Source: Escherichia coli
GTDB taxonomy: Bacteria; Pseudomonadota; Gammaproteobacteria; Enterobacterales; Enterobacteriaceae
DNA length: 64,000 nucleotides
Assembly: GCF_003334785.1 (NCBI RefSeq)
Contig: NZ_QOWV01000003.1
Reading direction: 5' to 3' (one strand)
The first letter of the stretch is position 1, and the number at the start of each line of letters is the position of its first letter. The translations under genes were made by a program, and so were the position numbers. Shown piece by piece: positions 1-64,000 of the stretch. Below the pieces are notes generated by a model. That model searched no databases. It saw nothing but the letters and a program-made list of their open reading frames with translations, and was not told where the DNA came from.

Positions 1-66
1 GAGAGAAGATTTTCAGCCTGATACAGATTAAATCAGAACGCAGAAGCGGTCTGATAAAACAGAATT

Positions 67-186
67 TGCCTGGCGGCAGTAGCGCGGTGGTCCCACCTGA
101 CCCCATGCCGAACTCAGAAGTGAAACGCCGTAGCGCCGATGGTAGTGTGGGGTCTCCCCATGCGAGAGTAGGGAACTGCCAGGCAT
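67..186 (+). rRNA. rrfE: 5S ribosomal RNA, last gene of an rrn operon (window begins in the 23S-5S spacer)
   Basis: 120-nt sequence TGCCTGGCGGCAGTAGCGCGGTGG...GGGAACTGCCAGGCAT matches E. coli 5S rRNA; operon copy assigned as rrnE from the downstream gene order yjaA-yjaB-metA. Confidence 0.93.
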
Positions 187-195
187 CAAATTAGA

Positions 196-228
196 AAAAC
201 CCCGGTCCATAAGGCCGGGGTTTTTTGC
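196..228 (+). terminator. rrn operon intrinsic terminator
   Basis: GC-rich hairpin CCCCGGTCC-ATAA-GGCCGGGG followed by TTTTTT immediately after 5S rRNA. Confidence 0.8.
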
Positions 229-260
229 ATATCAATTATTTGCATGATGAAGGGAATCTC

Positions 261-644
261 ATGTCAGTTCTGTATATCCAAATTCGTCGTAATCAAATTA
301 CTGTTCGCGATCTTGAAAGCAAACGTGAAGTGTCAGGAGACGCTGCCTTCAGTAACCAGCGCCTGTTAATCGCCAATTTCTTTGTTGCAGAAAAAGTTCT
401 GCAAGATCTTGTTCTGCAACTCCACCCACGTTCAACCTGGCATTCTTTTTTGCCAGCAAAACGTATGGATATTGTTGTGAGCGCGCTGGAAATGAATGAG
501 GGCGGTTTGTCACAGGTTGAGGAACGCATTCTCCATGAAGTGGTCGCTGGGGCAACGTTAATGAAATATCGCCAGTTCCACATCCATGCGCAATCAGCGG
601 TACTCAGTGATAGTGCGGTCATGGCAATGCTTAAGCAGAAATAA
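261..644 (+). CDS. yjaA: uncharacterised stress-associated protein YjaA (127 aa)
   Basis: ORF 225..644 trimmed to internal ATG at 261 (product MSVLYIQIRRNQ...); recognised as E. coli YjaA. Confidence 0.9.
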   Translation: MSVLYIQIRRNQITVRDLESKREVSGDAAFSNQRLLIANFFVAEKVLQDLVLQLHPRSTWHSFLPAKRMDIVVSALEMNEGGLSQVEERILHEVVAGATLMKYRQFHIHAQSAVLSDSAVMAMLKQK

Positions 645-706
645 TCGTGTCACCATTGGTGGGTACTAAACCTGAAGTTCAGCCCACCGGGATGAGAAAA
701 AATCGC

Positions 707-1150
707 CTACGCCCCCACATACGCCAGATTCAGCAACGGATACGGTTTCCCCAAATCGTCCACCTCAGAGCGTCCCGTAACCTTAAAACCCACCTTCTTA
801 TAGAACCCAACCGCCTGCTCATTTTGCTCATTAACGTTGGTTGTCAGTTCCGGTGCCATCGAGAGCGCATGCTCCACCAGCACCCGACCTACGCCGCAGC
901 CGCGCACATCAGGATCGATAAACAGCGCATCCATATGCTGCCCACTTAGCAACATAAATCCAACCGGCTGATCCCGCTCATTAACCGCGACCCACAACGG
1001 CGCTTCCGGCAGGAAGGAACGAACTAGGTCCTCCAGCTCGGTCCGATACTCTGCTGATAGAAAATCGTGAGTGGCATCGACAGAACGACACCAAATCGCA
1101 ACGAGTTCCTCCCCTTCCTCATGCCGTGAGCGGCGAATACTAATAACCAT
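707..1150 (-). CDS. yjaB: GNAT-family N-acetyltransferase YjaB (147 aa)
   Basis: Complete 147-aa ORF; acetyltransferase-like motif (VGFMLLSG...RGCGVGRVL); recognised as YjaB. Confidence 0.92.
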   Translation of the reverse strand: MVISIRRSRHEEGEELVAIWCRSVDATHDFLSAEYRTELEDLVRSFLPEAPLWVAVNERDQPVGFMLLSGQHMDALFIDPDVRGCGVGRVLVEHALSMAPELTTNVNEQNEQAVGFYKKVGFKVTGRSEVDDLGKPYPLLNLAYVGA

Positions 1151-1263
1151 TTTCTCTCCTTTTAGTCATTCTTATATTCTAACGTAGTCTTTTCCTTGAA
1201 ACTTTCTCACCTTCAACATGCAGGCTCGACATTGGCAAATTTTCTGGTTATCTTCAGCTATCT

Positions 1264-1290
1264 GGATGTCTAAACGTATAAGCGTATGTA
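1264..1290 (+). promoter_or_regulatory. putative tandem MetJ boxes in the metA promoter region
   Basis: Tandem 8-bp units resembling the met-box consensus AGACGTCT (GGATGTCT AAACGTAT AAGCGTAT) about 20-45 bp upstream of metA start. Confidence 0.5.
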
Positions 1291-1306
1291 GTGAGGTAAT
1301 CAGGTT

Positions 1307-2236
1307 ATGCCGATTCGTGTGCCGGACGAGCTACCCGCCGTCAATTTCTTGCGTGAAGAAAACGTCTTTGTGATGACAACTTCTCGTGCGTCTGGTCAGG
1401 AAATTCGTCCACTTAAGGTTCTGATCCTTAACCTGATGCCGAAGAAGATTGAAACTGAAAATCAGTTTCTGCGCCTGCTTTCAAACTCACCTTTGCAGGT
1501 CGATATTCAGCTGTTGCGCATCGATTCCCGTGAATCGCGCAACACGCCCGCAGAGCATCTGAACAACTTCTACTGTAACTTTGAAGATATTCAGGATCAG
1601 AACTTTGACGGTTTGATTGTAACTGGTGCGCCGCTGGGCCTGGTGGAGTTTAATGATGTCGCTTACTGGCCGCAGATCAAACAGGTGCTGGAGTGGTCGA
1701 AAGATCACGTCACCTCGACGCTGTTTGTCTGCTGGGCGGTACAGGCCGCGCTCAATATCCTCTACGGCATTCCTAAGCAAACTCGCACCGACAAACTCTC
1801 TGGCGTTTACGAGCATCATATTCTCCATCCTCATGCGCTTCTGACGCGTGGCTTTGATGATTCATTCCTGGCACCGCATTCGCGCTATGCTGACTTTCCG
1901 GCAGCGTTGATTCGTGATTACACCGATCTGGAAATTCTGGCAGAGACGGAAGAAGGGGATGCATATCTGTTTGCCAGTAAAGATAAGCGCATTGCCTTTG
2001 TGACGGGCCATCCCGAATATGATGCGCAAACGCTGGCGCAGGAATTTTTCCGCGATGTGGAAGCCGGACTAGACCCGGATGTACCGTATAACTATTTCCC
2101 GCACAATGATCCGCAAAATACACCGCGAGCGAGCTGGCGTAGTCACGGTAATTTACTGTTTACCAACTGGCTCAACTATTACGTCTACCAGATCACGCCA
2201 TACGATCTACGGCACATGAATCCAACGCTGGATTAA
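1307..2236 (+). CDS. metA: homoserine O-succinyltransferase (309 aa)
   Basis: Full-length [50 protein letters not shown]... recognised as E. coli MetA. Confidence 0.97.
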
Positions 2237-2280
2237 TCTTCTGTGATAGTCGATCGTTAAGCGATTCAGCACCTTACCTC

Positions 2281-2305
2281 AGGCACCTTCGGGTGCCTTT
2301 TTTAT
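2281..2305 (+). terminator. metA intrinsic terminator
   Basis: Hairpin AGGCACC-TTCG-GGTGCCT followed by TTTTTTAT. Confidence 0.85.
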
Positions 2306-2383
2306 TTCCGAAACGTACCTCAGCAGGTGAATAAATTTTATTCATATTGTTATCAACAAGTTATCAAGTATTTTTAATTAAAA

Positions 2384-2399
2384 TGGAAATTGTTTTTGA
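2384..2399 (+). promoter_or_regulatory. putative IclR operator in the aceBAK promoter region
   Basis: TGGAAATTGTTTTTGA resembles the IclR half-site TGGAAA in the AT-rich region about 110 bp upstream of aceB; exact operator bounds not verifiable here. Confidence 0.4.
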
Positions 2400-2504
2400 T
2401 TTTGCATTTTAAATGAGTAGTCTTAGTTGTGCTGAACGAAAAGAGCACAACGATCCTTCGTTCACAGTGGGGAAGTTTTCGGATCCATGACGAGGAGCTG
2501 CACG

Positions 2505-4106
2505 ATGACTGAACAGGCAACAACAACCGATGAACTGGCTTTCACAAGGCCGTATGGCGAGCAGGAGAAGCAAATTCTTACTGCCGAAGCGGTAGAATTT
2601 CTGACTGAGCTGGTGACGCATTTTACGCCACAACGCAATAAACTTCTGGCAGCGCGCATTCAGCAGCAGCAAGATATTGATAACGGAACGTTGCCTGATT
2701 TTATTTCGGAAACAGCTTCCATTCGCGATGCTGATTGGAAAATTCGCGGGATTCCTGCGGACTTAGAAGACCGCCGCGTAGAGATAACTGGCCCGGTAGA
2801 GCGCAAGATGGTGATCAACGCGCTCAACGCCAATGTGAAAGTCTTTATGGCCGATTTCGAAGATTCACTGGCACCAGACTGGAACAAAGTGATCGACGGG
2901 CAAATTAACCTGCGTGATGCGGTTAACGGCACCATCAGTTACACCAATGAAGCAGGCAAAATTTACCAGCTCAAGCCCAATCCAGCGGTTTTGATTTGTC
3001 GGGTACGCGGTCTGCACTTGCCGGAAAAACATGTCACCTGGCGTGGTGAGGCAATCCCCGGCAGCCTGTTTGATTTTGCGCTCTATTTCTTCCACAACTA
3101 TCAGGCACTGTTGGCAAAGGGCAGTGGTCCCTATTTCTATCTGCCGAAAACCCAGTCCTGGCAGGAAGCGGCCTGGTGGAGCGAAGTCTTCAGCTATGCA
3201 GAAGATCGCTTTAATCTGCCGCGCGGCACCATCAAGGCGACGTTGCTGATTGAAACGCTGCCCGCCGTGTTCCAGATGGATGAAATCCTTCACGCGCTGC
3301 GTGACCATATTGTTGGTCTGAACTGCGGTCGTTGGGATTACATCTTCAGCTATATCAAAACGTTGAAAAACTATCCCGATCGCGTCCTGCCAGACAGACA
3401 GGCAGTGACGATGGATAAACCATTCCTGAATGCTTACTCACGCCTGTTGATTAAAACCTGCCATAAACGCGGTGCTTTTGCGATGGGCGGCATGGCGGCG
3501 TTTATTCCGAGCAAAGATGAAGAGCACAATAACCAGGTGCTCAACAAAGTAAAAGCGGATAAATCGCTGGAAGCCAATAACGGTCACGATGGCACATGGA
3601 TCGCTCACCCAGGCCTTGCGGACACGGCAATGGCGGTATTCAACGACATTCTCGGCTCCCGTAAAAATCAGCTTGAAGTGATGCGCGAACAAGACGCGCC
3701 GATTACTGCCGATCAGCTGCTGGCACCTTGTGATGGTGAACGCACCGAAGAAGGTATGCGCGCCAACATTCGCGTGGCTGTGCAGTACATCGAAGCGTGG
3801 ATCTCTGGCAACGGCTGTGTGCCGATTTATGGCCTGATGGAAGATGCGGCGACGGCTGAAATTTCCCGTACCTCGATCTGGCAGTGGATCCATCATCAAA
3901 AAACGTTGAGCAATGGCAAACCGGTGACCAAAGCCTTGTTCCGCCAGATGCTGGGCGAAGAGATGAAAGTCATTGCCAGCGAACTGGGCGAAGAACGTTT
4001 CTCCCAGGGGCGTTTTGACGATGCCGCACGCTTGATGGAACAGATCACCACTTCCGATGAGTTAATTGATTTCCTGACCCTGCCAGGCTACCGCCTGTTA
4101 GCGTAA
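2505..4106 (+). CDS. aceB: malate synthase A (533 aa)
   Basis: ORF 2487..4106 trimmed to ATG 2505 preceded by GAGGAG; product [33 protein letters not shown]... matches AceB. Confidence 0.97.
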
Positions 4107-4135
4107 ACCACCACATAACTATGGAGCATCTGCAC

Positions 4136-5440
4136 ATGAAAACCCGTACACAACAAATTGAAGAATTACAGAAAGAGTGGACTCAACCGCGTTGGGAAGG
4201 CATTACTCGCCCATACAGTGCGGAAGATGTGGTGAAATTACGCGGTTCAGTCAATCCTGAATGCACGCTGGCGCAACTGGGCGCAGCGAAAATGTGGCGT
4301 CTGCTGCACGGTGAGTCGAAAAAAGGCTACATCAACAGCCTCGGCGCACTGACTGGCGGTCAGGCGCTGCAACAGGCGAAAGCGGGTATTGAAGCAGTCT
4401 ATCTGTCGGGATGGCAGGTAGCGGCGGACGCTAACCTGGCGGCCAGCATGTATCCGGATCAGTCGCTCTATCCGGCAAACTCGGTGCCAGCTGTGGTGGA
4501 GCGGATCAACAACACCTTCCGTCGTGCCGATCAGATCCAATGGTCCGCGGGCATTGAGCCGGGCGATCCGCGCTATGTCGATTACTTCCTGCCGATCGTT
4601 GCCGATGCGGAAGCCGGTTTTGGCGGTGTCCTGAATGCCTTTGAACTGATGAAAGCGATGATTGAAGCCGGTGCAGCGGCAGTTCACTTCGAAGATCAGC
4701 TGGCGTCAGTGAAGAAATGCGGTCACATGGGCGGCAAAGTTTTAGTGCCAACTCAGGAAGCTATTCAGAAACTGGTCGCGGCGCGTCTGGCAGCTGACGT
4801 GACGGGCGTTCCAACCCTGCTGGTTGCCCGTACCGATGCTGATGCGGCGGATCTGATCACCTCCGATTGCGACCCGTATGACAGCGAATTTATTACCGGC
4901 GAGCGTACCAGTGAAGGCTTCTTCCGTACTCATGCGGGCATTGAGCAAGCGATCAGCCGTGGCCTGGCGTATGCGCCATATGCTGACCTGGTCTGGTGTG
5001 AAACCTCCACGCCGGATCTGGAACTGGCGCGTCGCTTTGCACAAGCTATCCACGCGAAATATCCGGGCAAACTGCTGGCTTATAACTGCTCGCCGTCGTT
5101 CAACTGGCAGAAAAACCTCGACGACAAAACTATTGCCAGCTTCCAGCAGCAGCTGTCGGATATGGGCTACAAGTTCCAGTTCATCACCCTGGCAGGTATC
5201 CACAGCATGTGGTTCAACATGTTTGACCTGGCAAACGCCTATGCCCAGGGCGAGGGTATGAAGCACTACGTTGAGAAAGTGCAGCAGCCGGAATTTGCCG
5301 CCGCGAAAGATGGCTATACCTTCGTATCTCACCAGCAGGAAGTGGGTACAGGTTACTTCGATAAAGTGACGACTATTATTCAGGGCGGCACGTCTTCAGT
5401 CACCGCGCTGACCGGCTCCACTGAAGAATCGCAGTTCTAA
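4136..5440 (+). CDS. aceA: isocitrate lyase (434 aa)
   Basis: ORF 4121..5440 trimmed to ATG 4136 with GGAG upstream; product [22 protein letters not shown]... matches AceA. Confidence 0.97.
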
Positions 5441-5446
5441 GCAACA

Positions 5447-5695
5447 ACAACCGTTGCTGACTGTAGGCCGGATAAGGCGTTCACGCCGCATCCGGCAATC
5501 GGTGCACGATGCCTGATGCGACGCTTGCGCGTCTTATCATGCCTACAGCCGTTGCCGAACGTAGGCCGGATAAGGCATTTACGCCGCATCCGGCAATCGG
5601 TGCACGATGCCTGATGCGACGCTTGCGCGTCTTATCATGCCTACAACCGTTGCCGAACGTAGGCTGGATAAGGCGTTTACGCCGCATCCGGCAAT
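5447..5695. repeat. REP/BIME cluster: about 2.5 tandem copies of a ~100-bp unit in the aceA-aceK spacer
   Basis: Repeated units CCGTTGC(T/C)GA(C/A)(T/C)GTAGGCCGGATAAGGC(G/A)TT(C/T)ACGCCGCATCCGGCAATCGGTGCACGATGCCTGATGCGACGCTTGCGCGTCTTATCATGCCTACA read directly. Confidence 0.93.
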
Positions 5696-5720
5696 TCTCT
5701 GCTCCTGATGAGGGCGCTAA

Positions 5721-9612
<3,892 letters not shown>

Positions 9613-9928
9613 TTAAATATCTCATTGTTTATTGATGTCTTGAATTTTAACTATCAGAACAGTGAAAAAATTTAATATGATTACAACTAAATAAATATCA
9701 TAAATCGCTCAATCTCATAATGCAGCCGTAAAAGTTTCGGTGGAATGAGATCTTGCGATTTTGTTAATAATTAAGTGGTTTGATGTTTAAAAATAATGCT
9801 GAGTTAATAAAAGTGTGTGAAGTGTATGACATTAAGTTATTTTGGCGTCAATGCGATTAACAGACACCCTTATTCTATTGCCACTCAGGTATGATGGGCA
9901 GAATATTGCCTCTGCCCGCCAGAAAAAG

Positions 9929-10753
9929 TCAGCGCATTCCACCGTACGCCAGCGTCACTTCCTTCGCCGCTTTAATCACCATCGCGCCAAACTCGGTCAC
10001 GCGGTCATCGGTAATACGTGAAATCGGTCCGGAAATAGAAATTGCGGCAAACGGTTCACGGTGCTCATCGAAAATACACGCTGCAAGGCAACGTAGCCCC
10101 AGTGCATGTTCCTCATCGTCAAATGAATAACCCCGTTTGCGCGTTTGGGCGAGATCTTCTTTTAAATGCACAGGAGACACCAGCGTTGCGTGGGTATAGG
10201 CATGTAACCCTTTGCGGTGCAGCAGCTTCGTCACCTGTTCTTCGCTCAGTTGGGCTAAAAAGGCTTTACCCGCACCGGAAGCGTGCATCGGCAATTTACC
10301 GCCGATAGGCGCGGACATTCGCATCAGATGCGTACACTGTACCTGGTCGATAATAATCGCTTCGTGATCGCTTTGATCAAGCACCGCCATATTGACCGTT
10401 TCGCCAGACTCTTCCATTAGATTGCGCAGGATAGGGTGAACAATCGCTAACAAATTACGGCTCTGGAGAAAGCTGCTGCCGACCATAAAGGCATGTGCGC
10501 CGATTGCCCAATGTCCCAGTTCGCCAACCTGACGCACGAAACCCTGCTGTTGCATCGTGGTTAGCAGGCGGTGGGTCGTGGAATTGGGTAACCCGGCTTG
10601 TTGCGCCAGTTCCGTGAGTGCCACACTGCCATTGGATTCGGCAATCCACTCCAGTAATTTCAGGCCACGCGTTAAAGACTGAACCTGTCCAGTCGCTGGT
10701 GCGGTGGCAACGGCGGGTTTTCTGCCGCGTTTCGCGGGAATGGGTGCGACCAT
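9929..10753 (-). CDS. iclR: glyoxylate-shunt transcriptional repressor IclR (274 aa)
   Basis: ORF 9929..10792 trimmed to internal ATG (MVAPIPAKRGRKPAVATAPATGQVQSLTRGLKLLEW...) with AGGAG Shine-Dalgarno; recognised as IclR. Confidence 0.95.
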   Translation of the reverse strand: MVAPIPAKRGRKPAVATAPATGQVQSLTRGLKLLEWIAESNGSVALTELAQQAGLPNSTTHRLLTTMQQQGFVRQVGELGHWAIGAHAFMVGSSFLQSRNLLAIVHPILRNLMEESGETVNMAVLDQSDHEAIIIDQVQCTHLMRMSAPIGGKLPMHASGAGKAFLAQLSEEQVTKLLHRKGLHAYTHATLVSPVHLKEDLAQTRKRGYSFDDEEHALGLRCLAACIFDEHREPFAAISISGPISRITDDRVTEFGAMVIKAAKEVTLAYGGMR

Positions 10754-10776
10754 GACAGTCTCCTTTTTCTGTATCG

Positions 10777-10791
10777 TGGAAATCATTTTCA
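10777..10791 (-). promoter_or_regulatory. putative IclR autoregulatory operator in the iclR promoter
   Basis: Near-palindrome TGGAAATCATTTTCA 24-38 bp upstream of the iclR start codon. Confidence 0.5.
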
Positions 10792-10952
10792 TTTTTATTG
10801 TTAGCTAATGCAATAGTTACTGAACTGATCCGATGAGTTAATGTTGAACAAATCTCATGTTGCGTGGTGGTCGCTTTTACCACAGATGCGTTTATGCCAG
10901 TATGGTTTGTTGAATTTTTATTAAATCTGGGTTGAGCGTGTCGGGAGCAAGT

Positions 10953-13900
10953 GTGAGCAGCAAAGTGGAACAACTGCGTGCGCAGTTAAATGAACGTATT
11001 CTGGTGCTGGACGGCGGTATGGGCACCATGATCCAGAGTTATCGACTGAACGAAGCCGATTTTCGTGGTGAACGCTTTGCCGACTGGCCATGCGACCTCA
11101 AAGGCAACAACGACCTGCTGGTACTCAGTAAACCGGAAGTGATCGCCGCTATCCACAACGCCTACTTTGAAGCGGGCGCGGATATCATCGAAACCAACAC
11201 CTTCAACTCCACGACCATTGCGATGGCGGATTACCAGATGGAATCCCTGTCGGCGGAAATCAACTTTGCGGCGGCGAAACTGGCGCGAGCTTGTGCTGAC
11301 GAGTGGACCGCGCGCACGCCAGAGAAACCGCGCTACGTTGCCGGTGTTCTCGGCCCGACCAACCGCACGGCGTCTATTTCTCCGGACGTCAACGATCCGG
11401 CATTTCGTAATATCACTTTTGACGGGCTGGTGGCGGCTTATCGAGAGTCCACCAAAGCGCTGGTGGAAGGTGGCGCGGATCTGATCCTGATTGAAACCGT
11501 TTTCGACACCCTTAACGCCAAAGCGGCGGTATTTGCGGTGAAAACGGAGTTTGAAGCGCTGGGCGTTGAGCTGCCGATTATGATCTCCGGCACCATCACC
11601 GACGCCTCCGGGCGCACGCTCTCCGGGCAGACCACCGAAGCATTTTACAACTCATTGCGCCACGCCGAAGCTCTGACCTTTGGCCTGAACTGTGCGCTGG
11701 GGCCCGATGAACTGCGCCAGTACGTGCAGGAGCTGTCACGGATTGCGGAATGCTACGTCACCGCGCACCCGAACGCCGGGCTACCCAACGCCTTTGGTGA
11801 GTACGATCTCGACGCCGACACGATGGCAAAACAGATACGTGAATGGGCGCAAGCGGGTTTTCTCAATATCGTCGGCGGCTGCTGTGGCACCACGCCACAA
11901 CATATTGCAGCGATGAGTCGTGCAGTAGAAGGATTAGCGCCGCGCAAACTGCCGGAAATTCCCGTAGCCTGCCGTTTGTCCGGCCTGGAGCCGCTGAACA
12001 TTGGCGAAGATAGCCTGTTTGTGAACGTGGGTGAACGCACCAACGTCACCGGTTCCGCTAAGTTCAAGCGCCTGATCAAAGAAGAGAAATACAGCGAGGC
12101 GCTGGATGTCGCGCGTCAACAGGTGGAAAACGGCGCGCAGATTATCGATATCAACATGGATGAAGGGATGCTCGATGCCGAAGCGGCGATGGTGCGTTTT
12201 CTCAATCTGATTGCCGGTGAACCGGATATCGCTCGCGTGCCGATTATGATCGACTCCTCAAAATGGGACGTCATTGAAAAAGGTCTGAAGTGTATCCAGG
12301 GCAAAGGCATTGTTAACTCTATCTCGATGAAAGAGGGCGTCGATGCCTTTATCCATCACGCGAAATTGTTGCGTCGCTACGGTGCGGCAGTGGTGGTAAT
12401 GGCCTTTGACGAACAGGGACAGGCCGATACTCGCGCACGGAAAATCGAGATTTGCCGTCGGGCGTACAAAATCCTCACCGAAGAGGTTGGCTTCCCGCCA
12501 GAAGATATCATCTTCGACCCAAACATCTTCGCGGTCGCAACTGGCATTGAAGAGCACAACAACTACGCGCAGGACTTTATCGGCGCGTGTGAAGACATCA
12601 AACGCGAACTGCCGCACGCGCTGATTTCCGGCGGCGTATCTAACGTTTCTTTCTCGTTCCGTGGCAACGATCCGGTGCGCGAAGCCATTCACGCAGTGTT
12701 CCTCTACTACGCTATTCGCAATGGCATGGATATGGGGATCGTCAACGCCGGGCAACTGGCGATTTACGACGACCTACCCGCTGAACTGCGCGACGCGGTG
12801 GAAGATGTGATTCTTAATCGTCGCGACGATGGCACCGAGCGTTTACTGGAGCTTGCCGAGAAATATCGCGGCAGCAAAACCGACGACACCGCCAACGCCC
12901 AGCAGGCGGAGTGGCGCTCGTGGGAAGTGAATAAACGTCTGGAATACTCGCTGGTCAAAGGCATTACCGAGTTTATCGAGCAGGATACCGAAGAAGCCCG
13001 CCAGCAGGCTACGCGCCCGATTGAAGTGATTGAAGGCCCGTTGATGGACGGCATGAATGTGGTCGGCGACCTGTTTGGCGAAGGGAAAATGTTCCTGCCA
13101 CAGGTGGTCAAATCGGCGCGCGTCATGAAACAGGCGGTGGCCTACCTCGAACCGTTTATTGAAGCCAGCAAAGAGCAGGGCAAAACCAACGGCAAGATGG
13201 TGATCGCCACCGTGAAGGGCGACGTCCACGACATCGGTAAAAATATCGTTGGTGTGGTGCTGCAATGTAACAACTACGAAATTGTCGATCTCGGCGTTAT
13301 GGTGCCTGCGGAAAAAATTCTCCGTACCGCTAAAGAAGTGAATGCTGATCTGATTGGCCTTTCGGGGCTTATCACGCCGTCGCTGGACGAGATGGTTAAC
13401 GTGGCGAAAGAGATGGAGCGTCAGGGCTTCACTATTCCGTTACTGATTGGCGGCGCGACGACCTCAAAAGCGCACACGGCGGTGAAAATCGAGCAGAACT
13501 ACAGCGGCCCGACGGTGTATGTGCAGAATGCCTCGCGTACCGTTGGTGTGGTGGCGGCGCTGCTTTCCGATACCCAGCGTGATGATTTTGTCGCTCGTAC
13601 CCGCAAGGAGTACGAAACCGTACGTATTCAGCACGGGCGCAAGAAACCGCGCACACCACCGGTCACGCTGGAAGCGGCGCGCGATAACGATTTCGCTTTT
13701 GACTGGCAGGCTTACACGCCGCCGGTGGCGCACCGTCTCGGCGTGCAGGAAGTCGAAGCCAGCATCGAAACGCTGCGTAATTACATCGACTGGACACCGT
13801 TCTTTATGACCTGGTCGCTGGCCGGGAAGTATCCGCGCATTCTGGAAGATGAAGTGGTGGGCGTTGAGGCGCAGCGGCTGTTTAAAGACGCCAACGACAT

Positions 13901-14636
13901 GCTGGATAAATTAAGCGCCGAGAAAACGCTGAATCCGCGTGGCGTGGTGGGCCTGTTCCCGGCAAACCGTGTGGGCGATGACATTGAAATCTACCGTGAC
14001 GAAACGCGTACCCATGTGATCAACGTCAGCCACCATCTGCGTCAACAGACCGAAAAAACAGGCTTCGCTAACTACTGTCTCGCTGACTTCGTTGCGCCGA
14101 AGCTTTCTGGTAAAGCAGATTACATCGGCGCATTTGCCGTGACTGGCGGGCTGGAAGAGGACGCACTGGCTGATGCCTTTGAAGCGCAGCACGATGATTA
14201 CAACAAAATCATGGTGAAAGCGCTTGCCGACCGTTTAGCCGAAGCCTTTGCGGAGTATCTCCATGAGCGTGTGCGTAAAGTCTACTGGGGCTATGCGCCG
14301 AACGAGAACCTCAGCAACGAAGAGCTGATCCGCGAAAACTACCAGGGCATCCGTCCGGCACCGGGCTATCCGGCCTGCCCGGAACATACGGAAAAAGCCA
14401 CCATCTGGGAGCTGCTGGAAGTGGAAAAACATACTGGCATGAAACTCACAGAATCTTTCGCCATGTGGCCCGGTGCATCGGTTTCGGGTTGGTACTTCAG
14501 CCACCCGGACAGCAAGTACTACGCTGTAGCACAAATTCAGCGCGATCAGGTTGAAGATTATGCCCGCCGTAAAGGTATGAGCGTTACCGAAGTTGAGCGC
14601 TGGCTGGCACCGAATCTGGGGTATGACGCGGACTGA
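10953..14636 (+). CDS. metH: cobalamin-dependent methionine synthase (1227 aa)
   Basis: ORF 10932..14636; start set at GTG 10953 preceded by GGGAG, giving [28 protein letters not shown]...; recognised as MetH. Confidence 0.96.
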
Positions 14637-14669
14637 TTCACAAATCTGTCACTTTTCCTTACAACAAAC

Positions 14670-14700
14670 AGGGCGCTCAATGAGTGCCCTGTCTCTTTAT
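14670..14700 (+). terminator. metH intrinsic terminator
   Basis: Hairpin CAGGGCGCTC-AATGA-GTGCCCTG followed by T-rich tract TCTCTTTATT. Confidence 0.7.
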
Positions 14701-14855
14701 TAATATGAAACACTTATACTGGAAACAGGCTGGAATAATCTTAGCCGGAAAAACGAATGTCAAAAGGCACAGTAAAGATGCCAGTCAGCGTGTTTCCGGT
14801 CCTTTGGTCATTCAATTGCTTCAGGAACATATAACGATAAGGAGAACCTGAACTC

Positions 14856-16487
14856 GTGTTAACGCTGCTTCACCTGCTTTCTGCCGTCGCCCTGCTGGTC
14901 TGGGGGACTCATATTGTTCGAACCGGCGTAATGCGCGTCTTCGGCGCGCGTTTGCGTACTGTCCTTAGCCGGAGCGTCGAAAAAAAGCCGCTCGCCTTTT
15001 GCGCGGGGATCGGCGTTACCGCACTGGTACAGAGCAGTAATGCCACCACCATGCTGGTGACCTCGTTTGTCGCTCAGGATCTGGTAGCCCTCGCACCGGC
15101 TCTGGTCATTGTGCTGGGTGCAGATGTCGGGACGGCGCTAATGGCGCGTATTCTCACCTTCGACTTATCCTGGCTGTCACCGTTACTTATTTTTATCGGC
15201 GTGATTTTTTTCCTCGGACGCAAACAGTCACGCGCCGGGCAACTGGGCCGCGTCGGTATTGGTCTTGGGCTGATTTTGCTAGCGCTGGAGTTGATTGTGC
15301 AGGCCGTAACGCCGATCACCCAGGCAAACGGCGTTCAGGTGATCTTTGCCTCGCTGACCGGCGATATTCTGCTGGATGCGCTGATTGGCGCGATGTTCGC
15401 CATTATCAGCTACTCCAGCCTTGCTGCTGTACTGCTGACCGCGACTCTGACCGCCGCAGGCATTATCTCCTTCCCCGTGGCGCTCTGTCTGGTGATTGGT
15501 GCTAACCTCGGTTCCGGTCTGCTGGCAATGCTCAACAACAGTGCCGCCAATGCCGCAGCCCGCCGTGTCGCGCTGGGTAGTCTGCTGTTTAAGCTGGTGG
15601 GTAGCCTGATTATCCTGCCGTTTGTCCATTTGCTGGCAGAGACAATGGGGAAGTTGTCATTGCCAAAAGCGGAACTGGTGATCTATTTCCACGTCTTCTA
15701 CAACCTTGTACGTTGCCTGGTCATGCTGCCATTTGTTGACCCGATGGCACGGTTTTGCAAAACGATTATTCGCGATGAACCGGAACTGGATACCCAGCTA
15801 CGGCCTAAACATCTGGATGTCAGCGCGCTGGATACGCCCACGCTTGCTCTGGCGAACGCCGCGCGCGAAACCCTGCGCATTGGCGACGCCATGGAACAGA
15901 TGATGGAAGGGTTGAATAAAGTGATGCACGGTGAGCCACGGCAGGAGAAAGAGCTGCGTAAGCTGGCAGATGATATCAACGTTCTCTACACCGCCATTAA
16001 GCTGTATCTGGCGCGGATGCCAAAAGAAGAGCTGGCGGAGGAAGAGTCGCGCCGCTGGGCAGAGATCATCGAAATGTCGCTCAACCTTGAACAGGCCTCC
16101 GATATCGTCGAGCGCATGGGCAGCGAAATTGCTGACAAATCACTGGCAGCACGGCGGGCATTTTCGCTTGATGGGTTGAAGGAACTGGATGCGCTCTATG
16201 AGCAATTGCTCAGTAATTTAAAGCTGGCAATGTCGGTGTTCTTCTCTGGCGATGTCACCAGCGCTCGTCGTTTGCGTCGCAGCAAACATCGTTTTCGCAT
16301 TCTTAATCGCCGCTATTCCCACGCCCACGTCGATCGCCTGCATCAGCAAAACGTGCAGAGCATTGAAACCAGTTCGCTACATTTAGGCTTACTGGGAGAT
16401 ATGCAGCGCCTGAACTCGCTGTTTTGTTCGGTGGCTTACAGTGTGCTGGAACAGCCGGATGAAGATGAAGGACGGGACGAGTATTAA
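14856..16487 (+). CDS. yjbB: putative Na+/phosphate symporter-family inner membrane protein YjbB (543 aa)
   Basis: Full ORF with multiple hydrophobic segments plus C-terminal PhoU-like coiled region; recognised as YjbB. Confidence 0.93.
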   Translation: MLTLLHLLSAVALLVWGTHIVRTGVMRVFGARLRTVLSRSVEKKPLAFCAGIGVTALVQSSNATTMLVTSFVAQDLVALAPALVIVLGADVGTALMARILTFDLSWLSPLLIFIGVIFFLGRKQSRAGQLGRVGIGLGLILLALELIVQAVTPITQANGVQVIFASLTGDILLDALIGAMFAIISYSSLAAVLLTATLTAAGIISFPVALCLVIGANLGSGLLAMLNNSAANAAARRVALGSLLFKLVGSLIILPFVHLLAETMGKLSLPKAELVIYFHVFYNLVRCLVMLPFVDPMARFCKTIIRDEPELDTQLRPKHLDVSALDTPTLALANAARETLRIGDAMEQMMEGLNKVMHGEPRQEKELRKLADDINVLYTAIKLYLARMPKEELAEEESRRWAEIIEMSLNLEQASDIVERMGSEIADKSLAARRAFSLDGLKELDALYEQLLSNLKLAMSVFFSGDVTSARRLRRSKHRFRILNRRYSHAHVDRLHQQNVQSIETSSLHLGLLGDMQRLNSLFCSVAYSVLEQPDEDEGRDEY

Positions 16488-16497
16488 TATTGTGAAT

Positions 16498-16573
16498 CCT
16501 GTAGGCCTGATAAGACGCGTCAAGCGTCGCATCAGGCACTATGAACAAGATGCCGGATCATGCATCCGGCAAT
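16498..16573. repeat. REP element (yjbB-pepE spacer)
   Basis: Palindromic units GTAGGCCTGATAAGACGCG...CGTCGCATCAGGC and GCCGGATCATGCATCCGGC. Confidence 0.85.
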
Positions 16574-16577
16574 TCAC

Positions 16578-17267
16578 TTAAAAACGGTGACCAGCTTCCA
16601 GCGGAACCGCTTCTTCACCAGCCTTAAACACATAAGTGGTGTTCGGGCCACCCAGCGTAGCGTGACCTTTACTCACTGTGATCCAGTTACCTTCCGGTAG
16701 ACCAATAATCGTCAGTTCTGGCGCGACGACCAGCAGTTCGCGAATACGCTGCTCACGGGTTTCACCTTTATGGCCTTCCGGCAGCGCGTTGGTGAAGTGC
16801 GGGTTGATTTGCAGCGGGAACAGATTTAGCGCATCGAAACCTTGCGGATCGACAATCGGCATATCGTTGGTGGTACGAATAGTTGGGCAAGCAAGGTTAG
16901 CGCCTGCGCTCCAGCCAATATACAGAGCGCCACGTTTAACCACGTCAGTAATTGGTGCCAGCAGCCCGCGCTCGCGGCACTGTTTCAGCAACTGGAAAGT
17001 ATTCCCGCCGCCGACAATCACGATCTCAGCATTTTCAATCGCGGCAACGGGATCGACAACGCTATGAATACCGGTGACAGAAACACCCAGCGGAGCGAGA
17101 ACCGCAGCCGTTTTCGCTGTGTAATCATCCCAGGTCTGCGTTACGCCAGCGAAAGGGATAAACACCGCTGAGCGGCGACCCTGCAACTGTTCAGCAATTA
17201 GCGGCAGTGCATGTTCCAGCCAGGCTTTACCCGGCAGCGTCGAGTTACTCAATAAAAGCAGTTCCAT
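16578..17267 (-). CDS. pepE: peptidase E, alpha-aspartyl dipeptidase (229 aa)
   Basis: Full [32 protein letters not shown]... recognised as PepE. Confidence 0.96.
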
Positions 17268-17478
17268 TACTTCTCCGGTTAGTAAGAAATCACGGGAGGC
17301 ATGCTACCACTGCGAATTTAACCACTTACTGACATGGCTCACGATGTCGCACATTGCTTCTGGAAAGTGATTTGAGCAGGTAACGAATTCAAGCCAATGG
17401 AAATAACAAATAGTTCGCTCATGACTATTTTTTATCAACCCAAAGGTACGGTATATTCCGTTTTTTACAGGAGAATTT

Positions 17479-18351
17479 ATGCTGCCCGACTCATCAGTCC
17501 GTTTAAATAAATACATCAGCGAAAGCGGAATTTGCTCACGCCGCGAAGCGGATCGCTATATCGAGCAAGGCAATGTGTTCCTTAATGGCAAGCGAGCCAC
17601 CATTGGCGATCAGGTGAAACCCGGCGACGTTGTGAAAGTAAACGGTCAGTTGATTGAACCTCGGGAAGCCGAAGATTTGGTACTTATCGCCCTGAACAAG
17701 CCCGTTGGTATTGTAAGCACCACCGAAGATGGCGAGCGCGATAACATTGTCGATTTCGTTAACCACAGCAAACGCGTGTTCCCGATTGGCCGCCTGGATA
17801 AAGACTCCCAGGGGCTGATTTTCCTCACCAATCACGGCGATCTGGTGAATAAGATCCTGCGTGCTGGCAATGATCATGAGAAAGAGTATCTGGTGACGGT
17901 CGATAAACCGATTACCGAGGAGTTTATTCGCGGCATGAGTGCGGGGGTGCCAATCCTCGGGACAGTGACCAAAAAGTGCAAAGTTAAAAAAGAAGCGCCG
18001 TTTGTCTTCCGCATTACCCTGGTGCAGGGGCTGAACCGTCAGATCCGGCGCATGTGCGAGCATTTCGGCTATGAAGTGAAAAAGCTGGAACGCACGCGCA
18101 TCATGAACGTTAGCTTAAGCGGCATTCCGCTGGGGGAATGGCGCGATTTAACCGACGATGAGTTAATCGACCTCTTTAAGCTCATTGAAAATTCCTCTTC
18201 CGAGGTAAAACCTAAAGCGAAGGCCAAACCGAAAACAGCGGGCATCAAACGTCCAGTCGTTAAGATGGAAAAAACGGCGGAAAAAGGCGGTCGCCCGGCG
18301 TCCAACGGTAAGCGTTTTACCTCGCCGGGGCGTAAAAAGAAGGGGCGCTGA
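17479..18351 (+). CDS. rluF: 23S rRNA pseudouridine synthase RluF (290 aa)
   Basis: Full ORF with S4-like N-terminus and RsuA-family catalytic motif ([12 protein letters not shown]); recognised as RluF/YjbC. Confidence 0.95.
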
Positions 18352-18483
18352 TTAACGCCTCAGACTGATGAAAACGGCCCAAAAGTGCCCGGACAGTCCC
18401 CTCGCCCCTTCGGGAAAAGGGTTAGGGTGAGGGGAAAATTGTGTTCACACTGACGAGTGAAAATCTCAGGCGTTGATTGTGGA

Positions 18484-18756
18484 TTAGCGCCTGCCGCGCG
18501 TCGACGTATTTGCTGACCAGCTAAATGACGCTTCAGGATCCGGTTTATAAGCCTGCTTTTTCTTCAACTGGCGGGCTTTTTTCGCTTCAGCCTCACGCTC
18601 AACCATTAATTTATCGATGTAATCTTTCTTAATGCTGTTGGTTTCGGAGTTGGTCAATACGCGACCATGCGCAATCCGCGCCCGATCCAGCAGTGTTTTA
18701 AGTTCACGCTGCTCGCGTTCAGTCATCTCTTTTTGGGTAATACGGGGGAGTGCCAT
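18484..18756 (-). CDS. yjbD: uncharacterised protein YjbD (90 aa)
   Basis: Full ORF MALPRITQKEMTEREQRELKTLLDRARIAHGRVL... recognised as YjbD. Confidence 0.88.
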   Translation of the reverse strand: MALPRITQKEMTEREQRELKTLLDRARIAHGRVLTNSETNSIKKDYIDKLMVEREAEAKKARQLKKKQAYKPDPEASFSWSANTSTRGRR

Positions 18757-19008
18757 GATGGTGCCCTCAGTGAGCCAGAGAGTTCAGTGTACGGGAATTC
18801 GTTTGCGAGCAGAACTGATAATATTCATTTTGCCTTCTCTTAACTATTTATCTCTTTCGATAATTAATTAGAGATGCAGATAAAAAAATTAAAGGCAATT
18901 ATTCTCCGATAAAGACGCTGGTTAACAGAGTACAGGCTCGTTTATTGATGAGCATAGTGACAAGAAAATCAATACGGCCCGAAATATAGCTTCCAGGCCA
19001 TACAGTAT

Positions 19009-20358
19009 TTACTCAAACAAATTACTATGCAGTTTTTGCACCACCTGCTCGGCATCTTCGCCGGGCACCAGGAAGCACAGGTTATGGCTGGATGCGCCAT
19101 AACAAATCATGCGAATGTTGAACGGTTCCAGTACGCCGAATACCTCTTTGCCAACGCCGCAGGCTTTTGACAGGTCATTGCCAATCAACGCGACCAGCGC
19201 CAGACCTTCTTCCACCTCCACCCGACACAGTGCGGAAAGCTCCATCAGCAGAGATTGCGTCAGCAACGTATCGCCAGTGGAGGTTGAACCGGTGGTATCA
19301 AGGGTTAATGCCACGCTCACTTCTGACGTGGTGATTAAGTCTACCGAAATATTATGCCGCGCGAGGATGCCGAAAACTTCCGCGAGGAAACCGCGAGAAT
19401 GCAGCATATTCAGGCTGTGCAAAGTGAGCAGAGTCTGATTGCGACGAAGCGCCAGAGCGCGGAACAGCGGCGGATTTTCAGTTTTATTGCACACCATCGT
19501 ACCACCTGCGCGTGGGTCTTTGCTGGAGCCGACAAAGACCGGGATATCGCTGCGTACTGCGGGTAGCAACGTTGCCGGATGCAGTACTTTTGCACCAAAA
19601 GTTGCCATCTCTGCCGCTTCGGCAAACGCGATTTCATCAATGCGTTTTGCTGCGGAAACTACGCGTGGATCGGTGGTGTAGATGCCCGGGACGTCGGTCC
19701 AGATATCAACACGAGATGCGTGTAAAGCCTCCGCCAGCAAGGCTGCCGTATAATCGCTGCCTCCACGGCCAAGCGTCGTTGTACGACCTTTATTTTCGCT
19801 ACCGATAAATCCCTGGGTGATCACTAAGCCTTCATTGAGACGTGGGAGCAGCTGCAGCGCGGCCAGTTCCGCCAGCGCGGCTATATCTGGCTCTGCACGA
19901 CCAAATCGGTCGTTGGTACGCATCACTTTACGTACATCAAACCACTGTGCCTGAACATCGCGTTCGCGCAGGATCTCAACAAACAGCAGGGTCGACATCA
20001 GCTCGCCGTGGCTGACCAGCTCATCTGTCAGCGCCGGAGACGTTGCCAGCGCCGCCGCTTCTGCCAGAACAGTAATGTTCTCCAGCAGACGTTCAATCTC
20101 TTCACGGATAACGTTCGGGTAACGCAGACGTTCCAGAATGGCAAACTGGATGTTGCGGATAGCGTCGAGTTTTTCGAATCGCTCGCCAGGTTCCAGTCCT
20201 TCAGCTAAAGCGACCAGCAGATTAGTGATACCAGCAGAAGCCGAGAGGACAACTAAACGCACGTTGGCATCAGAAAGCACAATATCAGCGCTGCGGTTCA
20301 TGGCGTCAAAATCAGCTACGCTGGTACCGCCAAATTTGGAGACAACAATTTCAGACAT
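19009..20358 (-). CDS. lysC: lysine-sensitive aspartokinase III (449 aa)
   Basis: Full ORF MSEIVVSKFGGTSVADFDAMNRSADIVL... with C-terminal ACT domains; recognised as LysC. Confidence 0.97.
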   Translation of the reverse strand: MSEIVVSKFGGTSVADFDAMNRSADIVLSDANVRLVVLSASAGITNLLVALAEGLEPGERFEKLDAIRNIQFAILERLRYPNVIREEIERLLENITVLAEAAALATSPALTDELVSHGELMSTLLFVEILRERDVQAQWFDVRKVMRTNDRFGRAEPDIAALAELAALQLLPRLNEGLVITQGFIGSENKGRTTTLGRGGSDYTAALLAEALHASRVDIWTDVPGIYTTDPRVVSAAKRIDEIAFAEAAEMATFGAKVLHPATLLPAVRSDIPVFVGSSKDPRAGGTMVCNKTENPPLFRALALRRNQTLLTLHSLNMLHSRGFLAEVFGILARHNISVDLITTSEVSVALTLDTTGSTSTGDTLLTQSLLMELSALCRVEVEEGLALVALIGNDLSKACGVGKEVFGVLEPFNIRMICYGASSHNLCFLVPGEDAEQVVQKLHSNLFE

Positions 20359-20394
20359 AACTACCTCGTGTCAGGGGATCCATTTTCAGCCTTG

Positions 20395-20660
20395 GCACAA
20401 GGGAAGAGCGGAAGACGGGTGGGCGCAGAGCGATACTTCGCTACTATTTTCACCCAGAAGTGCTCCACCACTTGCGAAACGCCCGACTGCGAACGCTTCT
20501 GGTGACAACCCAGGGGATTCAGCCCCTGTAGCCGATGATGAACGTGGCCAGCCGTTCAATCACCTCGGCGATGCACCCCCTCAGGTGTTATCACAGGACT
20601 GGCTCCTCCAACACCGTTACTTGGGCAACGCGCCTCTTCTGGCCTGCGCTAGCGCAGGTA
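20395..20660 (-). promoter_or_regulatory. lysC leader containing the lysine riboswitch
   Basis: Long structured untranslated leader upstream of lysC; minus-strand reading contains ...AGAGGCGCGTTGCCCAAGTAACGGTGTTGGAGGAGCCAGTCCTGTGATAACACCTGAGGGGGTGCATCGCCGAGGTGATTGAACGGCTGGCCACG... which I recognise as the E. coli lysC lysine-sensing leader; bounds approximate. Confidence 0.8.
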
Positions 20661-20882
20661 GTACATTTATAAATAAAGGGTGAGCGGGGCGGTTGTCAAC
20701 GATGGGGTCATGCGGATTTTTCATCCACTCCTGGCGGTCAGTAGTTCAGCTAATAAATGCTTCACTGCGCTAAGGGTTTACACTCAACATTACGCTAACG
20801 GCACTAAAACCATCACATTTTTCTGTGACTGGCGCTACAATCTTCCAAAGTCACAATTCTCAAAATCAGAAGAGTATTGCTA

Positions 20883-22532
20883 ATGAAAAACATCAATCCA
20901 ACGCAGACCGCTGCCTGGCAGGCACTACAGAAACACTTCGATGAAATGAAAGACGTTACGATCGCCGATCTTTTTGCTAAAGACGGCGATCGTTTTTCTA
21001 AGTTCTCCGCAACCTTCGACGATCAGATGCTGGTGGATTACTCCAAAAACCGCATCACTGAAGAGACGCTGGCGAAATTACAGGATCTGGCGAAAGAGTG
21101 CGATCTGGCGGGCGCGATTAAGTCGATGTTCTCTGGCGAGAAGATCAACCGCACTGAAAACCGCGCCGTGCTGCACGTAGCGCTGCGTAACCGTAGCAAT
21201 ACCCCGATTTTGGTTGATGGCAAAGACGTAATGCCGGAAGTCAACGCGGTGCTGGAGAAGATGAAAACCTTCTCAGAAGCGATTATTTCCGGTGAGTGGA
21301 AAGGTTATACCGGCAAAGCAATCACTGACGTAGTGAACATCGGGATCGGCGGTTCTGACCTCGGCCCATACATGGTGACCGAAGCTCTGCGTCCGTACAA
21401 AAACCACCTGAACATGCACTTTGTTTCTAACGTCGATGGGACTCACATCGCGGAAGTGCTGAAAAAAGTAAACCCGGAAACCACGCTGTTCCTGGTAGCA
21501 TCTAAAACCTTCACCACTCAGGAAACTATGACCAACGCCCATAGCGCGCGTGACTGGTTCCTGAAAGCGGCAGGTGATGAAAAACACGTTGCAAAACACT
21601 TTGCGGCGCTTTCCACCAATGCCAAAGCCGTTGGCGAGTTTGGTATTGATACTGCCAACATGTTCGAGTTCTGGGACTGGGTTGGCGGCCGTTACTCTTT
21701 GTGGTCAGCGATTGGCCTGTCGATTGTTCTCTCCATCGGCTTTGATAACTTCGTTGAACTGCTTTCCGGCGCACACGCGATGGACAAGCATTTCTCCACC
21801 ACGCCTGCCGAGAAAAACCTGCCTGTACTGCTGGCGCTGATTGGCATCTGGTACAACAATTTCTTTGGTGCGGAAACTGAAGCGATTCTGCCGTATGACC
21901 AGTATATGCACCGTTTCGCGGCGTACTTCCAGCAGGGCAATATGGAGTCCAACGGTAAGTATGTTGACCGTAACGGTAACGTTGTGGATTACCAGACTGG
22001 CCCGATTATCTGGGGTGAACCAGGCACTAACGGTCAGCACGCGTTCTACCAGCTGATCCACCAGGGAACCAAAATGGTACCGTGCGATTTCATCGCTCCG
22101 GCTATCACCCATAACCCGCTCTCTGATCATCACCAGAAACTGCTGTCTAACTTCTTCGCCCAGACCGAAGCGCTGGCGTTTGGTAAATCCCGCGAAGTGG
22201 TTGAGCAGGAATATCGTGATCAGGGTAAAGATCCGGCAACGCTTGACTACGTGGTGCCGTTCAAAGTATTCGAAGGTAACCGCCCGACCAACTCCATCCT
22301 GCTGCGTGAAATCACTCCGTTCAGCCTAGGTGCGTTGATTGCGCTGTATGAGCACAAAATCTTTACTCAGGGCGTGATCCTGAACATCTTCACCTTCGAC
22401 CAGTGGGGCGTGGAACTGGGTAAACAGCTGGCGAACCGTATTCTGCCAGAGCTGAAAGATGATAAAGAAATCAGCAGCCACGATAGCTCGACCAATGGTC
22501 TGATTAACCGCTATAAAGCGTGGCGCGGTTAA
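20883..22532 (+). CDS. pgi: glucose-6-phosphate isomerase (549 aa)
   Basis: ORF 20877..22532 trimmed to ATG 20883; product [26 protein letters not shown]... recognised as Pgi. Confidence 0.97.
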
Positions 22533-22545
22533 TCATCGTCGATAT

Positions 22546-22626
22546 GTAGGCCGGATAAGGCGTTCACGCCGCATCCGGCAACCGATGCCTGATGCGACGC
22601 GGTCGCGTCTTATCAGGCCTACAGGT
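22546..22626. repeat. REP element downstream of pgi
   Basis: GTAGGCCGGATAAGGCGTTCACGCCGCATCCGGCA...GCCTGATGCGACGCGGTCGCGTCTTATCAGGCCTACAGG. Confidence 0.9.
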
Positions 22627-22695
22627 CGATGCCGATATGTACATCGTATTCGGCAATTAATACATAGCACGATTGATTAAATAACCTTAATAACA

Positions 22696-22723
22696 ATGCC
22701 GACGTTATGTCGGCATTTTTTTA
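22696..22723 (+). terminator. pgi intrinsic terminator
   Basis: Hairpin ATGCCGAC-GTTAT-GTCGGCAT followed by TTTTTTT. Confidence 0.85.
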
Positions 22724-23030
22724 TCAGATAAATCCCCTTGTCTGTGATTTAACGGAAATCATACCATGAGGTTAATCCTAAAATAGATTTTTAATCGTTG
22801 TTTATTTCGGAAAATACGCAGATTAATTGCTTTTGTTTTTATTTTAAGTTTATGATTTTTATTGTTATTTAAATATAAGTTGAAACTTATATTTGATATT
22901 CATTCCAATTATCCTAAAACGCCATCGCTAATTCCCCGCGCCGTAATTCGCATGCTTTAGTTGTGTATACTCGATCCCGCCCGAAATGTTTTTGGGTAAA
23001 TCTCCATTCATTCAATGAAGGGAAATTGTT

Positions 23031-23273
23031 ATGAAAAAAGTTCTGTATGGCATTTTTGCCATATCTGCGCTTGCGGCGACTTCTGCGTGGGCTGCACCTG
23101 TACAGGTGGGCGAAGCGGCAGGGTCGGCAGCAACGTCGGTTTCGGCGGGGAGTTCCTCCGCGACCAGCGTCAGCACCGTAAGCTCGGCGGTGGGTGTCGC
23201 GCTTGCGGCAACCGGTGGCGGTGATGGTTCTAATACCGGGACCACCACAACCACGACCACCAGTACCCAGTAA
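23031..23273 (+). CDS. yjbE: small secreted Ser/Thr/Gly-rich protein YjbE (80 aa), first gene of yjbEFGH
   Basis: Signal-peptide-like N-terminus [21 protein letters not shown] followed by low-complexity A/S/G/T-rich sequence ending [10 protein letters not shown]. Confidence 0.9.
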
Positions 23274-23386
23274 TAAAGTATGTATCCCCAAAATAATTCG
23301 AGTCATTGCATCTGTGGCTAGAAGTATGAAGGGATTAACCATAACCACACTCCGGTGTGGTTATTCTGCCCCTCTGGAGAAGAGTC

Positions 23387-24025
23387 GTGAAGCGACCTGC
23401 ACTCATTCTTATCTGCCTGTTATTACAGGCCTGTTCAGCCACGACTAAAGAGCTGGGCAATTCACTGTGGGACAGTCTGTTCGGCACGCCAGGCGTACAG
23501 CTGACGGATGATGATATTCAAAATATGCCCTACGCCAGCCAGTACATGCAGCTTAATGGCGGGCCGCAGTTATTTGTGGTGCTGGCCTTCGCTGAAGACG
23601 GACAACAAAAATGGGTCACTCAGGATCAGGCTACTCTCGTTACCCAACATGGCCGTCTGGTGAAGACTCTGCTCGGCGGCGACAACCTGATTGAAGTGAA
23701 TAACCTTGCTGCCGACCCGCTGATTAAACCCGCACAAATCGTTGATGGCGCAAGCTGGACGCGCACGATGGGCTGGACCGAGTACCAGCAGGTACGCTAC
23801 GCCACCGCACGCTCAGTCTTCAAATGGGATGGCACCGATACCGTCAAAGTCGGCAGCGATGAAACCCCGGTTCGCGTGCTGGACGAAGAAGTCTCCACCG
23901 ACCAGGCGCGCTGGCATAACCGCTATTGGATCGACAGCGAAGGGCAAATTCGCCAGTCGGAACAGTATCTCGGCGCGGATTATTTTCCGGTGAAAACCAC
24001 TCTCATCAAGGCGGCAAAACAATGA
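23387..24025 (+). CDS. yjbF: lipoprotein YjbF (212 aa)
   Basis: ORF 23357..24025; start set at GTG 23387 after GGAGA, giving MKRPALILICLLLQACSATT (lipobox LLQAC). Confidence 0.88.
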   Translation: MKRPALILICLLLQACSATTKELGNSLWDSLFGTPGVQLTDDDIQNMPYASQYMQLNGGPQLFVVLAFAEDGQQKWVTQDQATLVTQHGRLVKTLLGGDNLIEVNNLAADPLIKPAQIVDGASWTRTMGWTEYQQVRYATARSVFKWDGTDTVKVGSDETPVRVLDEEVSTDQARWHNRYWIDSEGQIRQSEQYLGADYFPVKTTLIKAAKQ

Positions 24026-24759
24026 TTAAACAAACTATTGTCGCGTTGCTTTTGAGTGTGGGAGCGTCATCGGTCTTCGCGGCAGGAACCGTCAAGGTGT
24101 TCAGCAATGGCAGCAGTGAGGCCAAAACGCTAACGGGCGCAGAGCATTTAATCGATCTGGTAGGCCAACCGCGGCTGGCAAACAGCTGGTGGCCCGGTGC
24201 GGTGATTAGCGAAGAGCTGGCAACGGCGGCAGCATTGCGTCAGCAGCAGGCGTTGCTGACACGGCTGGCAGAACAGGGCGCAGATTCCAGCGCCGACGAT
24301 GCCGCTGCGATTAACGCCTTACGCCAGCAAATTCAGGCGTTGAAAGTGACGGGCAGGCAAAAAATCAATCTTGATCCCGATATCGTCCGCGTTGCCGAAC
24401 GCGGTAACCCGCCGTTGCAGGGCAACTACACGCTGTGGGTCGGACCACCGCCGTCCACGGTCACGTTGTTCGGGCTTATCAGCCGTCCTGGCAAGCAGCC
24501 ATTCACTCCAGGTCGCGACGTGGCGAGCTATCTCTCTGACCAGAGCCTGCTCAGCGGTGCGGATCGCAGCTACGCGTGGGTGGTTTACCCGGACGGACGC
24601 ACGCAAAAAGCGCCGGTGGCTTACTGGAACAAGCGTCACGTAGAGCCGATGCCCGGCAGCATTATTTATGTTGGCCTCGCGGACTCCGTCTGGAGTGAGA
24701 CGCCTGATGCCCTTAACGCCGACATTCTTCAGACTCTGACGCAGCGGATACCTCAATAA
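24022..24759 (+). CDS. yjbG: periplasmic protein YjbG (245 aa)
   Basis: ORF 23926..24759 trimmed to ATG 24022 ([20 protein letters not shown] signal peptide); ATGA overlap with yjbF stop. Confidence 0.9.
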
Positions 24760-26855
24760 TGAAAAAAAGACATCTGCTTAGCTTACTGGCGCTGGGCATT
24801 AGCACAGCTTGCTACGGCGAAACATATCCTGCGCCCATTGGTCCGTCGCAGTCGGATTTCGGTGGCGTAGGATTATTACAAACGCCCACCGCGCGTATGG
24901 CACGGGAAGGGGAGTTGAGTCTGAACTATCGCGATAACGATCAGTACCGTTATTACTCAGCTTCAGTGCAACTCTTCCCGTGGCTGGAAACAACGCTGCG
25001 CTACACCGACGTGCGCACCCGGCAGTACAGCAGCGTCGAAGCGTTCTCTGGCGATCAAACGTATAAAGATAAAGCCTTCGATCTCAAACTGCGTTTGTGG
25101 GAAGAGAGTTACTGGCTGCCGCAAGTGGCGGTTGGTGCGCGGGATATCGGCGGTACGGGGCTGTTTGATGCGGAATATCTTGTTGCCAGCAAAGCCTGGG
25201 GGCCGTTCGATTTTACGCTCGGCCTGGGCTGGGGATATTTGGGCACCAGCGGTAATGTGAAAAATCCGCTCTGTTCAGCCAGTGATAAATATTGCTATCG
25301 CGATAACAGCTACAAACAGGCGGGATCTATCGACGGTAGCCAGATGTTCCACGGTCCTGCCTCACTGTTTGGCGGCGTGGAATACCAGACGCCCTGGCAA
25401 CCGCTGCGCCTGAAACTGGAGTATGAAGGCAATAATTATCAGCAGGATTTTGCCGGGAAGCTGGAGCAAAAAAGTAAGTTTAACGTCGGTGCGATTTATC
25501 GCGTTACCGATTGGGCCGACGTTAACCTTAGCTATGAACGTGGCAACACCTTTATGTTTGGCGTTACGTTGCGCACCAACTTTAACGATCTGCGCCCGTC
25601 TTACAACGATAACGCCCGCCCGCAATATCAACCGCAGCCGCAGGATGCCATTTTGCAGCATTCGGTGGTGGCGAATCAGTTAACGCTGTTGAAATACAAT
25701 GCCGGACTTGCCGATCCACAGATCCAGGCGAAAGGCGATACGCTGTATGTTACCGGCGAGCAGGTGAAATATCGTGATTCGCGCGAAGGGATCATCCGTG
25801 CGAATCGGATCGTGATGAACGATCTGCCGGATGGGATCAAAACGATCCGCATTACGGAAAATCGCCTTAACATGCCGCAGGTGACGACGGAAACCGATGT
25901 CGCCAGCCTGAAAAATCATCTCGCCGGAGAGCCGTTGGGCCACGAAACGACGCTGGCGCAAAAACGCGTCGAGCCAGTGGTTCCGCAGTCCACCGAGCAG
26001 GGCTGGTATATCGACAAATCACGCTTTGATTTCCATATCGATCCGGTGCTGAACCAGTCGGTCGGTGGCCCGGAAAACTTTTACATGTATCAGCTGGGCG
26101 TGATGGGAACGGCAGATTTGTGGCTGACGGACCATCTGCTGACCACCGGCAGCCTGTTTGCAAATCTTGCCAACAACTACGACAAGTTTAACTACACTAA
26201 TCCTCCGCAGGACTCGCACTTACCGCGCGTGCGTACCCATGTGCGCGAGTATGTGCAGAACGATGTCTATGTGAATAACCTGCAAGCCAACTACTTCCAG
26301 CATCTGGGCAACGGCTTCTACGGTCAGGTCTACGGTGGTTATCTCGAAACCATGTTTGGCGGTGCGGGGGCAGAAGTGTTGTATCGCCCGCTGGACAGCA
26401 ACTGGGCGTTTGGTCTGGATGCCAACTACGTTAAACAGCGCGACTGGCGTAGTGCAAAAGATATGATGAAATTCACCGACTACAGCGTGAAAACCGGACA
26501 TCTGACCGCCTACTGGACGCCATCTTTCGCTCAGGATGTGTTAGTTAAAGCCAGCGTCGGGCAGTATCTGGCAGGGGATAAAGGCGGCACGCTGGAGATC
26601 GCCAAACGCTTTGATAGCGGCGTGGTGGTGGGTGGCTATGCCACGATCACTAATGTTTCGAAAGAGGAGTACGGCGAAGGGGACTTCACCAAAGGCGTGT
26701 ATGTCTCGGTACCGTTGGATCTCTTCTCGTCTGGCCCGACACGCAGCCGTGCGGCGATTGGCTGGACGCCGCTGACGCGTGACGGTGGTCAGCAACTTGG
26801 GCGTAAGTTCCAGTTGTATGACATGACCAGCGACCGTAGCGTCAATTTCCGCTAA
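24759..26855 (+). CDS. yjbH: outer-membrane lipoprotein YjbH (698 aa), GfcD-like
   Basis: Full ORF with signal/lipobox ([11 protein letters not shown]); start overlaps yjbG stop (TAATG). Confidence 0.93.
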
Positions 26856-26901
26856 GTCATGGGAAAGGTGCCAGTTTTCGCACTCACTGGCACCTTCATT
26901 C

Positions 26902-27180
26902 TTAATGGCCTGTCGAGCCATCAGGAACGCAGTTCACTCCCGGTTTGCGATCTGGTGTGTAAAGGCGAAAACATTCTGTCTTCCTGTCCGTCGATATCGG
27001 TTGCAGGTCTGGTTGCCTGAGCGACTGGGCCATCATTGGGCTGGAGACATTGCTTTGCGGTAGGTCGGCTTTATCAGCAGTACCGAGCGGACCAGCATAA
27101 GCAGGAAGAACAGAGACTGATAACATCAAAGCAGCAAAATAAGGCTTCATTTTTACCACCTTTATCAGGTTACGTTTCAT
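26902..27180 (-). CDS. yjbT: small putative exported protein YjbT (92 aa)
   Basis: ORF MKRNLIKVVKMKPYFAALMLSVSVLPAYAGPLG... with signal-peptide-like N-terminus; recognised as YjbT. Confidence 0.7.
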   Translation of the reverse strand: MKRNLIKVVKMKPYFAALMLSVSVLPAYAGPLGTADKADLPQSNVSSPMMAQSLRQPDLQPISTDRKTECFRLYTPDRKPGVNCVPDGSTGH

Positions 27181-27281
27181 TTGTTCCAGAGGAACATTGT
27201 CGATTTTTCGCGCATTGCTGGTGGCTGGGAATCACCTGAATGGGTGATTTTTGAATTACCGGCTTTGGTGCGGTTTGTCTT

Positions 27282-27320
27282 GCCGGATGCGCCGCCAGGC
27301 GCGGCTTATCCGGCCTACGG
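27282..27320. repeat. REP element (single unit)
   Basis: GCCGGATGCGCCGCCAGGCGCGGCTTATCCGGCCTACGG. Confidence 0.8.
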
Positions 27321-27449
27321 GTAGGTATATCCGGCTTTGGTGGAGGCGCGCTCCAAATCCAGGTTGAACAAAACATACACAAAAAATATAGATCTCCGTC
27401 ACATTTTTGCGTTATACAGGAAGCTCGCCACTGTGAAGGAGGTACTGCT

Positions 27450-27860
27450 ATGACGTCACTCTCTCGTCCGCGCGTGGAGTTTATCTCCACCATTTTGCAG
27501 ACCGTACTCAATCTTGGCCTGCTGTGCCTCGGCCTGATTTTGGTTGTCTTCCTCGGCAAAGAAACGGTGCATCTGGCTGATGTGCTGTTCGCGCCAGAAC
27601 AAACCAGCAAATATGAGCTGGTAGAAGGACTGGTGGTTTACTTTCTCTATTTCGAATTTATCGCGCTGATTGTGAAGTACTTTCAGTCCGGTTTTCACTT
27701 CCCGCTACGTTACTTTGTCTATATTGGGATCACCGCCATTGTGCGCTTGATCATCGTCGATCATAAATCGCCACTGGATGTGTTGATCTACTCGGCTGCG
27801 ATCCTGTTACTGGTGATCACCCTGTGGCTGTGTAATTCGAAACGGCTGAAGCGGGAGTAA
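27450..27860 (+). CDS. psiE: phosphate-starvation-inducible inner membrane protein PsiE (136 aa)
   Basis: Full [40 protein letters not shown]... recognised as PsiE. Confidence 0.95.
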
Positions 27861-27893
27861 AAAGTCAGCACGCCGAAATGGCGCGGCGTGCTG
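27860..27893 (-). terminator. xylE terminator hairpin shared with psiE (convergent pair)
   Basis: Hairpin AGCACGCCG-(8-nt loop)-CGGCGTGCT between the convergent stops; U-tract on the minus strand. Confidence 0.7.
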
Positions 27894-27903
27894 GACAGGA
27901 AGA

Positions 27904-29379
27904 TTACAGCGTAGCAGTTTGTTGTGTTTTCTTCGTTTCCGGTTCCCAGAGCGCTTCCAGCTCCTCAAGGGTTTTACCTTTGGTTTCCGGGACAAATTTC
28001 CACATAAACAGTGCTGCCAGAACGCCCATACAACCGTAAATCCAGTAGGAGAAACCGTTGTGGAAATGGGCCACCAGCCAGGAGTTTTTGTCCATCATCG
28101 GGAAGGTCCAGGAGACGAAGTAGTTCGCCAGCCACTGGGCCGCCACCGCGATTGCCAGCGCTTTACCACGAATAGCATTCGGGAAGATTTCCGACAGCAG
28201 TACCCAGCATACCGGACCCCAGGACATGGCAAAGGCGGCAACATAGAACAGCATCGACAGTAGCGCCACAATACCCGGTGCCTGAGTGTAAAACGCGGTA
28301 CCGAGGCTAAACATACCGATTGCCATTCCGAGTGCGCCGATAATTTGCAGTGGCTTACGACCAAATTTATCCACCGTCATAATTGCCAGAACGGTGAAGG
28401 TGAGGTTGATAACTCCGACAATAATGGTCTGCAACAGCGCGATATCCGTGCTGGCCCCCAGCGTTTTGAACACTTCCGGCGCGTAGTACAGCACCACATT
28501 GATGCCGACAAATTGCTGGAAGATGGAGAGCATTACGCCGATTACAATCACGCCCACGCCAAACATCAGCAGACGACCACCGGTTTTGCGGCCATGATCC
28601 AGGGAGTGTTTAATTTCCTGTACTGCCTGAGTTGCAAGCGTGTTGCCCATAATTTTGCGCAGGATACCTTCCGCCTGTTCTTGCTTGCCGCGCGACATCA
28701 GCCAGCGAGGACTTTCTGGCACGGTATACAGCAGCATTAAGAACAGCAGTGCAGGGATACATTCCGAGGCAAACATATAACGCCAGCCGTCAGTATTCAG
28801 CCAGCTGGCATCACCGGAACGGGCAATAAAATAGTTTACGCAGTAAACTAAAAGTTGCCCGAAAATAATCGCAAACTGGTTAAAAGAGACCAGTTTCCCG
28901 CGAATATGAGCTGGAGCCAGTTCCGCAATATACATTGGCGAGAGCATTGAGGCTAAACCAACGCCAATACCGCCAATAATGCGATAAATAACAAATTCCG
29001 GGACATAACCTGCCAGATAAACAGGCACAGTGTTGTCCGGGTTTATAGAGGTAAAACCAAGTTCTGGCCAGGCAGAACCTACACCAGAAATAAAAAACAG
29101 GACAGCAGCAATCTTAAGTGAATCACGACGACCGAAGCGGTTACTGCAATAACCACCGAGGGCACCGCCGATGATGCAACCAATCAGAGCGCTGGCCACG
29201 CAAAACCCTAACAGGGAGTTGGCAGCGGATTCACTTAAGTTTTGTGGAGCAACAAAGACGGTATTGAGTGACTCAACAGTACCGGAAATAACGGCGGTGT
29301 CGTAGCCAAATAATAAACCACCTAATGTAGCGACTAAGGTAATCGAAAATATATAACTGGAATTATACTGGGTATTCAT
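27904..29379 (-). CDS. xylE: D-xylose:H+ symporter, MFS sugar porter (491 aa)
   Basis: Full ORF MNTQYNSSYIFSITLVATLGGLLFGYDTAVISG... with sugar-porter signature motifs; recognised as XylE. Confidence 0.96.
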   Translation of the reverse strand: MNTQYNSSYIFSITLVATLGGLLFGYDTAVISGTVESLNTVFVAPQNLSESAANSLLGFCVASALIGCIIGGALGGYCSNRFGRRDSLKIAAVLFFISGVGSAWPELGFTSINPDNTVPVYLAGYVPEFVIYRIIGGIGVGLASMLSPMYIAELAPAHIRGKLVSFNQFAIIFGQLLVYCVNYFIARSGDASWLNTDGWRYMFASECIPALLFLMLLYTVPESPRWLMSRGKQEQAEGILRKIMGNTLATQAVQEIKHSLDHGRKTGGRLLMFGVGVIVIGVMLSIFQQFVGINVVLYYAPEVFKTLGASTDIALLQTIIVGVINLTFTVLAIMTVDKFGRKPLQIIGALGMAIGMFSLGTAFYTQAPGIVALLSMLFYVAAFAMSWGPVCWVLLSEIFPNAIRGKALAIAVAAQWLANYFVSWTFPMMDKNSWLVAHFHNGFSYWIYGCMGVLAALFMWKFVPETKGKTLEELEALWEPETKKTQQTATL

Positions 29380-29750
29380 TCAGACCTGCCTTAGACCATT
29401 CTGATCTTTTATCAGTGCATTGATGTTGGAATTGTCAGGCAGTTAAGGCAATTATCATTTTTTACAATGCGTTTACGTAATGTCTTTTCTGTGATCTTAA
29501 TTGTGATAATTATCCAAAATTGATAAAAACAATACTATTGCCGTGACTCAGAGCACGAAAGAGAATTATCGTAAGTGGGAAAACAAATAACGTAAAAATA
29601 ATAAGCTCTATGATGGAAATATTAACCGGCGAACGATTCAGATTGCAGACGAAAGAAAAAAAGGCGCTCCGTGGAGCGCTGAATAACAGTCACAAGTTGG
29701 GATAACGTAAGTTGAGGGTGCAGCGGCATAACATTGGCAGAACAACATCT

Positions 29751-30641
29751 TTAACCTTTCACACCACCTGCCGTCAGGCCGTTGACCAGCCAGCGTTGAG
29801 CCAGCAAGAAGACGATGGTGATCGGTAATGCAGACATCACGGCAGCGGCGGCAAAGTCACCCCACAGGTAGTTTTGCGGGTTGAGGTATTGCTGCATCCC
29901 CACGGCCAGGGTGTAGCTGTTTACGTCACGCAGTAACAGCGACGCGACCGGAACTTCAGTAATGGCAGCGATAAACGACAGGATGAATACCACCGTCAGA
30001 ATCGGTACTGACAGCGGCAACAGGACAAGGCGGAAGGCCTGCCACGGTGTCGCACCATCCAGCGCAGCAGCTTCTTCCAGCGAACTGTCGATGGTTTCGA
30101 AATAGCCTTTGATGGTCCAGACATGCAGCGCAATCCCACCCAGATACGCGAAAATTACGCCGCCGTGAGTATTCAGGCCAATGAATGGAATGTACTCACC
30201 CAGACGATCAAACAACGCATACAACGCGACCAGTGAAAGTACTGCCGGGAACATCTGGAAAATCAGCATTCCTTTCAGCAGCATCGCTTTGCCTGGAAAG
30301 CGCATACGGGCGAAAGCGTAGGCGCAGGTGGTGGAGAGCGCCACAATGCCAATCGCGGAAATCCCGGCGACCTTTACCGAGTTCCACAGCCACAGCAGTA
30401 CCGGGAATGGCGGTGGCGTAATGCGACCATCAGCCTGTTCAACGCTAAAACCTAACGCCAGTTTCCAGTGATCCCAGGAGATTTGCTCCGGGATCAGGCT
30501 GCCGGTCGCAAAGTTTCCCTGACGCAGCGAGATAGCGACGACCATCAGCAGCGGGAACATAATCGCTGCGATAAAAAGTAGCAGTAGCAGGTGAGTAATA
30601 AATAAACGAGCTTTTTGCGATTTCGGTTGGACCATTGCCAT
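29751..30641 (-). CDS. malG: maltose ABC transporter permease MalG (296 aa)
   Basis: Full [38 protein letters not shown]... recognised as MalG. Confidence 0.97.
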
Positions 30642-30655
30642 TTTTGTTATCTCCC

Positions 30656-32200
30656 TTAATCAAACTTCATTCGCGTGGCTTTCAGGTTCACTATCGCCAG
30701 CGCACCCACCAGCAGGAAGATCAGCGTGGCAATTGCTGCCGCCAGACCGAAGTCCTGACCCCCGCCGCCTTCAAAAGCGATGCGGTAGGTGTAGTTAACA
30801 AGCAGGTCGGTATAACCGGCTGGCGTGGTCGTGCCAAGACGATCCGGGCCGCCGTTGGTTAACAGTTGAATCAGCACGAAGTTGTTAAAGTTAAAGGCGA
30901 AGCTGGCGATCATCAGCGGCGTCAGCGGTTTAATCAGCAGCGGCAGCGTAATCTTAAAGAAGTTCTGGAACGGACCTGCGCCATCCATTGCTGAGGCTTC
31001 ATACAAATCGTCCGGAATCGCTTTCAGCAAGCCCATGCAGAGGATCATCATGTACGGATAACCCAGCCAGGTATTGACGATAATTAGCATCGTGCGGGCG
31101 GTGGTCGGATCGCTGAACCAGGCGGGCTTCACGCCAAACAGCGCGCTCAACATCATGTTGATTTCACCGAAGCTCTGGTTAAACAACCCTTTGAAAATCA
31201 AGATTGAAATGAACGATGGCACCGCGTAGGGCAGAATCAGCAGGACGCGATAGACCGCTTTGCCGCGCAACGCTTCCCACTGCACCAGACACGCCAGAAC
31301 CATGCCGACCGCCACCGTTAAAAAGACAGTGATCAGCGAGAACACCACGGTCCAGACGAAAATGGCGAGGAACGGTTTCTGAATGCCTTCGTCGGTAAAG
31401 ACGCGGGTAAAGTTTTTCCAGCCGGTGGTCACGGTGTAACCGGGGCTTAGCTTTTCATCACCCCAGTTGCCGTCGGCGGTAATGGACTGGTAAAAGCCAA
31501 TTTGGTTATTCGGACGATATTTCACGCCGCTCTGATTATTCGTCAACGTGCCGTCACCGTCGAGTGTGTAGAGCGGCTGCGTGCCAGAAAACTGGCGCAG
31601 GGAGCTCATCATCACTTTGTTGCCATCCGGCAGAATGGCGGTAATGTCACTCAGCGCCTGACGATTCTGGGTAATCACGCGCAGATTCGCGCGTTCGCCT
31701 TCGGGCTGGGCGGTCGTTTCTTTCAGTTGCAGTTTTTGCTCGCCGCCAAATTTAAAAGCGTCGGAGAGGTAATTTTTGCCGGTTTCGCCGTCGCTGAGCG
31801 CCAGTTGCCACTCATCGCCCGCCGGGTAAAGACCAAAGTTATAGGTTTTGCCTGCTTGCCAGGAGCGATCTAACAACACTTCCTGCGCACGTTCAAAAGT
31901 CAGCTGGTTAGTGCTGCTGTAGTTGGTGAAGGCAATGGCGATGGTGCAGACCAGAGGGAAGAGGACGAATAATCCCATTCCAGCCATTCCCGGGTAAACA
32001 TAGCGCCAGGCGTAGGCTTTACGATTGGCGAAAATATACAGCCCCGCTGAACTCAATATCAGCGTGGTAATGGCGAACAGGTATTCCCCTTGTGCGTACA
32101 TTAAAACAACAAGGTAACCCACCAGCAGGCCGAGCAGACCTAGCACTGACCATTTCAGCGCGTCGCTTTGCCACCAATGTTTCTTTTTAATGACATCCAT
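30656..32200 (-). CDS. malF: maltose ABC transporter permease MalF (514 aa)
   Basis: ORF 30656..32215 trimmed to the ATG giving [24 protein letters not shown]...; recognised as MalF. Confidence 0.96.
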
Positions 32201-32217
32201 GGGGTTCTTCCTCATTC

Positions 32218-32345
32218 CAGGACGGATAAGGCTTTCACGCCTTATCCGACAACAACTGCCTGATGCGACGCTGACGCGTCTTATCAGGCCTACATACGTT
32301 TCGGTTTTGTAGGCCGGACAAGGCGTTCACGCCGCATCCGGCATT
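32218..32345. repeat. REP/BIME cluster in the malE-malF spacer
   Basis: Inverted REP units GACGGATAAGGCTTTCACGCCTTATCCGAC...GCCTGATGCGACGCTGACGCGTCTTATCAGGCCTACA...GTAGGCCGGACAAGGCGTTCACGCCGCATCCGGCA. Confidence 0.93.
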
Positions 32346-32353
32346 TCACAGCA

Positions 32354-33908
<1,555 letters not shown>

Positions 33909-35024
33909 ATGGCGAGCGTACAGCTGCAAAATGTAACGAAAGCCTGGGGCGAGGTCGTGGTATCGAAAGATATCAATCTCGATATCCATGAAGGTGAATT
34001 CGTGGTGTTTGTCGGACCGTCTGGCTGCGGTAAATCGACTTTACTGCGCATGATTGCCGGGCTTGAGACGATCACCAGCGGCGACCTGTTCATCGGTGAG
34101 AAACGGATGAATGACACTCCGCCAGCAGAACGCGGCGTTGGTATGGTGTTTCAGTCTTACGCGCTCTATCCCCACCTGTCAGTAGCAGAAAACATGTCAT
34201 TTGGCCTGAAACTGGCTGGCGCAAAAAAAGAGGTGATTAACCAACGCGTTAACCAGGTGGCGGAAGTGCTACAACTGGCGCATTTGCTGGATCGCAAACC
34301 GAAAGCGCTCTCCGGTGGTCAGCGTCAGCGTGTGGCGATTGGCCGTACGCTGGTGGCCGAGCCAAGCGTATTTTTGCTCGATGAACCGCTCTCCAACCTC
34401 GATGCTGCACTGCGTGTGCAAATGCGTATCGAAATCTCCCGTCTGCATAAACGCCTGGGCCGCACAATGATTTACGTCACCCACGATCAGGTCGAAGCGA
34501 TGACGCTGGCCGACAAAATCGTGGTGCTGGACGCCGGTCGCGTGGCGCAGGTTGGGAAACCGCTGGAGCTGTACCACTATCCGGCAGACCGTTTTGTCGC
34601 CGGATTTATCGGTTCGCCAAAGATGAACTTCCTGCCGGTAAAAGTGACCGCCACCGCAATCGATCAAGTGCAGGTGGAGCTGCCGATGCCAAATCGTCAG
34701 CAAGTCTGGCTGCCAGTTGAAAGCCGTGATGTCCAGGTTGGAGCCAATATGTCGCTGGGTATTCGCCCGGAACATCTACTGCCGAGTGATATCGCTGACG
34801 TCATCCTTGAGGGTGAAGTTCAGGTCGTCGAGCAACTCGGCAACGAAACTCAAATCCATATCCAGATCCCTTCCATTCGTCAAAACCTGGTGTACCGCCA
34901 GAACGACGTGGTGTTGGTAGAAGAAGGTGCCACATTCGCTATCGGCCTGCCGCCAGAGCGTTGCCATCTGTTCCGTGAGGATGGCACTGCATGTCGTCGA
35001 CTGCATAAGGAGCCGGGCGTTTAA
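33909..35024 (+). CDS. malK: maltose ABC transporter ATP-binding subunit MalK (371 aa)
   Basis: ORF 33819..35024 trimmed to ATG 33909 ([24 protein letters not shown]...); Walker [10 protein letters not shown] and ABC signature LSGGQRQR present. Confidence 0.97.
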
Positions 35025-35065
35025 GCACCCCACAAAACACACAAAGCCTGTCACAGGTGATGTGA

Positions 35066-36436
<1,371 letters not shown>

Positions 36437-36448
36437 TAGCAAAACCTG

Positions 36449-36572
<124 letters not shown>

Positions 36573-36678
36573 AAAAACAGGTTGTCATTATCTGAAAGGG
36601 GCGAAAGCCCCTCTGATTATCGGGTTTAGCGCGCTATTGCCTGGCTACCGCTGAGCTCCAGATTTTGAGGTGAAAACA

Positions 36679-37599
36679 ATGAAAATGAATAAAAGTCTCA
36701 TCGTCCTCTGTTTATCAGCAGGGTTACTGGCAAGCGCGCCTGGAATTAGCCTTGCCGATGTTAACTACGTACCGCAAAACACCAGCGACGCGCCAGCCAT
36801 TCCATCTGCTGCGCTGCAACAACTCACCTGGACACCGGTCGATCAATCTAAAACCCAGACCACCCAACTGGCGACCGGCGGCCAACAACTGAACGTTCCC
36901 GGCATCAGTGGTCCGGTTGCTGCGTACAGCGTCCCGGCAAACATTGGCGAACTGACCCTGACGCTGACCAGCGAAGTGAACAAACAAACCAGCGTTTTTG
37001 CGCCGAACGTGCTGATTCTTGATCAGAACATGACCCCATCAGCCTTCTTCCCCAGCAGTTATTTCACCTACCAGGAACCAGGCGTGATGAGTGCAGATCG
37101 GCTGGAAGGCGTTATGCGCCTGACACCGGCGTTGGGGCAGCAAAAACTTTATGTTCTGGTCTTTACCACGGAAAAAGATCTCCAGCAGACGACCCAACTG
37201 CTCGACCCGGCTAAAGCCTATGCCAAGGGCGTCGGTAACTCGATCCCGGATATCCCCGATCCGGTTGCTCGTCATACCACCGATGGCTTACTGAAACTGA
37301 AAGTGAAAACGAACTCCAGCTCCAGCGTGTTGGTAGGACCTTTATTTGGTTCTTCCGCTCCAGCTCCGGTTACGGTAGGTAACACGGCGGCACCAGCTGT
37401 GGCTGCACCCGCTCCGGCACCGGTGAAGAAAAGCGAGCCGATGCTCAACGACACGGAAAGTTATTTTAATACCGCGATCAAAAACGCTGTCGCGAAAGGT
37501 GATGTTGATAAGGCGTTAAAACTGCTTGATGAAGCTGAACGCCTGGGATCGACATCTGCCCGTTCCACCTTTATCAGCAGTGTAAAAGGCAAGGGGTAA
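36679..37599 (+). CDS. malM: maltose-regulon periplasmic protein MalM (306 aa)
   Basis: ORF 36670..37599 trimmed to ATG 36679 (MKMNKSLIVLCLSAGLLASAPGISLA signal peptide); recognised as MalM. Confidence 0.95.
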   Translation: MKMNKSLIVLCLSAGLLASAPGISLADVNYVPQNTSDAPAIPSAALQQLTWTPVDQSKTQTTQLATGGQQLNVPGISGPVAAYSVPANIGELTLTLTSEVNKQTSVFAPNVLILDQNMTPSAFFPSSYFTYQEPGVMSADRLEGVMRLTPALGQQKLYVLVFTTEKDLQQTTQLLDPAKAYAKGVGNSIPDIPDPVARHTTDGLLKLKVKTNSSSSVLVGPLFGSSAPAPVTVGNTAAPAVAAPAPAPVKKSEPMLNDTESYFNTAIKNAVAKGDVDKALKLLDEAERLGSTSARSTFISSVKGKG

Positions 37600-37631
37600 T
37601 TACGCCCCACAGTGCTGATTTTGCAACAACT

Positions 37632-37659
37632 GGTGCGTCTCCTGGCGCACCTTTTTTTA
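37632..37659 (+). terminator. malK-lamB-malM operon intrinsic terminator
   Basis: Hairpin GGTGCG-TCTCCTGG-CGCACC followed by TTTTTTT. Confidence 0.8.
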
Positions 37660-38079
37660 TGCTTCCTTCCTGGGATATGAGCGATTTTTTATAGTAACTC
37701 ACTTCTTCTTCACTAAGAATATCCATTATCTCAATGCCTTATCAGAGATTCTTTTCCTTTCGCCGGTAGTGTCTGGACATTCAGGCTACTTTTCCAGGTT
37801 ATTTTATTTCTGTTATGCAGAGGTTTTATGATAAGTCATATCCTAAATTCTGGCGGCAATAACTCTTTGATGAAACATGATGTGGTGCAAGGAAATAATA
37901 TAGTAGATCTTGATTTACTACGTAATTTAAATGGGGTGCCAGGTTTAAACAGAGATAACTTTATTTATATCAGCAATATTTTTTCAAATATAAAACAACG
38001 GAACGAAAAAATCATGCAATAAATATGTTTCGTGAAGTCTCAATCAGTAATGATACTATAAGTGTAAAATTCTACAGAA

Positions 38080-39408
38080 ATGAAAAAAATTGAATGCGCT
38101 TGCAATTTTCTGATGGATAAAGATGCGCAGGGGTATATCGACCTGTCTGATTTGGATTTAACAAGTTGTCATTTTAAAGGTGACGTTATATCGAAGGTGT
38201 CTTTTTTATCATCAAATCTACAACATGTAACATTCGAATGTAAAGAAATTGGGGATTGCAATTTTACTACTGCAATAGTTGATAATGTCATATTTAGATG
38301 TCGACGTTTACACAATGTGATTTTTATCAAAGCGAGTGGTGAATGTGTCGATTTCAGCAAAAATATTCTTGATACAGTTGACTTCTCGCAGAGTCAACTT
38401 GGTCATAGTAATTTTCGCGAATGTCAGATTAGAAATTCAAACTTCGATAATTGTTATCTTTACGCTTCGCACTTCACCAGAGCAGAGTTTCTGTCTGCCA
38501 AAGAAATATCATTTATTAAATCGAATTTGACAGCTGTTATGTTTGATTATGTGCGAATGTCGACAGGGAATTTTAAAGATTGCATTACAGAACAATTGGA
38601 ATTAACTATTGATTATTCAGATATATTTTGGAATGAAGATCTCGATGGTTATATCAATAACATTATAAAAATGATTGATACATTGCCAGATAATGCAATG
38701 ATATTGAAATCCGTTCTGGCCGTAAAACTGGTGATGCAATTAAAAATACTTAATATTGTTAATAAAAACTTTATTGAGAATATGAAGAAAATATTTAGCC
38801 ATTGTCCTTATATAAAAGATCCCATTATACGCAGTTATATCCATTCTGATGAAGATAACAAGTTCGATGATTTTATGCGTCAACATCGATTCAGTGAGGT
38901 GAATTTCGATACCCAACAGATGATCGATTTTATTAACAGATTTAATACGAATAAATGGCTAATTGATAAAAATAACAATTTTTTTATCCAACTTATCGAT
39001 CAGGCCTTACGATCAACGGATGATATGATCAAAGCAAATGTTTGGCATCTTTATAAAGAGTGGATTCGTAGTGATGATGTTTCACCTATATTTATAGAAA
39101 CTGAAGATAATTTAAGAACCTTTAACACGAATGAATTAACACGAAACGATAATATCTTTATCCTGTTCTCCTCAGTCGATGATGGGCCAGTTATGGTGGT
39201 AAGCTCCCAGCGCTTACATGATATGTTGAATCCTACAAAAGATACCAATTGGAATTCCACGTATATCTACAAATCCAGACATGAGATGTTGCCTGTTAAT
39301 CTTACTCAGGAAACACTTTTCAGCTCCAAATCTCATGGTAAATATGCGCTTTTCCCCATTTTTACTGCGAGTTGGCGAGCTCATCGTATAATGAATAAGG
39401 GTGTTTAA
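38080..39408 (+). CDS. yjbI: pentapeptide-repeat protein YjbI (442-aa ORF), possibly the 3' remnant of a longer gene
   Basis: AT-rich ORF; N-terminal half has tandem pentapeptide-like repeats (...NLQHVTFECKEIGDCNFTTAIVDNVIFRCRRLHNVIFIKASGECVDFSKNILDTVDFSQSQLGHSNFRECQIRNSNFDNCYLYASHFTRAEF...); an in-frame 64-codon ORF lies upstream (37828..38022), separated by stop codons. Confidence 0.8.
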   Translation: MKKIECACNFLMDKDAQGYIDLSDLDLTSCHFKGDVISKVSFLSSNLQHVTFECKEIGDCNFTTAIVDNVIFRCRRLHNVIFIKASGECVDFSKNILDTVDFSQSQLGHSNFRECQIRNSNFDNCYLYASHFTRAEFLSAKEISFIKSNLTAVMFDYVRMSTGNFKDCITEQLELTIDYSDIFWNEDLDGYINNIIKMIDTLPDNAMILKSVLAVKLVMQLKILNIVNKNFIENMKKIFSHCPYIKDPIIRSYIHSDEDNKFDDFMRQHRFSEVNFDTQQMIDFINRFNTNKWLIDKNNNFFIQLIDQALRSTDDMIKANVWHLYKEWIRSDDVSPIFIETEDNLRTFNTNELTRNDNIFILFSSVDDGPVMVVSSQRLHDMLNPTKDTNWNSTYIYKSRHEMLPVNLTQETLFSSKSHGKYALFPIFTASWRAHRIMNKGV

Positions 39409-50207: not shown

Positions 50208-50342
50208 GGGATTGTGCGGATGATCACAACCTAAGGTTTTATCCTTAGAACAAAATAGGAATTGATAATCAAATCTGTCACTATTGCGCCTCTAACAGAT
50301 TCATCGTGCTGTACCCTACATACAGCCGAACTATAAAAAGAA

Positions 50343-50374
50343 AGGGCTTCCCAGGTGGAAGCCCTATTTCTTTT
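50343..50374 (+). terminator. pspG intrinsic terminator (overlaps the qor stop)
   Basis: Hairpin AGGGCTTCC-CAGGT-GGAAGCCCT followed by ATTTCTTTT. Confidence 0.8.
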
Positions 50375-51356
50375 ATGGAATCAGCAGGCTGGAACCTTGC
50401 GTCGCCCGGCTTTCCAGAATCTCATGCGCACGCTGCGCATCCTTCAGCGGATATTTCTGCTGCTCGGCGACATCGACCTTAATCACACCGCTGGCAATCA
50501 AAGAGAACAGTTCATTACTGGCCTCGGTTAATTCCTCCCGCGTGGTGATATAGCCTTGCAGGGAAGGGCGTGTCATATACAACGAGCCTTTTTGATTGAG
50601 AATGCCTAAGTTCACACCGGTAACCGCACCTGATGAGTTGCCAAAACTGACCATTAAGCCGCGGCGTTGCAGGCAATCCAGCGACCGTTCCCAGGTGTCT
50701 CTGCCCACGGAATCGTACACCACGCGCACTTTCTTACCGCCGGTGATCTCTTTTAACCGCTCGACCAGATCCTCTTCACGATAGTTAATAACCTGCCACG
50801 CGCCCGCTTTTAGCGCGCTCTGCGCTTTTTGCGCGGTTCCTACGGTGCCGATAAGTTTCGCGCCCAGGGCTTTTGCCCACTGGCAGGCAATTAAGCCAAC
50901 GCCGCCAGCCGCTGCGTGGAACAGGAACTGTTCATCGGGTTTAATTTCATAGGTTTTGCGCAGCAGATAATAAACCGTTAAGCCTTTCAGGAAGGATGCC
51001 GCAGCTTGCTCAAAAGAAATTGCCGCAGGCAGAATCGCCGCTTTATCCGCAATAATGTTATGCACAGAGCTGTAAGCGCCTAACGCCGACTGCGCATAGA
51101 CTACACGATCGCCTGCCTTAATATGCTTTACACCACTGCCGACTTTACTCACGATGCCTGCTGCTTCGGTGCCTAATCCGCTGGGTAGCGATGGCGGCGG
51201 GTAAAGGCCGCTGCGGATATATGTGTCGATAAAATTGATGCCGATGGCTTTATTTTCGACCTGGATTTCATTCTCCGCCGGATCGGCAGGAGTGAACTCT
51301 ACGGCTTGAAGTACTTCCGGGCCACCGTGCTTGTGAAATTCAATTCGTGTTGCCAT
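50373..51356 (-). CDS. qor: NADPH:quinone oxidoreductase (327 aa)
   Basis: ORF 50373..51464 trimmed to the ATG giving MATRIEFHKHGGPEVLQAVEFTPADPAENEIQVENKAIG...; recognised as Qor. Confidence 0.95.
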   Translation of the reverse strand: MATRIEFHKHGGPEVLQAVEFTPADPAENEIQVENKAIGINFIDTYIRSGLYPPPSLPSGLGTEAAGIVSKVGSGVKHIKAGDRVVYAQSALGAYSSVHNIIADKAAILPAAISFEQAAASFLKGLTVYYLLRKTYEIKPDEQFLFHAAAGGVGLIACQWAKALGAKLIGTVGTAQKAQSALKAGAWQVINYREEDLVERLKEITGGKKVRVVYDSVGRDTWERSLDCLQRRGLMVSFGNSSGAVTGVNLGILNQKGSLYMTRPSLQGYITTREELTEASNELFSLIASGVIKVDVAEQQKYPLKDAQRAHEILESRATQGSSLLIP

Positions 51357-51438
51357 GTGTCCTCCAGAACGTATCGTCAGGGTCTGCTTCATATGATAAA
51401 GTTTCGACCCATTCTTTATCTCGGTAACTCCATTCACT

Positions 51439-52854
51439 ATGGCAGGAAATAAACCCTTCAACAAACAGCAGGCTGAACCCCGCGAACGCGATCCACAAGT
51501 TGCCGGGCTGAAAGTGCCTCCGCACTCGATCGAAGCGGAGCAGTCGGTGTTGGGCGGTTTAATGCTAGATAACGAACGCTGGGATGATGTAGCCGAGCGT
51601 GTGGTAGCAGACGATTTTTACACCCGCCCACACCGTCATATCTTTACTGAAATGGCGCGTTTGCAGGAAAGCGGTAGCCCTATCGATCTGATTACTCTTG
51701 CGGAATCGCTGGAACGCCAGGGGCAACTCGATAGCGTCGGTGGTTTTGCTTATCTGGCAGAGCTGTCAAAAAATACGCCAAGTGCGGCTAACATCAGTGC
51801 CTATGCGGACATCGTGCGTGAACGTGCCGTTGTCCGTGAGATGATCTCGGTTGCGAATGAGATTGCCGAAGCTGGTTTTGATCCGCAGGGGCGTACCAGC
51901 GAAGATCTGCTGGATCTGGCTGAATCCCGCGTCTTTAAAATTGCCGAAAGTCGTGCGAACAAAGACGAAGGGCCGAAGAACATCGCCGATGTGCTCGACG
52001 CAACCGTGGCGCGTATTGAGCAGTTGTTTCAGCAGCCACACGATGGCGTTACCGGGGTAAACACCGGTTATGACGATCTCAACAAAAAAACCGCTGGCTT
52101 GCAGCCGTCGGATTTGATCATCGTCGCCGCGCGTCCGTCGATGGGTAAAACAACATTTGCGATGAACCTCGTCGAAAACGCGGCGATGTTGCAGGATAAA
52201 CCGGTACTTATCTTCTCGCTGGAGATGCCATCAGAACAGATCATGATGCGTTCTCTGGCGTCGCTGTCGCGCGTTGACCAGACTAAAATCCGTACCGGGC
52301 AGCTCGATGACGAAGACTGGGCGCGCATTTCCGGCACCATGGGTATTTTGCTCGAAAAACGCAATATCTATATCGATGACTCCTCCGGCCTGACGCCAAC
52401 GGAAGTGCGTTCCCGCGCACGCCGTATTGCCCGTGAACACGGCGGCATCGGGCTTATCATGATCGACTACCTGCAACTGATGCGCGTACCGGCGCTTTCC
52501 GATAACCGTACGCTGGAAATTGCAGAAATCTCTCGCTCGCTGAAAGCACTGGCGAAAGAACTGAACGTGCCGGTGGTGGCGCTGTCCCAGTTGAACCGTT
52601 CTCTGGAACAACGTGCCGACAAACGCCCGGTCAACTCCGACCTGCGTGAATCTGGCTCTATCGAGCAGGATGCGGACTTGATCATGTTTATCTATCGTGA
52701 TGAGGTGTATCACGAAAACAGTGATTTAAAAGGCATCGCGGAAATTATTATCGGTAAACAACGTAACGGCCCAATCGGGACGGTACGCCTGACCTTTAAC
52801 GGTCAATGGTCGCGCTTCGACAACTATGCGGGGCCGCAGTACGACGACGAATAA
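51439..52854 (+). CDS. dnaB: replicative DNA helicase DnaB (471 aa)
   Basis: Full ORF MAGNKPFNKQQAEPRERDPQVAGLKVPPHSIEAEQSVLGG... with Walker A (ARPSMGKTT); recognised as DnaB. Confidence 0.98.
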   Translation: MAGNKPFNKQQAEPRERDPQVAGLKVPPHSIEAEQSVLGGLMLDNERWDDVAERVVADDFYTRPHRHIFTEMARLQESGSPIDLITLAESLERQGQLDSVGGFAYLAELSKNTPSAANISAYADIVRERAVVREMISVANEIAEAGFDPQGRTSEDLLDLAESRVFKIAESRANKDEGPKNIADVLDATVARIEQLFQQPHDGVTGVNTGYDDLNKKTAGLQPSDLIIVAARPSMGKTTFAMNLVENAAMLQDKPVLIFSLEMPSEQIMMRSLASLSRVDQTKIRTGQLDDEDWARISGTMGILLEKRNIYIDDSSGLTPTEVRSRARRIAREHGGIGLIMIDYLQLMRVPALSDNRTLEIAEISRSLKALAKELNVPVVALSQLNRSLEQRADKRPVNSDLRESGSIEQDADLIMFIYRDEVYHENSDLKGIAEIIIGKQRNGPIGTVRLTFNGQWSRFDNYAGPQYDDE

Positions 52855-52906
52855 TAATTATTTTATGAATTAGGTAATTAAAGCAAACACTTATCAAGGA
52901 ACACAA

Positions 52907-53986
52907 ATGCAAGCGGCAACTGTTGTGATTAACCGCCGCGCTCTGCGACACAACCTGCAACGTCTTCGTGAACTGGCCCCTGCCAGTAAAATGGTTGCGG
53001 TGGTGAAAGCGAACGCTTATGGTCACGGTCTTCTTGAGACCGCGCGAACGCTCCCCGATGCTGACGCCTTTGGCGTAGCCCGTCTCGAAGAAGCTCTGCG
53101 ACTGCGTGCGGGGGGAATCACCAAACCTGTACTGTTACTCGAAGGCTTTTTTGATGCCAGAGATCTGCCGACGATTTCTGCGCAACATTTTCATACCGCC
53201 GTGCATAACGAAGAACAGCTGGCTGCGCTGGAAGAGGCTAGCCTGGACGAGCCGGTTACCGTCTGGATGAAACTCGATACCGGTATGCACCGTCTGGGCG
53301 TAAGGCCGGAACAGGCTGAGGCGTTTTATCATCGCCTGACCCAGTGCAAAAACGTTCGTCAGCCGGTGAATATCGTCAGCCATTTTGCGCGCGCGGATGA
53401 ACCAAAATGTGGCGCAACCGAGAAACAACTCGCTATCTTTAATACCTTTTGCGAAGGCAAACCTGGTCAACGTTCCATTGCCGCGTCGGGTGGCATTCTG
53501 CTGTGGCCACAGTCGCATTTTGACTGGGTGCGCCCGGGCATCATTCTTTATGGCGTCTCGCCGCTGGAAGATCGCTCCACCGGTGCCGATTTTGGCTGTC
53601 AGCCAGTGATGTCACTAACCTCCAGCCTGATTGCCGTGCGTGAGCATAAAGCCGGAGAGCCTGTTGGTTATGGTGGAACCTGGGTAAGCGAACGTGATAC
53701 CCGTCTTGGCGTAGTCGCGATGGGCTATGGCGATGGTTATCCGCGCGCCGCGCCGTCCGGTACGCCAGTGCTGGTGAACGGTCGCGAAGTACCGATTGTC
53801 GGGCGCGTGGCGATGGATATGATCTGCGTAGACTTAGGTCCACAGGCGCAGGACAAAGCCGGGGATCCGGTCATTTTATGGGGCGAAGGTTTGCCCGTAG
53901 AACGTATCGCTGAAATGACGAAAGTAAGCGCTTACGAACTTATTACGCGCCTGACTTCAAGGGTCGCGATGAAATACGTGGATTAA
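52907..53986 (+). CDS. alr: alanine racemase, biosynthetic (359 aa)
   Basis: Full ORF with PLP-binding motif ([11 protein letters not shown]); recognised as Alr. Confidence 0.97.
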
Positions 53987-54012
53987 TCGTTCTGTAATAT
54001 TTGATTGTCTGT

Positions 54013-54043
54013 GCCGGATGCGGCGTGAATGCCTTATCCGGCC
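54013..54043. repeat. REP element downstream of alr
   Basis: GCCGGATGCGGCGTGAATGCCTTATCCGGCC. Confidence 0.85.
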
Positions 54044-54238
54044 AATAAAATCCTAAAAATTCAATAAGTTGATGTTCTTTCATGCTCTTATAAAGGTCGT
54101 GCCTCTGGCGGATGTACGTTTGTCATGAGTCTCACTCTGTTGCTAATTGCCGTTCGCTCCTGAACATCCACTCGATCTTCGCCTTCTTCCGGTTTATTGT
54201 GTTTTAACCACCTGCCCGTAAACCTGGAGAACCATCGC

Positions 54239-55432
54239 GTGTTTCAAAAAGTTGACGCCTACGCTGGCGACCCGATTCTTACGCTTATGGAGCGTTTTAA
54301 AGAAGACCCTCGCAGCGACAAAGTGAATTTAAGTATCGGTCTGTACTACAACGAAGACGGAATTATTCCACAACTGCAAGCCGTGGCGGAGGCGGAAGCG
54401 CGCCTGAATGCGCAGCCTCATGGCGCTTCGCTTTATTTACCGATGGAAGGGCTTAACTGCTATCGCCATGCCATTGCGCCGCTGCTGTTTGGTGCGGACC
54501 ATCCGGTACTGAAACAACAGCGCGTAGCAACCATTCAAACCCTTGGCGGCTCCGGGGCATTGAAAGTGGGCGCGGATTTCCTGAAACGCTACTTCCCGGA
54601 ATCAGGCGTCTGGGTCAGCGATCCTACCTGGGAAAACCACGTAGCAATATTCGCCGGGGCTGGATTCGAAGTGAGTACTTACCCCTGGTATGACGAAGCG
54701 ACTAACGGCGTGCGCTTTAATGACCTGTTGGCGACGCTGAAAACATTACCTGCCCGCAGTATTGTGTTGCTGCATCCATGTTGCCACAACCCAACGGGTG
54801 CCGATCTCACTAATGATCAGTGGGATGCGGTGATTGAAATTCTCAAAGCCCGCGAGCTTATTCCATTCCTCGATATTGCCTATCAAGGATTTGGTGCCGG
54901 TATGGAAGAGGATGCCTACGCTATTCGCGCCATTGCCAGCGCTGGATTACCCGCTCTGGTGAGCAATTCGTTCTCGAAAATTTTCTCCCTTTACGGCGAG
55001 CGCGTCGGCGGACTTTCTGTTATGTGTGAAGATGCCGAAGCCGCTGGCCGCGTACTGGGGCAATTGAAAGCAACAGTTCGCCGCAACTACTCCAGCCCGC
55101 CGAATTTTGGTGCGCAGGTGGTGGCTGCAGTGCTGAATGACGAGGCATTGAAAGCCAGCTGGCTGGCGGAAGTAGAAGAGATGCGTACTCGCATTCTGGC
55201 AATGCGTCAGGAATTGGTGAAGGTATTAAGCACAGAGATGCCAGAACGCAATTTCGATTATCTGCTTAATCAGCGCGGCATGTTCAGTTATACCGGTTTA
55301 AGTGCCGCTCAGGTTGACCGACTACGTGAAGAATTTGGTGTCTATCTCATCGCCAGCGGTCGCATGTGTGTCGCCGGGTTAAATACGGCAAATGTACAAC
55401 GTGTGGCAAAGGCGTTTGCTGCGGTGATGTAA
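54239..55432 (+). CDS. tyrB: aromatic-amino-acid aminotransferase TyrB (397 aa)
   Basis: ORF 54197..55432; start set at GTG 54239 after GGAGA, giving (M)[24 protein letters not shown]...; recognised as TyrB. Confidence 0.95.
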
Positions 55433-55933
55433 TGCAGGAAAGCAGGCTGGAGCTACCCAGCCTGCAGTGAAATTAAACTGTCGTCGCTTTCACTCTTTCT
55501 TTATAGATGATTTTTTTGATGCCATCGTTCTACGTGAGAGATAATAAACGTTGTTAGTTCTTTTATTGTTAAGCTTATCCCAATTATCTGGAATTCCTTA
55601 TCCTGTTTTTTTGGGTGGAGTAATAATTTCTGCACATCTAACCATTATTAAATTTAATAATAAGTATCGGGTTTGTTACGATAGAATATTTCTATATCCT
55701 CAAGAATATGCTTTGCCTTATTGCCTGTGACTTTCTGAGATTCAATTATAGTATCGTTAAATTCTAATGTTAAAGAGAACTCTTTTTTCCGCTTTGTGTA
55801 AGTTTAACCTTATATTGATTACCAATATCAAATAAAAAGGTCCTGTAATGAGAATAATCACCTTTAACCTCCTCGGCAAAACAGCAAAGCGTGCAAATAT
55901 ACATAAAGTCTTTCTTACCCCTGATTTTGTTAA

Positions 55934-56137
55934 CTAAATCAATAAATGCGTGAAAAACTTTACTTGCAATAGAACTTGATACTTCTTCTCCAGGTCTAAA
56001 AAATCTTTTGCAATTTTTAACTGTGTTTCTATGTATAAAAAGAAATCTTTGGCATAAGAGATATCTTTATTATTTAGTGCATCTAGCTCAACAGGTAAAG
56101 ATGTCGTTTTGTTGCTATTCACATATGATATATTCAT
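55934..56137 (-). CDS. yjbS: small uncharacterised protein YjbS (67 aa)
   Basis: AT-rich ORF MNISYVNSNKTTSLPVELDALNNKDISYAKDFFLYIETQL... within a gene-poor stretch; coding status uncertain. Confidence 0.5.
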   Translation of the reverse strand: MNISYVNSNKTTSLPVELDALNNKDISYAKDFFLYIETQLKIAKDFLDLEKKYQVLLQVKFFTHLLI

Positions 56138-56259
56138 ATCATCATCTCCATCGCGAGTAATAAAATTAATCACCATTGTAGGGTAGGGGGCTGGTCAATC
56201 AGAAATCATCTTTATAAACTTCGATTGTTTTTGTAATGCTGTATCATTAAGTTCATTAA

Positions 56260-57252
<993 letters not shown>

Positions 57253-57257
57253 CAGAG

Positions 57258-57295
57258 CGGGAGAGCGTGATGCTCTCCCGAATGCTGTTTTTTTA
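57258..57295 (+). terminator. aphA intrinsic terminator
   Basis: Hairpin CGGGAGAGC-GTGAT-GCTCTCCCG followed by AATGCTGTTTTTTT. Confidence 0.8.
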
Positions 57296-57362
57296 ATCAC
57301 ACCTTTATCCTTTCGCTGTCTTGCTGCAAACTGATTAAGAGAGTTTTATCAAGGAGCAGCAC

Positions 57363-57779
57363 ATGTGGTATCAAAAGACGCTCACGCTTAGCGCCAAATC
57401 TCGTGGGTTTCATCTGGTAACGGATGAAATTCTGAATCAGCTGGCTGATATGCCGCGCGTTAACATCGGCTTACTGCATCTGTTGCTGCAACATACCTCC
57501 GCCTCTCTGACACTTAATGAGAACTGCGATCCCACCGTACGCCACGACATGGAGCGTTTTTTCCTCCGCACCGTTCCCGACAACGGAAATTATGAGCATG
57601 ACTATGAGGGAGCAGACGATATGCCTTCTCATATCAAATCCTCAATGCTGGGAACATCGCTTGTATTGCCGGTGCATAAAGGGCGTATTCAGACCGGCAC
57701 CTGGCAAGGCATTTGGCTGGGGGAACATCGCATCCACGGCGGATCGCGTCGCATCATCGCGACACTACAAGGGGAGTAA
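57363..57779 (+). CDS. yjbQ: UPF0047-family protein YjbQ (138 aa)
   Basis: Full [57 protein letters not shown]... recognised as YjbQ. Confidence 0.92.
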
Positions 57780-57782
57780 AAA

Positions 57783-58139
57783 ATGACCATTTCGGAGTTG
57801 CTACAATATTGCATGGCAAAACCAGGCGCAGAACAGAGCGTGCATAATGACTGGAAAGCGACGCAGATCAAAGTGGAAGATGTACTGTTTGCGATGGTGA
57901 AAGAAGTAGAAAATCGCCCAGCTGTTTCGCTGAAAACCAGCCCGGAGCTGGCGGAGCTGCTACGTCAGCAGCACAGCGATGTGCGTCCAAGCCGCCATCT
58001 GAATAAAGCGCACTGGAGCACCGTGTATCTCGACGGTTCGCTGCCAGATTCGCAAATCTATTATCTGGTGGATGCGTCTTATCAGCAGGCGGTGAATTTA
58101 CTGCCGGAAGAAAAACGTAAATTGCTGGTGCAACTCTGA
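57783..58139 (+). CDS. yjbR: uncharacterised protein YjbR (118 aa)
   Basis: Full ORF starting 3 bp after the yjbQ stop (likely co-transcribed); recognised as YjbR. Confidence 0.9.
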   Translation: MTISELLQYCMAKPGAEQSVHNDWKATQIKVEDVLFAMVKEVENRPAVSLKTSPELAELLRQQHSDVRPSRHLNKAHWSTVYLDGSLPDSQIYYLVDASYQQAVNLLPEEKRKLLVQL

Positions 58140-58146
58140 AAGGAAA

Positions 58147-58169
58147 AGGCCGCTCAGAAAGCGGCCTTA
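58147..58169. terminator. bidirectional terminator between convergent yjbR and uvrA
   Basis: Hairpin AAGGCCGCT-CAGAAA-GCGGCCTT; U-tract present on the uvrA (minus) side. Confidence 0.8.
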
Positions 58170-58173
58170 ACGA

Positions 58174-60996
58174 TTACAGCATCGGCTTAAGGAAGCGTGC
58201 CGTGTGTGATGCTTCGCACTCCGCGACGGTTTCTGGCGTACCGGAGACGAGGATCTCGCCGCCACCACTGCCGCCTTCTGGTCCCAGGTCGACAATCCAG
58301 TCAGCGGTTTTGATCACGTCGAGATTGTGCTCAATCACCACAATGGTGTTGCCCTGATCGCGCAGTTTATGCAGTACGTCGAGCAGTTGCTGAATATCGG
58401 CGAAGTGCAGACCGGTGGTCGGCTCGTCGAGAATATACAGCGTCTGCCCGGTGCCGCGTTTTGACAGTTCACGCGCCAGCTTCACGCGCTGGGCTTCACC
58501 GCCTGAAAGGGTGGTTGCGGACTGCCCCAGTCGAATGTACGTCAGGCCAACGTCCATCAACGTTTGCAGCTTACGCGCCAGTGCAGGTACGGCATCAAAG
58601 AACTCACGCGCCTCTTCGATGGTCATATCCAGCACTTCGTGGATGGTTTTGCCTTTGTACTTAATCTCCAGCGTTTCACGGTTATAGCGTTTACCTTTGC
58701 ACTGGTCGCACGGCACGTAGATATCCGGCAGGAAGTGCATCTCCACTTTGATCACGCCATCGCCCTGACAGGCCTCGCAGCGTCCGCCACGAACGTTAAA
58801 GCTGAAACGTCCCGGCGTATAGCCGCGCGCACGGGATTCCGGTACGCCCGCAAACAGTTCGCGCACAGGCGTAAACACGCCGGTATAGGTCGCCGGGTTA
58901 GAACGTGGAGTACGACCAATTGGGCTTTGGTCGATATCGATCACTTTATCGAAATGCTCCAGCCCCTGAATATCGCGATACGGTGCTGGTTCGGCGATGG
59001 TCGCCCCATTCAACTGGCGTTGGGCAATCGGGAACAGTGTGTCGTTAATCAGCGTCGATTTACCGGAACCTGAAACCCCGGTGATGCAGGTAAACAGACC
59101 CACCGGCAGCGTCAGCGTCACGTCCTTCAGGTTGTTGCCGCGTGCGCCTGTCAGCTTCAGCACTTTTTCCGGATTCGCCGGAACGCGTTTCTTCGGCACT
59201 TCAATCTTGCGTTTGCCGCTCATGTACTGCCCGGTCAACGACTCCGGCACCGCCATAATCGCTTCCAGCGGACCTTCTGCGACCACTTCACCGCCGTGAA
59301 CACCTGCGCCCGGGCCAATGTCGATCACATGGTCAGCGGCGCGAATTGCGTCTTCGTCGTGCTCCACCACAATCACGGTATTACCGAGATCGCGCAGATG
59401 GATAAGCGTACCCAACAGGCGCTCGTTATCACGCTGGTGCAGGCCGATAGACGGCTCGTCCAGCACGTACATAACGCCAACCAGGCCCGCACCAATCTGG
59501 CTCGCCAGACGGATACGCTGTGCTTCACCGCCAGAAAGCGTTTCTGCCGAGCGGGAAAGCGTCAGGTAATTCAGGCCGACGTTAACGAGGAATTTCAGAC
59601 GATCGCCGATCTCTTTAAGGATTTTTTCTGCAATCTTCGCCCGCTGACCTGCGAGTTTGAGATTGTTGAAGAATTCCATCGCATGACCAATGCTCATGTC
59701 GGAGATAGCAGGCAGCGGCGTATTCTCGACATACACGTGGCGCGCTTCCCGACGCAGACGCGTCCCTTCGCAGCTGGCGCACGGACGATTACTGATAAAC
59801 TTGGCTAATTCTTCGCGTACCGCGCTGGATTCCGTCTCTTTATAGCGGCGCTCCATATTATGCAGCACGCCTTCGAACGGATGACGACGAATGGAGGTAT
59901 CGCCACGATCGTTCATGTATTTGAATTCAATGTTTTCTTTGCCAGAACCGTACAACACCACTTTATGCACGTTCGCGCTCAGGCTGCCCCACGGCGCTTC
60001 GACGTCGAACTTATAGTGATCTGCCAGCGATTTCAGCATCTGGAAATAATAGAAGTTGCGGCGATCCCAGCCACGGATCGCACCACCAGCCAGCGACAGT
60101 TCCGGATTCTGGATCACTCGATCAGGATCGAAATATTGCTGTACGCCAAGGCCGTCGCAGGTCGGGCAGGCCCCCGCCGGGTTGTTAAACGAAAACAGTC
60201 GCGGCTCCAGTTCACGCATACTGTAGCCGCAAATTGGGCAGGCGAAGTTGGCGGAGAACAGCAGCTCTTCCGCTTTCGGGTCGTCCATATCCGCCACTAC
60301 CGCGGTACCACCGGAAAGCTCCAGCGCGGTTTCAAATGACTCGGCAAGACGTTGGGTAAGATCGTCACGCACCTTGAAGCGATCAACCACCACTTCAATG
60401 GTATGTTTCTTTTGCAGTTCCAGTTTTGGCGGATCGGAAAGATCGCAGACTTCGCCATCAATACGAGCACGGATGTAGCCCTGGCTTGCCAGGTTCTCCA
60501 GCGTTTTGGTGTGTTCGCCTTTGCGCTCTTTAATGATTGGCGCGAGTAGCATCAGACGCTTGCCTTCCGGCTGCGACAGCACGTTATCCACCATCTGGCT
60601 GACGGTTTGCGCCGCCAGCGGGACGTCGTGGTCCGGACAGCGCGGCTCGCCAACGCGGGCGAATAACAAACGCAAATAGTCGTGGATTTCGGTGATTGTC
60701 CCCACCGTAGAACGCGGGTTATGAGACGTCGATTTCTGCTCAATTGAGATGGCAGGAGAAAGCCCCTCAATATGATCGACGTCCGGCTTTTCCATCAGTG
60801 ACAGAAACTGCCGCGCGTAGGCGGAAAGGGATTCAACGTAACGGCGCTGCCCTTCGGCATATAAGGTGTCGAAAGCGAGCGAGGATTTGCCAGAACCCGA
60901 AAGCCCGGTCACGACAATGAGCTTGTCGCGGGGGATAACGAGGTTGATGTTTTTGAGATTATGGGTGCGGGCGCCCCGAACTTCGATCTTATCCAT
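58174..60996 (-). CDS. uvrA: excinuclease ABC subunit A, UvrA (940 aa)
   Basis: Full [56 protein letters not shown]... with two ABC ATPase modules and zinc-finger cysteines. Confidence 0.98.
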
Positions 60997-61081
60997 TCAC
61001 CTTTCCCGGATTAAACGCTTTTTTGCCCGGTGGCATGGTGCTACCGGCGATCACAAACGGTTAATTATGACACAAATTGAC

Positions 61082-61097
61082 CTGAATGAATATACAG
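61082..61097 (-). promoter_or_regulatory. LexA (SOS) box in the divergent uvrA-ssb promoter region
   Basis: Plus strand CTGAATGAATATACAG = minus-strand CTGTATATTCATTCAG, fitting CTGT-N8-ACAG. Confidence 0.9.
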
Positions 61098-61249
61098 TAT
61101 TGGAATGCATTACCCGGAGTGTTGTGTAACAATGTCTGGCCAGGTTTGTTTCCCGGAACCGAGGTCACAACATAGTAAAAGCGCTATTGGTAATGGTACA
61201 ATCGCGCGTTTACACTTATTCAGAACGATTTTTTTCAGGAGACACGAAC

Positions 61250-61786
61250 ATGGCCAGCAGAGGCGTAAACAAGGTTATTCTCGTTGGTAATCTGGGTCAG
61301 GACCCGGAAGTACGCTACATGCCAAATGGTGGCGCAGTTGCCAACATTACGCTGGCTACTTCCGAATCCTGGCGTGATAAAGCGACCGGCGAGATGAAAG
61401 AACAGACTGAATGGCACCGCGTTGTGCTGTTCGGCAAACTGGCAGAAGTGGCGAGCGAATATCTGCGTAAAGGTTCTCAGGTTTATATCGAAGGTCAGCT
61501 GCGTACCCGTAAATGGACCGATCAATCCGGTCAGGATCGCTACACCACAGAAGTCGTGGTGAACGTTGGCGGCACCATGCAGATGCTGGGTGGTCGTCAG
61601 GGTGGTGGCGCTCCGGCAGGTGGCAATATCGGTGGTGGTCAGCCGCAGGGCGGTTGGGGTCAGCCTCAGCAGCCGCAGGGTGGCAATCAGTTCAGCGGCG
61701 GCGCGCAGTCTCGCCCGCAGCAGTCCGCTCCGGCAGCGCCGTCTAACGAGCCGCCGATGGACTTTGATGATGACATTCCGTTCTGA
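61250..61786 (+). CDS. ssb: single-stranded DNA-binding protein SSB (178 aa)
   Basis: ORF 61187..61786 trimmed to ATG 61250 after AGGAGA ([41 protein letters not shown]...); Gly/Gln-rich linker and acidic tip DFDDDIPF. Confidence 0.98.
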
Positions 61787-61854
61787 TTTGTCATTAAAAC
61801 AATAGGTTATATTGTTTTAAGGTGGATGATTAAAGCATCTGCCAGCCATAAAAA

Positions 61855-61879
61855 AGAAGCCTCCGTTATGGAGGCTTCT
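61855..61879 (-). terminator. terminator hairpin between ssb and convergent yjcB
   Basis: Hairpin GAAGCCTCC-GTTAT-GGAGGCTTC; A-run upstream on plus gives a U-tract on the minus strand. Confidence 0.7.
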
Positions 61880-61884
61880 ACGTA

Positions 61885-62166
61885 TCAGGTCAAAATCATT
61901 GGCCATTGTGGCGGTGTCTGATTCATCTCTTCTATCATCACCGACTCGATGTTGTGCCAGATAGCGGTGATGTCCGCCATTGTGATGCCAAGCAACCCCA
62001 TTGCGAACCAACAGGCGGAAACAACGCCCAGACCGCTGCTGATCACCGCAAGCCCGACATAATCAGACCGACGAAAACGGATGTTGAGTGTGCTGGCCAG
62101 AAACATCATTACGGCACTAAGAAGTTGCCAGCGAAGAAGAACCACGCCAGTGGTGAGGGTAGCCAT
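61885..62166 (-). CDS. yjcB: small membrane protein YjcB (93 aa)
   Basis: ORF 61885..62265 trimmed to the ATG giving MATLTTGVVLLRWQLLSAVMMFLASTLNIRF...; hydrophobic. Confidence 0.8.
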   Translation of the reverse strand: MATLTTGVVLLRWQLLSAVMMFLASTLNIRFRRSDYVGLAVISSGLGVVSACWFAMGLLGITMADITAIWHNIESVMIEEMNQTPPQWPMILT

Positions 62167-62595
62167 CAAACAATTCCTCTGAAAAGAGCCGATGCCCTGG
62201 ACAGCGCGGCGTTGTTCACGGGAGGCGTGGTACACTCTGGCTATCGCGGGGCTTGCAGAACACAAAAATGAAACACTCTGTTTGTTTCATTAATTTTGTG
62301 AACTATATCACAATTGATTGTTTGTTAGCCATATTAGGCCGTGACTTTTATTGCTGTACAGATTATGTGGTTTTTCAGTGGCATTAAGGGCATATCTTCC
62401 CGCCGCCTCTGCATTCCTGTAGGAAATTAATTTTGAATATCAATGAATTATTTTCATCCAGGTGACGATTAGAAAGGTATCAATTTCAAATCAGGCAAAA
62501 GTGCTATTTATACCGTAAGATTTATCTAAAGACGTCGGTACCCAGGGTTTTCACCTTGCAATGGCCGGGTATAAACAGGCAGGAAATTGATAGCA

Positions 62596-64000: not shown

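Follow-up and report, generated by a model that had tools for sequence, protein, structure and literature searches.

The aceA–aceK spacer of Escherichia coli carries a BIME-2 array of variable length that is probably a minor contributor to low aceK expression

How is the product of aceK held so far below that of aceA, the gene before it in the aceBAK operon, and what part in this is played by the repetitive DNA that lies between the two? A product ratio of 0.3:1:0.003 is quoted in a study of the BL21 transcriptome (PMC5435950). The initial annotation of the DNA considered here pointed to tandem repeats in the aceA–aceK spacer and proposed that they reduce aceK expression through the structure and processing of the mRNA. 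The explanation that we favour, with a probability of roughly three in four for its parts taken jointly, is that the repeats are a BIME-2 element acting as an accessory 3′ barrier or attenuator, that the main drop in aceK expression arises elsewhere, and that the Y REPs of the element are sites for DNA gyrase.

The window, by which we mean the whole stretch of 64,000 nucleotides of E. coli DNA that was analysed, has the gene for malate synthase A (aceB) and metA upstream of aceA, which is the metA–aceBAK arrangement of E. coli. The open reading frames that flank the repeats are identified by NCBIfam as isocitrate lyase and isocitrate dehydrogenase kinase/phosphatase; with aceA upstream and aceK downstream, both on the + strand, the array lies inside the operon, as had been stated. 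The aceA open reading frame has its first ATG at 4121, and a gene of the RefSeq length (1305 nt, as in related records) would begin at 4136; its TAA stop codon occupies 5438–5440. At the far end of the operon, the open reading frame in the position of arpA (7426–9612, − strand) overlaps the 3′ end of aceK in the window. In two other E. coli strains, 2012C-4502 and FCI1 (L008 and L090), iclR comes directly after aceK, without arpA, and the annotated length of aceK is 1725 nt, against 1737 nt. The features with which the argument is concerned are the following.

4121–5440, + strand: aceA, isocitrate lyase (open reading frame list; NCBIfam NF011645, 802.7 bits).
5441–5720, + strand: aceA–aceK intercistronic spacer, 280 bp, between the TAA of aceA and the ATG of aceK.
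5447–5695, + strand: 98-bp BIME-2 unit in 2.5 tandem copies (Tandem Repeats Finder; direct-repeat family D1/D2).
5463–5497, + strand: Y REP no. 1, GTAG...GGCA orientation, 0 mismatches to the Y consensus, palindrome I6, starting 22 nt past the aceA stop.
5498–5509, and again 5596–5607, + strand: head-to-head linker of 12 nt, ATCGGTGCACGA (from the sequence and the REP coordinates).
5510–5546, − strand: Z2 REP a, inverted, 2 mismatches to the Z2 consensus; with Y REP no. 1 it forms the naRNA4-model match at 5466–5543.
5547–5560, + strand: tail-to-tail linker of 14 nt, AGCCGTTGCCGAAC, with a related copy at 5645–5658 and a degenerate copy at 5449–5462.
5561–5595, + strand: Y REP no. 2, 2 mismatches, in the unit that is missing from K-12.
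5608–5644, − strand: Z2 REP b, inverted, 2 mismatches, within the naRNA4-model match at 5564–5641.
5659–5693, + strand: Y REP no. 3, the last REP, 2 mismatches, with a partial Rfam match at 5662–5699.
5710–5723, + strand: Shine–Dalgarno-like GAGGG of aceK (5710–5714) and its ATG (5721–5723), from the sequence.
5721–7457, + strand: aceK, isocitrate dehydrogenase kinase/phosphatase (NCBIfam NF002804, 943.5 bits).
6059–6088, + strand: inside aceK, an intrinsic-terminator-like hairpin CCGCTCG-N8-CGAGCGG (6059–6080) followed by CUUUUUAU, from a terminator scan that is independent of Term-seq.

Tandem Repeats Finder reports a single array at 5447–5695, with a period of 98, 2.5 copies, 94% matches, no indels and a score of 449. 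A separate repeat search places three in-register copies at 5447, 5545 and 5643, that is, at a spacing of 98 bp, with palindromes within each unit; units 1 and 2 do not differ in their final 45 nt. The five REPs alternate in orientation (Y+, Z2−, Y+, Z2−, Y+), and each unit is composed of a Y REP in the GTAG orientation, the 12-nt head-to-head linker, an inverted Z2 REP and the 14-nt tail-to-tail linker. REPs were typed against Y and Z2 consensus sequences that we take to be the accepted ones, and the five lie at 0–2 mismatches from them. Independent support for this typing comes from the RF02564 matches of the units, from the matches of that model elsewhere in the window and from the listing of the K-12 locus. 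The array matches the Rfam model RF02564 with an E value of ~1e-14, and the repeat is therefore far beyond chance. The initial description of a ~100-bp unit in about 2.5 direct copies with inverted REPs was thus accurate (98 bp, 2.5 copies, 94% identity, five REPs), and its assignment to the BIMEs can be narrowed to BIME-2, with Y and Z2 in alternation, under which name the K-12 locus is listed.

REPs, or palindromic units, are imperfect palindromes of ~35–40 nt with a GTAG/CTAC end that are able to form a stem-loop, and the palindromes here (I6 and I7) are of this kind. The array is extragenic and its sequence is dispersed: the spacer, used as a query, matches a median of at least 36 places per E. 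coli genome, and at least 40 matching pieces are found in 4,931 records. BIME-2 elements were defined, and the variation in their copy number between strains was described, by Ton-Hoang et al. 2012; in the present case Y and Z2 alternate, the tandem copies vary between strains, and the linkers are short and without an IHF site. All of the traits of REPs and of BIME-2 elements that can be tested are present, and the feature is a BIME-2 of the textbook type. The related BIME-1 elements (the RIP/RIB/IRU elements) likewise consist of a Y REP and an inverted partner REP, but their partner REP is Z1, their long L linker carries an IHF site and they occur as single copies (Ton-Hoang 2012), whereas the partner REP here has the longer loop of the Z2 type, the linker is of 12 nt and the units are in tandem. 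The IHF consensus WATCARNNNNTTR has no match in 5441–5720, and BIME-1 was rejected because the spacer lacks an IHF site, as well as on these other differences. Sutormin et al. 2019 enter the K-12 locus in their Table DS3 as ‘BIMEs2 aceA>-aceK>’; both the locus (in K-12) and the kind of element are already known, and nothing here is categorically new. Within the literature collection searched, no paper was found that deals specifically with the aceA–aceK REP.

Rfam model RF02564 (naRNA4), whose gathering score is 59.5, matches the array twice on the sense strand, with 85.6 and 81.8 bits. Scores so far above the gathering level would be expected if the units encoded naRNA4-like nucleoid-associated RNAs, cut from the aceBAK transcript, that condense the chromosome together with HU. 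The model is, however, in effect a generic Y–Z2 BIME-2 unit, and it has three further above-gathering matches in the window (22549–22619, 32220–32290 and 36449–36519, all on the + strand), which are other BIME-2 elements. Moreover, a 2026 preprint that has the original naRNA4 laboratory among its authors reports no measurable compaction of the nucleoid by REP325/naRNA4. A promoter scan of the spacer and its surroundings gave no σ70-like promoter on the + strand; for want of such a promoter in the spacer, both an independent naRNA gene and an internal promoter specific to aceK were rejected. The match to RF02564 reflects membership of the BIME-2 sequence family and is not a demonstrated RNA gene, and we regard a role of these units as nucleoid-associated RNAs as extremely improbable. 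Elsewhere in the window, Rfam matches at the gathering level comprise a 5S rRNA (69–184, +), a lysine riboswitch (20450–20646, −) and the enterobacterial sRNA STnc430 (22685–22834, −).

The number of units at this position differs between strains of E. coli. From the 5,426 complete genomes of this species, two samples drawn at even spacing gave 118 full spans, and these served to estimate the following allele frequencies.

Spacer of 280 bp, with the same architecture as the window: 55/118 (47%).
Spacer of 182/183 bp, Y-Z2-Y, as in K-12 and O157 Sakai: 27/118 (23%), a class inflated by laboratory derivatives of K-12 (about 10 of the 27).
Spacer of 48 bp, without a REP: 16/118 (14%).
Spacer of 124 bp, a Y REP and a chimeric Z2/Y REP: 11/118 (9%).
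Spacer of 215 bp, 4 REPs: 4/118.
Spacer of 85 bp, one Y REP: 2/118.
Spacer of 228 bp, 4 REPs: 1/118.

Outside the 118, among partial matches that were not joined, are an allele of 313 bp with 6 REPs (L007) and a variant of 217 bp. The suggestion that copy number may vary is therefore borne out, by spacers of 48, 85, 124, 182/183, 215/217, 228, 280 and 313 bp that hold 0–6 REPs in E. coli. The BIME-2 of K-12 shares with that of the window its locus, its flanks (300/300 nt), its REP types and its linkers, and differs from it by one Y–Z2 unit, the window having 5 REPs in 280 bp and K-12 having 3 REPs in 182 bp. The K-12 spacer is otherwise identical to that of the window, and a deletion of 98 bp that starts anywhere in 5549–5567 yields it exactly. 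Either allele is found on 300-nt flanks that are 100% identical between strains; since the two differ by one unit on identical flanks, expansion and contraction must be recent and ongoing.

The ‘integer-unit’ alleles (L002, L004, L007, L008, L089 and L090) end in a chimeric REP with the 5′ arm and loop of a Z2 REP and the 3′ end of a Y REP (...GCGCGTCTTATCCGGCAAT), and this structure fits a deletion, mediated by microhomology, between a Z2 REP and the Y REP that follows it. Two types of head-to-head linker, ATCGGTGCACGA and ATCAAC/ATCAGC/ATGAGC, coexist, sometimes in one array (L007). The 48-bp spacer without a REP, as found for example in E. coli strain 4621 (L005, locus 301–348), has instead a GC hairpin of 7–8 bp and a strong Shine–Dalgarno sequence, AAGGAG, where the BIME alleles have GAGGG. 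It is similar to spacers of the hairpin type and to its counterparts in Phytobacter (L018) and Intestinirhabdus (L077), with which it shares the ending ...GTAAGGAGAGGCG-ATG; its flanks are only ~95% identical to those of the window.

What occupies the same gap in other species was determined by a scan of one genome per species, which yielded 80 enterobacterial aceK loci, 79 of them including the end of aceA. Three kinds of spacer can be distinguished. The first, of ~47–55 bp, consists of a GC-rich hairpin (CCCTCTCCC...GGGAGAGGG) and a G-rich Shine–Dalgarno sequence, and is found in Enterobacter, Lelliottia, Raoultella, K. oxytoca, Yokenella, Phytobacter and others. The second, of ~91–107 bp, contains one inverted pair of lineage-specific REPs and occurs in Salmonella enterica subsp. 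arizonae and diarizonae, Citrobacter, Kluyvera, K. indica and K. grimontii. The third comprises the BIME-2 arrays of Escherichia: E. whittamii has a spacer of 308 bp with 6 REPs, and two further Escherichia species have BIME-2 spacers of 198 and 116 bp. The longest array seen at the aceA–aceK site is that of E. albertii NBRC 107761 (L011, locus 959–1500), where a 542-bp spacer with the short head-to-head linker ATCAAC contains 11 alternating Y and Z2 REPs, or 5.5 units; this count and some others were read by eye, the best-match typing scan being prone to miss some REPs in long arrays. In seven spacers of 106–126 bp, from Enterobacter, Kosakonia, Phytobacter and Kluyvera, a different palindromic element (CCCTCACCCTAACCCTCTCCCC ... 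GGGGAGAGGG) is present in two copies; it looks like another dispersed repeat family in the same gap. With or without REPs, the predicted minimum free energy of the spacer is −16 kcal/mol or lower in 78 of the 79 species of Enterobacteriaceae, and the folding z score is −2 or lower in 72 of the 78 that have a spacer of usable length. The exception is a Citrobacter-like contig (L035, locus about 1440–1505) from which the REP pair has been deleted, leaving almost no spacer; its aceA stop codon has changed from TGA to GGA, and aceA runs on for 10 more codons to a TGA that overlaps the ATG of aceK. This contig is labelled Edwardsiella ictaluri ATCC 33202; an identity of 88% between its AceK and that of E. 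coli makes the label doubtful.

Such variability could be taken to mean that the array is neutral, selfish DNA, for which an untranslated gap that tolerates hairpins, lying after a highly expressed gene, would be a permissive or preferred place to land, and that it has no selected effect on aceBAK expression or on the topology of the chromosome. The length of the array varies freely (0–6 REPs within E. coli, 11 in E. albertii), with alleles that differ on identical 300-nt flanks; chimeric and partly deleted REPs are tolerated; and different repeat families fill the same gap in different genera. Set against this are the strongly structured spacer of 78 of the 79 species, the sequence of the hairpin differing among them, the RNA 3′ end that K-12 has at the REP and the unusually many gyrase cleavage sites there (both considered below), and the precedent of REP325, which has real effects on neighbouring genes. 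On balance, a purely neutral array seems doubtful to us, while deserving to be kept in mind.

The preferred explanation makes the array an accessory barrier in the transcript. The RNA of the spacer has a predicted minimum free energy of −134 kcal/mol (z −7.6), and the region 5431–5760 one of −150 kcal/mol (z −6.35). Term-seq data for MG1655 grown in LB to an OD of 2.0 (Adams et al. 2021, Supplementary file 1) include a 3′ end at 4218571, with an average read count of 1,115. This position corresponds to 5696 (+) of the window, 3 nt past the last Y REP and 25 nt before the ATG of aceK, the coordinates having been transferred by aligning the aceK ATG at 5721 with MG1655 4218596. Two more 3′ ends lie inside aceK under the same conditions. 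One, at 4218832, has a read count of 1,109; the other, at 4218963, is dominant, with 56,453 reads at LB 2.0 and 4,963 at LB 0.4, and is ascribed by Adams et al. 2021 to an intrinsic terminator, which they score at 5.9. The dominant end is at aceK +368, or window 6088, and is roughly 50-fold stronger than the end at the foot of the REP; its read count may be inflated, since AceK-int is stabilized by Hfq. AceK-int is a published Hfq-dependent sRNA (MG1655 4218879–4218963, window 6004–6088), the 3′ end of which is marked by the hairpin inside aceK.

The terminator scan is in agreement with the position of the dominant end: it gave no terminator-like site in 5441–5720, and its only + strand sites, at 6005–6020 and 6059–6080, are inside aceK. 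The hairpin there is conserved, with 91.6% of cells paired among 70 distinct enterobacterial sequences and some compensatory changes at the closing pair; the constraint on the coding sequence is a confounding factor in this conservation. The hairpin, together with a rare CGG codon, is kept in 79 enterobacterial species. The down-shift from aceA to aceK was reportedly ascribed by Chung and colleagues, in 1993, to inefficient translation of aceK and to termination within the gene. Premature transcriptional termination in aceK is also described in the BL21 transcriptome study (PMC5435950). Most of the fall in transcript within aceBAK probably occurs at the hairpin inside aceK.

It has to be asked, nonetheless, whether the ~300-fold drop from AceA to AceK could be due principally to the hairpins of the BIME, by termination or processing in the spacer, with the number of units setting the ratio. 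The K-12 3′ end just past the last REP and the extreme predicted stability of the spacer RNA would fit this, as would what is known of REPs elsewhere. REP325, a BIME-2 of 12 hairpins in the yjdMN operon, stabilizes the upstream mRNA and attenuates the downstream gene 8–10 fold, partly in a Rho-dependent manner (2026 preprint), and tandem gene pairs that are separated by a REP are biased in expression towards the upstream gene. Like the array of the window, REP325, which is the source of naRNA4 and of RF02564, is a Y/Z2 BIME-2 that lies between two genes of an operon (yjdM and yjdN) and is transcribed in the sense direction; it differs in having 12 hairpins against 5, and aceK has an internal terminator of its own. 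The effects of REP325 were shown by experiment, and the aceA–aceK array is likened to it by sequence and position. Against the BIME as principal cause are the far stronger 3′ end at the +368 intrinsic terminator, conserved across the Enterobacteriaceae, the termination inside aceK in BL21, and the two causes reportedly named by Chung and colleagues. Furthermore, an attenuation of ~10-fold could not explain a drop of ~300-fold, and many genera have only a hairpin in the spacer. As REPs are missing from the spacer in ~14% of sampled E. coli and in many genera, the BIME cannot be the essential cause of low aceK expression, and we consider it unlikely to be the principal one. The original proposal of a down-shift through REP mRNA structure is thus upheld in part, by the K-12 transcript that ends 3 nt past the last REP, but not as an account of the bulk of the effect, for which the dominant end at aceK +368 and the alleles and genera without REPs speak otherwise. 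The BIME is probably a minor contributor to low aceK expression.

The array might alternatively act on translation, either by stalling ribosomes at the end of aceA, in the manner of Liang and Deutscher, or by occluding the ribosome-binding site of aceK. For occlusion, the minimum free energy fold, which is a prediction only, pairs 5700–5725 with 5672–5693, the 3′ half of the last Y REP, with predicted unpaired probabilities of 0.27 for the Shine–Dalgarno sequence and 0.18 for the AUG. An occluded site would also agree with the inefficient translation of aceK that Chung and colleagues are said to have described in 1993. The competing hairpin of the REP itself, however, is very stable and forms first during transcription, and the predictions for other alleles vary without a pattern. 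For stalling, the rule of Liang, Rudd and Deutscher 2015, in the form in which it is quoted in PMC12306157, is that the REP starts <16 nt after the stop codon. Here the GTAG begins at 5463, 22 nt past the end of the TAA at 5440, and the stem begins at 5467, 26 nt past it; ribosome stalling at the aceA stop was rejected because a distance of 22–26 nt is beyond the required <16 nt. An action of the REPs on translation, by one route or the other, is quite improbable in our estimation.

At the level of DNA, the evidence comes from the in vivo mapping of gyrase in K-12. Sutormin et al. 2019 list for the aceA–aceK BIME-2 (131 bp in K-12) 8 Cfx, 2 RifCfx, 0 Micro and 2 Oxo gyrase cleavage sites; the number of Cfx (ciprofloxacin-induced) sites exceeds that of the sucB–sucC BIME-2 which those authors highlighted. 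The sucB–sucC element is comparable in that it also lies within an operon of central metabolism and has multiple in vivo gyrase cleavage sites; it differs in locus, in unit sequence and in unit number. Gyrase cuts Y REPs more often than Z2 REPs (Sutormin et al. 2019), and the allele in the window has three Y REPs. By analogy with K-12, we infer that these Y REPs are sites of binding and cleavage by DNA gyrase in the window allele too.

The favoured explanation can then be assembled as follows. The array belongs to the genome-wide population of REPs and BIMEs, which is thought to have been spread by the REP-associated transposase TnpA-REP/RAYT, and its length changes by unequal recombination or by replication slippage between the 98-bp direct repeats. 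In the aceBAK transcript, the REPs are predicted to fold into very stable hairpins that would serve as an accessory 3′ barrier or a partial attenuator, giving aceB–aceA messages whose 3′ ends lie at the base of the last REP and adding modestly to the excess of AceA over AceK. The 3′ end at the last REP has been demonstrated for K-12; the mechanism that produces it is suggested by the analogy with REP325 and with classic work on REPs. The main cause of the down-shift of aceK would be the conserved intrinsic terminator 368 nt inside the gene, along with inefficient translation of aceK. Any role of the BIME in the RNA must be either dispensable or replaceable, given the 48-bp spacers without REPs (~14%) and the contig L035.

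The properties on which this explanation draws, namely REP/BIME arrays, the binding of gyrase, effects on mRNA and copy-number polymorphism, are all established, and the locus alone matters little. What it offers is a natural allelic series at a single operon junction, where E. coli strains have 0, 1, 2, 3, 4, 5 or 6 REPs and in some cases identical flanks, next to a gene whose product is needed at ~1/300 of the level of AceA and controls the point at which the TCA and glyoxylate cycles branch. For these reasons, the series is usable for tests of the effect of REP dosage on upstream mRNA stability, read-through and the recruitment of gyrase, effects which are still debated (2026 preprint). A more speculative suggestion, which we put forward tentatively and hold to be rather unlikely, is that the aceA–aceK gap may need a strong hairpin as the 3′ barrier of the aceBA message, and that this hairpin is swapped in each lineage for one from whichever palindromic repeat family is active there, the number of units in Escherichia (0–11 REPs) being a fast-mutating heritable dial. 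If this were true, the dial would set the ratio of AceA to AceK or the local supercoiling, and hence the set-point of the glyoxylate-shunt branch, differently between strains.

Follow-up and report, generated by a model that had tools for sequence, protein, structure and literature searches.

The question raised by this locus is what kind of RNA is encoded between the promoter and the start codon of lysC, through which conformational states it would govern the gene, and how closely it corresponds to systems already described. The DNA examined, referred to throughout as the window, is the whole stretch of 64,000 nucleotides from Escherichia coli. A preliminary description made from the sequence had placed a lysine riboswitch leader upstream of lysC at 20395..20660 and had classed it as known biology; both statements are borne out below.

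Identity and genomic setting of the leader

The proposed Rfam covariance-model scan of the minus strand was run and returned a significant match to RF00168 (Lysine) at 20450..20646, within the described interval, scoring 99.5 bits (gathering threshold 30), with E-values of 2.4e-26 in a 5 kb scan and 3.1e-25 in the whole-window scan. The match is not truncated, covering model positions 1-182 of 182, and the covariance-model scan of the entire 64 kb window returned no other riboswitch. The window sequence places standard pairs at 47 of the 53 base pairs of the model, and the RF00168 alignment contains all four conserved segments, namely AGAGG in J1/2, GCCGA after P2, UGUCAC before P5, and GUGGAG after P5. 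These junction segments show 0.92-0.97 identity across genera.

The leader sequence is 100% identical to that of E. coli genomes. A lysC leader was found in all 5426 of 5426 complete E. coli genomes, with at least 99% identity in 5421, and RefSeq E. coli genomes annotate a riboswitch at the same position, followed by lysC. One E. coli strain, EECO1006, carries a variant in which IS1 splits the leader between the aptamer and the platform. The element is almost certainly the E. coli lysC lysine riboswitch, which acts in cis as an OFF switch from within a 306-nt leader, and is the same object as that described by Caron et al. (2012, PNAS 109:E3444), Bastet et al. (2017, PMC5499598), and Ghosh et al. 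(2024, PMC10946432). It is published, RefSeq-annotated and ordinary biology, and nothing in its identification is new. That the window leader binds L-lysine may be taken from the lysine effects reported for this exact leader in vitro and in vivo (PMC10946432).

The leader, its promoter and its gene are arranged as follows:

20671..20699, minus strand: putative lysC sigma-70 promoter read from the sequence, with -35 TTGACA at 20699..20694, a 17-nt spacer, and -10 TTATTT at 20676..20671
20664, minus strand: transcription start (+1, G), derived from the numbering of PMC10946432; transcript position t corresponds to window position 20665 - t
20450..20646, minus strand: lysine riboswitch aptamer, +19..+215, a full RF00168 match and the RefSeq riboswitch
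20356..20358, minus strand: lysC AUG, +307..+309, the start of the open reading frame; G309 is a published NusG/Rho-dependent termination and pause position (PMC10946432)
19009..20358, minus strand: lysC coding sequence, 449 aa, lysine-sensitive aspartokinase III and the regulated gene, identified by its open reading frame, NF006570, and RefSeq
18972..19003, minus strand: terminator-like hairpin, a 13-pair stem followed by TGATTTTCTT, just past the lysC stop codon (consensus match only)

The minus-strand leader thus runs from the start site at 20664 to the AUG at 20358..20356, and its 306 nt agree with the length of roughly 300 nt given in the preliminary description. The published E. coli numbering (AUG 307-309, Site1 250-253, Rho stops at G349, U354-357, and A364) fits the window position for position, and the published bases G309 (the G of the AUG), G349, U354-357, and A364 all match the window bases at the corresponding positions (PMC10946432). 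With this numbering, the strand and approximate limits of the interval 20395..20660 hold, but it equals +5..+270 and omits the transcription start at 20664 as well as the half of the platform that carries the Shine-Dalgarno (SD) sequence and the AUG (20356..20370, with the SD at 20364..20367). The promoter hexamers were placed by eye relative to the start site implied by PMC10946432 and are best regarded as putative. The consensus promoter scan did not list this promoter; its -10 TTATTT lacks the A at position 2 that the scan rule demands. The promoter sequence is identical in E. albertii.

The lysC open reading frame scores 768.1 bits against the NF006570 equivalog, for which the cut-off is 455, and its AUG lies 91 nt downstream of the 3' end of the aptamer on the same strand. 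The gene order at the locus, pgi followed by lysC, yjbD, and rluF, is that of the published E. coli context. The hairpin and T-run at 18972..19003 mark the 3' end of the lysC unit and lie outside the switch.

Aptamer helices and their covariation

The description of the leader as highly structured is supported by the covariance-model match and by covariation, but not by folding energy: the minimum free energy (MFE) of the whole leader gives a z-score of only -1.68 against shuffles, which is unexceptional, and the evidence for structure therefore consists of the model match and covariation. Helices were assigned as follows:

20636..20642, minus strand: P1 5' strand, +23..+29 CCAGAAG, followed by the conserved J1/2 AGAGG; Rfam alignment, invariant in 20 of 20 Enterobacterales leaders
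20568..20631, minus strand: P2/P2a/P2b arm, +34..+97, with GCCAGUC at +62..+68 in the L2 loop; compensatory changes in 7 pairs (alignment helices 3 and 4)
20534..20564, minus strand: P3 arm, +101..+131, with GGCUGGC at +112..+118 in the L3 loop; compensatory changes in 8 of 11 pairs
20507..20533, minus strand: P4 arm, +132..+158; 99.5% of cells paired, one pair with compensatory changes
20465..20505, minus strand: P5 arm, +160..+200, including a lineage-specific 10-bp extension; Rfam alignment and covariation
20454..20460, minus strand: P1 3' strand, +205..+211 CUUCUGG, the switching strand, invariant in 20 leaders; predicted to pair with the P1 5' strand (OFF) or to join the anti-P1 helix (ON)

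Covariation was assessed in 20 Enterobacterales leaders, with slid pairings and 500 shuffles as controls. Across this set 91.7% of cells in the aptamer helices are paired, compared with 37-47% for the slid controls, and 20 aptamer pairs changed on both sides, a covariation score reached in 0 of 500 shuffles. P1 and the base of P5 are invariant in the 20 leaders and hence uninformative for covariation. The 10-bp extension of P5, absent from the Rfam consensus, pairs +166..175 with +180..189 and represents an 18-nt insertion relative to that consensus; 92.6% of its cells are paired, five of its ten pairs show compensatory changes, and none of the 500 shuffles reached its score.

A loop-loop (kissing) contact between L2 and L3 is a feature of the lysine riboswitch family, established by crystal structures and by mutagenesis from the Lafontaine laboratory. 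In the window, GCCAGUC of L2 and GGCUGGC of L3 can form seven contiguous pairs, a number equalled by 0.3% of shuffled loops. Complementarity of at least 4 bp is present in 12 of 14 distinct loop pairs whose sequences differ (for example ACCAG/CUGGU, UCCGU/GCGGA, and GCCGU/ACGGC). This measure considers sequence complementarity alone and is taken per sequence, the loops of individual relatives being too short for significance; it replaced column-wise counting, in which MAFFT had misaligned the loops of the Erwinia group.

Upstream of the aptamer, one further helix was present in every computed fold:

20643..20658, minus strand: 5' hairpin, +7..+22 CCUGCG-CUAG-CGCAGG, directly abutting P1

Compensatory changes occur in four of its six pairs across Enterobacterales and preserve the hairpin in most leaders of this order. 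E. albertii and Kosakonia carry a repeat-like, self-pairing insertion exactly at the junction between this hairpin and P1. The view that their leaders have a different 5' segment was rejected, as promoter and hairpin are kept and the insertion precedes P1. A joint reading, conceivable though rather unlikely, is that the 5' hairpin would be a functional module, either shielding the 5' end from 5'-end-dependent entry of RNase E or stacking on P1, and that the hairpin-P1 junction would be a tolerated insertion point, because the element in E. albertii and Kosakonia sits exactly there; on the same reading, the near-invariant platform sequences CGCUCUUCCCUUGUGCCAAGGCUGA and CCUGACACGAGGU may likewise reflect constraint beyond their roles in pairing, RNase E cleavage, and Rho termination.

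Expression platform and the published mechanism

Between the aptamer and the start codon, the following elements were delineated:

20426..20446, minus strand: linker hairpin, +219..+239, predicted in all folds; lowest alignment identity (0.39-0.55), with indels
20397..20421, minus strand: C/U-rich switch tract, +244..+268, 48% C and 12% G; predicted to supply the 3' strand of the ON-state anti-P1 (anti-sequester) helix, and published rut site and RNase E target when single-stranded (PMC10946432)
20412..20415, minus strand: RNase E Site1, +250..+253 UCUU, also part of the rut site; positions from PMC10946432, bases from the window
20396..20402, minus strand: 5' strand of the predicted SD-sequester helix, +263..+269 CCUUGUG, from folding with the aptamer enforced; identity 0.99
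20364..20370, minus strand: 3' strand of the predicted SD-sequester helix, +295..+301 CACGAGG, including the Shine-Dalgarno GAGG at +298..+301 (20367..20364); folding and conservation

The linker hairpin is probably a mere spacer. A weak terminator-like match on the plus strand at 20429..20442 is its antisense image.

In the proposed mechanism, the aptamer (+19..+215) would form a five-helix junction, P1-P5, with the L2-L3 contact, and binding of L-lysine would lock P1 (+23-29 / +205-211). Without lysine, the 3' strand of P5, GGAG of J5/1, and the 3' strand of P1 (+188..+215) would instead pair with the C/U-rich tract (+243..+270), and this anti-P1 helix would mask the tract and leave the SD free, so that lysC would be transcribed and translated. 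With lysine, P1 would retain the aptamer 3' side and release the tract, whose 3' end CCUUGUG would pair with CACGAGG, sequestering the SD and blocking translation initiation. The tract, when single-stranded, would be cleaved by RNase E and the degradosome (Site1 UCUU, +250-253), and the same single-stranded tract would act as the rut site at which Rho and NusG bring about termination, both at G309 of the start codon and deeper in the untranslated open reading frame.

Lysine binding, translational repression, RNase E cleavage, and Rho termination are reported from published experiments on the same sequence, and the folding and comparative analyses of the window agree with the published translation and decay mechanism. 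Control of lysC translation and mRNA decay by the riboswitch in response to lysine is credited to Caron et al. 2012 in PMC10946432 and PMC3997798, which summarise that work, and the same two papers give the ON/OFF model, SD sequestration in the OFF state, and RNase E sites for lysC. The rut site lies near +240, and lysine enhances Rho/NusG termination at G309, with further Rho stops at +349, +354-357, and +364, corresponding to window positions 20316, 20311..20308, and 20301 (PMC10946432). Deletion of Site1 (positions 250-253) raises RNA polymerase occupancy early in the open reading frame, and effects of rho-R66S on lysC are described (PMC10946432); the Rho termination score of lysC is 6.1 (PMC5499598). 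The earlier statement that the riboswitch controls translation and mRNA decay therefore stands, given the published mechanism for the exact RNA and the agreement of the folds, but it left out Rho-dependent termination, the third layer of control by this riboswitch (PMC5499598, PMC10946432).

Folding of the window leader contains both states. In the unconstrained MFE structure the anti-P1 helix (+190-214 / +244-268) forms and the aptamer P1 is absent, as expected of the ligand-free state; the duplex of +188..+215 with the C/U tract is predicted at -27.4 kcal/mol. With the aptamer fold enforced, the sequester helix (+263-269 / +295-301) has a probability of 0.41, competing for the SD region with a rival pairing to codons 4-6 at about 0.48, whereas in the unconstrained ensemble no base of the SD region has +263..+269 among its two most likely partners. 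Enforcing the aptamer lowers the unpaired probability of the SD from 0.54 in the unconstrained ensemble to 0.29. For the C/U tract the mean unpaired probability is 0.37 unconstrained and 0.49 with the aptamer enforced, a small predicted shift. The enforced aptamer fold lies about 20 kcal/mol above the free ensemble in the nearest-neighbour model, a figure that includes neither ligand nor tertiary contacts, so that the thermodynamic ON/OFF contrast is only qualitative.

Comparison across the 20 leaders shows 94% of cells paired in the anti-P1 helix, compared with 46-70% in slid controls, and 99.2% in the nearly invariant sequester helix, well above its slid controls. Within Enterobacterales the anti-P1 helix has a single compensatory pair and the sequester helix has none; as the platform helices are nearly invariant, there is essentially no covariation within the order. 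A three-part test over 70 leaders was therefore not column-based but made per sequence, with mononucleotide shuffles, phylogenetically related leaders, and start codons chosen by rule. In 18 of 20 Enterobacterales leaders and 41 of 50 others, the aptamer 3' side and the SD region both find their best partner in one and the same middle segment; the score for this shared segment exceeds that of joint shuffles (p <= 0.05) in 20 of the 20 and 32 of the 50, respectively. The sequence of the segment differs between lineages over the 70 leaders. The two platform helices, as modelled, are mutually exclusive because the six nucleotides +263..+268 are common to both, and as predicted structures they are kept across genera.

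The exact register of the ON-state helix is something we infer from the modelled folds. In the predicted ON fold an internal loop separates the two halves of the anti-P1 helix; the bases of Site1 fall within this loop and form no Watson-Crick pairs, whereas the published account describes Site1 as sequestered within a double-stranded region (PMC10946432). This is the only difference from the published E. coli lysC riboswitch, and it concerns the predicted fold; the sequences are the same. A different ON-state partner, in which CUCUUCC of the C/U tract would pair with the P1 5' strand and J1/2 (GAAGAGG, +20..+36) rather than with the aptamer 3' side, appears improbable. GAAGAG and CUCUUC are perfectly complementary, and the duplex +20-36 / +254-272 is predicted at -15.3 kcal/mol, but the duplex with the 3' side is far stronger (-27.4 kcal/mol) and appears in both the unconstrained MFE and the centroid structures. 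The aptamer 3' side is also adjacent to the tract and transcribed immediately before it; the partner of the middle segment in distant lineages is the GUGGAG/P1 3' region; and the figure legend in PMC10946432 places the ON state in "the region corresponding to the expression platform". Pairing of the tract with the aptamer 3' side is thus the preferred model of the ON state.

Alternative readings, known systems and biological meaning

A second alternative, very improbable here, is a Bacillus-type attenuator, in which an intrinsic terminator and antiterminator in the leader, and not SD sequestration, RNase E, or Rho, would regulate the gene. The Bacillus subtilis lysC L-box (LYS-element, RF00168) has the same aptamer family, ligand, aspartokinase target, and OFF polarity as the window element, the aptamer family being common to Firmicute lysC leaders and the window. 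Several Firmicute or KSB1 leaders carry a hairpin and T-run before the start codon, and the intrinsic terminator of Firmicute L-box leaders is visible in this form, for example, in leaders L013, L030, and L051. In contrast, the scan for a G+C-rich hairpin with a T-run detected neither an intrinsic terminator nor a terminator-like site in the window leader (minus strand, 20358-20664); nearby, such minus-strand sites occur only past the lysC stop codon and ahead of the promoter. The window platform is C/U-rich without a T-run and, as distinct from the Firmicute L-box, would combine SD sequestration with an exposed C/U tract for RNase E and Rho. In vitro, most transcripts run to full length irrespective of lysine, and only the addition of Rho changes this (PMC10946432).

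It is equally implausible, at the same very low level, that the leader has decayed and no longer senses lysine, with control by lysine exerted only through promoter DNA elements and feedback inhibition of the enzyme. Promoter-associated DNA elements do regulate lysC as well, as PMC10946432 states in citing Liao and Hseu 1998, but the aptamer match is full-length and lies 69 bits over threshold, and in sequence the leader does not differ from the E. coli one on which the experiments were done. Across genera the stems covary, yet P1, the junction nucleotides, and P4 scarcely vary or do not vary at all, a combination that points to purifying selection on the aptamer fold. Moreover, the riboswitch confers repression by lysine from the heterologous lacUV5 promoter (PMC10946432).

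Two open reading frames overlapping the leader, 20138..20683 (plus strand, 181 aa) and 20386..20559 (minus strand, 57 aa), exist mechanically, but a real coding or antisense element has a negligible likelihood and both were rejected as genes, since neither matches an NCBIfam family even at E <= 0.1, RefSeq annotates no gene at either, and substitutions across genera take the form of paired RNA-helix covariation, with linker and loop indels that are not multiples of three.

The lysine riboswitch identified here belongs to a broader set of E. coli regulators with a similar logic. In the TPP riboswitches thiM, thiB, and thiC and the FMN riboswitch ribB, as in lysC, ligand binding blocks the initiation of translation and, via Rho, reduces mRNA levels (PMC10946432, PMC5499598), although aptamers and ligands differ from those of lysC. 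In thiC and ribB, as in lysC, a C-rich rut site lies in the platform and access to it depends on the fold (PMC10946432). What the authors of that study consider distinctive of lysC is the direct exposure, by the fold, of RNase E sites within the riboswitch, termed nucleolytic repression, and the overlap of these sites with the rut site (PMC10946432).

For the scan of this window, the lysC riboswitch serves as a positive control; its discovery value is none, as it is a textbook element already annotated by the NCBI pipeline. LysC is the first enzyme of the lysine branch, and the leader is accordingly one layer in the control of lysC expression, with a practical relevance that is already known. 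The lysC riboswitch provides a compact case in which a single RNA fold gates translation initiation, RNase E decay, and Rho termination.

Identity and numbering of the lysC leader

A covariance-model scan of 18000..23000 with Rfam 15 places the lysine riboswitch aptamer (RF00168) at 20450..20646 on the minus strand, with a score of 99.5 bits (E = 2.4e-26) against a gathering score of 30, the untruncated match spanning all 182 model positions (1-182). At gathering thresholds, the whole 64 kb window returned the same match and no other riboswitch. All defining features of RF00168 that can be tested from sequence are present, lysine binding itself being known from the literature. The main features of the locus are as follows.

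Features of the lysC locus (window coordinates)
20699..20694, minus strand: putative -35 element of the lysC promoter, TTGACA, a perfect hexamer
20676..20671, minus strand: putative -10 element of the lysC promoter, TTATTT, 17 nt from the -35 element
20415..20412, minus strand: Site1, a published RNase E site (UCUU, +250-253 in the numbering of PMC10946432)
20358..19009, minus strand: lysC open reading frame, 449 aa, starting 91 nt downstream of the aptamer

The reading frame scores 768 bits (cut-off 455) with the NCBIfam equivalog model of lysine-sensitive aspartokinase 3, with pgi divergent upstream and yjbD and rluF downstream. E. coli chromosomes match a 461-nt leader query at 100% identity. 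It is present in 5426/5426 complete genomes of the species, 5421 of them with ≥99% identity, and the RefSeq annotation at that locus reads 'riboswitch' followed by lysC. The window is E. coli and the leader is that of lysC. We infer from the two hexamers the lysC promoter, which is absent from the consensus scan list because of that scan's rule for the -10 hexamer. Open reading frames overlapping the leader on either strand were rejected as genes, having neither a protein family match nor RefSeq annotation.

With +1 set at window 20664 (transcript position t = 20665 - window coordinate), the AUG falls at +307..309; together with four published positions that match the window bases (G309, G349, U354-357 and A364; PMC10946432), this gives a leader of 306 nt. 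The preliminary description, a lysine riboswitch upstream of lysC in a leader of about 300 nt, is borne out in identity by the covariance-model check proposed there and in length by the published numbering. Its interval, 20395..20660 (+5..+270), contains the aptamer match but omits the start site and the Shine-Dalgarno (SD)/AUG half of the expression platform. The element is already known: its sequence, numbering and genomic context are all those of the published lysine riboswitch of E. coli lysC.

Elsewhere in the window, the Rfam scan identified a 5S rRNA gene and five naRNA4 (RF02564) matches that exceed the gathering score, at 22549..22619 (plus strand), 5466..5543, 5564..5641, 32220..32290 and 36449..36519, each consisting of paired G+C-rich hairpins, which we take to be REP/BIME-type intergenic repeats. 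Just past the pgi stop codon is the 22549 copy, whose opposite strand scores too. STnc430 (RF02053) matches 22685..22834 on the minus strand with 79 bits (threshold 47), in the A+T-rich pgi-yjbE gap with a short hairpin at the end. At 23031..23273 (plus strand), an open reading frame encodes 80 aa, with an N-terminus resembling a signal sequence and a low-complexity body rich in Ser, Thr, Ala and Gly; at the matching E. coli locus RefSeq names it yjbE (exopolysaccharide production protein). Terminator-like matches in the region numbered 4, close to the 2.4 expected from shuffles; a weak one at 20429..20442 (plus strand) is the antisense image of a poorly conserved linker hairpin (+219..+239).

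Aptamer architecture and covariation

Placed on transcript coordinates, the Rfam alignment resolves the five aptamer helices, with 47 of the 53 model pairs being standard pairs in the window sequence and all four conserved junction motifs (AGAGG, GCCGA, UGUCAC and GUGGAG) present.

Aptamer helices (transcript positions)
+23-29 with +205-211, minus strand: P1
+34..+97, minus strand: P2 arm
+101..+131, minus strand: P3
+132..+158, minus strand: P4
+160..+200, minus strand: P5

Leaders of relatives were collected by one DNA-pattern scan of species-representative genomes, with the aptamer core tied to the lysC KFGGT motif, yielding 71 loci; the window and 19 Enterobacterales leaders (n=20) were aligned. 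In this alignment, 91.7% of cells in the aptamer and 5' hairpin are paired, compared with 37-47% in slid controls (partners displaced by 1-3 columns), and both-sided changes occur in 20 pairs, with a covariation score reached by 0/500 shuffles. Compensatory changes cluster in P2, P2b and P3, plus one P4 pair; P1 and the P5 base are invariant. The P5 loop carries an 18-nt insertion relative to the Rfam consensus, folding as a 10-bp extension of P5, and since 92.6% of its cells are paired and compensatory changes occur in 5/10 pairs, it is a real, lineage-specific helix. Contact between loops L2 and L3 is a feature of the lysine riboswitch family, seen in crystal structures. The window loops offer 7 contiguous complementary pairs (GCCAGUC/GGCUGGC), equalled by 0.3% of shuffled loops, and of 14 distinct loop pairs differing in sequence, 12 keep at least 4 bp of complementarity, which fits such a contact.

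Alternative helices of the expression platform

The C/U tract (+244..+268) contains 48% C and 12% G. P1 is absent from both the unconstrained minimum-energy fold and the centroid; there +244-268 pairs with +190-214, comprising the P5 3' strand, J5/1 (GGAG) and the P1 3' strand, as an anti-P1 duplex of -27.4 kcal/mol. This predicted fold would correspond to the published ON (lysine-free) state with its anti-P1/anti-sequestering stem. With the Rfam aptamer pairs enforced, CCUUGUG (+263-269) pairs with CACGAGG (+295-301, containing the SD GAGG) at a probability of 0.41, and the SD becomes less accessible, with a mean unpaired probability of 0.29 instead of 0.54. The anti-P1 and sequester helices are mutually exclusive because +263-268 is common to both.

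Across the 20 Enterobacterales leaders, 94% of anti-P1 cells (slid controls 46-70%) and 99.2% of sequester cells (slid controls 32-57%) are paired, with essentially no covariation countable because both strands are almost invariant. CGCTCTTCCCTTGTGCCAAGGCTGA (20382..20411, minus strand, +254..+283) and CCTGACACGAGGT (20362..20374, minus strand, +291..+303) are near-invariant from one Enterobacterales genus to another and rank among the best-conserved parts of the leader, above the P2 and P3 stems. This fits overlapping constraints from the SD, the rut site, RNase E cleavage sites and two alternative pairings.

An ON partner of the C/U tract formed instead by the P1 5' strand and J1/2 (GAAGAGG) is possible, although that duplex is much weaker (-15.3 versus -27.4 kcal/mol). 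A Bacillus-type intrinsic terminator platform is excluded, as the minus-strand scan of the leader found no terminator-like site and, in vitro in the absence of Rho, transcripts are predominantly full-length (PMC10946432). A decayed leader, no longer lysine-sensing, is likewise excluded by the 99.5-bit score, the selection pattern across genera and lysine regulation from a foreign promoter (PMC10946432).

In the literature, lysine binding favours P1 and the OFF (lysine-bound) state, in which the SD is sequestered and the platform RNase E sites, exposed only there, are cleaved (PMC10946432; PMC3997798). The rut site is the same C-rich region; when Rho and NusG are present, lysine raises termination at G309 from 31% to 56%, deletion of +250-253 increases polymerase occupancy early in the reading frame, and most of the response to lysine is lost in a rho-R66S mutant (PMC10946432). 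The Rho termination score of lysC by ChIP is 6.1 (PMC5499598). In our predicted ON fold, Site1 lies in an internal loop between the anti-P1 helix halves, whereas it is described as sequestered within a double-stranded region (PMC10946432), a discrepancy of detail. The control of translation and mRNA decay proposed at the outset thus agrees with the literature but lacked the Rho termination layer, and the 'highly structured' leader holds by model match and covariation, not by thermodynamics, its whole-leader folding energy being unremarkable (z = -1.68 versus dinucleotide shuffles). Firmicute L-box leaders share the aptamer but use an intrinsic terminator, in contrast to SD sequestration and an exposed RNase E/Rho tract in E. 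coli lysC; translation-Rho coupling is shared by lysC with the E. coli thiM, thiC and ribB riboswitches.

Variation of the leader among relatives

Directly adjoining P1, a perfect 16-nt palindrome, CCTGCGCTAGCGCAGG (20643..20658, minus strand, +7..+22), forms a 6-bp hairpin outside the paired region of the Rfam model. It is kept in most Enterobacterales leaders, with both-sided changes in 4/6 pairs, and may serve in 5'-end protection or stacking on P1. E. albertii, another Enterobacteriaceae genome, Kosakonia and Enterobacter EA-1 retain promoter and hairpin with a strongly self-pairing element inserted before P1, which the E. coli leader lacks.

Inserted element in lysC leader loci fetched from other genomes
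L002:2145..2231 (approximate; E. albertii), also L032, L004, L054, L061, L070 and L068: element between hairpin and P1

The element measures about 87 nt in E. albertii and more in Kosakonia, with inverted ends GTATTACC...GGTAATA; its Kosakonia core (GGGAGCTTACATCAGTAAGTGACCGGGG) presumably resembles the ERIC/IRU intergenic repeat. Among 5426 E. coli genomes, the leader match is split in strain EECO1006 alone (NZ_CP090319.1; L073:3322..4019), where an IS1 transposase gene sits immediately after the aptamer (about +213) and parts it from the platform and the gene. This natural insertion has probably uncoupled lysC from the riboswitch.

The Enterobacterales platform motifs occur in 0/52 leaders outside the order; counterparts of the platform pairing there include Shewanella GGCUCUUCGAACG/GUUCGGAGC and Pseudoalteromonas UUCUCCUUA/AAAGGAGAU. 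Each sequence was tested for overlap between the middle region's best duplexes with the aptamer 3' side and with the SD region. Overlapping middle segments were found in 18/20 Enterobacterales leaders and 41/50 others, with joint results better than mononucleotide shuffles (p <= 0.05) in 20/20 and 32/50, respectively; the window leader was equalled by 0/200 shuffles. Drawn from related sequences and a simple shuffle, this shared-segment pattern supports, as lineage-level covariation, the three-part switch.

Follow-up and report, generated by a model that had tools for sequence, protein, structure and literature searches.

The yjbQ-yjbR operon of Escherichia coli: very probably LexA-independent, and next to uvrA by inherited Enterobacterales gene order

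Two small genes of Escherichia coli, yjbQ and yjbR, abut the SOS gene uvrA in the window analysed here (the whole stretch of DNA, 64,000 nucleotides), and the locus raises the question of whether this position reveals anything about their function. The original prediction took the nearness of DNA-repair genes as suggestive, while cautioning that it is no evidence of function. We consider it very probable that the two genes form a known, translationally coupled and LexA-independent operon, yjbQR, and that its adjacency to uvrA is ancestral Enterobacterales synteny without a repair or SOS link. The three genes concerned are arranged as follows.

57363 to 57779, plus strand: yjbQ coding sequence, an ATG open reading frame of 138 amino acids, UPF0047/YjbQ family
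57783 to 58139, plus strand: yjbR coding sequence, an ATG open reading frame of 118 amino acids, MmcQ/YjbR family (PF04237)
58174 to 60996, minus strand: uvrA, 940 amino acids, the convergent neighbour, given as context outside the operon

The coordinates and identities of both genes, and the gap between them, are confirmed by the ORF table and the sequence itself, by matches to Pfam, TIGR00149 and PDB entries, and by the E. coli annotation found with megablast. The stop codon of yjbQ (TAA, 57777-57779) is followed by 3 bp ('aaa', 57780-57782) and then by the ATG of yjbR at 57783. The segment 57250-58200 (951 bp) has a match in every one of the 5426 complete E. coli genomes, the best match reaching at least 95% identity in all except one, and the annotation under the match reads aphA, yjbQ, yjbR and uvrA. 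In RefSeq the product of yjbQ is called 'secondary thiamine-phosphate synthase enzyme YjbQ' and that of yjbR 'MmcQ/YjbR family DNA-binding protein'. Both are real genes, far beyond chance, and yjbQ-yjbR is a known operon that is already catalogued for E. coli K-12. Catalogued, named in RefSeq, represented by solved structures and found in all E. coli genomes, they carry little weight as a discovery; what the locus offers is a clarifying negative, in that the repair inference drawn from uvrA adjacency is borne out neither by operator content nor by comparative genomics.

Convergence with uvrA, as predicted, is borne out: yjbQ and yjbR are on the plus strand and uvrA is on the minus strand, with a spacer of 34 bp between yjbR and uvrA in the ORF table. 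The description of the other repair genes as nearby is right for ssb, which together with uvrA is an immediate neighbour, but not for lexA-dinF, which in the annotated MG1655 region lies about 13 kb upstream. Between lexA-dinF and yjbQ the MG1655 annotation places yjbJ, zur, dusA, pspG, qorA, dnaB, alr, tyrB, yjbS and aphA. A scan with Rfam found no structured-RNA match in or around the locus at E values up to 1.

The junction of the two genes carries a ribosome-binding signal for the second.

57769 to 57776, plus strand: Shine-Dalgarno sequence of yjbR, AAGGGGAG, within the final yjbQ codons

The features expected of an operon are all present, namely a common strand, a gap of 3 nt, a yjbR Shine-Dalgarno sequence within yjbQ, and no plus-strand terminator between the genes in the terminator scan. 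Because this Shine-Dalgarno sequence lies within the last yjbQ codons and 3 nt separate the stop from the start, the junction shows the classic arrangement for translational coupling of yjbR to yjbQ. When the junctions of nine Enterobacterales loci are aligned, eight share CAAGGGGA(A/G)TAA, and Mangrovibacter (L005) is the locus that diverges. The conserved junctions have the yjbR start 2-3 nt past the yjbQ stop, or a stop/start overlap of the form TAATG. The operon would be expressed as one transcript encoding two small cytoplasmic proteins.

At the 3' side, the short spacer shared with uvrA contains one conspicuous element.

58146 to 58168, no strand assigned: a single G+C-rich hairpin, called by the terminator scan on the minus strand only and by RNA folding on both strands

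The folding energy of the hairpin is -18.4 kcal/mol (z -3.1) for the plus strand and -22.4 kcal/mol (z -3.5) for the minus strand. Its tail on the minus (uvrA) strand is UUUUCCUUUC, in which a U-tract is present, and on the plus (yjbR) strand it is UUAACGAUU, without a U-run. The bidirectional terminator proposed earlier therefore stands as far as a shared hairpin that folds on both strands is concerned, but the U-tract and the scan call are confined to the uvrA strand. It is a predicted canonical intrinsic terminator for uvrA and, for yjbQR, a hairpin without U-run. Transcription of yjbQR probably ends at or near this putative terminator, which it would have in common with the convergent uvrA.

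Upstream of yjbQ, three elements define the 5' side of the unit.

57258 to 57280, plus strand: intrinsic terminator of aphA, a hairpin followed by a U-run, from the terminator scan; the 5' boundary of yjbQR
57305 to 57332, plus strand: candidate weak promoter of yjbQR, proposed from conservation only
57351 to 57356, plus strand: Shine-Dalgarno sequence of yjbQ, AAGGAG, 6 nt before the ATG, read from the sequence

RNA folding of 57250-57300 gave -23.3 kcal/mol (z -5.1), and since the aphA terminator is strong, yjbQR needs a promoter of its own. The consensus sigma-70 scan of 57150-58350 found no site at threshold. In the alignment of aphA-yjbQ spacers from 8 Enterobacteriaceae, the only strongly conserved block is TTTaCCTTTT...cTTGCTGCA(C/A)ACT, and at the start region of yjbQ the GGA and ATGTGG are conserved as well. 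The candidate promoter consists of a -35-like TTTATC (57305-57310), a 16-nt spacer and a -10-like CAAACT (57327-57332). Transcription of yjbQR would begin past the aphA terminator, presumably from such a weak promoter off the sigma-70 consensus. Published work reports that GadE/GadX regulate both yjbQ and yjbR, and knockouts of the two genes indicate that glutamate-dependent acid resistance does not require either (PMC4918353). In O157:H7, yjbR was 2.2-fold up at entry to stationary phase (PMC2241611). Expression of this kind agrees better with a stress or stationary-phase unit than with an SOS unit.

The whole window was scanned for LexA boxes with the pattern CTGT-N8-ACAG, allowing up to 1 mismatch, and the site nearest to the operon that belongs to an SOS promoter is the following.

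61082 to 61097, no strand assigned: LexA box of the divergent uvrA/ssb promoter region, from the pattern scan, given as context

The scan recovered the lexA operators at 44195 and 44216 and this uvrA/ssb operator at 61082, which serve as positive controls; its total of 21 matches in the window is what chance would give (18 +/- 4). None of the matches falls in 57253-57362, the 110-bp spacer upstream of yjbQ, and the nearest SOS operator is the 61082 box, 3.7 kb from the yjbQ start and beyond uvrA. SOS control of yjbQR was rejected on this result of the whole-window scan. Being convergent with uvrA, yjbQR cannot share the uvrA promoter. To our knowledge, neither yjbQ nor yjbR figures in the published LexA-regulon lists. 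In the searched literature that names the genes, as far as its accessible text goes, we found no report of a damage phenotype or of LexA-dependent damage induction for either. All of these points weigh against the idea that yjbQR, or yjbR alone, is a DNA-repair accessory placed by uvrA and ssb, for example an MmcQ-like protein that binds damage or crosslinks, an explanation that we regard as extremely improbable.

The comparative evidence bears on the same explanation. Word-indexed homologue searches gave only close Enterobacteriaceae relatives and were replaced by an alignment with PDB fragments and an exhaustive search of representatives. The query alignment combined E. coli YjbQ with three enterobacterial relatives and with four fragments taken from crystallised homologues. 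One genome per species was scanned, and the best-matching 80 yjbQ loci (42 genera, 53-97% identity) were retained: 11 from Enterobacterales and 69 others (32 genera), about a quarter of the sample being Pseudomonas, so that the sample is no full census. The full 10 kb on both sides was available in 50 of the 80 loci (42 of the 69 outside Enterobacterales).

Searching these best-matching 80 loci with the E. coli neighbours (tblastn) placed uvrA within 10 kb of yjbQ in 10/11 Enterobacterales loci and in 2/69 others. The two non-enteric cases, a Methylococcaceae MAG (7 kb) and Shewanella surugensis (5 kb), exceed the ~0.3 expected by chance, and they count in favour of a repair accessory together with the strong linkage inside the order, which includes a co-directional uvrA-yjbQ in Brenneria; uvrA is adjacent to yjbQ in neither of the two. 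The gene yjbR lies directly downstream of yjbQ in 9/11 Enterobacterales loci (L002-L010) and in 0/69 of the others, and within the best-matching 80 loci the yjbQ-yjbR pairing is confined to Enterobacterales. The nine loci belong to Escherichia, Enterobacter, Leclercia, Mangrovibacter, Superficieibacter, an Enterobacteriaceae MAG, Pantoea and Acerihabitans. Neither tblastn nor the family HMM found a YjbR-family gene within 10 kb of the 69 non-Enterobacterales yjbQ loci, and an HMM built from 95 YjbR-family sequences detected no further YjbR-like ORF in any of the 80.

The linkages of yjbR and of uvrA to yjbQ are separable from one another, as seen in three lineages. Acerihabitans (L010) has kept yjbQ-yjbR with uvrA not nearby, which speaks against a repair accessory; Rosenbergiella has kept yjbQ and uvrA without yjbR; and Brenneria has the order ssb(-) uvrA(+) yjbQ(+), also without yjbR and with uvrA-yjbQ rearranged. 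All-against-all clustering of the neighbours showed that alr, dnaB, tyrB and zur recur within 4 kb of yjbQ in Vibrionales, Alteromonadales, Aeromonas and Enterobacterales, and zur, dnaB and alr also flank the E. coli locus in the MG1655 annotation. Since these recurring neighbours are unrelated housekeeping genes, they point to inherited gene order, which counts against a repair accessory. A partner gene of yjbQ common to several phyla was also considered and rejected, as two clusterings of the neighbours within 4 kb gave lineage-specific synteny only.

In pseudomonads (Pseudomonas, Stutzerimonas and Atopomonas), clustering, confirmed by NCBIfam, placed amtB upstream and sutA downstream of yjbQ. 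A yjbQ-sutA bicistron has been described in P. aeruginosa (bioRxiv 10.64898/2026.06.26.734693), and the arrangement was recovered in 24 loci of 3 genera among the best-matching 80. It resembles the E. coli operon in that its two-gene transcript opens with an orthologue of yjbQ (58-64% identity) and encodes a small protein of the nucleic-acid machinery downstream, and it differs in having amtB instead of aphA upstream and in that uvrA is not nearby.

Contexts were also collected from the side of yjbR. Among 1.84 billion representatives searched exhaustively, 1,353 family members (representatives at 50% identity) were found at E values up to 0.001, and their identity to E. coli YjbR falls fast, from ~53% to 40-44% and then to ~30%. 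Seven representatives were sampled for context, six of them outside the yjbQ-yjbR pair:

P0247 (L082), 53% identity to E. coli YjbR: yjbQ-yjbR pair, with four genes inserted before uvrA, which is 4.5 kb away
P0258, 40%: purM-purN-yjbR-vgrG-Rhs (purMN and T6SS genes)
P0259, 42%: qor-dnaB-alr-transporter-yjbR-bactofilin
P0268, 41%: contig too short for context
P0273, 42%: YcaO/glycosyltransferase cluster
P0283, 37%: prophage-like block with HTH, M78 peptidase, HNH and SNF2
P0294, 37%: flanked by a MatE transporter and a GGDEF protein

Neither YjbQ nor a repair gene occurs near YjbR in the retrieved DNA of the six contexts outside the pair (one contig being 937 bp). The linkage that a repair accessory calls for thus vanishes outside Enterobacterales for yjbQ and yjbR alike. 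The original prediction had suggested an analysis of gene neighbourhoods across bacteria, and had named as contrary evidence the absence of a conserved repair-gene linkage beyond E. coli together with a lack of a damage phenotype. In the best-matching 80 loci and the YjbR contexts, repair-gene linkage is essentially confined to the order that contains E. coli, and as the linkage is found only within Enterobacterales, the comparative half of that contrary evidence is essentially what we obtained. The repair link suggested by position is not supported, in view of the missing LexA box, the distribution of uvrA and the unrelated YjbR contexts, and the earlier caution against taking position for evidence was right. 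A repair role of yjbQR is probably lacking, a reading that is based on absent regulatory and comparative signals and not on a phenotype.

The coupling is tight and is kept even where uvrA is not nearby, which hints that YjbQ and YjbR may work together in Enterobacterales, a point for which the operon reading does not account. The stronger form of this idea, a functional pair (a complex or two steps) in which YjbR could deliver or sense the ligand of YjbQ, is compatible with the operon reading given above and adds a claim to it. The retention of the coupling junction in loci from 8 genera, the persistence of the pair in Acerihabitans and, despite the four intervening genes, in L082, and the reported control of both genes by GadE/GadX (PMC4918353) are in its favour. 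The absence of YjbR-family genes from the non-Enterobacterales yjbQ loci, the lack of a YjbQ gene in the six retrieved contexts, the yjbQ loci of Rosenbergiella and Brenneria without yjbR, and the different downstream partner in pseudomonads (sutA) argue the other way, as do yjbQ-yjbR spacers of 87-110 nt in L007 and L082; no data on a YjbQ-YjbR interaction were found. On this evidence we hold a functional pair to be doubtful. Far less probable still is a combined form, in which a coupled YjbQ-YjbR module with a LexA-independent role in damage control, YjbR as one possibility acting as a nucleic-acid- or ligand-binding adaptor that targets YjbQ to a damaged substrate, would explain the long retention by uvrA and ssb.

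YjbQ matches Pfam UPF0047 (E 2.6e-36) and TIGR00149 with 180.3 bits over residues 4-138, against a cutoff of 67.75. Within the UPF0047/YjbQ family (PF01894, TIGR00149) the E. coli protein is the reference member, and there is no difference to report. It has the family-specific fold, UPF0047 being a fold of its own. An alignment of 36 sequences from bacteria and archaea, which includes four crystallised archaeal and bacterial homologues, has 12 invariant residues (G36, H44, T45, E53, D62, H90, G97, G107, G112, W114, Q115 and E121), and YjbQ carries the motif HT[ST][AC]x[LI][TI][LIV][NQ]E as well as a C-terminal GxWQ...E motif. The invariant pattern looks like a putative active site for a small molecule, possibly metal-dependent. 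There are nine crystallised YjbQ homologues, and the structures of UPF0047 include 1VMH/1XBF, 1VE0, 1VMF, 2CU5, 2P6C, 1VMJ, 2P6H and 1VPH.

A weak thiamin-phosphate synthase (ThiE-like) activity of YjbQ, common to family members, has been described (Morett 2008, as cited in PMC3010111 and PMC11551756). A tight thiE auxotroph needed deletion of yjbQ, its activity being a design constraint (PMC11551756). In multicopy, yjbQ suppresses pdxB via a route to 2-oxo-3-hydroxy-4-phosphobutanoate, and the authors of that work do not regard ThiE activity as the physiological function of YjbQ (PMC3010111). The ThiE-like activity and the suppression of pdxB suggest that the substrate pocket of YjbQ accommodates phosphorylated metabolites. 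Our search of the literature on UPF0047, MmcQ and secondary thiamine-phosphate synthase returned no functional study beyond those cited here, and PHROGs has one function-unknown family for YjbQ. The earlier description of both families as widespread and uncharacterised holds in its first half, given at least 7,992 YjbQ clusters at 90% identity and the 1,353 YjbR representatives, and is overstated in its second, since structures and the ThiE-like activity have been published.

For YjbR there is a match to Pfam PF04237 (E 2.9e-21) and an alignment with PDB entry 2fki, 'Protein yjbR', that covers all 118 residues (E 2.5e-75). It shows both the profile HMM match and the fold of the MmcQ/YjbR family. 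The NMR structure of YjbR is 2FKI, and structures of the family (PF04237, formerly DUF419) comprise 2FKI, 2A1V and 2KFP/3H9X. The orthologue group of the E. coli type is narrow within this family. The NCBIfam equivalog NF007603, which bears the same product name, is a different protein, as YjbR scores 43.8 bits against its cutoff of 183. MmcQ, the founding member of the family, comes from the mitomycin C biosynthesis cluster.

The 'DNA-binding' part of the YjbR product name goes back to a similarity with the 'double-wing' domain of MotA (Singarapu 2007 via PMC7641849, and PMC3424535), and this predicted binding is a further point for a repair accessory. The T4 MotA C-terminal domain is like YjbR in its alpha+beta fold with a central sheet. 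In the structural comparison, YjbR scored only 4.8 against this domain and 4.7 against McrB-N, and the label rests on this weak fold similarity. Structural neighbours beyond the family scored higher (VP1028 8.2, a Listeria YdhG-like 'frataxin' 8.1 and Nqo15 6.3), followed by bilin reductases (5-6) and CyaY (5.2-5.5). Another explanation sees YjbR as a small-ligand chaperone of the YdhG/frataxin type for a metal ion or a tetrapyrrole and not a DNA-binding protein. The YdhG-like and frataxin-like proteins (B. subtilis YdhG/Fra, Listeria 9T2W, CyaY and Nqo15) have no sequence similarity to YjbR (8% identity). In the family alignment, the nearly invariant residues of YjbR are mostly basic or aromatic (K51, R61, K75, H77, W78 and Y100), a pattern that fits a negatively charged ligand, for instance nucleic acid, better than it fits the acidic, iron-binding ridge of the frataxin-like proteins; the protein itself is slightly acidic (pI 6.06). 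The functional residues and electrostatics of frataxin are not conserved, and the fusions of the MmcQ/YjbR domain to nucleases, helicases and EVE domains argue for nucleic-acid binding (PMC7641849). Iron, Fe-S and heme genes are absent from all YjbR neighbourhoods seen. A frataxin-like role of YjbR is unlikely in our estimate.

We regard YjbR as a small ligand-binding member of the MmcQ/YjbR family, alpha+beta in its fold, for which DNA binding is predicted, and on balance putative nucleic-acid binding is the more likely reading. A real function for YjbQ or YjbR would be modestly valuable, and the locus itself points to none. The EVE fusions (PMC7641849) prompted us to consider membership of YjbQ or YjbR in a defence system, which was rejected as neither had a PADLOC match. 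An association with phages was likewise set aside, since most matches in the phage collection lay on chromosomal contigs or on very short fragments that had been filed as phage; the others were a few distantly related YjbR-like genes in Blautia and Faecalimonas phages.

The genes zur, alr and dnaB accompany yjbQ well beyond the enterics. In Vibrio, Pseudoalteromonas and Photobacterium, yjbQ has zur on its upstream side and a convergent alr-dnaB on its downstream side (neighbourhood loci L016, L020-L022, L027, L031, L034 and L064), and all three genes likewise flank yjbQ in E. coli, but farther off. This shared flanking indicates that the yjbQ region is an old gamma-proteobacterial synteny block, to which enterics added tyrB, aphA and yjbR.

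Other arrangements are specific for certain groups. For instance, neighbour clustering recovered a conserved amtB-yjbQ-sutA order in 24 loci from three genera, Pseudomonas, Stutzerimonas and Atopomonas (among them L013, L014, L017, L018 and L059), with the identities of SutA and AmtB confirmed by NCBIfam. This order agrees with a recent description of yjbQ and sutA as a bicistronic transcript in P. aeruginosa (bioRxiv 10.64898/2026.06.26.734693). Brenneria roseae possesses the order ssb(-) uvrA(+) yjbQ(+) without yjbR (L063:6231-10417), where 188 nt separate the co-directional uvrA and yjbQ. Its YjbQ shares only 55% identity with that of E. coli, which is below the Pseudomonas orthologues, and the arrangement is a gene replacement or a local rearrangement.

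YjbR (57783-58139) reached 43.8 bits in the NCBIfam profile search on NF007603, an equivalog model (PRK10250, 122 positions) whose product name, 'MmcQ/YjbR family DNA-binding protein', is identical to that of YjbR. Given a cutoff of 183, NF007603 must describe another protein, an enterobacterial paralogue, which may be E. coli YbdF. Such a paralogue could hide the phenotypes of deletions. A YjbR homologue of 37% identity was also observed directly 3' of a gene pair that encodes an HTH repressor together with an M78 (ImmA/IrrE-type) peptidase (L091:3023-5360, the contig context of a YjbR-family representative); the surrounding block is prophage-like and also contains HNH and SNF2 helicase genes.

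The yjbQ-yjbR pair itself is present in four records of the phage collection (AFYI01000007.1, AGRM01000005.1, OR851359.1 and OR845277.1). These are either 500-kb Salmonella chromosomal contigs or 2-5 kb fragments without annotation; the occurrence of the pair there is a database artefact, and the records hold no evidence of phage-borne yjbQ-yjbR.

At the transcript level, a published table of the MazF regulon (PMC5001579) includes yjbR and places the cleavage site 16 nt before its AUG. In the window sequence this site maps to the ACA at 57767-57769, within the 3' end of yjbQ, and cleavage there would split yjbR off yjbQ on the bicistronic mRNA. The terminator scan also returned two antisense features:

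57377-57395, minus strand, terminator-like hairpin inside yjbQ
57917-57934, minus strand, terminator-like hairpin inside yjbR

Both hairpins are most likely due to chance, because the real aphA and uvrA terminators make up two of the 4 sites in the scan, for which 1.2 +/- 1.1 were expected.
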